A stretch of 64,000 nt of DNA, from positions 844,769 through 908,768 of the forward strand of contig OZ244779.1 of the NCBI GenBank assembly GCA_965219575.1, written 5' to 3'. A program made the translations under genes and the position numbers. Below the pieces are notes generated by a model that saw only the letters and a program-made list of their open reading frames with translations, did no database searches and had not been told where the DNA came from. The stretch comes from Candidatus Oxydemutatoraceae bacterium (GTDB lineage: Bacteria > Pseudomonadota > Gammaproteobacteria > Poriferisulfidales > Oxydemutatoraceae). Position 1 is the first letter of the stretch. Every line of letters begins with the position of its first letter. Positions 1-64,000 of this stretch are shown one piece after another.

Positions 1-1966
1 TACTTAAAGTGATGCTATCGGAATCGTCGGATACGGTTAGCGTGAATGTGAGGCTACGAGTTGACGCACTCTCGCCGTCCACAAAGTCTAGAGGTATAAA
101 AACGCTTATCGAAGGGTTACTTCCATATAACTGTGGGTAATCAAATGTAGGAAGCTGTTTCCACCTAAAGTCATAATTTCCACCGGCAACAACCAATAGC
201 ATGATCTCGCTATTCTCATCTACCGTGCCGTCTGCGTTTATGTCTATATTATTTCCGGCGCGGAGTTCAATTTCTTCCCTTATCGCAATAGACCGCTTCT
301 CAAAGCGCAGATTATAAATAGAATTGCTATCGCTCACCGTAACGGTTATTGCGGTATTTCCCGATAACGGGATTGTGGTTTCGGTACTGCCGATTGCCGT
401 GCCTATATCGCCGATTGTGATATTTGCCGTAGAATTGTATGCGTTCAGCAGTAGGCTAATGCTTTGCACGCTATCGTCAACCAATACGGTGTAGTCGGTT
501 TCGTCGGAACTAAAGTACGGTATCCATGCCACACCCGGAATATCTATATCTCTCAAACCGGTACCTTGGTTGGGCAATAACGAACCACATTCGGGTGGGT
601 CTATATCCATACGGCGCGGCTGCTTACTACATGTTGACGAGTCTTCATCCGCCGTATATTTGAGAACCGGGTATTGATTAGGCGTGCCGAAATTCCAATC
701 GGCAACACGCCAACCACTATATATACCGGTTGCGTCGTCGGGGAATTTAAGGTCGGAAGCCGATTGCCCTGCGGTATACGAAAGTGTTGATCTTTCACTG
801 CCCGCCCTGCCTATATCGGAGAGTGAGGAATCATTATTTTCCCAATAACTTGCAGTGATTGTCGGTGCCGGCAAATTATGCGTCGACAGGATACCTTCTC
901 GGCTATATCCATTGATAGCGGCTAAACCCCCGAAATCATCATCTTCAAGCCCATCGTTTAGAGTATGGGTAATATGTGTAATAACAGGGTCCGCATAACT
1001 ATTGGTAATCCTATGTCTGTTGGCACCGACCAGCCCACCGCCATCCGCTAAGCTCGAGACTATACCGCGCGCATAGCTGTTAATAATTTCCCCGGCACTA
1101 TTCGCCGGACATCCTATGTGGAAACTAAAACAGTTTTCACCGACCAACCCACCTACGGTGAATTTTCCGGTGACATCGGCGGCTGCATAACTATTAACAA
1201 TCTTGTTGAGATTGGTGCCGACCAACCCACCTACTTTATCTCTTCCTTGCCGGTTGTTCGCCTCCAATGTGCCATCGAAGGTTCCTCCGTTTACGCTTCC
1301 GGAAACATAGCTGTTTATGACTTTTCCGCCGTTTATGCCGACTAGACCACCTACACCTTTGAGGTAATAGATATCGTCGCGTCGCGCATCGGGTCTTGCC
1401 TGTGGCGAATCGTTTTTCTCAATCCTTAGATTTAATAAGCCGACATTTCTAATTACGGCAGTCTGTGAGGTAAAGCCGAATAAACCTACCCCTCTTAGTC
1501 CCCATCCGGTCGCATCCTTATTCTCGATATTTTCCATGTTGATAAACAGGTTGGAAATGGTATAGCCGTTGCCTTCGAATACGCCGCTGAATCCATTTCG
1601 TACTTCTTTTCCCGAGACGCTAACATTAATGCTACCTATCGGTTGCCATCCTCCGTCGGTCCATTGCATTTTGTTTTCAACATTATTTCTGTAATCGGAT
1701 TCTTTTTTGAAGTCTAGGTTTCTTGTCAACTCGTAACCTATACAAACATTTTCCGGGCAACCTTCGGCAGATGTTCCAGTCCCGCTAAGATTATTCCGTA
1801 TCGCATCCACATCTTCTAAATAGCACAGTTCTATCAAACCGTCGTCATCTTGATCGATGTCACTTAACTTACATTGTGTTGGTTGCTCGGTCTGTGCCGC
1901 TGCAGGCGAGCATAGCGCGGTTGCGAGCAAAAAGAACGCTATTAGAGAAGAGGGGTTAAATTTCAT
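1..1966 (-). CDS. Large secreted modular protein, N-terminal part (runs off the left edge); paralog of the 6081-19196 giant protein
   Basis: Absent from the ORF track, consistent with no stop inside the window. Manual translation from ATG at 1966: MKFNPSSLIAFFLLATALCSPAAAQ (signal peptide) then DIDQDDDGLIELCYLEDVDAIRNNLSGT...GCPENVCIGYELTRNLDF, nearly identical to the start of the 4371-aa protein. The same frame reads SLTFTLTVSDDSDSITLS at the window edge. Confidence 0.9.
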   Translation of the reverse strand, partial: MKFNPSSLIAFFLLATALCSPAAAQTEQPTQCKLSDIDQDDDGLIELCYLEDVDAIRNNLSGTGTSAEGCPENVCIGYELTRNLDFKKESDYRNNVENKMQWTDGGWQPIGSINVSVSGKEVRNGFSGVFEGNGYTISNLFINMENIENKDATGWGLRGVGLFGFTSQTAVIRNVGLLNLRIEKNDSPQARPDARRDDIYYLKGVGGLVGINGGKVINSYVSGSVNGGTFDGTLEANNRQGRDKVGGLVGTNLNKIVNSYAAADVTGKFTVGGLVGENCFSFHIGCPANSAGEIINSYARGIVSSLADGGGLVGANRHRITNSYADPVITHITHTLNDGLEDDDFGGLAAINGYSREGILSTHNLPAPTITASYWENNDSSLSDIGRAGSERSTLSYTAGQSASDLKFPDDATGIYSGWRVADWNFGTPNQYPVLKYTADEDSSTCSKQPRRMDIDPPECGSLLPNQGTGLRDIDIPGVAWIPYFSSDETDYTVLVDDSVQSISLLLNAYNSTANITIGDIGTAIGSTETTIPLSGNTAITVTVSDSNSIYNLRFEKRSIAIREEIELRAGNNIDINADGTVDENSEIMLLVVAGGNYDFRWKQLPTFDYPQLYGSNPSISVFIPLDFVDGESASTRSLTFTLTVSDDSDSITLS

Positions 1967-2162
1967 ATTGATGAAAGTTGCCGGAATAATTAAACTAATT
2001 CTATACAAGATTATAACTTTTAGTGTACCTTAAAAATTAATTAATATATGCGAATTTTTGCTTACTATTTACCGTTGTATATCCAAAAATCTTGGGCATA
2101 GCAGAGGGCTTAAAATGGGTATTTAGCTCTTTCCGTGTAGGTTTTTTGTTCTGACACCTCAA

Positions 2163-2363
2163 GCTGTTGAAAAATTATCCACGAACCGTAGGGGCGGACA
2201 TCAAAATTGCCGATTGAACTACTGGCTCAATCGGCGGCTCTATTCTGCCCGTGACGCGTTGGTCGGCACGATTTATACATTCATCCACCCGATTTATGGA
2301 AACCAAAACCATACGGCGCAAAGCGATTGGATTCGTACAAAACGGTACTTTTTCAACAGCCCC
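2163..2363. repeat. MITE-like composite repeat (TIR + REP + 38-bp hairpin unit)
   Basis: GCTGTTGAAAAA...TTTTTCAACAGCCC inverted ends. Inside: GTAGGGGCGGAC arm (2188), GCCGATTGA-N9-TCAATCGGC hairpin (2209-2235), ATTCTGCCC arm and ACGATTTATACATTCATCCA module, all recurring elsewhere in the window. Confidence 0.85.
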
Positions 2364-2476
2364 ATATGTAAACCATATAGCCTGCCGTGTTAAAATCCAT
2401 ACAGAACATCCTCGGTCATGGTGGATGTTCTGTTTTGCAACAGATAAAGATTTTAATTTATTCATTATAAAAACCA

Positions 2477-3979
2477 ATGTCACGGTCTAATAGCGGTTCG
2501 GAGATTGATAGAGTCATACATCGCATGGGTTTGGCGTGCGATTGGCATAAGGATATAGATGCCGAGCTGAAGCAATGCGTCGAGCAGGCTAACGATGTCG
2601 GCAGCGAAGCCGATAGGACCGATCTGAGGAAATTGCCTTTTGTAACCATAGACGGTTCGGATGCCAGGGATTTTGACGATGCGATTTGTTGCGAGGAGAG
2701 CGACGAAGGCATCATCTTATGGGTTGCGATTGCCGATGTTGCGAGTTATATACAAGTCGGTTCCATGCTCGATCGAGAAGCATTCAAACGAGGTAATTCA
2801 ACCTATCTGCCCGACCGTGTATTACCGATGTTGCCGCAGCTGCTGTCGAATGATTTGTGTTCTTTGTTGCCCAAACAGGATCGTCCGGTGATGGCTTGCC
2901 GTATGGTCTTCGACAAGCAAATGCTAATGTCCGATTATCGTTTCAGCAAGGCGATGATTCACTCGCACTGCCGACTGACCTATCAAGAGGTACAAACTTT
3001 TTTTGAAAATGGCTCGCCTATGACTTGTTGTCTCGGCGAGGTGCCGGCAATGCTACGAGTAGCCGAAAAACTCTATAAGGCACTCAGAAAGTTGCGTGAA
3101 GCACGGGGCGCATTGGATTTGGATATTCCGAGAAGGCATTTATGTTTTGACCAAAATCAACGGATCAAATCGGTAATATCGTTGGCAAGAAGCGATGCGC
3201 ACCGTATGATAGAGGAATTTATGATTTGTGCGAACATTGCCGCTGCGCGTCATTTATCGTCGCACGACATGTGTTTTTTGAGCCGCGTGCATGAGGGTAT
3301 CAAGCGCGAGGCCTTGCCTGCATTGGATGATTTCCTGCGTGCTTCGGGCCTCTATTTGAAAGGCACGAAGGTGCCCGACCTTGCGCATTTGATAGAACAA
3401 ACTTCCGAACACAAAAACAAGCAGGTTATACATACGATGATTTTATCATCGCTGCAACGCGCACTCTACGCGTATTCAAAGCAAGGGCATTTCGGGTTGG
3501 CTCTGGAACATTACACGCATTTCACTTCACCGATACGCCGTTATCCGGATTTGTCGGTACACCGTGCGATACACGCAACCTTAGGCTCGGCGAGCGGTCA
3601 TTGCTATGCTAAGGATGAACTTAAATCTCAAGGACAGTATTGCTCGATGACCGAACGACGCTCGGATGAGGTGGTATGGGATATAGAGCAGTATTTTCTA
3701 TGCGAACTGGCACAAACTAAAGTAGGTCGGGTCTATCGCGGTATTGTTACGACGGTTGTAGCTTTCGGCTTGTTTATTGAATTAACCGATTTGCATACCA
3801 GCGGCCTGCTACATATAAAACATCTGGGAAATGATTATTATCAATTCAACGAGGAGCGTCGATATCTAAAAGGTATGCGCAACGGCGACACCTATAAAAT
3901 AGGGGATGTGCTCGATGTTTCAATCAAATCCGCTCGTCCCGACGAGCGCAAAATTGATTTGGTGCCGGCGCATTCCTAA
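2477..3979 (+). CDS. rnr: Ribonuclease R / RNase II family exoribonuclease (RNB + S1, short N-terminus)
   Basis: Motifs FVTIDGSDARDFDDA, IEEFMI, HFGLAL, YTHFTSPIRRYPDL; C-terminal S1 domain (FGLFIEL, GLLHI). Confidence 0.88.
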   Translation: MSRSNSGSEIDRVIHRMGLACDWHKDIDAELKQCVEQANDVGSEADRTDLRKLPFVTIDGSDARDFDDAICCEESDEGIILWVAIADVASYIQVGSMLDREAFKRGNSTYLPDRVLPMLPQLLSNDLCSLLPKQDRPVMACRMVFDKQMLMSDYRFSKAMIHSHCRLTYQEVQTFFENGSPMTCCLGEVPAMLRVAEKLYKALRKLREARGALDLDIPRRHLCFDQNQRIKSVISLARSDAHRMIEEFMICANIAAARHLSSHDMCFLSRVHEGIKREALPALDDFLRASGLYLKGTKVPDLAHLIEQTSEHKNKQVIHTMILSSLQRALYAYSKQGHFGLALEHYTHFTSPIRRYPDLSVHRAIHATLGSASGHCYAKDELKSQGQYCSMTERRSDEVVWDIEQYFLCELAQTKVGRVYRGIVTTVVAFGLFIELTDLHTSGLLHIKHLGNDYYQFNEERRYLKGMRNGDTYKIGDVLDVSIKSARPDERKIDLVPAHS

Positions 3980-4008
3980 ACCCGCAGTCTAAAGGCGAGT
4001 GTATAAAA

Positions 4009-4485
4009 ATGTCCGCATGCGATGAAACCGATATTGCTTTTATGGAGCTTGCTTTAGAACAAGCCGCTATCGCACAAAGCAAAGGCGAGATTCCCGTCGG
4101 TGCGGTGCTGACCTTAAACGACGAAGTCATAGCGAGATGTCACAACAGTCCGATTGCGATGAACGACCCGTCGGCGCATGCAGAAATGCTCGCATTGCGT
4201 GCGGCAGCGCAACACCTATCGAATTATCGCCTGCCCGATACGACACTCTATGTAACGCTGGAACCCTGTGCGATGTGTTTTACGGCAATGGTTCATGCTC
4301 GCATAGAACGCTTGGTGTTCGGTGCGAGCGACCCCAAACAGGGTTCGGTAGGCGGCTCCTTCGATCTTAGAAAAACCTTTACTTTCAATCATCGCTTCGA
4401 AGTCACGAGCGGTGTACTAAAAGTGCGTTGCGGGGTATTATTAATCGACTTCTTTAAGCGAAAACGTGGCTCGCGTATTACATAG
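4009..4485 (+). CDS. tadA: tRNA adenosine(34) deaminase
   Basis: GEIPVGAV, HAE, LYVTLEPCAMC motifs; convergent with mltF as in enterobacteria. Confidence 0.95.
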   Translation: MSACDETDIAFMELALEQAAIAQSKGEIPVGAVLTLNDEVIARCHNSPIAMNDPSAHAEMLALRAAAQHLSNYRLPDTTLYVTLEPCAMCFTAMVHARIERLVFGASDPKQGSVGGSFDLRKTFTFNHRFEVTSGVLKVRCGVLLIDFFKRKRGSRIT

Positions 4486-5971
4486 GCGTTATGATTTCGG
4501 GTTGATCGGCCGGGGGTATGTCGGTGGAAATCGCATCTTCCAGCAAGCTCAATAAAAATTGGTAATTACGAATGTTGTTGATATATGCAACGACATTGTC
4601 GTTCGGTTTGCCGTGCCTTGAATTTTGGTACCACTCCGGTTTTTGCAACAGTTTTAACGAATGGCTTACTTCTATCCACGAGTTTATAGTGGCTCCTCTT
4701 TTACGCGTCAATCTAAAAGCATCCTCTAAGTGTCCGTAGCCTGCCAGGTACGCAGCCAGTGCCATCCATACCCGATCCGGTTCGGGGATTTCGGAATGTA
4801 TTTTGTTTATCAGTTCGTTTAGGTGTTTGCTTCCTCCCATGATGCTTTGATAAGCATCCGAACGATCGTGCACTTCGTAGAGTTGTGCGATTTCTTGAGT
4901 TAACATCATAATGCCTTTTACTCCGGTAGGCGATACCGCCAATGGATCCCAATGCGATTCCTGATATGCGACAGCTGCAAGAAGTTTCCAGTCTAAGTGA
5001 TACCTATCGGCGGCCATTCGGAAATATCTTTCATGTTTTGAGAGTTTTCGGTAAGCCGATTCTATGAATGTCAATTTATCGGCATAGGGGAGTAATTTTA
5101 AGTGTCCCGGGTGCGCCCTCGTAATACGATCGAGTTCTCCGCTCTCTTGCATCTCGGCAAACAAGTCGTTAGCGAGATGGACTAGATGCGTCGAGCTTGC
5201 TTGCGTAGGTTCGCGATTGAATAGCCAAACAATAGGGACTTCTTCGGACACCTCAAAAGCAATTTTGACATAGGGATATAAAAATTGGGTTGCCGAGAGT
5301 TCGTGGGCATCGGCCAGGGTGTAGCGTATCAAACCCAGATTAACCATTTCTATTAATTTATAAGAGGGCGTGTCGGAATGTAAGTACCAAGGGATGTCGT
5401 CGGCATCGTTCAGTTTGATATTTAAGTTCGGATAGGTAGACTCTTTGTCGTGTTCACGGGCGAGTTTTCTCAATAATGCCATATGATTATGGTTTGCGCC
5501 GATATCTATATCCGACAGCGATATTTCGCCGAAACGGGGAGGCTTGGTGTCGGGATAGCGATAAATCATATATTGCTTGCTTCGGTAATAGGGTTTTGAT
5601 ACTCCAAAGTGTTCGGCGTACAGTTGTGTTGCGCCTAAGGCACCGGTAGCCATATCTACTTTCTGTTCTTTTAGCAAGTCGATCGCCTCTGCGGCGGTTG
5701 CAACGGGGATAATCTCAATTTTTGTTTGTATGCGGTTTGCAAAAGACTGCAGAAGTTCGTAATCAAAACCGGTTGCTTGGCCGTCTTGCCGATAATAACT
5801 CGCAGGATTTACTCTGATAGCAGCTTTGATGGTGGCAGAGTTTTCTAAGGCACTCGGATGCCAAGGCGGCATATCGGTGTTAGGGGCATCCTCGCAAGCT
5901 ACCAATGCGAATAAAATAGCGGTATATGTTAAAATCCGGATTGAGGGCATAGCTATTACTATAAACGACAA
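4478..5971 (-). CDS. mltF: Membrane-bound lytic murein transglycosylase F
   Basis: N-terminal solute-binding-like domain (GFDYELL) and SLT domain (LLAAVAYQESHW, SPTGVKGIMMLT); lipobox-like LVAC. Confidence 0.9.
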   Translation of the reverse strand: MSFIVIAMPSIRILTYTAILFALVACEDAPNTDMPPWHPSALENSATIKAAIRVNPASYYRQDGQATGFDYELLQSFANRIQTKIEIIPVATAAEAIDLLKEQKVDMATGALGATQLYAEHFGVSKPYYRSKQYMIYRYPDTKPPRFGEISLSDIDIGANHNHMALLRKLAREHDKESTYPNLNIKLNDADDIPWYLHSDTPSYKLIEMVNLGLIRYTLADAHELSATQFLYPYVKIAFEVSEEVPIVWLFNREPTQASSTHLVHLANDLFAEMQESGELDRITRAHPGHLKLLPYADKLTFIESAYRKLSKHERYFRMAADRYHLDWKLLAAVAYQESHWDPLAVSPTGVKGIMMLTQEIAQLYEVHDRSDAYQSIMGGSKHLNELINKIHSEIPEPDRVWMALAAYLAGYGHLEDAFRLTRKRGATINSWIEVSHSLKLLQKPEWYQNSRHGKPNDNVVAYINNIRNYQFLLSLLEDAISTDIPPADQPEIITPM

Positions 5972-6080
5972 AGTTTAAGTATTATTATATTATGTAGATA
6001 GGAGGAGAATAATCACCATACCGATTTTTATTTATAATAGCTTGATATTCCTCAATATATTCCATCAATAAATCGTATAA

Positions 6081-9000
6081 ATGCAGATAAATTTTAGAAA
6101 ATATGGCTTTCTACTCTGTTTGGGGTTGCTCGCCGTGCAACCGGTTTTTGCACAAGCCCCTTCTTTCGAGATGGCATGTACTACCGAAGACATAGACGAC
6201 GATGACGACGGTTTGATAGAGCTGTGTTATTTAGAAGATGTGGATGCGATACGGAATAATCTTAGCGGCACTAATCTACAACGGTCCGGCGAAACAACAC
6301 TTGACATGGGTTGTCCCGATACCGGATGCAACGGTTATGAATTGGTCAGGGATTTAGACTTTACGACGACGCAAAGTTATGTAGACGGTGTAGTCAACGC
6401 CGATTGGGTGATCAGCGACGAAGATTTTAACAATAATACGAAACTAGGCTGGTCGCCCCTAGGAACCTTTGCTTCTAGTGCCGTTTTTGAAGGTAACGGA
6501 TATCGCATCTCCAATTTGCATATCGATAGAGAAGGCAGTAACGAGGTAGGCTTGTTCGTCGGCAATCGCGGCACCATTCGTAATTTCGGGCTGTCGGAAA
6601 TACGAGTAGAGGGTCGTAATGAGGTTGGTGGTCTAATGGGTAGCAATGCAGGTAGGCTTATGAATGTTTATGTCAACGAGGATAGTTCAGTTACAGCACT
6701 TAACACAGCAGGTCTTTTAGCCGGTAGAAACGAAAGTAGCGGGTTAATCATCAACAGTCATGTGCGTGGTACTGTCTCAGTTCGCCTATCTGAAGTTGGT
6801 GGCATCTGTGCCTACAGTGAAGGCAGAATCATCAATAGCTATGCCGATGCCGATGTTTCAGGGAGAGACTTCTTTGTAGGTGGTCTAGTGGGGGAAATTG
6901 AGGAGGCGGGGTCTGTTATTAACAGTTATGCAGCAGGGACTGTTTCTAATTTCGCTAATCAAAGTAATACAGGTGGTCTTATTGGTGATATTGATGATGC
7001 ACGCGCAAGAGTCAGCAACAGTTATTCCATCACCGAGGTCGGAAGTGTTGCCGGAGGTGGTTTAAGTGGTCAAAACTCCGGATTAGTGCGTAATAGCTAC
7101 TGGGACACCGAGGCGAGCGGAAGAAGCACTTCTAGAGGCGGCAGCGGTCGGACTACTGAGCAGTTGCAGATGCCGACCAATCAAAATGCTGCAATGGGCA
7201 TCTATGCCAGCTGGAGTAGCGACGATTGGGATTTCGGCACCTCTCGGACCTATGCTGCATTGCGCTATGCCGAAGGCGACGACAGCGATAACCCGGCATG
7301 CGATGTAGACCCCGACACGCCACTACCGCCTTGCGGTGCGGTGTTATCCGGTCAAACTATTCGCGATCGGGGTTTGAGTATTTTGTTTTTTGTAATAGAC
7401 GGTGTACAACAAGATAACACCAGAGTATTACGAGATCAACCTTTTTCACCCGCACAGTTCACCTACGATATAAAAATGCCGTCTACGATGATGTTTCAAT
7501 TAAGACCCTACGCTATCAACAGTACCGAGACGATTTCAATTACCAAACAAGGCGATACCGAGAACACCGACTACTTTGACGACAAGAACAGCGGCGAGTT
7601 AAGCGATGACATCATGTTGCAAGCGGCTACGACCGAGACTCTGACGATTACGGCAGGGGATGTCACTTATACATTGAACATAGAGGTGGGTCCGGCGAAT
7701 AGGTTGAGGATTGTGCGCTTTGATAGTATGCCCGGAGCGGGTAATCTCATTGATGAAGGGCAACCGGTCTCGTTGACGATTGGGATTGCCGGTGGTAGCG
7801 GGAACTATGCGTATTTCTTACAACAGGGCGACACGGTGCTTGAGCAGAGGCAAAGCATGAATATGACCGAAACTTTTAATGTCGTTATACCGCCCGACTT
7901 TGTGGCAGCCGACCAAACGACGCAAACTATTGTCTATACGATAACGGTTGTCGGTGAGTTTGAGACAGTACGCGCCGACCTTGCACTCATTGCCGAGAGA
8001 GTCAATAACAGCACCCCGCAACTGAGATTGAATAGAGGCACCGGCTCGTTGGTCGTAGCCCATATTACGGATGACCCGGACGGTGTCGGCACATTTACCT
8101 ATCGGTGGCAACGGCAAATCACCAGCGGTGCTAATTGGACCGATATTCCCGATGCCAACACCGACCGCTATGCATTATCAAGCAATACGACCAGCACCAT
8201 CCGTTATCGTGTGATGGTGGACCATACCGACGGGCAAGGGAATATGTCAAGCTATACGCTAGGTCCGTCGGTTATAGATGTGGATCGCGACGACGACGGT
8301 TTGATAGAAATATATTATTTGGATAATCTGGATGCCATTCGCCACCAGCGCGACGGCAGCGGTTATAGGTCAAGCAGTGGTGCAACCAGAATCACCACCG
8401 GTTGCCCCGACACCGGATGCAACGGTTATGAGTTGGTCGGGGATTTAGACTTTACGACGACGCAAAGTTATATATCGGGTATAGTCAACGACGATTGGGT
8501 GCTTAGCGACGACGATTTTACCGATACTATGAAACCAGGCTGGTCACCCCTAGGAACCTTTGCTTCCACTGCCGTTTTTGAAGGCAACGGATATCGCATT
8601 TCCAATTTGCATATCAATAGAGATAACACTAACAATATTGGCTTGTTTTCAAATAACAACGGTACCATTCGTAATTTCGGGTTGTCGGAAATACGAGTAG
8701 AAGGTCTTTCTGCGGTCGGTGGCCTGGTCGGTAGTAATGAAAGTAGGCTCATGAATGTCTATGTAGATGGGGATAGTTCGGTTACAGTGAGAGGTGGCAG
8801 CATAGGTCTTCTAGCCGGTAGAAACGAAAGTGGCGGGTTAATCATCAACAGTCATGTGCGTGGTACTGCCTCGGGTGTTTCATTTGTTGGTGGTATCTGT
8901 GGCGAAAACAACGGCGCAATTATCAATAGTTATGCCGATGCCGAGGTTTCAGGAACAGGAGTTGGTACGGGTGGTCTAGTGGGGAATATTAACGACGGAT

Positions 9001-12000
9001 TTGTTATCAATAGTTATGCTACAGGCTCTGTTTCCGGTGGTTCATCGAGTTCGGCCGGTCTTATTGGTAGAGTCCTTGATGTACGAGGGATTAGAAATAG
9101 TTATTCAATCGCCACAGTCGCAGCAAGTAACAATGCAGAGGGTTTATTAGCTGGAAACATTATTGGAACAGTGCGTGATAGCTACTGGGACACCGAGACG
9201 AGCGGAAGAAGCACTTCTAGGGGTGGCAGCGGTCGGACTACCGCCCAGTTGCAGATGCCGACCGGTGCCACCGGTATTTATGCCAACTGGAGTAGCGACG
9301 ATTGGGATTTCGGCGATGCATCGAGTTATCCGGCATTGCGCTATGCCGGAGGCGACGACAACAACAACCCGGCATGCGATGTAGCTCCCGACACATCACT
9401 GCCGCCTTGCGGTGCGGTGTTATCCGGTCAGACTATCCGCGACCGGGGTTTGAGTATTCTGTTTTTTGAAGTAGGCGGTGTACAGCTCGATAATGCCAGA
9501 GTATTTCAAGATCAGCCTTTTTCACCGTTGGTGTTTGACTACGATATAACAACCCCCGGTCGCCGCACCGAGATTGCACTACGGCCCTACGCGATTAACG
9601 ACACTGCGACGATTTCGGTTTTGAGAGCATCGGATAACACATCTTATTTTGACGGCAGGCACAGCGGTGATTTAAGTGCCCCCATCGTTTTAGAAGCAGG
9701 CATAGCGGAGGTGTTGCAGCTTAGGACAGATGGATTGACATATAATTTTGATGTGATCAGAGGACCACAATCTCCGGTTGAGATTGTCTCCTTCGCCACG
9801 ACACCTTCTATTGCCACCGTCAACGAAGGCGACGCTATTAGGTTTCAAGCGGTGTTTCGCAACGGTAGCGGCGACTACCGATACTCGCTACAACAACAAG
9901 GCACGGTGATTGCGCAAGGGCAAGACACGACTGCGACTATCACCGTCACCGTACCCGACACCTTTGTGGCAGCCGAGCGGACGACGCAGAATATCGTCTA
10001 TACGATAACGGTTGACGATGGCTTTGACACAACATCTACAGCACTTACGCTGACCGTTAGCAGGGAGGACAACGGTGCGCCGCAACTAGGACTCAATGTC
10101 AGCCCGACCGAATTGCGTATCACTTCCGCTGTGGACGACCCGGACGGTGCCGGATCATTCGGCTTTCAATGGCAGAGGCGGGACGAGGACGATAGTGGTT
10201 GGAGCAATATTTCGGTTAATGATTCTGCTACGGTGCCAAGTACTTCTGTGAGTACGGTGCGCTATCGTGTCATCGTCAATCATACCGACGGGCAGGGATA
10301 CGATACTACCTATCGGATAGGTCCGTTTCCTATTGATGTGGACGGCGACGACGACGGCTTGATAGATGTTTATTATCTGGAGGACTTGGATGCGATCCGC
10401 TATCAACCGGACGGTAGCGGTTATGGTTTGGCAGCCGCAGAGAGCAAAATCACTTCGGGTTGTCCTACGAATACATGCGTCGGCTACGAGTTATTGAGAG
10501 ATCTGGATTTCACGACCACCCAAAGCTATGTGGATGTGATGTCCAATAGAGACGAGTGGACGGTGGATGATCCTGCGGTTGCTACCGATACCGGTTGGTT
10601 GCCGATAGCGACCGTCGATGCCCCGTTCACGAGTCTATTCAACGGCAACAATAACAACATTTCTAATTTGCAGATCAATAGAGATACGGTTGATGATGCA
10701 TCTATCGGATTGTTTGCGGCACTGTCGTCGTCGGCGAGATTGGAAAATGTCGGCATACTGGATGTTGCTATCGGCGGTCGCGGTTCCGTAGGTAGCTTGG
10801 TTGGGCAGAACGAAGGCGTTATTGCCAATAGCTATGCGCAAGGGAAAGTTGAAGGAGCACAACACTGCGTCGGTGGTTTGGTTGCGTTTAATGATGCGAC
10901 CGGCGTGATTATCAACAGCTATGCGAATGTGATGACGACCTCTACCGCCGTGCTATCGGCAGGTGGTTTGGTCGGCAACAACACCGGCACGATAAGAAAC
11001 AGCTATGCGGCAGGTGATGTCGGCGGTGTTTGCGATGTAGGTGGTTTGGTTGCCGAGAACGGCAGCGGAGGTGAAATCGTCAACAGCTATGCTGCGGGCG
11101 CGGTAAGCAGGTCGGGAAGCTGTAGCGATGCCGTCACCCGCACCCGTGCCGGCGGTTTAGTTGCCGATAACGCAGGCTTGATAAGGAATAGTTATGTTCG
11201 CGGGTCTATCTCGGCAGGTGGTGGCACGGCAGGTGGGTTGGTTGCTGTGGGGGCAAGCGGTACGATTGAGTCGAGCTATTGGGATAGTACGGTGAATAGT
11301 GATATTACTGCCGATGACGAGGACGGTATCGCAGCAAGCACCGTTGCGTTGCAAACACCACAGTCGGCGATGGGCATCTATGCCGACTGGAGTAGCGACG
11401 ATTGGGATTTCGGCACTGCAATGCAATATCCGCTGTTAAGATATACCTCGCCGACCGACATCGCTATCGCAGCGGTATGCGATGACGACCTCGATACCGC
11501 ACTACCGCCGTGTGGCAGTGCATTGCTGTCTCAAGCACAGAGCGGATTGAGCAACCTACTCTTTTTTGTCGGCAGTAATGCGGTGGCACCGGAGCCGCCT
11601 TTTTCTCTCTCGGTCTTGTCAGGCTATACGGTCACAGTAGAGAATACAAACACGATTGAATTATTGCCTTATGGCATCAATCCGCTAGGCGAGTCTATTG
11701 CAATCCGCAGAGTAGGAGATGAAACAGCCACCGACTATTTCGAGGGCAAGCGCAGTGGCGAGCGTAGCCTGCCGATCCCGCTTCCGGAGGGCGTATCTAC
11801 TCTAGAAATCGTCGTCGGGACCGACTCCGACGATATGAGTTCGGTCACTTATAGCACCACCGTCACTAACACTGTAAATCGGGTCGTAGTAGAAGAGATC
11901 ATTGCGCCCGACAGGGTGTCCGAAGGGGATGCCATTAATCTAAGTGCAACGGTCACAGGAGGCGCACGCACAGCTTATAGATATCAATGGACTTCAACCC

Positions 12001-15000
12001 CGACGGCTTTTCTAGCCGAGCAAGACCGAACCGCTGCCACTTTAAGTTTCAATGTGCCTATCGTTTTTGTATCTCGTGACGATACCGGTCGGGATGTGGA
12101 AATCACACTGACCGTTAATGATGGTTTTACGAGTAGCAGTGAGACCCGGACGGTGACCGTCGCCAAAGCCGATAACGGTCAACCGAGCTTTACCGAGACG
12201 GTGACCGTATCGTCAATAAGCATTGCCGTCGTGCCGGGGAGCGATGCCGACGGCGTCGTCACGATCGATAGTTATACTTGGCAACGCCGCAGTGCCGATG
12301 ATAGCGAATGGACGACGATTCCCGGTGAGACATCGGCAATGTTTAGCATCCCGACACAAGACAACGGTGGCACCCTGTATCGTGTGCAGGTGATGACTAC
12401 CGATGCGCAAGGCAACGATTTTACCGGTATATTAGGTCCGTATAGAAATAGAACCGATATAGACGATGACGACGACGGTTTGATAGATATCTACTACTTG
12501 GAAGACTTGGATGCGGTGCGTCATCAAACCGACGGTAGTGGCTATGGGACAACCGATATCACCCGAGGTTGCCCATCGAATAGTTGTATGGGTTATGAGC
12601 TGCGTAGAGACTTGGATTTCACGACGACCCAAAGCTATGTAGATGCGACGACAAATAGAGCGGCGTGGACGGTGGATAATTTTGCCATCGCCGGCGATAG
12701 CGGTTGGGATCCTATCGGTTCTGTTGCCAACAATAATTGTAGCGATGCGAGTAGTGATTGTTTTGCCGGTGTTTTCGAAGGCAACGGCTTTAGCATTTCC
12801 AATCTGCAAATCAATAGAGACAACACCAACGAGATCGGTATGTTTGCCGGCAATAGCAATACCGGCACCATTCGCAATCTCGGTTTGCGAGAAATAGAAG
12901 TAGAAGGTAATGTCAGGACCGGTGGGCTGGTCGGTCGCAACGAGGGTAATCTAATCAATGCCCATGTGATTGAGAGCCGCGTTCAAGGAGGAAACAATGC
13001 CGGTCTTTTAGCCGGCGTAAACGGGTCAAGTGGGTTAATCATCAACAGTTATGTGCGTGGCACTGTGGTAGGTTCTCGTTGGGTTGCCGGCATCTGTGGC
13101 ATCAACACCGGCAGAATTATCAATAGCTATGCCGAGGTCATGGCGAGCGGCGTAAGGGAAGTCGGTGGTTTGGTGGCTGAGAATCAAGGAACTATTCGCA
13201 ATAGTTATGCGATGGGTTCTGTGCGTATCACTTCTACCGATACTAATAATCGCCGAAGCGTGGGGGGTCTGATCGCTGTATTATGGACAGGCACTAATCC
13301 GAGCGTTACAAACACTTATTCGACCGTCGCAGTGACAGCCGTTTTAAGTGCTAATAACATCGGCGGTCTAATCGGCAGTAGACACTCATCCAACCCACCG
13401 ATAACCGCGAGCTACTGGGATACCGATACGAGTGAGCGAACGGCTTCTCCGGGAGGTGGCATCGCTCAGACGACCTCTGAATTGCAAATGCCGACTGCGC
13501 CGGGAACCGCACCGACCGATGTGTATTACCAATGGAGTACCGACGATTGGGATTTCGGCACCTCTCGGACTTATGCTGCATTGCGCTATGCCAGCGGCGA
13601 CGACAGCGACAACCCCGGCTGCGATGTAGATCCCGATACGCCACTGCCGCTTTGTCGTAGCTTATTGCCCGGTCAGCGTGCGGTGCCGGTTGGAGAAAAC
13701 ACCACGCCGACGATTAAAACCAATGCGTCTTTATCGATTAGCTTGGATGAAGATGCTGATACTACATTGAATGTCGTAATTAACGATGAAGATGATGATG
13801 TGCTGAGAGTCAGCATTGTTTCGAGCAATGAGGCGATTGCAACGGCAATGGTTAGCGGTGCGGGTGGCACCCGAGTGCTAGAGATTAGCGGTGTCGGTGT
13901 CGGCGATGCGACGATTACTGTGACGGTGGACGACGGCAGAGGTGAAACAAACTCTACGGCATCGTTGGTATTTAATGTGTCGGTGTCGGCAGACCCGCGA
14001 CCGATGATTACGCTGGCACCCGCAACCGATCAATCACTACCGCTCGGTAGTATGCCCGATATCATGGTTTCGGTAGCGGATGCTAATTATGGCGAGGGTG
14101 AGACGGTGACATTGGCGGCAAGGTCGTCGGACCCGACGATTGTGTCGGTGATGCCACCGACCGTTACCGGCATCATGGATAATACGGCTGAAACCTTTAG
14201 GCTAAACGCTATGCGAGGTGGGATGGCAACGATTACCTTTACCGCACAGGACAGCAACGGATTAAGCGACAGTGCCGACCTATCGGTGCGTGTCAATGCG
14301 CCGCCGACGCTGAGCGGTATTCCCGAACAAACAGTCCGGCTGCTGGAAGGTATGAATACTTCGATAGTCGTGACACCGGACGATGCGAATACCGACGATA
14401 TGCCTGCTAATTTCGTGGTGCGTGCTACATCCGATACACCCGGAGTTGCCGGGGTGAGTGTCAGTGCCGGTGGAACCACGCGCACGCTTACGATTCGCGG
14501 TATCGGTGCCGGCGATGCGACGATTACGGTGACGGTGAACGACGGTACCGGCGAAGCCAATGCGACGGCTTCATCAGTGTTTGATGTGGCGGTGGTGGAG
14601 AATACCGTTCCGACGCTACTGCTTGCATCATCGGCTCTAACGCTACCGATCAATAGCACGACCGATACCATCGTCTCGGTTGCGGACGGCAATTTTGATT
14701 TAGGCGATGTTGTCACATTGACGGCAGTGTCGTCCACCCCATCGGTGGTATCGGTGATGCCGATGCAAGCCGGTATAACAACCAATACCGGTACAACCTT
14801 TGTGCTGAATACCGATCAAGGTGGCGTATCAATGATTACCTTTACCGCAACCGACCGAGCCAGATCGGGCACTCGTGCCGACCTATCGGTGCGTGTCAAC
14901 ACACCACCGACGCTGAGCGGTATTCCCGAGCAACCGGTCAGGCTGTTGGAAGGTATGAATACCTCGATAGATGTGACGCCGGACGATGCCGATGCCGACG

Positions 15001-18000
15001 ATACTCTTGATTTAAGAATCGCCACCGACGATAGCACGATTGCGAGTGCAACGATTATCGCAACCACCGGTGCCGTGCGCACGCTTGAGATTGTCGGTGT
15101 CGGTGTCGGCAATACGACGCTTACCGTGACGGTGAACGACGGTCGAGGTGTAGCAAACTCGGTGGTTTCGGAACAATTTACGGTGCAAGTGGGAGGCAGC
15201 ATAGCCCCGATACTCGAGATTGTTGCCGCACCCGAACAGCCGATACAACTGGGTAGCACCGCACAAGTAGTGGTCGGTGTGTCGGATAGTAATTTTGACT
15301 TGGGCGATCGTATCACATTGACGGCGATGTCGTCGAGCCGAACCATCGTATCGGTGATGCCGGGACAGATTGACGATATCAGGTCGGGTACGCGTGCGAC
15401 TTTGACGCTGATGGCAAACAGAGCGGGTGTCGCGGAAATCGAAGTGACCGCAACCGACCGTGCAGATTTAAGCAGTAGTGGCACCTTGGAAGTGGTAGTC
15501 AATACCCCACCGACACCGAGTGCTCGGGTGCCGACCCGAGCTATCATCGCAACGGTCGGCGTGTCGTTTGAAAGAGATATCGGCGAGTTTTTTAGCGATG
15601 CCGACGGCGACACACTGACATACGGCATTGCAATAGAACCGACGAGTGGTTTGATAGACGGCTTCAGCACAACTAACGGCACATGGACCTTCACGGCAAC
15701 CGATGCCGATGTCAGCCGAAACACGGCAGGGTCGACGGTGACGGTGTCGGCGGATGACGGCAGAGGCGGTCGCGTGCAGGCGAGCTTCACACTATTGATA
15801 GATGCGCCGCCGACCGGTACTGTGCGCATAGCACCGGACAGCGACGATAGATGGCGGTTGCGTACGATATCAACGCTCGCCGATGCCAACGGGATTGAGA
15901 CGACGAGCTATCGGTGGTTCATTAACGACACTTTGATAGACGGCGCAACCGAGAATGACTATCGCATCCCCGACGATAGACCGTCGCGAACCGCCGGCAC
16001 ACGCTATAGGCTGGAGGCAACGGTTGTAGATAACATCGGACAATCGGTGACAACACAATCCAATGTGTATATGGTGGCGAATATCGCTCCGATGATTACG
16101 CGGGTTAATGTTGTACCGTCCCCGGTGAGCGAGGGTGGTACGGTTAGTATGACTGCCGAGGCATCCGACGAGAACTTCGATAGCTTAAGCTATAGGTGGC
16201 GTGTGAGTAGCATCAATGCCACCGAAGCCGATGTGTCGGGAGCTACGGCACTGTTAACTCTTCGCGACTACTTTGTGACCGATGCGAATGCCGCTACGGC
16301 GACGGCGATCTTTGTGGTATCAGTAAGTGACGGAACGATCGAGACGACAGGAATGTTCTCGGTGGAGGTGAACAAGGAAGATAACGGCGTGGTGTCGGTA
16401 AACAACCTCACCAGATCGCCTACGACCGAGACCCGATTGATTTTTACCGGTATAGACAAGACGACTGAGACCGACGGTGGCGTGCGCGGAAGTGCGACCT
16501 ATCACTGGCAACAGTGTCTGGGCAGTCTAGGTGATGATTGCTCGATAGATGTGGGTGTCGGTTCGGGTTGGCGGGACATCGTCGGACAGACCGGCACTTT
16601 AGGCAGCAGCGATATTTTCTACGAGGTCCCGAGCACACTGTCGGCACCTTCAAATCCAAACCATCGGGTGCGTTCGGGCGATAGGTTCCGTGTCAGGATA
16701 GCGTATACCGACTTGCAAGCCTATACGAGGAGTGTCTACTCGTCTAATCTAGGTGCAAGGCTGGGACAAAATACGACACCGACGATTATGAGCAATGCGG
16801 CGCGTGATCTGAGACTGCTGGAGGGAGGTCGCATCACGGTGCCGGTGTCGGTGGGCGATACGGACGGCGGTGTATTGAATGTAAAAGCCCTCCCAGCCGA
16901 CGATACGATTGCAAGTGCAATGATTAGCGGAGATGGAATCACCCGCACGCTTACGATTGTCGGAAAGCGTGCCGGTAAGACGATGATTACCGCAACGGTA
17001 GACGACGGCACCGGCGAAGCCAATGCGACGGCTTCTTTGGTGTTTGATGTGACGGTGGAGAAGAATACCGTTCCGACGCTATTGCTTGCATCGTCATCGG
17101 CTCTAACGCTACCGACCGATACCACGACCGATACCATCGTCTCGGTTGCGGACGACAATTTTGATTTAGGCGATGTTGTCACATTGACGGCGGTATCGTC
17201 AACCCCATCGGTGGTCTCGGTGATGCCGATGCAAGTCGATATAACGACCGATACGAGTGTGCGCTTCGTGCTGAATGCCGAGCAAGGTGGCGTGTCAATG
17301 ATTACCTTTGTTGCAACCGACCGAGCCGGATCGGACACTCGTGCCGAGCTATCGGTGCGTGTCAATACGACACCGACGCTGAGCGGTATTCCCGAGCAAC
17401 CGATTAGGCTATTGGGAGGAGTTAATCGTGAATTGGTCTTGACGATAGCCGATGCCGATGCCGACGATAGCCTTGATATAAGAATTGATAGTAGCGATAG
17501 CATGATTGCGAGCGCAACGATTATCGCAACCACCGGTGCCATGCGCACGCTTGAGATTAGCGGAGAGCGTGCCGGCAATACGACGATTACGGTGACGGTG
17601 AACGACGGCCGAAGTGTGGCAAACTCGCAAGTATCAAGACAATTTGCGGTGCAGGTAGAAGCCTCCGAAGCACCGATGATTGACATTATTTCCGCACCCC
17701 GGCAGGTGATAGAACCGGGTGGCACCGCCGACATCGTAGTTCGGGTGTCGGACGCTAATTTTGATTTCGGCGATCGTGTCGCACTGACGGCAATGTCATC
17801 TAGCCGAACGATTGTATCGGTGATGCCAGAGCAGATTGACGATATCGAGGCGGAGAGGCGTGAAACCTTGACATTGAGGGCAAACAGAGCCGGTGTCGCA
17901 GAGATTATATTGACCGCAACCGACAGCGAGGGGTTGCGCAGTAGCGAGACCGTGATGGTGAATGTCAATACACCACCGCAAGTGGTGTCGGAGCGAGTGC

Positions 18001-19196
18001 CGACCCGAGCCATCATCGCAACGATCGGCGTGCGGTTTGAGCTACAGACCGCCGACTTCTTTAGCGATGCCGACGACGATGTCTTGACCTACAATATCGC
18101 AATAGTACCGCCGAGCGACTTGACAGACGGCTTCAGCACCACTAACGGTACATGGACATTCACGGCAACCGATACCGATGCCAGCCAAAACATGACGGGT
18201 TCTATCGTGACGGTTTCGGCGGATGACGGCAGAGACGGTCGCGTGCAGGCAACCTTCACACTGCTGATAGATGCACCACCGACTGGCGATGTACGCATAG
18301 AACCGGACAGCGACGATAGATGGTTGTTGCGTACGATTTCAACGATAGCCGATGCCAACGGGATTGCGACGACGAGCTCTCGTTGGTTTATCAACGACAT
18401 TTTGATAGACGGTGCAACCGAGAATGCATATCGCATCCCCGACAACAGAGCGTCGCGAGCCGCCGGCACACGCTATAGGCTGGAGGCAACGGTTGTAGAT
18501 AATATCGGTCAATTGGTGTCGACGCGATCCAATGTGTATACGGTTGCCGACGAAAGCCCGGTGATTGTGAGCATCACCGCCCCGCAGACAATAAACGAGA
18601 CAACTCCGACACAAAACATCAATATCAGTGTGACTGCAAGCGACCCGAACTACGATGACTTGACTTATAGCTGGAGTGCAGATCCCGAGACATTAAACAA
18701 TGCAACCTCACCGACGGCAACCTTGGTTGTTCCGCCCGACTTCGTGGCTGCGGCATCCAGCGACACGACGGTGAACATAGCGGTCGTGGTAAGCGACGGG
18801 ACGGCTACTATGACAAGTATGACCTCGGTGGTGGTGAATAAGGTAAATAACGGTGCGATCACCATCACCATAGATGCGTCGATAGAAGTAGGAAGCGAGG
18901 CGACGACACTCACGGCGATGAGATTGACCGATGATCCCGACGGCAACCCGAGTGATGATGTGAGGTATCAATGGCAAATCTGCTCGGCGGAAGGGAACTG
19001 GGACAACATTACCGATGCGACCACAAGATCGTATTTAATCACATCGGATTCCGGAGGCAACAGCTTCCGTGTCCAAGCACGCTATACCGACGGACAAGGC
19101 TATATGGAGGTAGTTAATTCGCCGGCACAGTGTACCCCGTTGACTTCAGGCATCAGGATACGCGCCAAAGTATTTTTAGAAGGTCCGCTCCAGTAG
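6081..19196 (+). CDS. Giant (4371 aa) secreted adhesin-like protein with GLUG-like beta-helix, cadherin-like and Ig-like repeats
   Basis: Signal peptide ending VFA-Q. Four modules start with DxDDDGLI[ED] (~6190, 8280, 10340, 12460) and contain GGLVG-N-G-I-NSYA repeats. Then T/V/D-rich beta-sandwich repeats (ITVTVNDG). Ends IRIRAKVFLEGPLQ. Confidence 0.9.
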   Translation: MQINFRKYGFLLCLGLLAVQPVFAQAPSFEMACTTEDIDDDDDGLIELCYLEDVDAIRNNLSGTNLQRSGETTLDMGCPDTGCNGYELVRDLDFTTTQSYVDGVVNADWVISDEDFNNNTKLGWSPLGTFASSAVFEGNGYRISNLHIDREGSNEVGLFVGNRGTIRNFGLSEIRVEGRNEVGGLMGSNAGRLMNVYVNEDSSVTALNTAGLLAGRNESSGLIINSHVRGTVSVRLSEVGGICAYSEGRIINSYADADVSGRDFFVGGLVGEIEEAGSVINSYAAGTVSNFANQSNTGGLIGDIDDARARVSNSYSITEVGSVAGGGLSGQNSGLVRNSYWDTEASGRSTSRGGSGRTTEQLQMPTNQNAAMGIYASWSSDDWDFGTSRTYAALRYAEGDDSDNPACDVDPDTPLPPCGAVLSGQTIRDRGLSILFFVIDGVQQDNTRVLRDQPFSPAQFTYDIKMPSTMMFQLRPYAINSTETISITKQGDTENTDYFDDKNSGELSDDIMLQAATTETLTITAGDVTYTLNIEVGPANRLRIVRFDSMPGAGNLIDEGQPVSLTIGIAGGSGNYAYFLQQGDTVLEQRQSMNMTETFNVVIPPDFVAADQTTQTIVYTITVVGEFETVRADLALIAERVNNSTPQLRLNRGTGSLVVAHITDDPDGVGTFTYRWQRQITSGANWTDIPDANTDRYALSSNTTSTIRYRVMVDHTDGQGNMSSYTLGPSVIDVDRDDDGLIEIYYLDNLDAIRHQRDGSGYRSSSGATRITTGCPDTGCNGYELVGDLDFTTTQSYISGIVNDDWVLSDDDFTDTMKPGWSPLGTFASTAVFEGNGYRISNLHINRDNTNNIGLFSNNNGTIRNFGLSEIRVEGLSAVGGLVGSNESRLMNVYVDGDSSVTVRGGSIGLLAGRNESGGLIINSHVRGTASGVSFVGGICGENNGAIINSYADAEVSGTGVGTGGLVGNINDGFVINSYATGSVSGGSSSSAGLIGRVLDVRGIRNSYSIATVAASNNAEGLLAGNIIGTVRDSYWDTETSGRSTSRGGSGRTTAQLQMPTGATGIYANWSSDDWDFGDASSYPALRYAGGDDNNNPACDVAPDTSLPPCGAVLSGQTIRDRGLSILFFEVGGVQLDNARVFQDQPFSPLVFDYDITTPGRRTEIALRPYAINDTATISVLRASDNTSYFDGRHSGDLSAPIVLEAGIAEVLQLRTDGLTYNFDVIRGPQSPVEIVSFATTPSIATVNEGDAIRFQAVFRNGSGDYRYSLQQQGTVIAQGQDTTATITVTVPDTFVAAERTTQNIVYTITVDDGFDTTSTALTLTVSREDNGAPQLGLNVSPTELRITSAVDDPDGAGSFGFQWQRRDEDDSGWSNISVNDSATVPSTSVSTVRYRVIVNHTDGQGYDTTYRIGPFPIDVDGDDDGLIDVYYLEDLDAIRYQPDGSGYGLAAAESKITSGCPTNTCVGYELLRDLDFTTTQSYVDVMSNRDEWTVDDPAVATDTGWLPIATVDAPFTSLFNGNNNNISNLQINRDTVDDASIGLFAALSSSARLENVGILDVAIGGRGSVGSLVGQNEGVIANSYAQGKVEGAQHCVGGLVAFNDATGVIINSYANVMTTSTAVLSAGGLVGNNTGTIRNSYAAGDVGGVCDVGGLVAENGSGGEIVNSYAAGAVSRSGSCSDAVTRTRAGGLVADNAGLIRNSYVRGSISAGGGTAGGLVAVGASGTIESSYWDSTVNSDITADDEDGIAASTVALQTPQSAMGIYADWSSDDWDFGTAMQYPLLRYTSPTDIAIAAVCDDDLDTALPPCGSALLSQAQSGLSNLLFFVGSNAVAPEPPFSLSVLSGYTVTVENTNTIELLPYGINPLGESIAIRRVGDETATDYFEGKRSGERSLPIPLPEGVSTLEIVVGTDSDDMSSVTYSTTVTNTVNRVVVEEIIAPDRVSEGDAINLSATVTGGARTAYRYQWTSTPTAFLAEQDRTAATLSFNVPIVFVSRDDTGRDVEITLTVNDGFTSSSETRTVTVAKADNGQPSFTETVTVSSISIAVVPGSDADGVVTIDSYTWQRRSADDSEWTTIPGETSAMFSIPTQDNGGTLYRVQVMTTDAQGNDFTGILGPYRNRTDIDDDDDGLIDIYYLEDLDAVRHQTDGSGYGTTDITRGCPSNSCMGYELRRDLDFTTTQSYVDATTNRAAWTVDNFAIAGDSGWDPIGSVANNNCSDASSDCFAGVFEGNGFSISNLQINRDNTNEIGMFAGNSNTGTIRNLGLREIEVEGNVRTGGLVGRNEGNLINAHVIESRVQGGNNAGLLAGVNGSSGLIINSYVRGTVVGSRWVAGICGINTGRIINSYAEVMASGVREVGGLVAENQGTIRNSYAMGSVRITSTDTNNRRSVGGLIAVLWTGTNPSVTNTYSTVAVTAVLSANNIGGLIGSRHSSNPPITASYWDTDTSERTASPGGGIAQTTSELQMPTAPGTAPTDVYYQWSTDDWDFGTSRTYAALRYASGDDSDNPGCDVDPDTPLPLCRSLLPGQRAVPVGENTTPTIKTNASLSISLDEDADTTLNVVINDEDDDVLRVSIVSSNEAIATAMVSGAGGTRVLEISGVGVGDATITVTVDDGRGETNSTASLVFNVSVSADPRPMITLAPATDQSLPLGSMPDIMVSVADANYGEGETVTLAARSSDPTIVSVMPPTVTGIMDNTAETFRLNAMRGGMATITFTAQDSNGLSDSADLSVRVNAPPTLSGIPEQTVRLLEGMNTSIVVTPDDANTDDMPANFVVRATSDTPGVAGVSVSAGGTTRTLTIRGIGAGDATITVTVNDGTGEANATASSVFDVAVVENTVPTLLLASSALTLPINSTTDTIVSVADGNFDLGDVVTLTAVSSTPSVVSVMPMQAGITTNTGTTFVLNTDQGGVSMITFTATDRARSGTRADLSVRVNTPPTLSGIPEQPVRLLEGMNTSIDVTPDDADADDTLDLRIATDDSTIASATIIATTGAVRTLEIVGVGVGNTTLTVTVNDGRGVANSVVSEQFTVQVGGSIAPILEIVAAPEQPIQLGSTAQVVVGVSDSNFDLGDRITLTAMSSSRTIVSVMPGQIDDIRSGTRATLTLMANRAGVAEIEVTATDRADLSSSGTLEVVVNTPPTPSARVPTRAIIATVGVSFERDIGEFFSDADGDTLTYGIAIEPTSGLIDGFSTTNGTWTFTATDADVSRNTAGSTVTVSADDGRGGRVQASFTLLIDAPPTGTVRIAPDSDDRWRLRTISTLADANGIETTSYRWFINDTLIDGATENDYRIPDDRPSRTAGTRYRLEATVVDNIGQSVTTQSNVYMVANIAPMITRVNVVPSPVSEGGTVSMTAEASDENFDSLSYRWRVSSINATEADVSGATALLTLRDYFVTDANAATATAIFVVSVSDGTIETTGMFSVEVNKEDNGVVSVNNLTRSPTTETRLIFTGIDKTTETDGGVRGSATYHWQQCLGSLGDDCSIDVGVGSGWRDIVGQTGTLGSSDIFYEVPSTLSAPSNPNHRVRSGDRFRVRIAYTDLQAYTRSVYSSNLGARLGQNTTPTIMSNAARDLRLLEGGRITVPVSVGDTDGGVLNVKALPADDTIASAMISGDGITRTLTIVGKRAGKTMITATVDDGTGEANATASLVFDVTVEKNTVPTLLLASSSALTLPTDTTTDTIVSVADDNFDLGDVVTLTAVSSTPSVVSVMPMQVDITTDTSVRFVLNAEQGGVSMITFVATDRAGSDTRAELSVRVNTTPTLSGIPEQPIRLLGGVNRELVLTIADADADDSLDIRIDSSDSMIASATIIATTGAMRTLEISGERAGNTTITVTVNDGRSVANSQVSRQFAVQVEASEAPMIDIISAPRQVIEPGGTADIVVRVSDANFDFGDRVALTAMSSSRTIVSVMPEQIDDIEAERRETLTLRANRAGVAEIILTATDSEGLRSSETVMVNVNTPPQVVSERVPTRAIIATIGVRFELQTADFFSDADDDVLTYNIAIVPPSDLTDGFSTTNGTWTFTATDTDASQNMTGSIVTVSADDGRDGRVQATFTLLIDAPPTGDVRIEPDSDDRWLLRTISTIADANGIATTSSRWFINDILIDGATENAYRIPDNRASRAAGTRYRLEATVVDNIGQLVSTRSNVYTVADESPVIVSITAPQTINETTPTQNINISVTASDPNYDDLTYSWSADPETLNNATSPTATLVVPPDFVAAASSDTTVNIAVVVSDGTATMTSMTSVVVNKVNNGAITITIDASIEVGSEATTLTAMRLTDDPDGNPSDDVRYQWQICSAEGNWDNITDATTRSYLITSDSGGNSFRVQARYTDGQGYMEVVNSPAQCTPLTSGIRIRAKVFLEGPLQ

Positions 19197-19259
19197 GTCA
19201 ATCGGCAATTTAATTTTAGTCCGCCCCTACCACTCTATGAAGTACTTTTTCAACAGCCC
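19191..19259. repeat. Partial composite repeat fused to the giant gene's stop codon
   Basis: CAGTAGGTCAATCGGCAATTTAATTTTAGTCCGCCCCTAC...ACTTTTTCAACAGCCC, nearly identical to 29336-29404. Confidence 0.85.
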
Positions 19260-19319
19260 ACATTACTACTTTGCGCTTACATTTTAGAACTAAAATTTGC
19301 TTTAGCTGTAATTTTTTGT

Positions 19320-21182
19320 ATGATAAGCAGTTTATCGGATAATAATTTTAACGCTTTACGAAATATGGAAACTTTCCCTCAATTACTAATGCACCGAGCC
19401 GATATGCATGCAAGTTTGCCGGCACTACGAGTTAAACGGCTTGGTTTGTGGAAAACTCACACATGGAGTGATTTTGCACGACATGTGCAGAGTATTGCAA
19501 GCGGTTTATCGGCTATGGGTGTGCAGAAGGGGGACAAAGTGATTGTAGTCAGCGACAACACGCCCGAAGTTATGTTCATGACCTCCGCGCTTCAAGGGTG
19601 TGGAGCTATTCCGGTGCCGCTCAATGCAAACGCATCGGCGAAACTTCTGGCACATGTAATCACAAACCTAAATATCCAATATGCTTATGCGCACGATCAA
19701 CAACAAGTCGACACCTTACTCGATGCCCAGGAACAATCACTCAAGTTAAAATATATTTTCTATACCCATCCTCGCGGTTTGGCATCGTATGACCAAAACT
19801 TATTGCAAAATATAGCAAAGGTTCGGGCGCGCGGTGACGAACATGCGGCTTCGCATCCGGATGCATTCAAGTCTGCGATCAACGCCATTACGCCGAACGA
19901 TATCGCCTTTGTTTTTTTGTCTTCCGGCACCGATGCCGAACCTAAATTAGTGCCGTTGAGTTATGCCAATATGCTACATAATGCGCGCTATATTGCCGAG
20001 GTAGAACAAATCAACGAACACGACGAATTATTGTCGTTTATGCCGATTGCAATGCCGGCTAGTTTTATGTACGGACAAGCGGTTTCTTTTCTATGCGGTT
20101 TTTGTGTGAGTTACCCCGAGAGTAGCGAGACGGTTTTAGAGAACCTGCGAGAAATCGGCCCTACATTATTTTTTGCTTCTGCGCATGTCTACAAATACAT
20201 AACGACCTTAATCCATAATAGGGTTACATTCGCCGGCAATCTAACATACAAGTTGTACGATCGCTATTATGAAAGTGCTCGAATAGGAAAGTCCTCTATG
20301 ATCGGTAATTTATTAATCACCGCACCGATTAAAAATGTCTACGGTTTTAGTCATCTGAGAATAGCGGCGACGAGCGGCGATGCAATCAGTGAGAAGACCT
20401 TCAACTCATTTCGTAAATTGGGGATCGATATAAAACAAATCTACGGTTGTGCAGAAACCGGCGGTGTTATTACTATGCAGACTGCGGAAGAGAAAGAAGC
20501 ACATTCGGTAGGACATTCCATAGCCGGAAGTCAAATTAAAATTAGTGCCGACGGCGAAATTTTGTGTAAGGGTCCTAATGTTTTCAAAGCGTATACCGAT
20601 GGCACATCCGCCACCCTAGACGAGGACGGTTGGTTTCATACCGGCGATCTAGGAGTGATCAAAGGCAAGGAATTATATGTGAAGGATAGAAAAGAATTGG
20701 TTAAAGATTTAGGGGGTGACAAAAAATTGATGCCTAAGATTTTGGAAAATGCAATTAAGTCGTCTCCGTATATTCAAGACGCTTATGTGTGGGCTACCGA
20801 CGACGCAAACGTCTGTGCATTGATTGTTGCCGATGAACATACGGTTGGGTATTGGGCCGAATATCACGATGTACGTTATACCGGCTATCAGGATTTGGTA
20901 TCTAAAAAAGAAGTAGAGGAATTAATTGTTTCGCAAATTAAAGAAGCCAATGCATCTTTGACCACCGATAAGAGAAAAGTTAAATTACAAAGTTTCGTAT
21001 TACTGGCAAGAGGGTTTTCCGGCAGTTTGGGCGAATTGACATGGACCAATAAATTGTGCAGACATGTCATAAAGGAAAATTTTGCAATGATATTGAATAG
21101 CTTGGAAAGTGGAGAATCTATTATTAAGTATGACGACCCGACGATGGGTACCGAAGTTGAATACAAAGTCTGTAGCGTATAA
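19320..21182 (+). CDS. Long-chain fatty acyl-CoA synthetase-like AMP-binding protein
   Basis: LSSGT (degenerate P-loop), QIYGCAETGG, GWFHTGDLG; heads an ABC transporter operon. Confidence 0.85.
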   Translation: MISSLSDNNFNALRNMETFPQLLMHRADMHASLPALRVKRLGLWKTHTWSDFARHVQSIASGLSAMGVQKGDKVIVVSDNTPEVMFMTSALQGCGAIPVPLNANASAKLLAHVITNLNIQYAYAHDQQQVDTLLDAQEQSLKLKYIFYTHPRGLASYDQNLLQNIAKVRARGDEHAASHPDAFKSAINAITPNDIAFVFLSSGTDAEPKLVPLSYANMLHNARYIAEVEQINEHDELLSFMPIAMPASFMYGQAVSFLCGFCVSYPESSETVLENLREIGPTLFFASAHVYKYITTLIHNRVTFAGNLTYKLYDRYYESARIGKSSMIGNLLITAPIKNVYGFSHLRIAATSGDAISEKTFNSFRKLGIDIKQIYGCAETGGVITMQTAEEKEAHSVGHSIAGSQIKISADGEILCKGPNVFKAYTDGTSATLDEDGWFHTGDLGVIKGKELYVKDRKELVKDLGGDKKLMPKILENAIKSSPYIQDAYVWATDDANVCALIVADEHTVGYWAEYHDVRYTGYQDLVSKKEVEELIVSQIKEANASLTTDKRKVKLQSFVLLARGFSGSLGELTWTNKLCRHVIKENFAMILNSLESGESIIKYDDPTMGTEVEYKVCSV

Positions 21183-21220
21183 GACTTTTTGCGATCCCGA
21201 GATATTATTATGGCGACACA

Positions 21221-22015
21221 ATGAACAAAGAAGTTTTTATGAGCGTTGAGAACGTAGACTTGTCTTTTAAGGGCGTTCAAGCGATCGCCGATATTAGTTT
21301 CAATGTATATAAAGGAGAGGTATGCGCACTCATAGGTCCTAACGGTGCCGGTAAAAGTTCTATGCTCAACATTATCAACGGAGTATATACACCCCAGAAA
21401 GGACGCATCGTGTTCGACAACAAAGTCTATACGCGCATGAAACCTCGTAAAATGGCAATAGACGGCATCGCGAGAACCTTTCAAAACATCGCATTGTTTC
21501 AAGGCATGACGGTACTCGACAATATCATGACCGGGCGCAACCTCAAAATGAAATCGACTTTTTGGGAGCATGCTATATTCTACGGTCGCTCGAGACGAGA
21601 AGAAATTGAACATCGCCACAGAGTAGAGGAGATTATTACTTTTTTACAAATAGAAGCGATACGCAACACGCCGGTTAAAAAACTCGCATACGGATTACAA
21701 AAGCGTGTGGAATTGGGACGCGCCTTGGCAATGGAACCCAAACTACTGTTGCTCGATGAACCTATGGCCGGCATGAATCTCGAAGAGAAGAAAGACATGT
21801 CGTGCTTTATCGGTGAAATCAATCGTGAACTAGGCACGACTATCGTTTTAATAGAACACGATATGAGCGTCGTAATGGATATATCGGATCATGTGGTAGT
21901 CATGGATTACGGCGAAAAAATCGGCGACGGCACGCCCGAGGAAGTCCGCGATAACAAAGCGGTCATCGAGGCCTATTTAGGAGTAAGCCACGACGGCCGG
22001 AACGATGTGAAATGA
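21221..22015 (+). CDS. Branched-chain amino acid-type ABC transporter ATP-binding protein (LivG-like)
   Basis: Walker A GPNGAGKS, ARTFQN, LLLLDEP, IEHDM. Confidence 0.92.
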   Translation: MNKEVFMSVENVDLSFKGVQAIADISFNVYKGEVCALIGPNGAGKSSMLNIINGVYTPQKGRIVFDNKVYTRMKPRKMAIDGIARTFQNIALFQGMTVLDNIMTGRNLKMKSTFWEHAIFYGRSRREEIEHRHRVEEIITFLQIEAIRNTPVKKLAYGLQKRVELGRALAMEPKLLLLDEPMAGMNLEEKKDMSCFIGEINRELGTTIVLIEHDMSVVMDISDHVVVMDYGEKIGDGTPEEVRDNKAVIEAYLGVSHDGRNDVK

Positions 22016-22031
22016 CATAGAGGATAAAGAG

Positions 22032-23030
22032 ATGCTGTATTTTACCGAAGTAGTTATTAGCGGCTTGCTGACCGGCGTGATGTATTCTTTGGTCGCTATC
22101 GGCTTTGTCTTAATCTATAAATCTTCCGGGGTTTTCAACTTTGCACAAGGCACGATGTTGTTGTTCGCAGGTTTGACTTTCGTTAAATTGACCCAACAGG
22201 GCGTATCCTTTTGGTATGCCTTCGTGCTGACTATGGGTGCGATGATAATGATGGGCATACTGATAGAAAGATTTATTATGCGACCGTTGGCGAATCAGTC
22301 TCTGCTTTCGTTGTTTATGGCAACCGTAGGCCTGAGTATATTTTTAGAGGGTGCCTCGCAAGGTATTTGGGACTCCGCGGTTCACGGTCTCAAACTCGGC
22401 GAGTTTCTCGGTGAAGAAATAGATGCCGAACTTGCGTGCCAAAGCGGTTTTTTTGCATGCACTTATGCCAAGTTTATCAATCTATTGGCATTGCTGTTAT
22501 CGCCTAACCCCATCTTTTTGAGCGATTATATAGAAGGCTTCGATGTCCTCATCGGTGCATTCGATATCTTCGCTGCGATTGTTGCCGGCACGATGATTAT
22601 AGGTCTATCTATTTTCTTCCAAAAAACCAAAACCGGCATGTCGTTGCGAGCGGTTTCCGACGACCATCTGGCGGCGATGGCGGTGGGTGTGCCTTTGTCT
22701 CGTATCTGGGCGGTGGTTTGGGCGGTGACCGGCGTGATCGGTTTGATCGCAGGCTTGTTGTGGGCCGACCGCATCAGTGTATCGTTTACCTTGACGCAAG
22801 TCGTGTTAAAAGGTTTACCGGTGATATTGGTCGGCGGTCTAACATCTATTCCCGGCGCGATTATCGGCGGCTTTATCATCGGGGTTTCGGAGAAATTGGG
22901 CGAGGTCTATGTTGCCGATTGGTTCGGCGGGCAAGGTATAGAGAACTGGTTCGGTTATACGATTGCGATGTTGTTTATTCTGATGCGTCCGGCGGGTCTG
23001 TTCGGCGAAAAAGAAATTGAAAGAGTTTAA
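22032..23030 (+). CDS. Branched-chain amino acid-type ABC transporter permease (LivH-like)
   Basis: GFVLIYKSSGVFNFAQG, multiple TM segments, RPAGLFG C-terminus. Confidence 0.9.
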   Translation: MLYFTEVVISGLLTGVMYSLVAIGFVLIYKSSGVFNFAQGTMLLFAGLTFVKLTQQGVSFWYAFVLTMGAMIMMGILIERFIMRPLANQSLLSLFMATVGLSIFLEGASQGIWDSAVHGLKLGEFLGEEIDAELACQSGFFACTYAKFINLLALLLSPNPIFLSDYIEGFDVLIGAFDIFAAIVAGTMIIGLSIFFQKTKTGMSLRAVSDDHLAAMAVGVPLSRIWAVVWAVTGVIGLIAGLLWADRISVSFTLTQVVLKGLPVILVGGLTSIPGAIIGGFIIGVSEKLGEVYVADWFGGQGIENWFGYTIAMLFILMRPAGLFGEKEIERV

Positions 23031-23045
23031 TATCCGGATATCGCA

Positions 23046-24182
23046 ATGTTTTATAGGGAAACAAGTCATATAGTCTCCAATTACATGCAAGATCGTAGCA
23101 TGATACCGCTACGCCAGGATCGTTGGTTTTTGTACGCATTTTTGTTGTTCATATTGTTTGTAGTGCCTTATATCGCCGACGATTACTGGATGGGGGCTAT
23201 TCTAATTCCGTTGCTGGTTTTCTCTCTCGCGTCGCTGGGTTTGAATCTACTAACAGGGTATACCGGGCAGCTGTCTTTAGGTACGGGTGGTTTTATGCTA
23301 CTCGGCGCGGTCGCAACCTTCAACTTTCTATACCGCTTCGACGGAGAGATTATTCCTTTTAACATGCCGTTGCCTATGGCACTATTTTTTGCCGGTGTCG
23401 TAACCGGTCTCGTCGGTGTCTTATTCGGCTTACCCAGTATCAGAATCAAAGGTTTTTATCTGCTTGTGTCTACGCTGGCAGCGCACTTTTTCATATTATG
23501 GTTTTTTAATTCTTATCGCTACTTTGTTAATTACGACCATGCCGGTGTCGTGTTGTTATCATCCAGATATTACGAGATCACCTGGCTTCATTTTAATCCG
23601 AATAATTTTTATTTGCCCGAATTGACGACACTCAATCTAAACACTTATGTAGGGAAATACTATTTGGTGCTGGTTACCGTAATCATTCTTACGATTGCCG
23701 CCAAAAATATAGTCCGAAGTTCATTGGGACGCAACATGATGGCGGTCAGAGACATGGATATCGCTGCGAGTGTGATAGGTATCCGTGTCGGGGTGACCAA
23801 ACTCATTGCGTTTTTTATCAGCACCTTTTATATCGGGGTTGCGGGTGCTCTGTTTTCTTTTTCGTATACGACCGACATCAATTTGAGGACGCACGAACTG
23901 GATCGAGCATTTCAAGTATTATTCATGATTATTATCGGTGGCTTGGGGTCTATCGCAGGATCGTTTATGGGTGCCGCTTTCGTTTATTTGTTCGATATAG
24001 TCATCAGCCTCGTAGGCGATAAGATGCTGGGAGGCGCATTTAATTCGGCATTCGTAGAGAATCTAGGCAAGGTGATAACCGGGGTTGTGATCATTATATT
24101 GCTGATTAAAGAACCGGGCGGTTTCGCTGCACTGTGGGGGCGTTACAAAGAAAAACTGCGCACCTGGCCTTTCCCACATTAA
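23046..24182 (+). CDS. Branched-chain amino acid-type ABC transporter permease (LivM-like)
   Basis: GLNLLTGYTGQLSLG, GRNMMAVRD, IIIGGLGS. Confidence 0.9.
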   Translation: MFYRETSHIVSNYMQDRSMIPLRQDRWFLYAFLLFILFVVPYIADDYWMGAILIPLLVFSLASLGLNLLTGYTGQLSLGTGGFMLLGAVATFNFLYRFDGEIIPFNMPLPMALFFAGVVTGLVGVLFGLPSIRIKGFYLLVSTLAAHFFILWFFNSYRYFVNYDHAGVVLLSSRYYEITWLHFNPNNFYLPELTTLNLNTYVGKYYLVLVTVIILTIAAKNIVRSSLGRNMMAVRDMDIAASVIGIRVGVTKLIAFFISTFYIGVAGALFSFSYTTDINLRTHELDRAFQVLFMIIIGGLGSIAGSFMGAAFVYLFDIVISLVGDKMLGGAFNSAFVENLGKVITGVVIIILLIKEPGGFAALWGRYKEKLRTWPFPH

Positions 24183-24240
24183 TGCCATTCCCCTCCTGTG
24201 GAGGTGGCACCCTTTGCCTGACGGGGTGGTTGTGTCGTAA

Positions 24241-24530
24241 GGCTGTTGAAAAAGTGCTGCTATCGCAAAAATCCAATCGCTGTGCGTCGTGAATATTTGC
24301 AAACCGCCGTAGGGGCGGACTTGTATGTCCGCCCTAAAGTGCCGTTCTGCACAGCTGCAACCGCTTGCGCCATTTGGTTTTGGTTCCCATAAATTGGATG
24401 AATAAATGTATAAATCGTACAGACGCAACACGTTACGGGCAGACATGTTAGTCTGCCCCTACGGTACGTAAACATAAATTTTGTGGATAAACACATTATC
24501 CATGCCAAACGATACTTTTTCAACAGCCCC
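24241..24530. repeat. MITE-like element enclosing an inverted pair of GTAG REPs (REPIN-like)
   Basis: TIRs GGCTGTTGAAAAAGT / ACTTTTTCAACAGCC. REP GTAGGGGCGGACTTGTATGTCCGCCC at 24309-24334; inverted REP GGGCAGACATGTTAGTCTGCCCCTAC at 24437-24462. Confidence 0.9.
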
Positions 24531-24626
24531 TTTCGTGTCTGCACAAACCCCAAAGTTCACCCCCACACTTAACTGTATAGAAATCTCCGATTTATATGTA
24601 TAATAGGCTGGAACATAGGAGGACTT

Positions 24627-25568
24627 ATGCTTATTAAATCTAAACTTTATTCGACCCCTCGGTCGTCGGAAATTACCGCCGAGTCGGTTTATATAAATCG
24701 CCGCAGCTTTATTAAACATAGCGGTGCCGTCGCCGTTAGTTTGTCGCTAGGGACTTATGCGCATGCCGCATTAGGTCCGCTTGACGATCTTCCCGATAGT
24801 CCGTATAGCACCGACGAAGAGCTCACCAGCGAACGCTCGATTACTACCTATAATAATTTCTACGAACTCGGCTACGGTAAATCCGATCCGCATAAAAATG
24901 CAGAATCTCTGAAAACGCAGCCGTGGAGCATTATGGTCGGCGGCGAGTGCGAAAACCCGGGCACTTATATGCTCGAGGATTTTGTCAAACCGCATCAGTT
25001 GGAAGATAGAATTTATCGCCTGCGCTGTGTAGAAGCCTGGTCTATGGTGATACCGTGGATAGGCTTCGAGGTCAACCGCATCATCGAAAAAAGCAAGCCG
25101 ACTTCCAACGCCAAATATGTTGCTTTTCGTTCTATATTGGATCGTGAGAATCTGCCCGGTCAGCGTCGTAATGTATTGGATTGGCCGTATAAAGAAGGCT
25201 TGCGTATAGACGAGGCAATGCATCCGTTGACCATCTTCTCGGTAGGTCTTTACGGCAAGGTATTACCCAATCAAAACGGTGCGCCTTTGCGGTTGGTCGT
25301 GCCGTGGAAATACGGTTTCAAAAGTATTAAGTCCATCGTCGCAATGGATTTCACCGAACAACAACCGCCTACCGCATGGAACCGATCCGCACCCCAAGAA
25401 TACGGTTTTTATTCGAATGTTAATCCCGAGGTCAATCACCCTAGATGGTCGCAGCGGCGCGAACGACGTATCGGCGAGTTCGGCAAACGGGACACTTTGA
25501 AGTTCAACGGTTATGCAGAAGAAGTTGCCGGTTTATACAGCGGAATGGATTTGAATAAATACTTCTAA
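24627..25568 (+). CDS. msrP: Protein-methionine-sulfoxide reductase catalytic subunit
   Basis: Tat motif RRSFIK; [38 protein letters not shown]. Confidence 0.96.
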
Positions 25569-25578
25569 AACAATAACA

Positions 25579-26184
25579 ATGACCTTGCCTGCGCCACCTT
25601 TATTGCCGAGCAGGATAACCATACACGGCGCGTGTTTGCTGCCCTTTTTATATCTGCTCTATGCGGGTTTCAACAACGATCTCGGTGCCAACCCCATAGA
25701 ATATATTACGAGATTCACCGGTGATTGGACCTTGCAAATGTTATTGATAGTGCTTGCGTTCAGACCTTGGGTGCATTTAACGAATATGCGTTGGCTGTTG
25801 CGTCATCGCCGTGCGGTAGGCTTGTATAGCTTTTTTTACGCATCGTGCCATTTCACGACTTATATATGGCTGGATCAATTTTTTGATTTGCAATCCATCG
25901 TTATCGATATTCTAGATCGTCCTTTTATTTTCGCCGGCTTTGCCGCCTTCGTGCTACTTGTTCCATTGGCGATAACCTCCAATAATCGGGCAGTCCGCTA
26001 TTTGCAGCATCGCTGGACTTTGTTACATCGCTTGGTTTATGTTATTGCTGCCGTCGGTTTGGTTCACTACTGGTGGTTGATACGCGCCGATTACTTAAAG
26101 GCGTGGATTTATTTGAGTATACTGACTTTATTGTTGGGTTATCGCTTTGCACTCTATCTGCGACAATCATACCAATATCGCTAA
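25579..26184 (+). CDS. msrQ: Protein-methionine-sulfoxide reductase heme-binding subunit
   Basis: GANPIE, RRAVGL, LAITS, WTLLHRLVY; follows msrP. Confidence 0.95.
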   Translation: MTLPAPPLLPSRITIHGACLLPFLYLLYAGFNNDLGANPIEYITRFTGDWTLQMLLIVLAFRPWVHLTNMRWLLRHRRAVGLYSFFYASCHFTTYIWLDQFFDLQSIVIDILDRPFIFAGFAAFVLLVPLAITSNNRAVRYLQHRWTLLHRLVYVIAAVGLVHYWWLIRADYLKAWIYLSILTLLLGYRFALYLRQSYQYR

Positions 26185-26255
26185 TGTCAGAGTCCCGACG
26201 GCTTTTATGCTATGCCTTGATATATTACTGGAACCAATATTAGGAATAAATAAGT

Positions 26256-26465
26256 ATGTCCTGAATAACGTTGTATAATTTATTGAAACGTATACCCGAC
26301 TCAAACGATGGCGAGGTAGAAAAAGCCGTTGCCGAAGTCGCCGGCACGAGAGATGTAGCGACTAAAGTGGATATAGCAAATCTAGAGACCAGGCCGACAA
26401 ATCGAATGTATGCGGTTGCAGCAGTAATAATAGCGGCAGTTGCGCTGACAGCAAAATTTTTATAA
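26256..26465 (+). pseudogene. Small DUF1640/CCDC90-like ATKxD coiled-coil membrane protein with probable nonsense codon at position 3
   Basis: ATG TCC TGA ATA ACG TTG TAT AAT = MS*ITLYN versus MSEISLYN in paralog 32831-33061; VATKVDIANLE motif; C-terminal hydrophobic helix; AGGA upstream. Confidence 0.6.
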
Positions 26466-26488
26466 GGAAAGATACGATTAACTAAGTT

Positions 26489-26788
26489 ATGGAGAGCAGA
26501 ACAATGGAGCAAGATGACATCAAAACACAAGCAGACAAAATTAGAAATCTGGTAGAAGAAGGCAAATATAAAGGCTTAGAAAACTTTACCGAAGAAGAGC
26601 TGGAAAAGATATATGAGGCTATAGCCGAAGCAGGTTTATTGGACGCTATCGGCACACCAGGTGTTTGTGAATTACTTTGTGATATAGCTTACAAAGCCTG
26701 TAAAGCTAATGCCAAAACCGAGGGAGAAGTGGCATTATGCGTAGTAGAGCGTTGGGCGTGCAAACAAGTGTTATGCAAAAAATTATAG
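26489..26788 (+). CDS. Hypothetical small protein with acidic N-terminal half and six-Cys C-terminal half
   Basis: 99-aa ORF; GGAG precedes the internal ATG (MEQDD); pattern C-x3-C-x6-C-x12-C-x6-C-x4-C. Confidence 0.65.
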   Translation: MESRTMEQDDIKTQADKIRNLVEEGKYKGLENFTEEELEKIYEAIAEAGLLDAIGTPGVCELLCDIAYKACKANAKTEGEVALCVVERWACKQVLCKKL

Positions 26789-26940
26789 TCGCTAACGAGA
26801 CTATCAACTATTTTGTGTAATTCGTATTCAATAGCTAATCGGTTTATCGCCGATATCCAATTCCGTATCGGCATCTCACAGTTAGCTTAAAGCGTTTTAG
26901 CTTTTTTCACCACTCATTCCATAAAACCGTTGATATAACC

Positions 26941-28209
26941 GGCATGGAAATTATATAGTTAACTTGACAAAGAAATGTTAAATTATATCAATGCAAACCC
27001 ATAGAACAATTAGATATCATTTATATCCGGCGACACAGAAAAAACACCGACAATTACATGGCACGGCAGGCGCATGCCGCTATGTCCGGAATCACTTTGT
27101 AGCTAAGTTGAAGGACGAATACGAGTATTACGGCGAGAGCCGGTTTAGCTATTTCACTCTGGGTAAGCAATTTACGACCTTGCGAAAGTATTGCGACCGG
27201 TGGTTGCAAGGTTATTCCGCTTATATAGTCAAATCATCATTACAACCGATAGAGATAGCATACAAAGGATTTTTCAAGGGCGACAACGGATTGCCGAAGT
27301 TTCACGGCAAATATACGCATAGTCCGTCATTCCCGATCAATTATCAATCGGTAAAGATATCGGGTTGTCATTTGTATATACAGAGGGTCGGCTGGATGAA
27401 GTTTGCCGGTGGCGATAGGTGTCAAGGTGAGAAGTTTGTATGCGGTCAAGTCAAGTATGAATGTGGTAAATGGTATGCGTATATCACCTATGAAGTGGAA
27501 GTGCCTGACAAGCCACATCCAGTGGCAGCGGTAGGACTAGATAGGAATTGTGGTCAGGTCGCATTGTCGGACGGAACGATGTATCACCTACCCGACTTAA
27601 AGCGTAAGGAGGCAAGGCGTAGGCGGTATCAGCGAATGGTTGCTAGACGGGTGAAGGGGAGCAACAGGCGCAAACTAGCAAAGCATAGGCTACGGAAAGC
27701 GTATCAAGCGGAGCGGTTTGCGAGGGCGAATTGGTGTCATCAAACCAGCCGGTTAATAGCCGACCAGTACGACATTGTGTATATGGAAGGATTGAGTACG
27801 GCAGGCATGACGAAGTCGGCGAAGGGGACAATAGAAGCACCGGGCAAGAATGCGAGAGCAAAGTCGGGTTTGAATAGGGAGATACTAAAAAGTGGTTGGT
27901 ATAAACCGGAACAATGCTTAAGCTACAAAGCATATATAGAAAAGGTCAATCCGGCCTATACAAGTCAAATATGCAACAAGCGCGGAAGCGTAGCTAAAGC
28001 GAACCGCAAAACACAAGCGATATTTAAGTGCCGGCACTGCAGACACGAGGACAATGCAGATGTCAATGCTGCATTAAACATTCTGGCGGCTGGGAGTACC
28101 GCTACCGGGCGTGGAGATTGCAGCGTTGGCTGGTCTGTGAAGCGTCAAAAAGAGAGGATGGCAAGGCAGGCTAATAAGCCTGTCAAGTTATCTATATAAT
28201 TCCCAACGG
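26941..28209 (+). mobile_element. Non-autonomous IS607-like element carrying only tnpB
   Basis: Subterminal inverted repeat GGAAATTATATAGTTAACTTGACA (26946-26969) versus reverse complement of 28181-28204 (22/24 match); GG dinucleotide equidistant outside each repeat (26941-42, 28208-09); no tnpA. Confidence 0.7.
26991..28199 (+). CDS. tnpB: RNA-guided endonuclease TnpB family protein (possibly decaying)
   Basis: RuvC residues in VGLDRN, YMEGL and NADVNAA; KSGLNREIL; PAYTSQ; zinc ribbon CNKR / CRHC. Confidence 0.92.
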   Translation: MQTHRTIRYHLYPATQKKHRQLHGTAGACRYVRNHFVAKLKDEYEYYGESRFSYFTLGKQFTTLRKYCDRWLQGYSAYIVKSSLQPIEIAYKGFFKGDNGLPKFHGKYTHSPSFPINYQSVKISGCHLYIQRVGWMKFAGGDRCQGEKFVCGQVKYECGKWYAYITYEVEVPDKPHPVAAVGLDRNCGQVALSDGTMYHLPDLKRKEARRRRYQRMVARRVKGSNRRKLAKHRLRKAYQAERFARANWCHQTSRLIADQYDIVYMEGLSTAGMTKSAKGTIEAPGKNARAKSGLNREILKSGWYKPEQCLSYKAYIEKVNPAYTSQICNKRGSVAKANRKTQAIFKCRHCRHEDNADVNAALNILAAGSTATGRGDCSVGWSVKRQKERMARQANKPVKLSI

Positions 28210-28227
28210 CATTTTCATGACGCTACT
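28090..28227 (+). ncRNA. Putative TnpB omega/reRNA overlapping the tnpB 3' end; guide taken from the right flank
   Basis: Expected location by family knowledge; hairpin CAGGCT-AATA-AGCCTG near 28167-28182; boundaries approximate. Confidence 0.4.
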
Positions 28228-28313
28228 CTATTTTAGGTTCACATCCGTAGAGAGCGCATACATACACAGCATCTTATTTAGACTGTCGTTTATAATGAAC
28301 TTTTGCAATTCGA

Positions 28314-29198
28314 ATGGATGAAGGAAAAATGAGGCGGTATATTTCAAAGAAAGCGATGCAATCAAATGGTAAACGGGCAGTGAACGACATCGCTACCGTG
28401 TTGTTTTTATTATCGCTATTGGCACTAACACCTGTCGGTGCGTATGAGGCGGAAGAGACTTTTCGCGATTGTGCAACCTGTCCGGAGATGGTCGTGTTGC
28501 CGGCAGGAGAGTTCACGATGGGTTTTCCCGTAGGAGAGAGAGGAATAGGCGATAAAGAAGCACCACAACGTCAAGTTACTATTCCCGGACCTTTTGCGGT
28601 GGGCAAATATGAGGTGACCGTAGGGCAATATGAAGAGTTTGTTCGGGAGACAAACCACAACACCGAAAATTGTAATTTTCTGAGAGGCAAATCTTGGGAT
28701 GATCCGGGTTTTAATCAAACCGGTGATCATCCGATAGTATGTGTTTCTTGGTATGATGCTTCAGAATACGCTTCTTGGTTATCAACGAAGACCGGGCATA
28801 AATACAGGTTATTAACCGAGGCGGAGTGGGAATATGCGGCTCGTGCCGGAACAACGACGGCGTATCATTTCGGTAGAATGATTTCTCCTAATCAGGCCCG
28901 GTATGACAGCGACGGATCGCTGGCAGTAGGTAGTTTTCCTGCAAATGCATTCGGGTTACACGATATGCACGGCAACGCATCGGAATGGGTGGAGGATTGC
29001 TGGCACATCAAGCACAAAGATGCACCAACCGACGGTAGTGCGTGGCTTAACAGATGTGAAGGAAAAAGAATGGTACGCGGCGGTGGATGGGACACTATAA
29101 ACCCGGACCTAGTGAGATCCGCATATCGCTATAGGGAAAGTGAGAATTATCGCAGATTCAGCCTTGGGTTTCGAGTTGCCCGCGACCTTACTCCATAA
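28314..29198 (+). CDS. FGE-sulfatase (SUMF1, C-type lectin fold) domain protein, probably secreted and non-catalytic
   Basis: FRDCATCPEMV, YEVTVGQY, RLLTEAEWEYAARAG, NAFGLHDMHGN, GFRVAR; signal-like segment suggests the real start is the GTG at 28380. Confidence 0.9.
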   Translation: MDEGKMRRYISKKAMQSNGKRAVNDIATVLFLLSLLALTPVGAYEAEETFRDCATCPEMVVLPAGEFTMGFPVGERGIGDKEAPQRQVTIPGPFAVGKYEVTVGQYEEFVRETNHNTENCNFLRGKSWDDPGFNQTGDHPIVCVSWYDASEYASWLSTKTGHKYRLLTEAEWEYAARAGTTTAYHFGRMISPNQARYDSDGSLAVGSFPANAFGLHDMHGNASEWVEDCWHIKHKDAPTDGSAWLNRCEGKRMVRGGGWDTINPDLVRSAYRYRESENYRRFSLGFRVARDLTP

Positions 29199-29220
29199 AC
29201 CTTTAATGCTTTGTGCTTGC

Positions 29221-29404
29221 ACGATTTATATATTCATCCATTTGATTCATGGAAACCATTATTTGTTGACGCATGACGGTTAGGGTTATGCAGACACGGC
29301 GCGCAGTTCGGGCAGAACAGGGCCGCCGATTGAGCCAGTAGGCCAATCGGCAATTTAATTTTAGTCCGCCCCTACGGTGCATGAAATACTTTTTCAACAG
29401 CCCC
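29221..29404. repeat. Composite repeat copy (module + hairpin-in-REP + right TIR)
   Basis: ACGATTTATATATTCATCCA..ATGGAAACC; GGGCAGAACAGGGCCGCCGATTGAGCCAGTAGGCCAATCGGCAAT..GTCCGCCCCTAC; ACTTTTTCAACAGCCCC. Confidence 0.85.
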
Positions 29405-29528
29405 GATATTTTTCAAAAGCCCTACTTGAATTTTGGGTTTATGCACGGTTATCGCCTATAATAAGAACCTTATCCATTAAAGCAGGTGTGCTTTTATCAA
29501 TTATTCATAAACAGTATAGGAATGACCG

Positions 29529-30779
29529 ATGTTCAAAAAAGATATGACCATAGCTTCGTTTGACCCCGAGTTGGCCGAAGCACTCTCTGCCGAGCGTGAG
29601 CGGCAAGAAGATCACGTAGAATTGATTGCTTCCGAAAATTATGCAAGTCCTCGCGTATTGGAAGCGCAAGGTTCTATCATGACCAACAAATATGCCGAGG
29701 GCTATCCCAATAAGCGATATTACGGTGGGTGTGAGCATGTAGATGTCGCAGAGCAGCTTGCAATAGAGCGTTTGAAGGAACTGTACGGTGCGGATTATGC
29801 GAATGTGCAACCCCATTCCGGTTCGCAAGCCAACGCCGCAGTTTACTTGGCACTGTGCGAACCCGGCGACACCATACTCGGTATGAGCTTGGCTCACGGC
29901 GGTCATCTGACGCACGGGGCTAAAGTAAATTTTTCGGGTCAAGTTTTCAATGCGGTACAGTACGGCATAGACGATGACGGTTTGCTCGATTACGACGAGA
30001 TAGAGGGTCTAGCGTTGGAACATAAACCGAAAATGGTGATTGCCGGCTTTTCCGCTTATTCGCAGATTGTGGATTGGGCACGGATGAGGCAAATAGCCGA
30101 TCAAGTCGGTGCTTACTTGGTAGTTGATATGGCGCATGTCTCGGGTTTGGTGGCAGCGGACGCATACCCCAATCCGGTACCTCATGCCGATGTGGTTACT
30201 TCAACCACCCATAAGACTTTAAGAGGTCCGCGTAGCGGCTTTATTATCTGTAGACACAACGAAGAGATAGAGAAAAAAATAAATTCTATGGTTTTTCCGG
30301 GCATGCAAGGCGGTCCCTTAATGCATGTAATCGCCGCCAAAGCCGTTGCTTTTAAGGAAGCGTTGCAGCCCGATTTCAAAGCGTATATCGCCGAAGTTAA
30401 GAGCCATGCCAAGCTGATGGCAAAAACTCTGATCGACAGAGGCTACGAAGTCGTATCGGGCGGCACCGAGAACCATCTGATGTTGGTCAGTTTGATTTCT
30501 AGAGAAATAACCGGTAAGGATGCCGATGCCGCACTCGGAAGAGCGAATATCACCGTCAATAAGAATAGTGTGCCCAAAGACCCCAAGTCGCCTTTTGTGA
30601 CCAGCGGTTTGCGCTTCGGCACTCCGGCGATTACGACGCGTGGCTTTGACGGCGAGGCCGTGGAGCAGCTGACCCATCTAATCTGCGATATATTGGACGA
30701 TATCGAAGATGAGGATAAAATCAAAGCAGTCAAAGAACAGGCTTTAAGTTTATGCAGACGTTATCCGGTCTATAACTGA
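29529..30779 (+). CDS. glyA: Serine hydroxymethyltransferase
   Basis: [34 protein letters not shown]. Confidence 0.98.
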
Positions 30780-30858
30780 TCGCAATAATCCGACAACGGT
30801 TTGAGGAAAAACCGCAATGTGTCGTAAATATATAGGGGAGGTTGTCGGATAAGCGAAG

Positions 30859-31998
30859 ATGCAGCAATTCAGCGAGCGCGACCGACACTACATGTCCAAG
30901 GCATTGGCTTTGGCGGAACTCGGACGTTACACGGTCGGTGTCAATCCCATGGTTGCTTGCATCATTGTGCGAGACGATAAGGTTATCGCCGAGGCCTATC
31001 ATCGTCGCACCGGTGAAGCGCACGCCGAACCTTTGGCACTTGCGCAAGCGGGAGAGAATACCAGAGATGCTACGGTCTATGTGACTCTGGAGCCCTGTGT
31101 ACATCGAGGGCGTACTCCGCCGTGCGTGCCGGCACTGATAGAGGCAAAAGTCAAACGCGTTGTAATCGCAATGCAAGACCCCAATCCTCGAGTGCACGGG
31201 CAGGGCATCTCCGAATTAAAAGCTGCCGGCATACAAGTTGAATGTGGTTTATTTTCCGACCGAGCGCGAGGATTGAATCGCGGTTTTGTATCGCGTATCG
31301 AGCGGGGACGACCTTGGGTGCGTCTTAAATCGGCAATCAGCCTAGACGGACATATTGCATTGGGTTCCGGTAAAAGTGCATGGATTAGCAGCGAGGAAGC
31401 AAGACGCGATGTGCAATTCTGGCGCGCCCGAAGCAGTGCGCTACTGACCAGCAGTCGTACGGTACAGGTCGATGATCCGCAGTTGAACGTGCGTATTTCT
31501 GCCGAAGATCTAGGTATACAAGGCACTGTCAGACAACCGCTGCGCATCGTATTGGATAGTCGGTTGCTCACTTCGCCCGAAGCGAAGATCTATAATTCCG
31601 ATGCCGAAACCGTTGTTGTTTGTTGCGAGAGTATTGCCACCGAAGCGCAGCAAAGTGAATTTGAGCGATGTGGTATCAAGGTATTATCGATGCCGACCAC
31701 AAAACCCCGTATCCCCTTATTGGAGCTACTGGAAACCTCGGCCGACCGATACGAGCTCAACGAAATACAAGTGGAGGCCGGTGGCGTATTATTCGGTGCT
31801 ATCGTAGAAGCCGGTTTATGCGACGAATTATTGTTGTATATAGCACCCTGCTTGTTGGGCGCAGAGAGTAAAAAGCTGGCGGAGTTTGACGACATTATAC
31901 AAACGATGGAAGAGCGTATTAATTTTAGTTATAAAGAAGTGATGAATATCGGCAAAGATATTCGCGTATTGTTGGAACCGTGTCGACGATTGTCGTAG
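30859..31998 (+). CDS. ribD: Riboflavin biosynthesis bifunctional deaminase/reductase
   Basis: HAE, VTLEPCVHRGRTPPC, KSAISLDG, VEAGG. Confidence 0.95.
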   Translation: MQQFSERDRHYMSKALALAELGRYTVGVNPMVACIIVRDDKVIAEAYHRRTGEAHAEPLALAQAGENTRDATVYVTLEPCVHRGRTPPCVPALIEAKVKRVVIAMQDPNPRVHGQGISELKAAGIQVECGLFSDRARGLNRGFVSRIERGRPWVRLKSAISLDGHIALGSGKSAWISSEEARRDVQFWRARSSALLTSSRTVQVDDPQLNVRISAEDLGIQGTVRQPLRIVLDSRLLTSPEAKIYNSDAETVVVCCESIATEAQQSEFERCGIKVLSMPTTKPRIPLLELLETSADRYELNEIQVEAGGVLFGAIVEAGLCDELLLYIAPCLLGAESKKLAEFDDIIQTMEERINFSYKEVMNIGKDIRVLLEPCRRLS

Positions 31999-32576
31999 TG
32001 CGCAAGCACGACCGGGCGTGTATCGCTGCCGACACATTGGCTACGATGGGTGATCTTAAGCAAAGCAGTACTTATGATTTGGCACATGAAAAAATTTTGT
32101 GTTATCAATCAAACTATATAGGCATCACCGGTAGCAGTGCGCACGATGTGGTACTCAGAAGCCTGCTCGCGGAAGACAATGCCCGATACGATTTCGGTTC
32201 GCGGATGGCTATTTTTGAATCCTTTCGTACGATACACGAGATATTAAAAGAACGTTATTATCTGAACACCAAAGAAGAGGGCGACGGAGAACTACAAGCA
32301 CCGTACGAATCCAGCCGTATCGATGCGTTGATTGCAAACCCTTACGGCATATTCGGCGTATTTGCGCTTAGAGAAGTCTGCGTTTATTCAAAATACTGGG
32401 CTATAGGTTCCGGTGCCGAGATTGCACTCGGTGCCATGTATGCCTGTTATGACGAACAGCCAGATGTAAAGACTATTGCGCGCATTGCCATCGAAGCAAG
32501 TGCCGAATTCAATACTGCCACCGCTTTGCCGATAACAAGCTACACACTACCTCTAGAGACTGTTAGAGCAGAATAG
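31980..32576 (+). CDS. Proteasome-type Ntn hydrolase (HslV / betaproteobacterial proteasome homolog BPH-like)
   Basis: N-terminal STIVVVRK...IAADT; WAIGSG..ALGAM motif of the proteasome beta-subunit fold. Confidence 0.75.
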   Translation: MSTIVVVRKHDRACIAADTLATMGDLKQSSTYDLAHEKILCYQSNYIGITGSSAHDVVLRSLLAEDNARYDFGSRMAIFESFRTIHEILKERYYLNTKEEGDGELQAPYESSRIDALIANPYGIFGVFALREVCVYSKYWAIGSGAEIALGAMYACYDEQPDVKTIARIAIEASAEFNTATALPITSYTLPLETVRAE

Positions 32577-32693
32577 AACTGCCGATTAATCTTGTAGGGG
32601 CAGAATAGAGCCGCCGATTGAGCCAGTAGGTCAATCGGCAATATAAAGCCGCCGATTGAGCCAGTAGGTCAATCGGCAATTATGATTCTGCCC
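32568..32693. repeat. REP with tandem 38-bp hairpin units in its loop, overlapping the upstream gene's stop
   Basis: GTAGGGGCAGAAT-[GCCGCCGATTGAGCCAGTAGGTCAATCGGCAAT]x2-ATTCTGCCC, preceded by a degenerate half unit starting GCAGAATAG. Confidence 0.88.
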
Positions 32694-32830
32694 GAAAGGG
32701 TCGCAGGCTTCGCTTGACGAAGTGGTCTTCAAATGCATCGTATTCGCACAATCAAAACACTCATCCACTAAATTTACGGTCTCCTATAGAAGTGGTTTAA
32801 GAATATTTTTTACCACTAGATTGTTGACTG

Positions 32831-33061
32831 CTATAGATATTTAATTACAGCAATAACAAACATAGAATTAAGCACTATGAAACCATACAACCATCGCGTT
32901 TGTACTGTCATTTTATCGGTTAGCCTAACCTCTAGATTTGCTAAGTCCGCCTTCGTTGCAACAGTTTTTGAACTTGCAACATCGGCTACCGCTTCCTTTG
33001 CTTCGTCGTCGGACAACTCGGGAATTTTTCTTAATGCGTTGTATAAAGATATTTCAGACAT
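32831..33061 (-). CDS. Small DUF1640/CCDC90-like coiled-coil membrane-anchored protein
   Basis: VATKADLANLE motif, C-terminal TM helix, AGGAG RBS upstream. Confidence 0.8.
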   Translation of the reverse strand: MSEISLYNALRKIPELSDDEAKEAVADVASSKTVATKADLANLEVRLTDKMTVQTRWLYGFIVLNSMFVIAVIKYL

Positions 33062-33334
33062 AGTTATATCTCCTCATTAATCGGTAAATAAAGTACTCGC
33101 CGGCACAGTCAAGCGAATGTTTAGTGCTTCTCTACCATGCGCCGACTAGTATCTATATTATATCCATTTAATTTATGGAAACCATAATCAAATGGCACAT
33201 TGTCTATCTAAGGTTGAAATACCGAGTGGTGGTTATGCCGTTCGTCGGAAAGATAGGTCGGTTTATCGGAATGCCGAAAATTAGGGTTTTGAGGGTTGTA
33301 AAATGGCAATTTTCATATAATATACGGAGGTAAA

Positions 33335-33850
33335 TTGATTATGGTTCATAAGGCGATTATACATAAAACACTGGCAAAAATTCCCGGCGTAAGTAAAGAG
33401 GAAGCACATATGACAACAGATAGTTTGGTTCATGCCAACGATATAACCATCAAGGAAGCCATCAAAGATATGGAATTGAGAATGGCAACCAAAGATGATA
33501 TCAAGAATATGGCAACCAAAGATGATATCAAGGACATGGCGACCAAAGCCGATATCAAGGACATGGCGACCAAAGCCGATATCAAAGATATAGAATTGAG
33601 AATGGCAACTAAGGATGATATCAGAGATATAGAATTGCGTATGGCAACCAAGGACGATATCAAGGATATGGCAACCAAAGCCGATATCAAGGATATAGAA
33701 TCGCGCATGGCTACAAAAAGGGATATCGATGGCCTTAGAGTAGAAATTGCAGAACTAGAAACCCGAATGATGAGACAGCAAATAATTCATACAGGGACTG
33801 TCATCGCCTCGATTAGTTTCATAATGTTGCTGATGGAATTCTTTACATAG
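33335..33850 (+). CDS. DUF1640/CCDC90-like protein with eight tandem MATKxDI repeats and a C-terminal TM anchor
   Basis: 9- and 13-residue repeat units (27/39 bp); GGAGG upstream; likely start ATG 33341. Confidence 0.85.
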   Translation: MIMVHKAIIHKTLAKIPGVSKEEAHMTTDSLVHANDITIKEAIKDMELRMATKDDIKNMATKDDIKDMATKADIKDMATKADIKDIELRMATKDDIRDIELRMATKDDIKDMATKADIKDIESRMATKRDIDGLRVEIAELETRMMRQQIIHTGTVIASISFIMLLMEFFT

Positions 33851-33930
33851 ACTCTAATCTCGTCCAAGTGATAAATTCCTGCCACATCAAGAAAATGTAT
33901 ATTTCTATACTTATGGGTTATAATGCCCTC

Positions 33931-34017
33931 ATGAATTATTTAATCATAAATCCTAACAACCGATACGGGCAACATAAGGCATTGTTGCGATGCCTACTTC
34001 CGCGATTGCCGCACTGA
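33931..34017 (+). promoter_or_regulatory. Candidate leuA leader peptide (28 aa)
   Basis: MNYLIINPNNRYGQHKALLRCLLPRLPH; five Leu in the last 11 codons; TATAAT at 33919-33924 just upstream; no clear terminator seen. Confidence 0.35.
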
Positions 34018-34093
34018 CGCGGCAGAACAATAGCTGGCGAGCTTAGAGACGCACAATCACTTTACATTCTAATTTTTAATAACGGAGAGACTT

Positions 34094-35641
34094 ATGTCGG
34101 CTAAAGACAAGCTAATTATATTTGATACCACTTTAAGAGACGGTGAACAAAGCCCGGGCGCATCTATGACCCGAGATGAAAAGTTAAGGATTGCAAAAGC
34201 CCTCGAGAAGTTGCGAGTAGATGTTATAGAAGCGGGCTTCCCGATTGCCAGCCCGGGAGACTTTGAAGCGGTGCAAGAAATTGCCCGAACGATCAAGCAT
34301 AGCAAGGTTTGTGGGCTTGCGCGTGCACTGGAGAAAGACATAAAAAAGGCTGCCGAAGCATTGAAAGGTGCCGCCTCCGGGCGCATACACACCTTCATCG
34401 CATCGTCGCCCATACATATAAAAAACAAGTTACGTATGACACCCGAGCAGGTGTTGGAGCGGGCGGTAGCGGCTGTTCGGCTTGCACGGCAATACACCGA
34501 CGATGTGGAGTTTTCTCCGGAGGATGCCGGGCGTTCCGAAATCGATTTTTTATGTCGTCTGGTCGAAAGCACGATTGCGGCAGGTGCCAAAACCATCAAT
34601 ATCCCGGACACGGTAGGCTACAGCATGCCCGAGCAATTCGGCAATCTAATCGGCACCCTATTGGATAAAGTGCCGAATGCCGACAAAGCGGTTTTTTCAA
34701 CCCATTGCCATAACGACTTGGGTTTGGCGGTTGCGAATTCGCTGAGCGCGGTCAGACAAGGTGCAAGGCAAGTGGAATGTACCATCAACGGTTTGGGCGA
34801 GCGCGCCGGCAATGCAGCACTCGAGGAGGTTGTGATGACAGTCCATACTCGTTCCGATATATTCGATTGCACGACGAATATAGATACGCATCAAATCGTG
34901 CCGATATCACGACTGGTTGCCGGCATCACCGGTTTTCCGGTGCAGCCCAATAAAGCGATCGTCGGTGCAAACGCCTTCGCACACGAGTCGGGCATACACC
35001 AAGACGGTGTGCTCAAGTATAGAGAGACCTACGAAATCATGCGCTCCGAAGATGTGGGTTGGAGTTCCAACCGTATCGTATTGGGCAAACATTCCGGACG
35101 CAATGCATTCAGGACGCGTTTGCAGGAATTGGGTGTTACATTTTCCAATACCGATGATTTGAACGATGCGTTTGAACGTTTCAAATTATTGGCGGATAAA
35201 AAGGAAGAGATTTACGACGAGGACCTGCAAGCGTTGGTATCCGATAGTGCGTCGGTAAATGCAGAGGAGTACTACCGTTTGAATTGGCTCAATGTCACTT
35301 CGGAAAGCGGCACGCAGCCTTGTGCGAAGATCACTCTAAGCATGGAAGATGCCGAACACCGAGCCGAAGCGCAAGGCAGCGGTCCGGTTGATGCCGCATT
35401 CAAAGCGATAGAGTCCGTAGTTGAAAGTGGCAGTGAGTTGCTGTTATATTCGGTGAATAATATCACCACCGGTACCGACTCTCAGGGTGAAGTTACAGTG
35501 CGTTTGTCCAAAGGCGGGCGTGTAGTCAACGGCCTCGGTATCGATACCGACATCGTCGTTGCGTCGGCTAAAGCCTATGTGAATGCGCTGAATAAATTAT
35601 CCGTCGGCGGCAAGGCGCATCCTCAACTCGGGCATATCTGA
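34094..35641 (+). CDS. leuA: 2-isopropylmalate synthase
   Basis: [39 protein letters not shown]-terminal regulatory domain. Confidence 0.98.
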
Positions 35642-35646
35642 AGCGA

Positions 35647-36393
35647 ATGCCGGTAAAAAAGTCACTTTATCTGCAACACATGGGTATAGAACCTTATATA
35701 CTTCGTTCGTCCGTACCAGTTGCGGAACAAGTTATGCTGCCGGCCGAAGACCAAACCGAAGTGCCGCTGCAAGCGACTCCCGATATCGGTCAACCCGTTG
35801 CTCAACTGTCCCGACCGGACAATCGGCTTACAGCACCGCAATGGCAGAGTCTGGAGCTAGAAGTTGTGAACTGCAAAAAGTGCATTTTACATCAAACCCG
35901 CACGCAAACCGTATTCGGTGTAGGTGACAAAAACGCTCGGTGGATGTTTATCGGTGAGGCACCGGGATTCGAAGAAGATAGAAAAGGCGAACCGTTCGTC
36001 GGTCGTGCCGGACAGTTATTGACCAGAATGCTCAAAGCGATCGGTTTTGAGCGGCACGAGGTTTATATCGCCAATGTCATTAAGTGCAGACCGCCCGATA
36101 ATCGCAACCCGCGCCTCGAGGAGATAGTGCAATGCCTCTTCTATTTGTATAGTCAAATTCAACTAGTGCAACCCGAGATTATCGTCTTATTAGGCGGGGT
36201 TGCGGCAAACGCTTTATTAAAAGAGCAAACACCGGTGTCGCGCTTGCGCGGCCGGATACACCGTATAGAAAATACCCGAGCTCCGGTTATCGTGACCTAC
36301 CACCCCGCTTATTTGCTTAGGTCTCCGAACCAAAAAGCGGCAGCGTGGGAAGATTTACAGTTTGCCTGCAAAACAATAGGGCGGGAGTTATAA
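35647..36393 (+). CDS. Uracil-DNA glycosylase family 4
   Basis: [34 protein letters not shown]. Confidence 0.93.
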
Positions 36394-36394
36394 A

Positions 36395-36925
36395 ATGAGC
36401 GCACTGGTCAAAGAGGCTCTACCGGAGGCGTACGCTACCGATACCTTAAATAAAAAAGGTGAGCATAATCATCTCGGGGCGACTAAAGTTTTTCTGTCTA
36501 GAATGACCGATGCGGATATTGCGAAGGTGCATGCCTTGGAAAGCCGCTCGTATTCGTTCCCGTGGTCGCAACTGATATTTTCGGACTGTATCAATTCCCG
36601 ATACGAGTGCTGGGTAATGAAGAGATCGGACAAAGTGATTGCATACGGCATCATGGCAATCGGTATAGACGAGAGTCATTTATTGAATCTCTGCGTAGAT
36701 TCCGACTTTAGAAGACAAGGCTATGCCTGCTATATGGTTAGGTTTTTATCCGATATTTCTATAGTGCGAAATGCCAAGCGTATGTTGCTCGAGGTCAGGG
36801 CAAGCAATCATAAAGCATTCAACCTTTATCGTAAATTAGGTTTTCAACAAATCGGTTTACGAAACAACTATTATCCTGCCGAGACCGATAGGGAAGACGC
36901 GCGAGTGCTTGCTAAATTACTTTAA
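36395..36925 (+). CDS. rimI: Ribosomal protein S18 alanine N-acetyltransferase
   Basis: FPWS, ESHLLNLCV, LEVRASN, RNNYY, REDA. Confidence 0.92.
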   Translation: MSALVKEALPEAYATDTLNKKGEHNHLGATKVFLSRMTDADIAKVHALESRSYSFPWSQLIFSDCINSRYECWVMKRSDKVIAYGIMAIGIDESHLLNLCVDSDFRRQGYACYMVRFLSDISIVRNAKRMLLEVRASNHKAFNLYRKLGFQQIGLRNNYYPAETDREDARVLAKLL

Positions 36926-36932
36926 GCAAACC

Positions 36933-38318
36933 ATGCGATATGTGCCGTTTTTTTTGGAACTGAGAGGGAAGCGGGGTTTAGTGGTCGGCGGCGGTGAAAT
37001 CGCAACGCGTAAGGCGCGCCGATTGCTCGACGGTGGCATGAAACTTAAAATAGTTGCCCCTGAAATTTCCGAGCCGATGCGAGAATTAGGAGCGCAGTCA
37101 TCGTGTGTGATAGAGAAGCGCCCCTTTGAAGATGACGATGTCAAAGGCGCATACATAGTCGTCTCGGCAACCGACCGCAGAACGGTCAATCATCGCGTCT
37201 CCGAACTGGCTAAGGCACAAGGTAGTTTAGTCAATATCGCCGACGATGCCGACGAGGCAAATCTGTTATTTCCGTCTTTGGTAGACCGTAGTCCTCTACA
37301 AATCGCAATTTCGGCAGGCGGTGCTTCACCGTCGTTGTCGCGCCTACTACGATCTTATTTAGAAGGTTTCATACCCTCGGGTTATGCCGAACTTGCCGAG
37401 TTGTTGGAACGATACCGAGGCCGAGTCAAAGAGAAATATCGAACACCGGCTCGGCGTCGTTCTTTTTGGGATGTTGTTTTGAGAGGTCGGGTTGCCGATG
37501 CGATTTTTGCCGGACGATACGAAGAAGCCGAAGCGAGCTTGCTTGCATTGCTGAACGACGAACAAAAAATCGAGGAGTACACGGGAGAGATTTATCTGGT
37601 CGGTGCCGGCCCCGGCGACCCCGATTTATTGACGATAAAAGCCTTGCGTTTGATGCAGCAAGCCGATGTGGTTGTCTACGACCGATTGGTTTCGGACAGC
37701 ATACATCGATTGTTAAAACCCGGCATCGAGAAAATCTATGCCGGCAAGCAACCTTCGCAACATGCAATGTCGCAAGAAGAAATTAATCGCTTATTGGTTA
37801 AATTGGCAAAACAAGGGAAAAAAGTGTTACGTCTAAAAGGCGGCGATCCCTTCATCTTCGGTAGAGGTGGTGAAGAGATAGAAACTCTATTCGAAGAGGG
37901 TATTCCGTTTCAAATCGTTCCCGGCATCACTGCGGCACTAGGTTGCGCCGCCTACAGCGGCATTCCTCTGACCCACAGAGACTACGCTCAGTCGTGTGTC
38001 TTTGTGACCGGACACCGCCGAGACGGAACCGTTAATCTAAACTGGGATTTCTTGACACAAGAAAATCAAACCTTGATTTTCTACATGGGTTTGCTCGGAT
38101 TGGAACACATCTGCGCATCGCTAATCGAACATGGCATGCCGCCCGAAACTCCCATCGCATTGATAATGCACGGCACTTTGACGGACCAAAAAGTTATAGT
38201 CTCCGACCTGAGAAACATCATAACAAAAGTGCGTGGTGAAGAAATCAAACCACCCACCTTGGTTATCGTCGGCAAAGTCGTAGAACTGTATAACAAACTG
38301 CAGTGGTATCGATTATAG
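36933..38318 (+). CDS. cysG: Siroheme synthase
   Basis: VVGGGEIA dehydrogenase domain; LVGAGPGDPDLLT and RLKGGDPFIFGRGGEE methyltransferase domain; ATG 36933 preferred over TTG 36909. Confidence 0.96.
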   Translation: MRYVPFFLELRGKRGLVVGGGEIATRKARRLLDGGMKLKIVAPEISEPMRELGAQSSCVIEKRPFEDDDVKGAYIVVSATDRRTVNHRVSELAKAQGSLVNIADDADEANLLFPSLVDRSPLQIAISAGGASPSLSRLLRSYLEGFIPSGYAELAELLERYRGRVKEKYRTPARRRSFWDVVLRGRVADAIFAGRYEEAEASLLALLNDEQKIEEYTGEIYLVGAGPGDPDLLTIKALRLMQQADVVVYDRLVSDSIHRLLKPGIEKIYAGKQPSQHAMSQEEINRLLVKLAKQGKKVLRLKGGDPFIFGRGGEEIETLFEEGIPFQIVPGITAALGCAAYSGIPLTHRDYAQSCVFVTGHRRDGTVNLNWDFLTQENQTLIFYMGLLGLEHICASLIEHGMPPETPIALIMHGTLTDQKVIVSDLRNIITKVRGEEIKPPTLVIVGKVVELYNKLQWYRL

Positions 38319-38327
38319 TTTGGTATA

Positions 38328-38909
38328 ATGGCCTTAGGAGGAACAATCATGAATATTTCTTATTTAATCAAAATCCCGGTTCTGTGTTTGTGCGTAGCGG
38401 TTATTTTTGTCGGCACGATGCCGCCTTCCCTATCAATCTCGCCGTTCAACCAACCCGATGTATTGCCGCAATTCCATACTCAAGCGACGGAAGATTGGAT
38501 TAATTCTTCTCCGTTGCGAGTAGAGGACTTAAGAGGAAAAGTCGTATTGGTTGATTTTTGGACTTACGGTTGCTGGAATTGTTATCGTTCTTTTCCGTGG
38601 TTAAATGCTATGGAGGCTCGCTTGAAGGATGAAGATTTTATCGTAATCGGTGTTCACACACCGGAGTTCGATCACGAACGAGACCGACGCAAGGTGGCGG
38701 AGAAAGTCGAGGAATTCGATCTGCACCACCCCGTTGTTATAGATAACGATAGTCTTTACTGGCGGGCTATGCGTAATCGCTATTGGCCGGCATTTTATGT
38801 GGTAGATAAGCGAGGGCGCATACGGCATCGGTTTGTCGGCGAAACGCACGAAGGTACCCGGCGTGCTACGACCATAGAAAAAGCAATAGTTAAACTGCTG
38901 GCAGAATAG
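38328..38909 (+). CDS. Redoxin / DipZ-like thioredoxin-fold protein
   Basis: DFWTYGCWNC, IGVHTPEF, NRYWPA; N-terminal hydrophobic segment. Confidence 0.88.
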   Translation: MALGGTIMNISYLIKIPVLCLCVAVIFVGTMPPSLSISPFNQPDVLPQFHTQATEDWINSSPLRVEDLRGKVVLVDFWTYGCWNCYRSFPWLNAMEARLKDEDFIVIGVHTPEFDHERDRRKVAEKVEEFDLHHPVVIDNDSLYWRAMRNRYWPAFYVVDKRGRIRHRFVGETHEGTRRATTIEKAIVKLLAE

Positions 38910-39008
38910 AACCACCGATTGAGCCGGTAGGTCAATCGGTGTGACATTGTGCAGAACCGGGGGGCTGTTGAAAAAGTATTTCATACAATGTAGGGGCGGA
39001 CTTGCATG
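38901..39008. repeat. Hairpin unit + TIR + left arm of the REP interrupted by IS110
   Basis: GCAGAATAGAACCACCGATTGAGCCGGTAGGTCAATCGGT; GGGGCTGTTGAAAAAGT; GTAGGGGCGGACTTGCATG. Confidence 0.85.
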
Positions 39009-39083
39009 ATGCCTTATTAAAAATCAAGTCGTTTTATTCATTTTTTATCTCCTTTTGCGAGTATTGATTTAGGACACAGATGC

Positions 39084-40058
39084 TCAACAATAATTCGTGT
39101 CAAACGGTTGCTTGTGCGTGGTGACCCCGTAAATAATACGCGTGAGCTTATGCGCGCAAGCAACAATAATCTGCTTTTTAGTTAACTCCGGACGGCGGCG
39201 ACTTAATTGGTCGGCAAATGCACGGATGGTTGGGTTATGAACCCGTGCCGAGAGTGCTGCCATAAATAGGAGGGTGCGCAGGTCGGCATTGCCCTGTTTA
39301 GAGATGGGCGTGGGCGATGCGCAGTTGCCGGATTGCTTGTGCTTGGGCGTGATGCCGATATAGGCGGCGAGTTGCTTTGGATGGCGAAACGTATTATCAT
39401 CCAGTACTGCACACAGGGCAGCCGCAGTTTGAGTTCCGATTCCAGGAATGGAACACAGCAACTGGTGAAGCTGTGTGAGGTGCTCGTCTTGAGCGATGAT
39501 TTTGTCCATTGAGGCATTAATCTTATCGATCTGCTTCTCATGGTTCTTCAGGCTAGTGGCTGCCACCTTTTTTTGCTTCGCATCGCGCAGAGTTTTAGCG
39601 CAATTGCTTAACATCGTATGACACTTGACTAATTCCCTACGCCATTTCAGTGCGTCGCGCAAGGCTTGCACAGCCGGTGAGGGCTTTTGCCAATTGTTTT
39701 CAGGCGGGATAGCAAATACGAAGCGTGCGATGATACGCGCATCCACGCGATCGGTTTTACTGCGTATGCCGAGCGAGTCGCGGAATCTAGAGATCAGCAC
39801 CGGTACTGCAACGGTGATTGGATGCCCGGCATCATAGCCGGCCATGCACAGGTCTAGTTCAAGACCGCCGGTCGCCTCAACGCAGATGCGACACTGCTGT
39901 GCGCAGTGTTTGCTCGCCCAAGCTAACAACTGCTTGATGCCTTGGGCATCACTACTAAATTGTTGTTCGGCAAAACTATTATCGGTGAATAGTATAGCCG
40001 CCTCTAAAGTGTCTTTAGAGACATCAACGCCAATCGTGACGGGTTGTTTGTTTTCCAT
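39084..40058 (-). CDS. IS110 family transposase (bridge recombinase)
   Basis: DEDD residues in IGVDVSK, VEATG, KTDRVDA; SIPGIG; GITPKHKQSG with catalytic Ser; SKQGNADLR. Confidence 0.96.
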   Translation of the reverse strand: MENKQPVTIGVDVSKDTLEAAILFTDNSFAEQQFSSDAQGIKQLLAWASKHCAQQCRICVEATGGLELDLCMAGYDAGHPITVAVPVLISRFRDSLGIRSKTDRVDARIIARFVFAIPPENNWQKPSPAVQALRDALKWRRELVKCHTMLSNCAKTLRDAKQKKVAATSLKNHEKQIDKINASMDKIIAQDEHLTQLHQLLCSIPGIGTQTAAALCAVLDDNTFRHPKQLAAYIGITPKHKQSGNCASPTPISKQGNADLRTLLFMAALSARVHNPTIRAFADQLSRRRPELTKKQIIVACAHKLTRIIYGVTTHKQPFDTNYC

Positions 40059-40119
40059 AATAAATTACTCCATAAGGGTTGGTTAATGAATGAAATACTA
40101 GGTATCAAACACAGTTTAG

Positions 40120-40300
40120 GAAAGTATGACTACGCCGCCCAAACAGATGAATACGAGATCTAAAGTCCCAAGCTGCCTTTCGAGCTCTATAGTCATAACG
40201 CCGGAGGAGTGCTTCTCATGCAAACAGGCTTTTAATGCCTCGTCCGTCCTACAGCGTGTCTCCTCCGACTTCCTAGGTACTGCATCTACCTAAGCGTTTA
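40120..40300 (-). ncRNA. Bridge RNA of the IS110 element
   Basis: 5' hairpin (40274-40292), stem CGGAGGAG/CTCCTCCG (40202-40267) and stem TATGACTA/TAGTCATA (40125-40197); loop segments match the target and donor sequences. Confidence 0.82.
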
Positions 40301-40333
40301 TCTTATATTAAATAAGCCAGGGTTTAATATATC

Positions 40334-40432
40334 TGTCCGCCCGTAACGCGTTATGCATGGACGATTTATACATTCATTCATCCAATTCATGAAAACCAAC
40401 CCAACCGCCCTGCGCCATTTGATTTTGGTTTC
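40334..40432. repeat. Right arm of the interrupted REP and continuation of the composite repeat
   Basis: TGTCCGCCCGTAACGCG..ACGATTTATACATTCATTCATCCAATTCATGAAAACC, matching 2250-2305 and the reverse complement of ~24383-24440. Confidence 0.82.
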
Positions 40433-40508
40433 TAGAGTATTTAATCGGATTAATACATCGTTAGGCTATGTATAATAATCGTGTTTAGAATGCCCGATAC
40501 CGTAAACC

Positions 40509-41609
40509 ATGTCTCAATCCAAGCGTATTTTGTTGTTAGCCGGCGACGGTATAGGTCCCGAGGTCGTTGCCGAAGCGATCAAGCTGATTAAATGTATGCA
40601 ATCCGAGGGGCATGCGATTGAATATCGGGAGGCGTTAATAGGCGGTGCCGCATACGATGTTCACGATAAACCGTTGCCCGACGAGACACTGGAAGCGGCC
40701 GAGGAATGCGATGCCTTATTGATGGGTGCGGTAGGCGCGCCGCAATACGAAAATCTCGAGCGGGAGTTGCGTCCGGAAAGAGGACTATTAGCCATCCGCA
40801 GGGAGCTGGGCTTGTTTGCCAATTTGCGGCCGGCGTTATTATTCAAACCGTTGGCTACCCGTTCCAGTTTGCGTGCCGAATTGATAGAAGGACTCGATGT
40901 TTTGATAGTCAGAGAGTTGACGGGTGGGATTTATTTCGGTGAACCGCGTGGTTTGCGGATCGATGCCGGAGGCCGTCGCGAGGCTTACAACACGATGATA
41001 TATAGCGAGGATGAAATAGAGCGTATTGCGCGTATTGCCTACGAGGCGGCACAGTTGCGCAACGGTCGCTTGTGTTCGGTTGACAAGGCGAATGTGTTGG
41101 AGGTGTCCGAGTTGTGGCGCGAGGTCGTAGAGCGTTTGGCATCCGATTATCCCGATGTAACACTCAGCCATCTTTATGTGGACAATGCGGCGATGCAGTT
41201 GGTGCGCGCACCCAAGCAGTTCGATGTGATAGTTACTTCTAATTTATTCGGTGACATATTGTCGGATTTAGCGGCGATGTTGACCGGATCTATCGGCATG
41301 TTGCCGTCGGCATCTTTGAATCAATCGGGTAAGGGACTGTACGAGCCGGTGCACGGTTCGGCACCCGATATAGCGGGACAAGGGCGCGCCAATCCACTGG
41401 CCGCAATTCTATCGTTGGCAATGCTATTGCGCTATTCTTTGGATATGCTACAGTCGGCGAAGCGCATCGAGCAAGCGGTTGCGCTCGCCGTAGAGACCCA
41501 TCGCACACCCGATATCGCCGCTGCGGATAAAGCCGTATCGACTACCGAGTTGGGTGATGCCGTAGTGCGATATTACGATGAACTCGGATACAATGATACG
41601 CTCGGCTAA
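40509..41609 (+). CDS. leuB: 3-isopropylmalate dehydrogenase
   Basis: [45 protein letters not shown]. Confidence 0.98.
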
Positions 41610-41643
41610 TACATAAAACATGCCGATAATATAGGGATATAAG

Positions 41644-42672
41644 ATGAAAAAGATAAATATAGCGGTGGTAGGTGCGACCGGAGCGGTCGGCGAAATGATG
41701 CTCAAAGTCTTAGAGCAGCGTAGCTTTCCGGTGAACGATTTATATCCTCTTGCGAGCAAACGTTCCGCGGGCGGTGTGGTTCAATTCGGAGGTCAAGCCT
41801 ACGAGGTCGGTCTATTGGACGATTTTGATTTCACGCGTACGACCCTCGCGCTATTTTCGGCAGGTGCTTCGGTTTCGGATATCTATGCGCCGCGTGCGGC
41901 AAAAGCCGGCAATATCGTAATAGACAATACTTCGCGTTTTCGCAACGAAGCGGATATTCCGCTCGTGGTGCCGGAGGTCAACCCGCACGCTGCCGCCGAT
42001 TATCAAAAGCATCGTATTATAGCCAACCCTAATTGTTCTACGATACAAATGGTTATGGTCCTAAAACCGCTACATAATTTGTTTCAAATAAGTCGCGTCA
42101 ATGTTGCAACATATCAGGCTGTATCGGGTGCCGGCAGACGCGCCGTAGAAGAGATGCTGTTGCAAACCCGCATGAAGCTCAATAACGAGGCGGTGCATCC
42201 CGAGATTTACCCCAAGCAGATTGCGTTTAATGCATTGCCGCAGATAGACTGCTTCATGGAGAACGGCTATACCAGAGAGGAAATGAAAATGGTATGGGAA
42301 ACACAAAAGATTTTGGAGGACGAGCGTATTAGAGTCAATCCCACGGCGGTGCGCATACCGGTTGCCAACGGACATTCGGAAGCTATACACATCGAGTTCG
42401 AGCAGGAGATTGACGAAGTCGCTGCCCGCAAAGCACTCGAGGATGCTCCCGGCGTTATCGTGTTGGACGAACGCATGGAGGGTGCTTATCCGACGGCTGC
42501 AACCGAAGCCGATAATCAAGACGCAGTTTGGGTTGGGCGCATACGCAAAGATATTTCTCATCCTTGCGGGCTCAATGTGTGGGTGGTTGCCGACAATTTG
42601 CGCAAGGGTGCTGCGACCAATAGCGTGCAGATAGCGGAATTGATAATTCGCGAATACTTGAGCCATGTCTAA
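41644..42672 (+). CDS. asd: Aspartate-semialdehyde dehydrogenase
   Basis: VVGATGAVG, ANPNCST, YQAVSGAG, DNLRKGAA. Confidence 0.97.
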   Translation: MKKINIAVVGATGAVGEMMLKVLEQRSFPVNDLYPLASKRSAGGVVQFGGQAYEVGLLDDFDFTRTTLALFSAGASVSDIYAPRAAKAGNIVIDNTSRFRNEADIPLVVPEVNPHAAADYQKHRIIANPNCSTIQMVMVLKPLHNLFQISRVNVATYQAVSGAGRRAVEEMLLQTRMKLNNEAVHPEIYPKQIAFNALPQIDCFMENGYTREEMKMVWETQKILEDERIRVNPTAVRIPVANGHSEAIHIEFEQEIDEVAARKALEDAPGVIVLDERMEGAYPTAATEADNQDAVWVGRIRKDISHPCGLNVWVVADNLRKGAATNSVQIAELIIREYLSHV

Positions 42673-44023
42673 ATATCGCTTATTTTTATGGTTTGTGTTC
42701 GGGTGCTCGGCACTCGGTTCGGCGACGGCACTCGAATTGGGTGAAATCACGGTCGGTAGCGAGGAGAAACAGATACTCGATGCCGAGATTGCATTGAGCG
42801 ACATAGGTTCCGATAACTTAAGCGATTGGTATGTCATTTCTGTCGATCGAGACAAGTATCGAGCACAAGGTCTTCAATATATTAATGGCTTGCATGACCG
42901 CCTCGTGATGGAAATCGTGACATCCGCCCCCGCACCTTATATTGCCGTCAGTAGCATCGTATCGATCAACCGGCGTAACTTTGATTTGATTGTTCGTATC
43001 GGCAACGGCAAGAGAAATCTGCAAAAGATTTATCAAGTCGTACTGAAAGAACCGCCGGTCCCGATTGTGGAGGTGATCAGAGAAATGGCACCTGCCGAAA
43101 TGCTAAATTATTTAACGAATAAACTTGCTACCGCACAAAATATATCGGGCGCGGAAGCGTGGGGTCAACTACGGTCTTTGGTCACCGAGACAAATCAAGA
43201 AGGCGAACAGAAGTTGATTGCGAATATTAATTCCGCCGAACTCAGTTTAAGTTTTACTTTAGGTATCATTGCGCTACTCAACGACCGACAAAAGACATTT
43301 TTTAACCGCATCAAGGCAGAGTCCGGCAATGCGCGTGCGGTTGCCGCTGCGTTATTCGGCCAGCGGGATTTTTTGATATTAAAAACGTTGTTTAAGCAGG
43401 CAACCGAACATACTCTGGAGGAAGGAACGACTAAAAGCAGTCAACTGGATTTTGAGAGAGAACGTGCGGCGATACTCGAAAATAAACTCTACGAACTGAG
43501 CTATGCGCAGACACAGGAGGATTTGACAGTACGGCAGCGCGCCGAAGAATCACAGTCGAAACCCGAACAGGTCGTAATAATAGACTGGTTGGATTATAGG
43601 AGTTGGTTGACTTATCTGGAGTGGGGCAAGAAACCGCTATTGTCCAATGCTAAAGTCTGGGTTGCGGTTTCGGCACTTATGGGCGTTTTGTTATTGCTAT
43701 CGAGCATACGATTATTTCTAGGGCAGAAAAAACAAGCGGTAGGACGACCTGTCAAAGCGAGCCGCATTAAAATATCTTTGCCGGGACAAAACGACTTGGC
43801 CAAATTACGCACTCCGCGAGTGTATACCGGTCCTGTGGATAAAAAGGACAAAGATCAAAAAAGCGACGGCGATGTAATCGTCGGCATGCTCAACCGCGCC
43901 GAGGCTTATGTAGAAATGGGGGAATACAAGGAGGCGCGCCGCTTGCTCGAAGAGATAGAGCAACAAAACCCCAATTCGCAACATCTAGCGCGTGTGCGCA
44001 CTTTGCGAGATACGATGGGTTGA
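42665..44023 (+). CDS. fimV: FimV/HubP-like polar landmark protein (divergent)
   Basis: ALELGEITVGS..LDAEI N-terminus, internal TM segment, C-terminal AEAYVEMGEYKEARRLLEEI; conserved asd-fimV-truA order. Confidence 0.7.
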   Translation: MSKYRLFLWFVFGCSALGSATALELGEITVGSEEKQILDAEIALSDIGSDNLSDWYVISVDRDKYRAQGLQYINGLHDRLVMEIVTSAPAPYIAVSSIVSINRRNFDLIVRIGNGKRNLQKIYQVVLKEPPVPIVEVIREMAPAEMLNYLTNKLATAQNISGAEAWGQLRSLVTETNQEGEQKLIANINSAELSLSFTLGIIALLNDRQKTFFNRIKAESGNARAVAAALFGQRDFLILKTLFKQATEHTLEEGTTKSSQLDFERERAAILENKLYELSYAQTQEDLTVRQRAEESQSKPEQVVIIDWLDYRSWLTYLEWGKKPLLSNAKVWVAVSALMGVLLLLSSIRLFLGQKKQAVGRPVKASRIKISLPGQNDLAKLRTPRVYTGPVDKKDKDQKSDGDVIVGMLNRAEAYVEMGEYKEARRLLEEIEQQNPNSQHLARVRTLRDTMG

Positions 44024-44799
44024 TGAAGTTTGCTGCCGGTATCGAATATAAAGGTACTGCTTTTGACGGTTGGCAAAGCCAATCGCATGCACCCAATGTA
44101 CAAGATTGTCTAGAGCGAGCATTGACAAAAGTAGCGGACAGCCCGGTACGAACCGTTTGTGCGGGACGTACCGATAGCGGTGTTCATGCTACCGGTCAGG
44201 TCGTTCATTTCGAGACCGCCGCAATGCGTCCGGAAAACGCATGGTTGCGCGGCTGCAATGCGAACATGAGTAAAGATATTCGTATGCGGTGGATACAACC
44301 GGTCAATATCGACTTTGACGCGCGCAAAAGTGCGGTCAAACGTCACTACCGATATATTATTTTGAATACATCGCAATCTTCGGCTTTGTTGAACGATCTG
44401 ACCGCGCATATGTATAAACCGTTGGATGCGAAGGCGATGCATCGGGCGGCACAAACTTTAATCGGCGAGCATGATTTTAGTAGCTTTCGCAGTGCCGGAT
44501 GCCGATCTCAAACACCGATTAGACGCGTTTATACGATCGACGTGTGCAGAAACCGCCGCTTGATTTATATAGACATTTGCGCAAACGCATTTGTGCAATA
44601 TATGGTGCGTAATATCGTAGGCGTTTTGATCGAGGTCGGCGACGGCACTCGCCGCAAACAATGGGTTGCCGAGGTATTGACGAAACGCGATCGTACACAA
44701 GGCGGGGTCACCGCACCGAGTACCGGTTTATATCTAGTTAGGGTAGAATACGATACCTGTTATAGCTTGCCCGATGAGGCGGTGTATCCGAACTTTTAG
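44020..44799 (+). CDS. truA: tRNA pseudouridine(38-40) synthase
   Basis: GWQSQ, AGRTDSGVHA, GEHDFSSFR, MVRNIVG. Confidence 0.97.
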   Translation: MMKFAAGIEYKGTAFDGWQSQSHAPNVQDCLERALTKVADSPVRTVCAGRTDSGVHATGQVVHFETAAMRPENAWLRGCNANMSKDIRMRWIQPVNIDFDARKSAVKRHYRYIILNTSQSSALLNDLTAHMYKPLDAKAMHRAAQTLIGEHDFSSFRSAGCRSQTPIRRVYTIDVCRNRRLIYIDICANAFVQYMVRNIVGVLIEVGDGTRRKQWVAEVLTKRDRTQGGVTAPSTGLYLVRVEYDTCYSLPDEAVYPNF

Positions 44800-44824
44800 T
44801 GAATAATTATCAAAACATAGTTTA

Positions 44825-46063
44825 ATGTCCGTCATAGTCCAGAAATTCGGCGGCACGTCGGTTGCCTCCGTTGAATTGATAGAGCATGTCGCAACGATAG
44901 TCCATCGTGCTCGACGACGGGGGCATCAAATCATCGTCGTCGTGTCGGCGATGAGTGGTGAGACCGACCGCTTGATAGGATTGGCTCAAAAAATAGACGC
45001 ACATTATAGCGGTAGAGAACTCGATGCGTTATTGGCAACCGGCGAGCAAAGCAGTGCCGCATTATTGGCAATCGCTTTGAACAAGCGGGGGGTCGGGGCG
45101 ATCTCAATGACCGGTTGGCAGGTCGGCATGATGACCGACCAAAGCCACAGCAAGGCGCGTATTCGGTCTATAGACGAGGATAAAATCAAGCGTCGCTTGA
45201 AACAAGGAAAAGTCGTAGTCATCGCCGGATTTCAAGGTGTAGACGAACACGGCAACATCACCACGCTGGGGCGAGGTGGTTCGGATACCACTGCGGTTGC
45301 GGTTGCGGCAAAACTCAAGTGTGAAGAGTGTAGGATCTATACCGATGTGGACGGTATTTATACCACCGACCCGCGTGTAGAACCTAAAGCTCGCCGCCTC
45401 AATTCGATCACCTTCGAGGAGATGTTGGAGATGGCAAGTCTGGGTTCGAAGGTGCTACAAATCCGCTCGGTGGAATTAGCGGGCAAGTATAATGTACCGC
45501 TCAGGGTGTTGTCTACTTTCAAAGAAGGTCGGGGTACACTGATTAGCTATGAGGAAAATTCAATGGAAGAAATAAGAATCTCGGGTGTTGCTTGCAATCA
45601 AGACGAAGCACAGCTCACCGTGCGTGGCGTGCCCGACAAACCGGGCGTTGCTGCGAGTATACTGGAGCCTATTGCGGAAGCAAACATAGAAATAGATATG
45701 ATCGTTCAAAATGTAGGCTCGCGTGACGGTATTGCCGATTTCACATTCACCGTGCACCGCAGAGATTATCAAAAGGCAATGAAAATTCTCGAAACAACGG
45801 TTGAAAAATTAGGTTCGGGACGAGTTATAGGTACCGACAAAATCGTCAAAGTCTCTTTAGTCGGAGTCGGCATGCGCTCGCACGCCGGCATTGCTTCTAA
45901 AATGTTTAGCGCACTTGCCGAAGCCGGCGTAGATATACGCATGATATCCACCTCGGAGATAAAAATTTCTATTGTGATAAAAGAGAATATGATGCAAAAA
46001 GCGGTGCAAACCTTGCATTGCGCTTTTGGGCTTGCTAAAGTTAAGCACCCGGAGGCACGGTGA
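44825..46063 (+). CDS. lysC: Aspartate kinase
   Basis: VQKFGGTSV, TTLGRGGSDTTA, YTDVDG, ACT domains (ISTSEIKIS). Confidence 0.96.
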   Translation: MSVIVQKFGGTSVASVELIEHVATIVHRARRRGHQIIVVVSAMSGETDRLIGLAQKIDAHYSGRELDALLATGEQSSAALLAIALNKRGVGAISMTGWQVGMMTDQSHSKARIRSIDEDKIKRRLKQGKVVVIAGFQGVDEHGNITTLGRGGSDTTAVAVAAKLKCEECRIYTDVDGIYTTDPRVEPKARRLNSITFEEMLEMASLGSKVLQIRSVELAGKYNVPLRVLSTFKEGRGTLISYEENSMEEIRISGVACNQDEAQLTVRGVPDKPGVAASILEPIAEANIEIDMIVQNVGSRDGIADFTFTVHRRDYQKAMKILETTVEKLGSGRVIGTDKIVKVSLVGVGMRSHAGIASKMFSALAEAGVDIRMISTSEIKISIVIKENMMQKAVQTLHCAFGLAKVKHPEAR

Positions 46064-46182
46064 CTTCCCTCAAGGAGAGACACGCCAGCCTCCTTTATAG
46101 AGGCCTGGCAAGCGTAAAAGAAATAACCTAATATCAATGTGTTAGTAGTGTTATATAATATGCCGAAAGGAGGAATAATATT

Positions 46183-46401
46183 ATGTTAATTTTGACGAGA
46201 AGGATAGGAGAAACATTTAAAGTAGGAGATGACGTTAGCGTTACCGTTTTGGGAGTGCGAGGAAGTCAAATAAGAATTGGTATTTCCGCGCCTAGAGGTA
46301 TAGATGTTTATCGTGAAGAGATTTACGATAAAAGGAAAAATGCCGATAAAAAATCTGCCGAAAACGAAAAAGAGGAATCCGATGCCGTTGCCCCCCACTA
46401 A
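46183..46401 (+). CDS. csrA: Carbon storage regulator
   Basis: [10 protein letters not shown]...GISAP..VYREEIY; AAGGAGG RBS. Confidence 0.97.
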
Positions 46402-46423
46402 AAGAAGTTTGCTTCCCGATTGC

Positions 46424-46516
46424 GGAGAGATGGCCGAGCGGCTGAAGGCGCTCCCCTGCTAAGGGAGTATGGGGTTTGTAGCTCCATCGAGGGTTCGAAT
46501 CCCTCTCTCTCCGCCA
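46424..46516 (+). tRNA. tRNA-Ser (GCT)
   Basis: GGAGAGA/TCTCTCC acceptor stem, anticodon arm CTCCC-CTGCTAA-GGGAG, long variable arm, GGTTCGAATCC, 3' CCA; typical position after csrA. Confidence 0.97.
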
Positions 46517-46601
46517 TAGCCGTTTTATCGCTAAGCTCGGATTTCCGGAGCTTATCTATGATACGGCAAAGCGTATAAAACCGTTCAACGCTTTTTGTTC
46601 G

Positions 46602-47069
46602 TTGTATAGGTATTCGAGTGACACGAGTTCAAATGAAATGAAAAAACTTTATCTTTATCTCACATATGCCGGCGCGTTGCCGTTTATTATTTGTGCCGTT
46701 TGTCTGGCATTCGAGATAAGATTTATACCGCTACTAGGTGCAACAGAACAAGTCCTAAGTGTATATGCGCTGATCATTGCAACCTTTATAGCCGGCAACC
46801 ACTGGGGACAGCATCTCGATATGAAAAATAAATGGCAATACTATCTGCCGATACTGAGCAATGTCGTCGTTGTTGCGCTTTGGTTTGGTTTTTTGGTATT
46901 GCCCTTTAGTGCGTTACTCGCAATTTTCGTATTGGTGTTCCTAGCCTTGTTGGTCATCGATCAAAGACTTTTCCGACACAATCTCATTACTCGCCGATAT
47001 TTTCAAATGCGTTGCTTTGCAACCGCTATTGTCATTTCGGCACTCGTTATTTCAGGAATTGCTGCATAA
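46602..47069 (+). CDS. DUF3429-like membrane protein
   Basis: LTYAGALPF, F.AG.HWG, hydrophobic helices; true start probably MKKLY. Confidence 0.7.
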   Translation: MYRYSSDTSSNEMKKLYLYLTYAGALPFIICAVCLAFEIRFIPLLGATEQVLSVYALIIATFIAGNHWGQHLDMKNKWQYYLPILSNVVVVALWFGFLVLPFSALLAIFVLVFLALLVIDQRLFRHNLITRRYFQMRCFATAIVISALVISGIAA

Positions 47070-47125
47070 TAAGTATTGTTTCCGAGACCGCTGCGAATAA
47101 CCTATAGCTTGCAAAAGAATACTCT

Positions 47126-48649
47126 ATGACAACACTTCGTCTGATATTGGGCGATCAACTCTCGCACTCGATTACAAGCCTTCGAGGCTACGACCCGACC
47201 GAGGATATCGTTCTGATGTGTGAAGTATCGGACGAGGCAAGCTATGTCAAGCATCACAAAAAGAAAATTGCTTTTCTTTTTTCCGCCATGCGTCATTTTG
47301 CAAAGTCGTTGGAAGCGAGCGGATACACGATTGAATATACAAAACTCGACGATCCGAATAACGGGGGGTCGTTCGCAGACGAAGTGAGGCGCGCGCTAAA
47401 GCGACATGATATCGATCGTATCGTGGTAACGCATCCGGGTGAATACCGTGTTCTATCCGACATCGAGCAATGGGAGGACCGCTTTGCCGTTCCCGTTGAA
47501 ATCAGGCCCGATCACCGATTTCTTTGCACTCCGGAAGATTTTTCCGAATGGGCAGCGGGCCGTAATCAACTACGGATGGAGTACTTCTATCGGGAGATGA
47601 GAAAAAAATATCTTATTTTGATGGATGGCGACGAACCCATCGGCGGGAAGTGGAATTATGACGCAGAAAACAGAAAACCTCCCAAACAAGGACTCGATAT
47701 TCCTAAGCCCTATACCGAGGATATAGACGATATGACGCGTGATGTCATGACACTGGTTGCAGAACGATTTGCCGCCCATTTTGGCGACCTCGAACCTTTT
47801 TATTATGCCGCTACGCGCGATCAAGCCCTACAAGCACTTGACTTGTTTATCGAACAAAGACTCGGTCATTTCGGCGATTATCAAGATGCGATGCTCGAAG
47901 GTGAACCGTGGATGTATCATTCGCATATCAGTTTCTATCTGAATTGTGGTTTGTTGTTGCCTCTCGAGTGTGTCGAAGCCGCAGAGGATGCCTATCGTCG
48001 AGGGAAAGCACCGCTCAATGCAGTAGAAGGATTTATACGCCAGATAGTCGGCTGGCGCGAATATGTGCGCGGTGTCTATTGGCTTAAAATGCCCGATTAT
48101 GCGCGACAAAACTTTTTTGAGGCCGAGCGTAACCTTCCCGATTTTTACTGGACAGCCGACACTAAAATGAATTGTTTGGCTCGGTGTGTCTCGGAAACCA
48201 AGCAGAACGCTTATGCCCACCATATTCAGCGTTTAATGGTGTTGGGCAATTTTGCGCTACTTGCGGGAGTCGATCCCGAACAAGTCAATGAATGGTTTTT
48301 GATTGTCTACGCCGATGCCTATGAATGGGTCGAGCTACCCAATGTTTCGGGCATGATATTATTCGCCGACGGCGGTTACCTGGCCAGTAAGCCTTATGCT
48401 GCCGGCGGTTCTTACATAAACAAAATGTCCGACTACTGTAAAAATTGCCACTACAAGGTCACAAAGAAAAACGGACCCGATGCGTGTCCGTTTAATTATC
48501 TCTATTGGGACTTCTTGGCTCGCAATCGCGACAAACTTCAATTCAATCATCGCATAGCCATGATGTACAAAACCTACGACCGAATGAACGAAGAGAAGAA
48601 AAAAGCCATCACACACGAGAGTGAACAATTTCTGAATAGCCTTAAATGA
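47126..48649 (+). CDS. FeS-cluster bacterial cryptochrome / (6-4) photolyase (PhrB/CryB-like)
   Basis: LILGDQL, HHKKKI, GGKWNYDAENRK, YAHHIQRLM, SDYCKNC, ACPFN. Confidence 0.93.
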   Translation: MTTLRLILGDQLSHSITSLRGYDPTEDIVLMCEVSDEASYVKHHKKKIAFLFSAMRHFAKSLEASGYTIEYTKLDDPNNGGSFADEVRRALKRHDIDRIVVTHPGEYRVLSDIEQWEDRFAVPVEIRPDHRFLCTPEDFSEWAAGRNQLRMEYFYREMRKKYLILMDGDEPIGGKWNYDAENRKPPKQGLDIPKPYTEDIDDMTRDVMTLVAERFAAHFGDLEPFYYAATRDQALQALDLFIEQRLGHFGDYQDAMLEGEPWMYHSHISFYLNCGLLLPLECVEAAEDAYRRGKAPLNAVEGFIRQIVGWREYVRGVYWLKMPDYARQNFFEAERNLPDFYWTADTKMNCLARCVSETKQNAYAHHIQRLMVLGNFALLAGVDPEQVNEWFLIVYADAYEWVELPNVSGMILFADGGYLASKPYAAGGSYINKMSDYCKNCHYKVTKKNGPDACPFNYLYWDFLARNRDKLQFNHRIAMMYKTYDRMNEEKKKAITHESEQFLNSLK

Positions 48650-48919
48650 GGAAAAAGTTCGATCTACCGACAAAAACATGCCCGGTATGTCATCGACCTT
48701 TTAGATGGCGTAAGAAATGGGAGAGGGTATGGCACGAAGTGAAATATTGTTCAAAATCATGCGCTTCCCGAGCAAAAACATCGGGCTACTTCGGTCCCGC
48801 AAAACGTCACGCCGATTGATCTATTGAGCGGCGCGTGAGTTCGCCCTACAGGTGGTTTACAAAAATTAGAGTTGAAATTCTAACTTGGGTTGATAATATG
48901 CTAGCTTTCCCTCAACGGT

Positions 48920-50224
48920 TCAAGCGGCGATTTTATGCCGTAGCACTTTACCGATTGCACGAGTGAGTTGTGACAATTCGTCTGCTCCGATGATATAAGG
49001 TGGCATGATATAGACTAAATTTCGGAACGGTCGAATCCATACATTTTGTGCCACGAACATACTACATAGCCTAGCCACATCAACAGGTTTATGCAATTCA
49101 ACGATACCGATCGCACCTATGACGCGCACCTCGCGTACCGAATCGTATTGATTACAAACCCCGAGTTCGTTTATAAGTTGTAGTTCTATTGCCGAGGTTT
49201 GTTGTTGCCATCTATTCTGTTTCAGCAACTCTATATTAGCCGACGCAACCGCACATGCAAGTGGGTTTGCCGTATAGGTCGGCCCGTGCATGAAAGCACC
49301 GGCTTCTCCCGAGTCTATAGTATGGCTGATTGTTTCGGTCGTTATCGTCGCTGCAATAGTAAGATAACCTGCACCTAGGGCTTTGCCGATACAAATAATG
49401 TCCGGCACCACATCGGCGTGTTGCAAAGCGAACATAGTACCTGTTCTGCCGAACCCCGTTGCAATTTCATCAAAAATCAACAGCACATCGTATTGACTGC
49501 AAAGCTCTCGGGCATGGCGCAAATAACTCGGATGGTATATGTGCATGCCGCCGGCACCTTGCACTACGGGCTCCAGTATCATTGCGGCGATACTATCTGC
49601 ATGCTTCTCTAGAGTTCGTTCGAGTTCATCGACGGCATCTCGATCTTCGTGTTCTTTATAGCGCGGTGCAGACACAAAAATTTGTCTGGGAAGGATATCC
49701 GAAAACAATCGGTGCATTCCGTTTTCCGGATCACAAACCGACATCGCTGCGAAAGTATCGCCATGATAACCCCCGCGAATCGTTAACAATCGGGTTTTAT
49801 TTTTCGCGCCTCTGGCTTGCTGATATTGCAAAGCCATTTTAATCGCAGCTTCTACCGAGACCGAACCCGAGTCACAAAGAAAAATGCAGTCCAGAGGTGA
49901 GGGCAGTAGTTCACACAGAGCCTGTCCCAGCCCGACCGCCGCCGGATGCGTTAGACCTCCGAACATCACATGTGCCATCCTGTCAAGCTGTGTTTGTAAT
50001 GCCGTATTCAATCGGGGATGATTGTAGCCGTGGATTGCAGCCCACCATGACGACATGCCGTCTATGATTTGCCGTCCGTCGGCGAGCCTCAAATGAACAC
50101 CATGTGCTTCTACCACCGGCCAAACTTCTGCTTCGCTGTACAAGGCACTATACGGATGGCGTAGATGGCGGCGGTCAAACGCCGGCATTGTGTCATCCCA
50201 CAAAGCCGAGTTTGACCGGTTCAT
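48920..50224 (-). CDS. bioA: Adenosylmethionine-8-amino-7-oxononanoate transaminase
   Basis: DGMSSWWAAIHGY, SGSVSVE, GYHGDT, DEIATGFGRTG, HGPTY. Confidence 0.96.
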   Translation of the reverse strand: MNRSNSALWDDTMPAFDRRHLRHPYSALYSEAEVWPVVEAHGVHLRLADGRQIIDGMSSWWAAIHGYNHPRLNTALQTQLDRMAHVMFGGLTHPAAVGLGQALCELLPSPLDCIFLCDSGSVSVEAAIKMALQYQQARGAKNKTRLLTIRGGYHGDTFAAMSVCDPENGMHRLFSDILPRQIFVSAPRYKEHEDRDAVDELERTLEKHADSIAAMILEPVVQGAGGMHIYHPSYLRHARELCSQYDVLLIFDEIATGFGRTGTMFALQHADVVPDIICIGKALGAGYLTIAATITTETISHTIDSGEAGAFMHGPTYTANPLACAVASANIELLKQNRWQQQTSAIELQLINELGVCNQYDSVREVRVIGAIGIVELHKPVDVARLCSMFVAQNVWIRPFRNLVYIMPPYIIGADELSQLTRAIGKVLRHKIAA

Positions 50225-50607
50225 ACGTTTGAGATAGGTGGATGATAAATTATTTGTACGCGATTGTCTTCGGGATCAAAGCAATAAAAACTGCGCGCAT
50301 TGTCGCGATGGCTTTTCGGTGGCTTATCTATTTTCACATTATGCTTTGATAAAAACTCGTGCCAGAGGTCTACATCTTCGGCTTGTTTCAATACGATACC
50401 GATATGATCTAAAGCCCCCATGCCTTCAATATCGTCGACTCGATGTAATGCTAAATTATCCGGTCCCAAGCTCAGATATAAATTGTCCGAATCGGGTTGC
50501 CATTCAACTGTGTAGCCGAGTAGGTCTACATAAAAGTGCTTGCAAATTTCTATATCCTTCACGTTGAGTGCAACATGACATAAACCTATAGGCTTCGGTG
50601 GTTTCAT
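50221..50607 (-). CDS. VOC / glyoxalase family protein
   Basis: HVALNV, FYVDLLG, LDHIG, FYCFDPEDN. Confidence 0.88.
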   Translation of the reverse strand: MKPPKPIGLCHVALNVKDIEICKHFYVDLLGYTVEWQPDSDNLYLSLGPDNLALHRVDDIEGMGALDHIGIVLKQAEDVDLWHEFLSKHNVKIDKPPKSHRDNARSFYCFDPEDNRVQIIYHPPISNV

Positions 50608-51044
50608 TCTTCTATAATTTCGTAACTGTAATTAATCTCGGCGGTGCGTTCCAACATTTTGGAAACCGACGAGTGTTTTTCGGCAGAGTCCTCAACCGCC
50701 TGTGCAACAACACTCTCATCGAGTTGGCGACCGCGCACTGTGAAATGTCCGTCTATACGCGTGAAAACGGCAGGCTCGCTATTCGCTCGTTCGGCATTCA
50801 ATGCTATTTCCACACCGTGTATTTTTTGTCCGGCATCTTTTAATAACTTGACAATATCAAAACTACTACATCCGCCTAAACCTGCCAGTACCATCTCCAT
50901 GGGTCTTGCAGCTAAATCACGCCCGCCCGCTTCGGGTGCACCGTCCATCACCACGCTATGCCCGGAACCGGTTTCCGCCACGAAAAACATGGGGTTCATC
51001 CATCTGACGCATACTTTCATCATATTTTCTAAAGGGTAATCCAA
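50604..51044 (-). CDS. OsmC family protein (YhfA-like)
   Basis: SGHSVVMDG, RPMEMVLAGLGGCS; start probably ATG near 51023. Confidence 0.88.
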   Translation of the reverse strand: MDYPLENMMKVCVRWMNPMFFVAETGSGHSVVMDGAPEAGGRDLAARPMEMVLAGLGGCSSFDIVKLLKDAGQKIHGVEIALNAERANSEPAVFTRIDGHFTVRGRQLDESVVAQAVEDSAEKHSSVSKMLERTAEINYSYEIIEE

Positions 51045-51052
51045 AATAGATT

Positions 51053-51877
51053 TTAAGCATCCCGACTATAGCCGTCGAAGAATTGGTATTTTTCTATCAA
51101 TGCGTTTATTTCTTTTTCGTATTCTTCTCTCCAATTTAATGTATTGCGAATAATATTGGGCATTTTGTATACTACTTCTGCACAGCTAGAGAGATATTCG
51201 GGTGTTTTAGCAACGCTCAGAAAGTCGCATAAATTCGCGAGTATCTTTTCGGGTGAGGCTATAAAATCTTCAAGACGGATCATGAAAATCCGATCGGTGG
51301 ACACTCTACCAATCAATTTCATATTGTTTGCGCTACACTTTGTGAAAAATGAAATTGCCCTTTTGATATTTCCGTCCAGACTCTTTTTTTGACCACGAAT
51401 GGCATTGACCATCGAGGCGACCATGTCGTAAGGATTTCTCACGGTAAACAGCAATTTAATCGGCAGTTTAATAAAATTTTCAAGTTCTTCTATGGTGTTG
51501 GACTCGGTTTTCGTCAAAAACTTAGTATTATGTGGAGAGTGTTTATCGCCCACTACTTCAATATTGTGATCGTATTGATCTTGATATTGCCCGGCAATAT
51601 AGTTGCCTTTGTATGTTCTATCCATATCATGTTTGATGATAAAAGAGAGCAAAGATTCACGCGAGGTGAATTCTCCATTCACATATCTTCTAATTATTCC
51701 TGATTCGTTGCTTATAACGATATTAGGATGGGCACTCAGTAAATCACCGATTAAGGACGAACCGCTTCTGTTAAAGCCTACGGTGAAGACAGCTTCGCGT
51801 ACATTGTCAATATATTCTTCATATTGAGATAATTCCATTCCGGATTGTTGAGGTGTTTGTGGTTTTTCCGATGACAT
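51053..51877 (-). CDS. Sulfotransferase family protein
   Basis: 5'-PSB motif GFNRSGSSL, HPNI, GDK, 3'-PB motif RNPYDMVAS, LEDF. Confidence 0.85.
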   Translation of the reverse strand: MSSEKPQTPQQSGMELSQYEEYIDNVREAVFTVGFNRSGSSLIGDLLSAHPNIVISNESGIIRRYVNGEFTSRESLLSFIIKHDMDRTYKGNYIAGQYQDQYDHNIEVVGDKHSPHNTKFLTKTESNTIEELENFIKLPIKLLFTVRNPYDMVASMVNAIRGQKKSLDGNIKRAISFFTKCSANNMKLIGRVSTDRIFMIRLEDFIASPEKILANLCDFLSVAKTPEYLSSCAEVVYKMPNIIRNTLNWREEYEKEINALIEKYQFFDGYSRDA

Positions 51878-51959
51878 AGTGTTATTTCTTGTTGAAATGC
51901 TTAAATTACAAACTAGATTATAGCATCGGAGAGGGATGTTTGATTAATTGTTCACTGAT

Positions 51960-52127
51960 TTTTCATGGGAACCATTATTTGTTGGCGCAGGGTGGTTGGG
52001 CTCGTGCATAACAATACTTTAGGCAAATCAAAATGGCCGATTGACCTACTGGCTCAATCGGCGGCTTTGTATTGCCGATTGACCTACAAGCTCAATCGGC
52101 GGCTTTGTATTGCCGATTGACCTACTG
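51960..52127. repeat. Composite repeat with ~2.5 tandem 38-bp hairpin units overlapping the stop of the second giant gene
   Basis: GCCGATTGACCTACTGGCTCAATCGGCGGCTTTGTATT, period 38, from 52036; CATGGGAACCATTATTTGTTG module shared with ~29250. Confidence 0.88.
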
Positions 52128-55100
52128 AAGGAGACCCTCTAAAAATACTCTGACCTGTATTCTGATAACTGAAGTCAATGGGGTATAAACCTGCGCCGGT
52201 GAATAGACTATCTCTCTATAACCTTGTTCGTCGGTATAGCTTGCTTCGGCACGGAAGCTGTTGCCCCTTACTAAAATCTCGGAACCCGATACGATTAAAT
52301 ACGGTGTTGTCATTGCGCCCACAATATCGTTCCAGTTCCCTTTTACCGAGCAATCTACATTCACCGAGCAGACTTGCCATTGATACATCACAGCCTCACT
52401 GGGATCACCGTCGGGGTCGCTGCTCAGTATCGCTGCCGTGAGTGTCGTCGCATCGTTTCCTGTCCCTACCAAGACACCTATAGTGATAGCACCGTTATTT
52501 ACCTTATTCACCACCACCGAGGTCATCCCTATCGTAGTCGTCGTCCCGTCGCTTATCACGATTTTTATGTTCACCGTCGTGTCGCTAGATACCGCATCTA
52601 CGAAGTTGGGCGGAACAATCAAGGTTACCGTCGCTGAGGTTGCATCGTTTAATGTCCCGGTATTTGTGCGCCAGCTATAAGTCAAGTCATCGTAGTTCGG
52701 GTCGCTCGCAGTCACAACGACAGTGATGTTTTGTGTCGCAGTTGTCTCGTCTATCGTCTGCGGGTCGGTGATGCTCACAATCACCGGGCTTTCGTTGGCA
52801 ACCGTATAGACATTGGATTGCGTCGTCACCGATTGACCGATATTATCTACAACCGTTGCCTCCAGCCTATAGCGTGTGCCGGCGGTTCGCGACGCACGAT
52901 TGTCGGGGATGCGATATGCATTCTCGGTTGCACCGTCTATCAAAATGTCGTTGATGAACCAACGATAGCTGGTCGTCGCAATCCCGTTGGCATCGTCTAG
53001 ACCACTTGCACGCAACAACCATCTATCATTAACGACCGTTGCGATGCGTAGCGCAGTCGGTGGCGCATCTATCAGTAGTGTGAAGGTTGTCTGCGCACTG
53101 CCACCTCTGCCGTCATCCGCCAACACCGTCACAATCGAGCCTGCCGTGTTTCGGCTGGCATCGGCATCGGTTGCCGTGAAGGTCCATACACCGGTCATAG
53201 TGCTGAAGCCGTCAATCAAGCCACTCATCGGTGCTATTGCGATATTGTATGTCAATGTATCGCCGTCGGCATCCATAAAGAACTCACTAACATCTCGTTC
53301 AAACGGCACACCGACCGTTGCGATAACTCGGGTCGGTACCCGATCGCTAAGTATCGGCGAAGTATTGACTGCTACTTCCAAAGTACGACTACTGCTTAAA
53401 TCTGCGCTGTCGGTTGCGGTAAAGGTAATCGTTGCCATACCACTTTGCAAAGCGTTTAGCATAAAAGTTCTAGCCGTATTGTCGGTTATGCCGGTAATTT
53501 GAATCGGCATCACCGACACGATAGTTCGGCTCGACGACATTGCCGTCAATATAACAACATCGTTCAAATTGAAGTTGCTGTCCGCAACCGAGACGACGAT
53601 ATGCGCCGTGCTATTGAGCGGTAGCGTCTGCGCAGTGGAAGGTGTCAGTGTAATTATCGGTGGGGTGTTCGCTTCCACCTGCACCGCAAATTGTGCCGAG
53701 ACCTGCGAGTTTGCTACACCTCTGCCGTCGTTCACCGTCACCGTAATCGTCGTATTGCCGGCACCGACACCGACAATCTCAAGCGTGCGCATGATTCCAT
53801 TGCCACTGGCATTGACCGTTGCAATCTGCGTGTCATTGGACTCAACTGCTATCGTCAGTATATCGTCGGCATTGGCATCGCCTAGTGTCACATCTATCGA
53901 AGTATTCATACCTTCCAATAGCCTGAGCGGTTGCTCGGGAATACCGCTCAGCGTCGGTGGTGCGTTGACACGCACCGACAAGGAGGCACTGTCGCTTAGC
54001 CCGTTGCTGTCCTTCGCAATGAAAGTCACCGTTGCCACACCATCTTGCTCGGCATCCAGCACGAAGCGCATACTCCTATCGGTCGTTATATCGGTAACTT
54101 GCATCGGCATCACCGACACAATAGTTCGGCTTGACGACATTGCCGTCAATATAACAACATCGTTCAAATTGAAGTTGCTGTCCGCAACCGAGACGACGAT
54201 ATGCGCCGTGCTATTGAGCGGTAGCGTCTGCGCAGTGGAAGGTGTCAGTGTAATTATCGGTGGGGTGTTCGCTTCCACCTGCACCGCAAATTGTGCCGAG
54301 ACCTGCGAGTTTGCTACACCTCTGCCGTCGTTCACCGTCACCGTAATCGTCGTATTGCCGGCACCGACACCGACAATCTCAAGCGTGCGCATGATTCCAT
54401 TGCCACTGGCATTGACCGTTGCAATCTGCGTGTCATTGGACTCAACTGCTATCGTCAGTATATCGTCGGCATTGGCATCGCCTAGTGTCACATCTATCGA
54501 AGTATTCATACCTTCCAATAGCCTGAGCGGTTGCTCGGGAATACCGCTCAGCGTCGGTGGTGCGTTGACACGCACCGACAAGGAGGCACTGTCGCTTAGC
54601 CCGTTGCTGTCCTTCGCAATGAAAGTCACCGTTGCCACACCATCTTGCTCGGCATCCAGCACGAAGCGCATACTCCTATCGGTCGTTATATCGGTAACTT
54701 GCATCGGCATCACTGATACGATGGTTCGGCTTGACGACATTGCCGTCAATGTAACAACATCGTTCAAATTGAAGTTGCTGTCCGCAACTGAGACGACGAT
54801 ATGCGCCGTGCTATCGAGCGGTAGTGTCTGCATTGTTGACGGTGTCAGTGTAATCATCGGTGCGATGTTTGCTTCCACCTGCACCGCAAATTGTGCCGAG
54901 ACCTGCGAGTTTGTTGCACCTCTGCCGTCGTTCACCGTCACCGTAATCGTCGTATTGCCGGCACCGACACCGACAATCTCAAGCGTGCGGACGGCTCCAC
55001 TACCACTGGCATTGACCGTTGCAATCTGCGTGTCATTGGACTCAACTGCTATCGTCAGGGTATCATCGGCATTGGCATCGCCTAGTGTCACATCTATCGA

Positions 55101-58100
55101 AGTATTCATACCTTCCAATAGCCTGACCGGTTGCTCGGGAATACCGCTCAGCGTCGGTGGTGCGTTGACACGCACCGACAAAGCCGCACTGTCGCTTAGC
55201 CCGTTACTATCCTTCGCAATGAAAGTCACCGTTGCCACACCACTTCGCTCGGCACTCAGTACGAAGCGTATACTCATATCGGTCGTTATATCGGCAACTT
55301 GCATCGGCACCACCGACACAATGGTTCGGCTCGACGACATTGCCGTCAATGTAACAACATCGTTCAAATTGAAGTTGCTGTCCGCAACCGAGACGACGAT
55401 ATGCGCCGTGCTATCGAGCGGTAGTGTCTGCATTGTTGACGGTGTCAGTGTAATCGTCGGTGCGATGTTCGCTTCCACCTGCACCGCAAATTGTGCCGAG
55501 ACCTGCGAGTTTGTTGCACCTCTGCCGTCGTTGACCGTCACTGTAATTGTCGTATTGCCGGCACCGACACCGACAATCTCAAGCGTGCGCATGGTTCCAT
55601 TGCCACTGGCATTGACCGTTGCAATCTGCATGTCACTGGACTCAACCGCTATCGTTAGGGTATCGTCGGCATTGGCATCGCCCAGCGTCACATTTATCGA
55701 GGTATTCATACCTTCCAGCAGTCTGAGCGGTTGCTCGGGAATACCCTGCAGTGTCGGTGGTGCATTGACACGCACCGACAAGTCGGCACTGTGGCTTAGC
55801 CCGTTGCTGTCTTCTGCGGTAAAGGTAATCGTTGCCACACCACCTTGCAGTGCATTTAGCGTAAAGGTATTAGCCGTATTATCGGTTATGTCGGTAATCG
55901 TCGTCGGCGATGTCACAGACACAATCGTTTCATTCGATGACATTGCCGTCAATGTGATGTTGTCATTATCGCCATAATTACTATCGACTACCGAGACGAC
56001 GATATTAGCCGTGCTATTGAGCGGTAGCGTTTGCGCGGTTGAGGGTGTCAGCGTAATCGTCGGGTCGGTGTTTGCTTCCACCTGCACCGCAAATTGTGCC
56101 GAGACCTGCGAGTTTGTTGCACCTCTGCCGTCGTTGATCGTCACCGTAATTGTCGTATTGCCGGCACCGACACCGACAATCTCAAGCGTGCGCATAATTC
56201 CGTTGCTACTGGCATTGACCGTTGCAATCAATGTATCATTGGATTCAACTGCTATCGTCAGGGTATCGTCGGCATTGGCATCGCCCAGCGTCACATTTAT
56301 CGAGGTATTCATACCTTCCAGCAGTCTGAGCGGTTGCTCGGGAATACCGCTGAGTGTCGGTGGTGCATTGACACGTACCGACAGGGCGGCACTATGGCTT
56401 AGCCCGTTGCTGTCTTCTGCGGTAAAGGTAATCGTTGCCACACCACCTTGCAGTGCATTTAGCGTAAAGGTATTAGCCGTATCATCGGTTATGTCGGTAA
56501 TCGTCGTCGGCGATGTCACCGACACAATCGTTCGGCTTGATGACATTGCCGTCAGTGTAACAACATCGTTCAAATTGAAATTACCATCCGCGACCGAGAC
56601 GATGATATGCGCCGTGCTATCGAGCGGTAGCGTCTGTGGGGTTGAGGGTATCAATGTAATCATCGGCGCGATGTTCGCTTCCACCTGCACCGCAAATTGT
56701 GCCGAGACCTGCGAGTTTGTCGCACCTCTGCCGTCGTTCACCGACACCGTAATCGTCGTATTGCCGGCACCGATGCCGACAATCTCAAGTGTGCGCATGG
56801 TTCCGTCGCCACTGGCATTGACCGTTGCAATCTGCGTATCGCTGGATTCAACTGCTATCGTCAGGGTATCGTCGGCATTGGCATCGCCTAGTGTCACATC
56901 TATCGAAGTATTCATACCTTCCAGCAGTCTGAGCGGTTGCTCGGGAATACCGCTGAGTGTCGGCGGTGCATTGGCACGCACCGACAGGGCGGCACTGTGG
57001 CTTAGCCCGTTGTTGTCTTGTGCGGTAAAGGTAATCGTTGCCACACCACCTTGCAGTGCATTTAGCGTAAAGGTATTAGCCGTATCATCGGTTATGTCGG
57101 TAATCGTCGTCGGCGATGTCACCGACACAATCGTTTCATTCGATGACATTGCCGTCAATGTGATATTGTCATTATCGCCATAATTACTATCGACTACCGA
57201 GACGACGATATGCGCCGTGCTATTGAGCGGTAGCGTTTGCATTGTTGCAGGTGTCAATGTAATCATCGGTGCGATGTTCGCTTGCACCTGCACCGCAAAT
57301 TGTGCCGAGACCTGCGAGTTCGCTACACCTCTGCCGTCGTTGACCGTCACCGTAATCGTCGTATTGCCGGCACCAATGCCGACAATCTCAAGCGTGCGGG
57401 TAGCTCCGCTGCCACTGGCATTGACCGTTGCAATCAATGTATCATTGGATTCAACTGCTATCGTCAGGGTATCGTCGGCATTGGCATCGTCCAGCGTCAC
57501 ATTTATCGAGGTATTCATACCTTCCAGCAGTCTGAGCGGTTGCTCGGGAATACCCTGCAGTGTCGGTGGTGCATTGACACGCATCGACAAGTCGGCACTG
57601 TGGCTTAGCCCGTTGCTGTCTTCTGCGGTAAAGGTAATCGTTGCCACACCACCTTGCAGTGCATTTAGCGTAAAGGTGTTAGCCGTATTATCGGTTATGT
57701 CGGTAATCGTCGTCGGCGATGTCACCGACACAATGGTTCGGCTCGACGACACGGCCGTCAATGTAACAACATCGTTCAAATTGAAGTTGCTGTCCGCAAC
57801 CGAGATGACAATACCAGTCGTGCTATTGATCGCTAGCGTCTGCGCGGTTGAGGGTGTCAGTGTAATCGTCGGTGCGATGTTCGCTTCCACCTGCACCGCA
57901 AATTGTGCCGAGACCTGCGAGTTCGCCACACCTCTGCCGTCGTTCACCGACACCGTGATCGTCGTATTGCCGGCACCGACACCGACAATCTCAAGCGTGC
58001 GCATGGTTCCGTTGCCACTGGCACTGACCATTGCAACCTGCGTGTCATTGGACTCAACTGCTATCGTCAGTATATCGTCGGCATTGGCATCGCCTAGTGT

Positions 58101-61100
58101 CACATCTATCGAAGTATTCATACCTTCCAATAGCCTGACCGGTTGCTCGGGAATACCGCTCAGCGTCGGTGGTGCGTTGACACGCACCGACAAAGCCGCA
58201 CTGTCGCTTAGCCCGTTACTATCCTTCGCGATGAAAGTCACCGTTGCCACACCACTTCGCTCGGCACTCAGTACGAAGCGTATACTCATATCGGTCGTTA
58301 TATTGTCAACTTGCATCGGCACCACCGACACAATGGTTCGGCTCGACGACATGGCCGTCAATGTAACAACATCGTTCAAATTGAAATTACTATCCGCGAC
58401 CGAGACGATGATATTAGCCGTGCTATTGAGCGGTAGCGTCCGTGCGGTTGAGGGTGTCAATGTAATCGTCGGTGCGATGTTCGCTTTTACCTGCATCGCA
58501 AATTGTGCCGAGACTTGCGAGTTCGCTATACCTCTGCCGTCGTTCACCGCCACCGTAATCGTCGTATTGCCGGCACCGACCCCGACAATCTCAAGCGTGC
58601 GCATGGTTCCGTTGCCACTGGCATTGACCGTTGCAATCTGCGTATCGCTGGATTCAACTGCTATCGTCAGGGTATCGTCGGCATTGGCATCGGCTAGCGT
58701 CAATCTCAATTCGGTATTCATACCTTCCAACAGCCTGAGCGGTTGCTCGGGAATACCGCTCAGCGTCGGCGGTGCATTGGCACGCACCGACAGGACGGCA
58801 CTATGGCTTAGCCCGTTGCTGTCCTTCGCAATGAAAGTCACCGTTGCCACACCATCTTGCTCGGCATCCAGCACGAAGCGTATACGCGTATCGGTCGTTA
58901 TATCGGCAACTTGTATCGGCACCACCGACACGATGGTTCGGCTCGACGACATTGCCGTCAATGTGACGCGATCACCGTTAACATAATTACTATCTGCGAC
59001 CAAGACGACGATATTAGCCGTGCTATTGAGCGGTAGCGTTTGCGCTGTTGCAGGTGTTAGTGTAATCATCGGCGCGATGTTCGCTTGCACCTGTACCGCA
59101 AATTGTGCCGAAACTTGTGAGTTTGTCGCACCTCTGTCGTCGTTGACCGACACCGTAATCGTCGTATTGCCGGCACCGACACCGACAATCTCAAGCGTGC
59201 GCATGATTCCATTGCCACTGGCATTGACCGTTGCAATCTGCGTATCATTGGATTCAACCGCTATCGTCGGTATATCGTCGGCATTGGCATCGCCCAGCGT
59301 CACATCTATCGAAGTATTCATACCTTCCAATAGCTTGACCGGTTGCTCGGGAATATCGCTCAGCGTCGGCGGTGCATTGACACGCACCGACAGGGCGGCA
59401 CTGTGGCTTAGCCCGTTGCTGTCCTGTGCGGTAAAGGTAATCGTTGCTACACCATCTTGCTCGGCATCCAGCACGAAGCGTATACGCGTATCGGTCGTTA
59501 TATCGGCAACTTGTATCGGCACCACCGACACGATGGTTCGGCTCGACGACATTGCCGTCAATGTGACGCGATCACCGTTAACATAATTACTATCTGCGAC
59601 TGAGACGACGATATTAACCGTGCTATTGAGCGGTAGCGTTTGCGCTGTTGCAGGTGTTAGTGTAATCATCGGCGCGATGTTCGCTTGCACCTGTACCGCA
59701 AATTGTGCCGAAACTTGTGAGTTTGTCGCACCTCTGTCGTCGTTGACCGACACCGTAATCGTCGTATTGCCGGCACCGACACCGACAATCTCAAGCGTGC
59801 GCATGATTCCATTGCCACTGGCATTGACCGTTGCAATCTGCGTGTCATTGGACTCAACTGCTATCGTCAGTATATCGTCGGCATTGGCATCGCCTAGTGT
59901 CACATCTATCGAAGTATTCATACCTTCCAGCAGTCTGAGCGGTTGCTCGGGAATATCGCTCAGCGTCGGCGGTGCGTTGACACGCACCGACAGGTCGGCA
60001 CTGTGGCTTAGCCCGTTGCTGTCGGTTGCGGTGAAGGTAATCGTTGCCACACCACCTTGCAGTGCATTTAGCGTAAAGGTGTTAGCCGTATCATCGGTTA
60101 TATCGGTAATCGTCGTCGGCGATGTCACCAACACAATCGTTTCATTCGATGACATTGCCGTCAATGTAACAACATCGTTCAAATTGAAATTACTATCCGC
60201 GATCGAGACGACGATATGCGCCGTGCTGTTGAGCGGTAATGTTTGCATTGTTGCAGGTGTCAATGTAATCATCGGTGCGATGTTCGCTTCCACCTGCACC
60301 GCAAATTGTGCCGAGACTTGCGAGTTCGCTATACCTCTGCCGTCGTTCACCGACACCGTAATCGTCGTATTGCCGGCACCGACACCGACAATCTCAAGCG
60401 TGCGCATGATTCCATTGCCACTGGCATTGACCGTTGCAATCTGCGTGTCATTGGACTCAACTGCTATCGTCAGTATATCGTCGGCATTGGCATCGCCTAG
60501 TGTCACATCTATCGAAGTATTCATACCTTCCAATAGTTTGAGCGGTTGCTCGGGAATACCGCTCAGCGTCGGTGGTGCGTTGACACGCACCGACAGGGAG
60601 GCACTGTCGCTTAGCCCGTTGCTGTCCTTCGCAATGAAAGTCACCGTTGCCACACCATCTTGCTCGGCATCCAGCACGAAGCGCATACTCCTATCGGTCG
60701 TTATATCGGCAACTTGTATCGGCACCACCGACACGATGGTTCGGCTCGACGACATTGCCGTCAATATAACAACATCGTTCAAATTGAAATTACCATCTGC
60801 GACCGAGACAACGATATGCGCCGTGCTATTGATCGCTAGCGTCTGCGCGGTGGAGGGTGTCAATGTAATCGTCGGTGCGATGTTCGCTTGCACCTGTACC
60901 GCAAATTGTGCCGAGACCTGCGAGTTTGCTACACCTCTGCCGTCGTTCACCGACACCGTAATCGTCGTATTGCCGGCACCGGCACCGACAATTTCAAGCG
61001 TGCGCACGGCTCCGCTGCCACTGGCATTGACCGTTGCAATCTGCGTATCGCTGGATTCAACTGCTATCGTCAGGGTATCGTCGGCATTGGCATCGCCTAG

Positions 61101-64000
61101 TGTCACATCTATCGAAGTATTCATACCTTCCAATAGCTTGACCGGTTGCCCGGGAATACCGCTCAGCGTCGGTGGTGCGTTGACACGCACCGACAAAGCC
61201 GCACTGTGGCTTAGCCCGTTGTTGTCGGTTGCGGTAAAGGTAATCGTTGCCACACCACCTTGCAGTGCATTTAGCGTAAAGATGTTAGCCGTATTATCGG
61301 TTATATCGGTAATCGTCGTCGGCGATGTCACCGACACAATCGCTTCATTCGATGACATTGCCGTCAATGTGACGCGATCACCGTCGCCGTAATTACTATC
61401 TGCGACCGAGACGACAATATTAACCGTGCTATTGAGCGGTAGCGTTTGCGCTGTTGCAGGTGTTAGTGTAATCGTCGGTGCGATGTTCGCTTCTACCTGC
61501 ACCGCAAATTGTGCCGAGACCTGCGAGTTTGTCGCATCTCTGCCGTCGTTGACCGTCACCGTAATCGTCGTATTGCCGGCACCGACGCCGACAATCTCAA
61601 GCGTGCGCATGGCTCTGTTGCCACTGGCATTGACCGTTGCAATCTGTGTGTCGCTGGATTCAACCGCTATCGTTAGGGTATCGTCGGCATTGGCATCGCC
61701 CAGCGTCACATCTATCGAAGTATTCATACCTTCCAATAGCTTGACCGGTTGCTCGGGAATACTGCTCAGCGTCGGCGGTGCATTGGCACGCACCGACAAA
61801 GCCGCACTATGGCTTAGTCCGTTGTTGTCCTGTGCAGTAAAGGTAATCGTTGCCACACCACCTTGCTTGGCATCCAGCACGAAGTGCATACTCGTGTCGG
61901 TCGTTATATCGGCAACTTGTATAGGCACCACCGACACGATGGTTCGGCTCGACGACATGGCCGTCAGTGTGACGCGATCACTGTTAACATAATTACTATC
62001 CGCGACCGAGACAACGATATGCGCCGTGCTATTGAGCGGTAGCGTTTGCGCTGTTGCAGGTGTTAGTGTAATCATCGGCGCGATGTTCGCTTGCACCTGC
62101 ACTGCAAATTGTGCCGAGACCTGCGAGTTCGCTACACCTCTGCCGTCGTTGACCGTCACCGTAATCGTCGTATTGCCGGCACCGATGCCGACAATCTCAA
62201 GTGTGCGCATGATTCCGTTGCCACTGGCATTGACCGTTGCGATCTGCGTATCGCTGGATTCAACTGCTACCGTTAGGGTATCGTCGGCATTGGCATCGCC
62301 AAGCATCACATTTATCGAAGTATTCATACCTTCCAGCAGTTTGAGCGGTTGCTCGGGAATACCGCTCAGCGTCGGTGGTGCGTTGACACGCACCGACAAG
62401 GAGGCACTGTCGCTTAGCCCGTTGCTGTCCTTCGCAATGAAAGTCACCGTTGCCACACCCTCTTGCTCGGCATCCAGCACGAAGCGTATACGCGTATCGG
62501 TCGTTATATCGGCAACATGTATCGGCACCACCGACACGATGGTTCGGCTCGACGACATTGCCGTCAATGTGACGCGATCACCGTCGCCGTAATTACTATC
62601 TGCGACCAAGACGACGATATGCGTCGTACTATCGAGCGGTAGCGTCTGTGGAGTTGAGGGTGTCAATGTAATCATCGGTGCGATGTTCGCTTGCACCTGT
62701 ACCGCAAATTGTGCCGAGACCTGCGAGTTTGCTACACCTCTGCCGTCGTTCACCGACACCGTAATCGTCGTATTGCCGGCACCGGCACCGACAATTTCAA
62801 GCGTGCGCATGATTCCGTTGCCACTGGCATTGACCGTTGCAATTTGCGTATCGCTGGATTCAACTGCTATCGTCAGGGTATCGTCGGCATTGGCATCGCC
62901 TAGTGTCACATCTATCGAAGTATTCATACCTTCCAATAGCTTGACCGGTTGCTCGGGAATACCGCTGAGCGTCGGTGGTGCATTGGCACGCACCGACAAA
63001 GCCACACTGTGGCTTAGTCCGTTGTTGTCGGTTGCAGTAAAGGTAATCGTTGCCACACCACCTTGCAGTGCACTTAGCGTAAAGATGTTAGCCGTATCAT
63101 CGGTTATATCGGTAATCGTCGTCGGCGATGTCACCGACACAATCGCTTCATTCGATGACATTGCCGTCAATGTGACGCGATCACCGTCGCCGTAATTACT
63201 ATCTGCGACCGAGACGACAATATTAACCGTGCTATTGAGCGGTAGCGTTTGCGCTGTTGCAGGTGTTAGTGTAATCGTCGGTGCGATGTTCGCTTCTACC
63301 TGCACCGCAAATTGTGCCGAGACCTGCGAGTTTGTCGCATCTCTGCCGTCGTTGACCGTCACCGTAATCGTCGTATTGCCGGCACCGACGCCGACAATCT
63401 CAAGCGTGCGCATGGCTCTGTTGCCACTGGCATTGACCGTTGCAATCTGTGTGTCGCTGGATTCAACCGCTATCGTTAGGGTATCGTCGGCATTGGCATC
63501 GCCCAGCGTCACATCTATCGAAGTATTCATACCCTCCAGTAGTCTGAGCGGTTGCTCGGGAACACCTTGCAGCGTCGGCGGTGCATTGGCACGCACCGAC
63601 AAAGCCGCACTATGGCTTAGTCCGTTGTTGTCCTCTGCAGTAAAGGTAATCGTTGCCACACCACCTTGCTTGGCATCCAGCACGAAGTGCATACTCGTGT
63701 CGGTCGTTATATCGGCAACTTGTATAGGCACCACCGACACGATGGTTCGGCTCGACGACATGGCCGTCAGTGTGACGCGATCACTGTTAACATAATTACT
63801 ATCCGCGACCGAGACAACGATATGCGCCGTGCTATTGAGCGGTAGCGTTTGCGCTGTTGCAGGTGTTAGTGTAATCATCGGCGCGATGTTCGCTTGCACC
63901 TGCACTGCAAATTGTGCCGAGACCTGCGAGTTCGCTACACCTCTGCCGTCGTTGACCGTCACCGTAATCGTCGTATTGCCGGCACCGATGCCGACAATCT
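52122..64000 (-). CDS. Giant repetitive adhesin-like protein, C-terminal part (>3950 aa; start lies outside the window)
   Basis: Frame stays open to the window edge (IVGIGAGNTTITV); ~200-aa Ig/cadherin-like repeats; C-terminal ~450 aa homologous to the 4371-aa protein; ends IRIQVRVFLEGLLQ. Confidence 0.92.
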   Translation of the reverse strand, partial: IVGIGAGNTTITVTVNDGRGVANSQVSAQFAVQVQANIAPMITLTPATAQTLPLNSTAHIVVSVADSNYVNSDRVTLTAMSSSRTIVSVVPIQVADITTDTSMHFVLDAKQGGVATITFTAEDNNGLSHSAALSVRANAPPTLQGVPEQPLRLLEGMNTSIDVTLGDANADDTLTIAVESSDTQIATVNASGNRAMRTLEIVGVGAGNTTITVTVNDGRDATNSQVSAQFAVQVEANIAPTITLTPATAQTLPLNSTVNIVVSVADSNYGDGDRVTLTAMSSNEAIVSVTSPTTITDITDDTANIFTLSALQGGVATITFTATDNNGLSHSVALSVRANAPPTLSGIPEQPVKLLEGMNTSIDVTLGDANADDTLTIAVESSDTQIATVNASGNGIMRTLEIVGAGAGNTTITVSVNDGRGVANSQVSAQFAVQVQANIAPMITLTPSTPQTLPLDSTTHIVVLVADSNYGDGDRVTLTAMSSSRTIVSVVPIHVADITTDTRIRFVLDAEQEGVATVTFIAKDSNGLSDSASLSVRVNAPPTLSGIPEQPLKLLEGMNTSINVMLGDANADDTLTVAVESSDTQIATVNASGNGIMRTLEIVGIGAGNTTITVTVNDGRGVANSQVSAQFAVQVQANIAPMITLTPATAQTLPLNSTAHIVVSVADSNYVNSDRVTLTAMSSSRTIVSVVPIQVADITTDTSMHFVLDAKQGGVATITFTAQDNNGLSHSAALSVRANAPPTLSSIPEQPVKLLEGMNTSIDVTLGDANADDTLTIAVESSDTQIATVNASGNRAMRTLEIVGVGAGNTTITVTVNDGRDATNSQVSAQFAVQVEANIAPTITLTPATAQTLPLNSTVNIVVSVADSNYGDGDRVTLTAMSSNEAIVSVTSPTTITDITDNTANIFTLNALQGGVATITFTATDNNGLSHSAALSVRVNAPPTLSGIPGQPVKLLEGMNTSIDVTLGDANADDTLTIAVESSDTQIATVNASGSGAVRTLEIVGAGAGNTTITVSVNDGRGVANSQVSAQFAVQVQANIAPTITLTPSTAQTLAINSTAHIVVSVADGNFNLNDVVILTAMSSSRTIVSVVPIQVADITTDRSMRFVLDAEQDGVATVTFIAKDSNGLSDSASLSVRVNAPPTLSGIPEQPLKLLEGMNTSIDVTLGDANADDILTIAVESNDTQIATVNASGNGIMRTLEIVGVGAGNTTITVSVNDGRGIANSQVSAQFAVQVEANIAPMITLTPATMQTLPLNSTAHIVVSIADSNFNLNDVVTLTAMSSNETIVLVTSPTTITDITDDTANTFTLNALQGGVATITFTATDSNGLSHSADLSVRVNAPPTLSDIPEQPLRLLEGMNTSIDVTLGDANADDILTIAVESNDTQIATVNASGNGIMRTLEIVGVGAGNTTITVSVNDDRGATNSQVSAQFAVQVQANIAPMITLTPATAQTLPLNSTVNIVVSVADSNYVNGDRVTLTAMSSSRTIVSVVPIQVADITTDTRIRFVLDAEQDGVATITFTAQDSNGLSHSAALSVRVNAPPTLSDIPEQPVKLLEGMNTSIDVTLGDANADDIPTIAVESNDTQIATVNASGNGIMRTLEIVGVGAGNTTITVSVNDDRGATNSQVSAQFAVQVQANIAPMITLTPATAQTLPLNSTANIVVLVADSNYVNGDRVTLTAMSSSRTIVSVVPIQVADITTDTRIRFVLDAEQDGVATVTFIAKDSNGLSHSAVLSVRANAPPTLSGIPEQPLRLLEGMNTELRLTLADANADDTLTIAVESSDTQIATVNASGNGTMRTLEIVGVGAGNTTITVAVNDGRGIANSQVSAQFAMQVKANIAPTITLTPSTARTLPLNSTANIIVSVADSNFNLNDVVTLTAMSSSRTIVSVVPMQVDNITTDMSIRFVLSAERSGVATVTFIAKDSNGLSDSAALSVRVNAPPTLSGIPEQPVRLLEGMNTSIDVTLGDANADDILTIAVESNDTQVAMVSASGNGTMRTLEIVGVGAGNTTITVSVNDGRGVANSQVSAQFAVQVEANIAPTITLTPSTAQTLAINSTTGIVISVADSNFNLNDVVTLTAVSSSRTIVSVTSPTTITDITDNTANTFTLNALQGGVATITFTAEDSNGLSHSADLSMRVNAPPTLQGIPEQPLRLLEGMNTSINVTLDDANADDTLTIAVESNDTLIATVNASGSGATRTLEIVGIGAGNTTITVTVNDGRGVANSQVSAQFAVQVQANIAPMITLTPATMQTLPLNSTAHIVVSVVDSNYGDNDNITLTAMSSNETIVSVTSPTTITDITDDTANTFTLNALQGGVATITFTAQDNNGLSHSAALSVRANAPPTLSGIPEQPLRLLEGMNTSIDVTLGDANADDTLTIAVESSDTQIATVNASGDGTMRTLEIVGIGAGNTTITVSVNDGRGATNSQVSAQFAVQVEANIAPMITLIPSTPQTLPLDSTAHIIVSVADGNFNLNDVVTLTAMSSSRTIVSVTSPTTITDITDDTANTFTLNALQGGVATITFTAEDSNGLSHSAALSVRVNAPPTLSGIPEQPLRLLEGMNTSINVTLGDANADDTLTIAVESNDTLIATVNASSNGIMRTLEIVGVGAGNTTITVTINDGRGATNSQVSAQFAVQVEANTDPTITLTPSTAQTLPLNSTANIVVSVVDSNYGDNDNITLTAMSSNETIVSVTSPTTITDITDNTANTFTLNALQGGVATITFTAEDSNGLSHSADLSVRVNAPPTLQGIPEQPLRLLEGMNTSINVTLGDANADDTLTIAVESSDMQIATVNASGNGTMRTLEIVGVGAGNTTITVTVNDGRGATNSQVSAQFAVQVEANIAPTITLTPSTMQTLPLDSTAHIVVSVADSNFNLNDVVTLTAMSSSRTIVSVVPMQVADITTDMSIRFVLSAERSGVATVTFIAKDSNGLSDSAALSVRVNAPPTLSGIPEQPVRLLEGMNTSIDVTLGDANADDTLTIAVESNDTQIATVNASGSGAVRTLEIVGVGAGNTTITVTVNDGRGATNSQVSAQFAVQVEANIAPMITLTPSTMQTLPLDSTAHIVVSVADSNFNLNDVVTLTAMSSSRTIVSVMPMQVTDITTDRSMRFVLDAEQDGVATVTFIAKDSNGLSDSASLSVRVNAPPTLSGIPEQPLRLLEGMNTSIDVTLGDANADDILTIAVESNDTQIATVNASGNGIMRTLEIVGVGAGNTTITVTVNDGRGVANSQVSAQFAVQVEANTPPIITLTPSTAQTLPLNSTAHIVVSVADSNFNLNDVVILTAMSSSRTIVSVMPMQVTDITTDRSMRFVLDAEQDGVATVTFIAKDSNGLSDSASLSVRVNAPPTLSGIPEQPLRLLEGMNTSIDVTLGDANADDILTIAVESNDTQIATVNASGNGIMRTLEIVGVGAGNTTITVTVNDGRGVANSQVSAQFAVQVEANTPPIITLTPSTAQTLPLNSTAHIVVSVADSNFNLNDVVILTAMSSSRTIVSVMPIQITGITDNTARTFMLNALQSGMATITFTATDSADLSSSRTLEVAVNTSPILSDRVPTRVIATVGVPFERDVSEFFMDADGDTLTYNIAIAPMSGLIDGFSTMTGVWTFTATDADASRNTAGSIVTVLADDGRGGSAQTTFTLLIDAPPTALRIATVVNDRWLLRASGLDDANGIATTSYRWFINDILIDGATENAYRIPDNRASRTAGTRYRLEATVVDNIGQSVTTQSNVYTVANESPVIVSITDPQTIDETTATQNITVVVTASDPNYDDLTYSWRTNTGTLNDATSATVTLIVPPNFVDAVSSDTTVNIKIVISDGTTTTIGMTSVVVNKVNNGAITIGVLVGTGNDATTLTAAILSSDPDGDPSEAVMYQWQVCSVNVDCSVKGNWNDIVGAMTTPYLIVSGSEILVRGNSFRAEASYTDEQGYREIVYSPAQVYTPLTSVIRIQVRVFLEGLLQ
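53400..64000. repeat. Intragenic tandem array of 600/603-bp units (~17 copies)
   Basis: 53521-54120 is nearly identical to 54121-54720; recurring NAPPTLSGIPEQP.RLLEGMNTSI and NSQVSAQFAVQV. Confidence 0.95.

Follow-up and report, generated by a model that had tools for sequence, protein, structure and literature searches.

The window, by which we mean the whole stretch of 64,000 nucleotides that was analyzed, comes from the genome of a Candidatus Oxydemutatoraceae bacterium (2.37 Mb, one contig). On its minus strand, positions 39007-40335 hold an insertion sequence of the IS110 group, which is 1,329 bp long if both copies of its CA core are included and 1,327 bp if a single core copy is counted. 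The element lies between two unrelated open reading frames (ORFs), neither of which is interrupted. Its transposase gene is accompanied by a non-coding left end of 277 nt and a right end of 80 nt, which includes the stop codon. The features are listed in Table 1.

The transposase has two Pfam matches, PF01548 (E = 1e-19) and PF02371 (E = 1.2e-24), which correspond to the N-terminal DEDD (RuvC-like) domain and the C-terminal Tnp domain. It scores 215.6 bits against the NCBIfam model NF033542 (“IS110 family RNA-guided transposase”; cut-off 140), and its residues 8-321 align to the transposases of IS621 (E = 3.8e-45) and ISCro4. Together, these matches place the protein in the IS110 family, in agreement with the original prediction. 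On the alignment, and allowing for a 2-residue offset of the PDB chain, D12, E61, D103, D106, and S243 fall opposite the catalytic residues D11, E60, D102, D105, and S241 of IS621; all five are invariant in seven members of the clade. An EATG motif is also conserved, whose glycine is said to read the T of the core in IS621 (Hiraizumi et al. 2024, PMC11208158), and V85 stands opposite N84 of IS621. Identity to plasmid genes of the IS621 family is about 32%. The element belongs to the IS110 group and not to the IS1111 group, as its left end is long, its right end is short, and long subterminal inverted repeats of the IS1111 type are absent. The sole inverted repeat that joins its ends is the split REP hairpin of the host (I5).

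Table 1. Features of the element and of its insertion site in the window, in the 5' to 3' order of the element strand. LE positions count along the left end.
Feature	Position	Strand	Evidence or remarks
Left target (LT), GGGCGGA, left arm of the split REP hairpin	40336..40342	-	Same arm at 7/7 copies; element bordered by inverted repeat I5
Left copy of the CA core	40334..40335	-	Junction compared with empty REPs
-10 box TATATT of the predicted junction promoter	40326..40331	-	Inside the right donor (RD), 2 nt past the core; 11/11 RE/LE combinations; IS621 geometry
5' stem-loop of the putative bridge RNA (LE 42-64)	40272..40294	-	8 pairs: 1 two-sided change (45-61), 3 one-sided changes that keep the pair
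Target-binding loop (TBL) module	40200..40269	-	10-bp outer stem (LE 67-76/127-136), internal loop, inner hairpin (LE 96-110)
Left target guide (LTG), GGACGGACG	40249-40241	-	Sense of LT + core, 7/9; 8/9 with a G.T wobble at base 2 of the core
Right target guide (RTG), TTTGCATG	40217..40224	-	Complement of CA + TGCAA; TTGCATG at 40223-40217, 7/7
Predicted TBL handshake bases, AG	40216-40215	-	Directly after the RTG
Donor-binding loop (DBL) module	40125..40197	-	9-bp outer stem (LE 139-147/203-211), second stem (151-155/195-199), inner hairpin (166-182)
Left donor guide (LDG), AAGGCAGCT	40179-40171	-	7/9 to LD + core (AAGGCAT-CA)
Right donor guide (RDG) region	40142..40153	-	ATCTG (40148-40144) pairs with CAGAT, 5/5
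Predicted DBL handshake bases, TT	40143-40142	-	Within the RDG region
IS110-family DEDD/Ser recombinase gene, 324 aa	39084..40058	-	ORF, domain matches, alignment to IS621
-35 box TTGATT, right end	39022..39027	-	13 nt before the core; RE-LE joining
Left donor (LD), AAGGCAT, final 7 nt of the right end	39009..39015	-	Junction comparison
Right copy of the CA core	39007..39008	-	Junction compared with empty REPs
Right target (RT), TGCAAGTCCGCCCC, remaining REP loop + right arm	38993..39006	-	Junction compared with empty REPs

The host site is the loop of a REP hairpin, GGGCGGA-CA-TGCAAGTCCGCCC. Read on the element strand, the left junction is GGGCGGA-CA-GATATATT and the right junction is AAGGCAT-CA-TGCAAGTCC (the sequence after this CA is also given as RT in Table 1). 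Empty REPs read GGGCGGACATGCAAGTCCGCCC and have one CA only. There are 40 exact 14-nt empty sites in the genome, and the unbroken hairpin has the form GGGCGGAC-ATGCAA-GTCCGCCC, with a single CA. The original description of the element's motifs proved correct to the base, with every coordinate verified on the minus strand. The element is also covered by contigs from four public runs (X1, X2, X6, and X9, from four studies), and run contigs depart from the window exactly at both core copies (loose ends at 39008 and 40334) and lead into empty REPs. One run record of low depth (2.5) could represent either an allele that lacks the element or a REP unit that is paralogous.

The REP target is a short GC-rich palindromic hairpin with hundreds of mostly intergenic copies. 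With arms set at 8 nt and the loop at 6 nt, we counted 295 such hairpins in the genome, of which 241 have loops of the form AT...A (ATGTTA, 59; ATGCAA, 45; ATGCTA, 38; ATGCCA, 37; ATATAA, 32; and ATACAA, 17). The description of this repeat family as a safe harbor for the element is reasonable, because few of the hairpins are inside large ORFs: just 13 of the 295 lie within ORFs of at least 200 amino acids, whereas such ORFs make up 81.5% of the genome.

The left end has the layout of an IS621-type bridge RNA, as had been proposed. This can be seen both in the predicted fold and by reading it side by side with a real IS621 copy. Four guide-like motifs had been predicted, and we found all of them where they were expected: the LTG and TTGCATG in the first loop, and the LDG and ATCTG in the second. 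The RDG may extend further as a discontiguous match with 2 nt bulged. As a control for chance, we shuffled the 277-nt left end 5,000 times, preserving its dinucleotides, and searched the products for guide pairs; a target-type pair was a match of at least 7/9 to the left target followed, 10-30 nt on, by an exact 7-mer complement of the core and right target. None of the 5,000 shuffles had a target-type pair, 34 had a donor-type pair, and none had both. The hairpin of the first loop contains another 7/9 match to the left donor (LE 95-103), which we rejected as a guide because it is altered in one variant of the element (variant E, see below) while the donor is unchanged. The handshake bases fit in part. 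The first base in the TBL is A in all variants, and it pairs with T7 of the donor and mismatches A7 or G7 of the target. The first base in the DBL is U in 5 of the 6 variants, where it pairs with A7 of the target or wobbles with G7, and it is G in variant E. The second handshake bases of both loops fit only partly.

When folded as a single sequence, the region gives two long stem-loops with internal loops (z = -2.3). We also aligned 13 left ends (9 of them distinct; 215 columns). RNAalifold independently recovered all seven of the helices in our own drawing and added two short ones. In the alignment, 99.8% of cells pair, as compared to 32-47% when the partners are slid. Variable columns (49 of 215) are concentrated in the guides, with 7 of 9 in the LTG and 4 of 8 in the RTG versus 10 of 92 in the stems (guides versus the rest, Fisher p = 0.006). 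Covariation in the stems is weak: a two-sided change is seen in one pair only, and the covariation score was equaled or exceeded in 38 of 500 shuffles. Since the stems hardly vary, the structure rests on conservation and layout rather than on strong covariation. Identity between variants is 88-97% in the RNA segment, as compared to 66-78% in their coding DNA. A search of the region against Rfam matched no bridge RNA family and gave two sub-threshold, unrelated matches only. Our covariance model of this clade (R1) scores just 3.7 bits (E = 0.4) on the left end of IS621, with the helices misplaced, so homology of the RNA to that of IS621 is argued from layout and not from score.

A candidate promoter for this RNA appears when the two ends of the element are joined. 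If the right end (RE) is joined to the left end (LE) via one CA, the junction reads TTGATT (or TTGACT), 17 nt, and TATATT, and this holds for 11 of 11 distinct combinations of ends. In the integrated copy, the place of the -35 box reads ATAACG (3/6), so the -35/-10 pair exists only across the RE-LE junction; a promoter scan of the integrated locus gave one weak site, beside the start codon. The annotated IS621 copy that we compared (L053) has TTGCAG, 13 nt, CT, 2 nt, and TATTAT, which is the identical geometry.

The genome contains seven full copies of the element, all of them inserted at the same point of a REP and with different outer flanks. Identity to the window copy is 97-100% for three of them and 80-81% for four. 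In a genome of the same genus (G004), the orthologous intergenic spot, between the same two genes, holds an unbroken REP of that genome's own type (L050). The insertions are many and independent. In a search of 40 relatives, homologs at E ≤ 1e-20 turned up only in the other four genomes of the genus, and among 400 scored genomes of the same class (G287 was unscored) there was no match at E ≤ 1e-50 outside the window's own genome. A contig of an uncultured “Candidatus Porisulfidus” metagenome-assembled genome has 8 loci, a metagenome scan for relatives gave 2 loci only (26% identity), and a tblastn search of plasmids gave 54 records, all below 60% identity.

These copies could also be the remains of a genuine bridge-RNA IS110 element that is now immobile in this genome, with the copies being old and kept by inertia. 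The genome does have two subfamilies that are about 20% apart in DNA, and the transposase gene is interrupted in two copies from another genome of the genus (L037 and L040 of G003). Also, no RE-to-LE joint, as expected from a circle or an excision, is present in the contigs of the four runs, but rare joints would be invisible in contigs anyway. On the other hand, the transposase frames are open in all seven copies in the genome, the window copy shares 99% identity with another copy that occupies a different site, G004 has 17 matches, many of which are identical, and the guides still fit the sites that are occupied. We consider immobility to be unlikely.

To compare guides with their targets, we examined 30 loci and dropped 4 truncated ones, which left 26 complete left ends from 4 genomes (24 of them also with right ends). 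These fall into six guide variants, A to F. For the RTG, we required an exact match to the core plus 5 nt. By this criterion, the RTG of variant A (TTTGCATG) matches CA-TGCAA loops at 2 of 2 sites, and that of variant B (TTAGCATG) matches CA-TGCTA loops at 4 of 5 sites, with one copy in TGTTA. Variant D (GTTGCATG) is in TGCAA loops (2/2), variant E (TTAGCATG) is in a TGCTA loop (1/1), and variant F (TTAACATG) is in TGTTA loops (10/11). Variant C (ATGGTATG) lacks an exact match at all 3 of its sites; counting G.U wobbles as pairs, we read it as pairing fully at two sites and missing one base at the third. Variants A and B occur in the same genome, where both types of loops are abundant, and the joint probability of their choice of sites by chance is about 1.3e-4 (from a pool of 248 REPs with AT...A loops).

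The LTG also follows the target. GGACGGAC(G/A) is found with the REP arm GGGCGGA, TCGAGGGC(T) with the arm GAGAGGG, and GAGAGGAT(T) with the arm GGGAGGG, so that positions 4 and 7 of the LTG co-vary with the REP stem (GGGCGGA versus GAGAGGG). The LTG matches are looser, at 5 to 8 of 9 across variants (only 5/9 in variant F). On the donor side, the ends of the element are nearly constant, and the sole variable base of the RD is an A or G at position 4 in the left end (CAGAT or CAGGT). The RDG mirrors this base in 6 of 6 variants (U/C versus A/G): ATCTG is found with CAGAT and ACCTG with CAGGT. The LDG of variant D is AAGGCATCT, which matches at 8/9. Covariation among homologs had been put forward as a check on the predicted RNA, and it came out clearly for the guides and weakly for the stems. 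This natural covariation of the guides, both with their targets and with the element's own ends, supports a guide function for both loops, as judged from sequence comparisons.

Because the target is palindromic, the LTG followed by the RTG is collinear with the reverse complement of the REP, with a hairpin inserted. The REP likeness of the first loop could then be a captured fragment of a REP instead of a guide, and the protein or a DNA hairpin would pick the target. For ISPpu10, the stem-loop of the target is itself reported to promote integration (10.64898/2026.03.19.712850). However, a captured fragment would not follow the loop variant that is occupied by each copy within one genome. It also leaves unexplained the covariation of the RDG with the RD, which is internal to the element, and it accounts neither for two loops that are placed as in IS621 nor for the junction promoter and the handshake bases. 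We give this explanation very little weight and regard the loops as probable guides.

The same comparisons bear on the identity of the core. As had been predicted, the core is CA: it is found at every junction that we compared with an empty site and in all six guide variants. The CA was defined by sequence comparison alone, so the crossover dinucleotide might be mis-assigned, and the true core might be a neighboring or different pair. But the target and the donor share exactly CA and differ on either side (A/T before and T/G after), which is why we place the crossover there. The RTG and the RDG have an invariant UG opposite the core (alignment columns 118-119 and 191-192), and the core's spacing within the junction promoter is that of the CT in IS621. 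Furthermore, at two aberrant junctions (L024 and L033), the left end is fused inside the left end of another copy, and both of these fusions are at CA. A different core is therefore highly improbable. In most variants, the left guides leave the second core base unpaired.

It is very probable that the element is an autonomous IS110-group insertion sequence that works like IS621. On this model, excision would join the right end to the left end via one CA, and the junction would assemble a sigma-70-type promoter (TTGATT, 17 nt, TATATT). This promoter would drive a bridge RNA of roughly 195 nt from the left end. The first internal loop of the RNA would recognize the REP hairpin, and the second loop would recognize the element's joined ends, with the LDG on AAGGCAT-C and the RDG on CA-GAT. 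The DEDD/Ser recombinase would then swap strands at the CA that is common to donor and target, which would place the element in an intergenic REP loop. The anatomy of the element, its exact junctions, its many independent insertions, and the covariation of its guides with targets and donors can be seen in the sequences. We infer transcription, binding of the RNA by the protein, the chemistry of strand exchange, and present-day activity. Overall, we read the locus as a known kind of bridge-RNA insertion sequence that appears to be aimed at a host REP hairpin and to have an unusual natural CA core.

A more specific reading, which we offer tentatively and rate at slightly less than an even chance, is that these elements form a natural clade of bridge recombinases that exchange strands at CA, with A in the place of a T that is reported to be almost invariant in IS621 and its relatives. 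The top-strand guides (RTG and RDG) would read the core strictly as UG, and the bottom-strand guides would leave the second core base unpaired or wobbled. The elements may also have been retargeted naturally among co-resident REP variants, and the RTG of variant C may span several loops by G.U wobble. On the same reading, the clade shows RNA and transposase modules that are freely shuffled between co-resident elements.

The core dinucleotide is one of the few fixed constraints on bridge recombinases, which are being developed as tools for programmable DNA insertion, inversion, and excision. Orthogonal CT and GT cores are reported to have been used already to keep two bridge RNAs from cross-talk, with some loss of efficiency. 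Should the enzyme have a true preference for CA, then it would offer a ready-made orthogonal core for bridge editing beside CT and GT, and recognition of the core could be tested on it. A natural CA system would enlarge the set of addressable sites and could provide another core with full orthogonality. Across four related genomes, the six guide variants also amount to a natural experiment in retargeting among REP variants, with the RNA scaffold held constant, and these natural variants back the rules for guides (a strict right guide and a permissive left guide) without engineering.

Among the known systems that we compared are the IS1111-group seekRNA elements (Siddiquee et al. 2024, PMC11187229). 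As described there, they share the DEDD transposase and an RNA with short two-strand matches to the target, but the RNA is downstream of the gene, the order of the guides is reversed, and there are subterminal inverted repeats of 11-13 bp. The best match in the PDB is ISCro4/IS622 from Citrobacter rodentium (10.1101/2025.05.14.653916; PDB 9t56; E = 5.6e-46). Its published description shares the logic of the bridge RNA, with 14-nt sites and handshake guides; it differs in having a CT core and an enterobacterial host and in having been engineered for human cells.

A CT core is also reported for IS621 and ISPpu10, and the tested cores that these sources describe (CT, GT, AT, and TT) involve changes to the first base only (PMC11208160, PMC11208158, 10.64898/2026.03.19.712850, and 10.1101/2025.05.14.653916). 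Hiraizumi et al. (2024, PMC11208158) describe the T at the second core position as almost invariant in IS621 and its relatives. We found no paper on a CA core with IS110 in a full-text search of the literature, but the thousands of target and donor pairs of Durrant et al. may well contain CA cores. The novelty of the CA core among bridge recombinases is provisional, because such a core may already sit in published supplementary data.

IS621 of E. coli (Durrant et al. 2024, PMC11208160; Hiraizumi et al. 2024, PMC11208158) is described as having the same design in most respects. It is an IS110-group element whose left end is long and whose right end is short, and its RNA consists of a 5' stem-loop, then the target loop, then the donor loop. 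The LTG and LDG are in the sense of the left halves, while the right halves are complemented by the RTG and RDG; the guides cover the core, and handshake bases follow the RTG and RDG, as bases that fit in part do here. A promoter is rebuilt over the RE-LE junction with the spacing that the candidate promoter has here, the element inserts into REPs, and the residues D, E, D, D, and S align. In copy L053 of IS621, the LTG abuts the inner hairpin, the RTG lies just past the hairpin and is followed by two handshake bases, and the LDG mismatches the second core base, as the left guides do here in most variants. The original prediction had noted that IS621 targets REPs with a CT core, which agrees with both papers. 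The differences are the core (CT versus CA here), the protein (only about 32% identical), and the natural RTG, which is described as the core plus 2 nt in IS621 and is the core plus 5 nt here.

ISPpu10 and ISPpu9 from Pseudomonas putida (10.64898/2026.03.19.712850; PMC12288879) are described as multicopy IS110 elements, all within REPs, with a junction promoter that drives the RNA. They differ in having a CT core. The REP stem-loop is reported to lie 5' of the insertion site of ISPpu10, whereas here the crossover is at the boundary of stem and loop of the hairpin itself (10.64898/2026.03.19.712850). For ISPpu10, experiments in the same study showed the right guide to be strict and the left one to be permissive, and the variants that we compared show the same asymmetry in nature.

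Elements resident in the same genome swap RNA modules and enzyme modules. In the window's own genome (G000), which houses guide variants A and B, the copy at locus L027 is a mosaic that joins the RNA module of variant B to a transposase and a distal left end that resemble variant A (97.5% and 100% identity). A second mosaic, L028 in the genus-mate G003, has an RNA module of A/C type, and the DNA identity of its transposase is only 78%. In two other G003 loci (L037 and L040), the transposase match ends at residue 231–233, and the rest of the protein (residues 229–324) is encoded about 1.1 kb away, so each of these transposase genes appears to carry an insertion.

A sequence like part of the predicted bridge RNA also occurs on its own. 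A piece at locus L008 resembles the first half of the RNA, with both the 5' stem-loop and the target loop's outer stem (GTCGGAGGAG ... CTCCTCCGGC) present. Its interior is longer than the interior of the bridge RNA's target loop and unlike it. We found no donor loop in this piece and no transposase open reading frame near it. The piece could be either a free-standing RNA or a relic. In the element in the window, 12 nt of the right end (39035–39046) are 83% complementary to the region of the right donor guide in the donor loop (40142–40153), which may be due to chance or to an additional donor contact.

Coordinates of features of the element family (C1 is the single contig of G000)
Feature	Location	Strand	Remark
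Seven element copies	G000:C1:883758, 1306699, 1375521, 1384818, 1429115, 2071209, 2328204	minus
REP with 10-nt loop (...GGACATGCATGCAAGTCC)	G000:C1:1743022	minus	ATGC (4 nt) duplicated at the insertion point
Orphan bridge-RNA-like piece	L008:1500-1670 = G000:C1 about 2,280,550-2,280,720	plus	outside the window
Tandem partial left-end duplication	L024:about 1160-1230
Tandem partial left-end duplication	L033, upstream of the left end

All of the element copies in G000 (7/7) lie on the minus strand, although REPs of the target type are split between the strands (126 plus versus 115 minus). If each strand had a probability of 0.5, the chance of such one-strand placement would be 0.016. Cumulative GC skew in this genome is lowest near 2.33 Mb and highest near 1.50 Mb, and by this measure the seven copies do not all lie in one replichore, so replichore position does not account for the strand bias.

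The REP that the element splits is part of longer repeated units, which take in the sequences flanking it (38900–38990 and 40343–40460). These flanks recur next to many empty REPs, and a 57-nt stretch that adjoins the left arm occurs dozens of times in the genus-mates G003 and G004. The REPs of G000 are components of composite mosaic repeats. The ATGC duplication in one REP (see table) could be a product of slippage or a footprint. Farther out, the open reading frames at 36909–38909 and 40509–42672 have translations that we take, by eye, to resemble siroheme synthase, a thioredoxin-like protein, 3-isopropylmalate dehydrogenase, and aspartate-semialdehyde dehydrogenase.

Finally, at loci L024 and L033, a complete element is joined, at a CA, within the left end of another copy. 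A preprint (10.64898/2026.08.14.744561) describes tandem non-coding expansions at IS110 loci, and the tandem partial left ends of L024 and L033 are similar to these.
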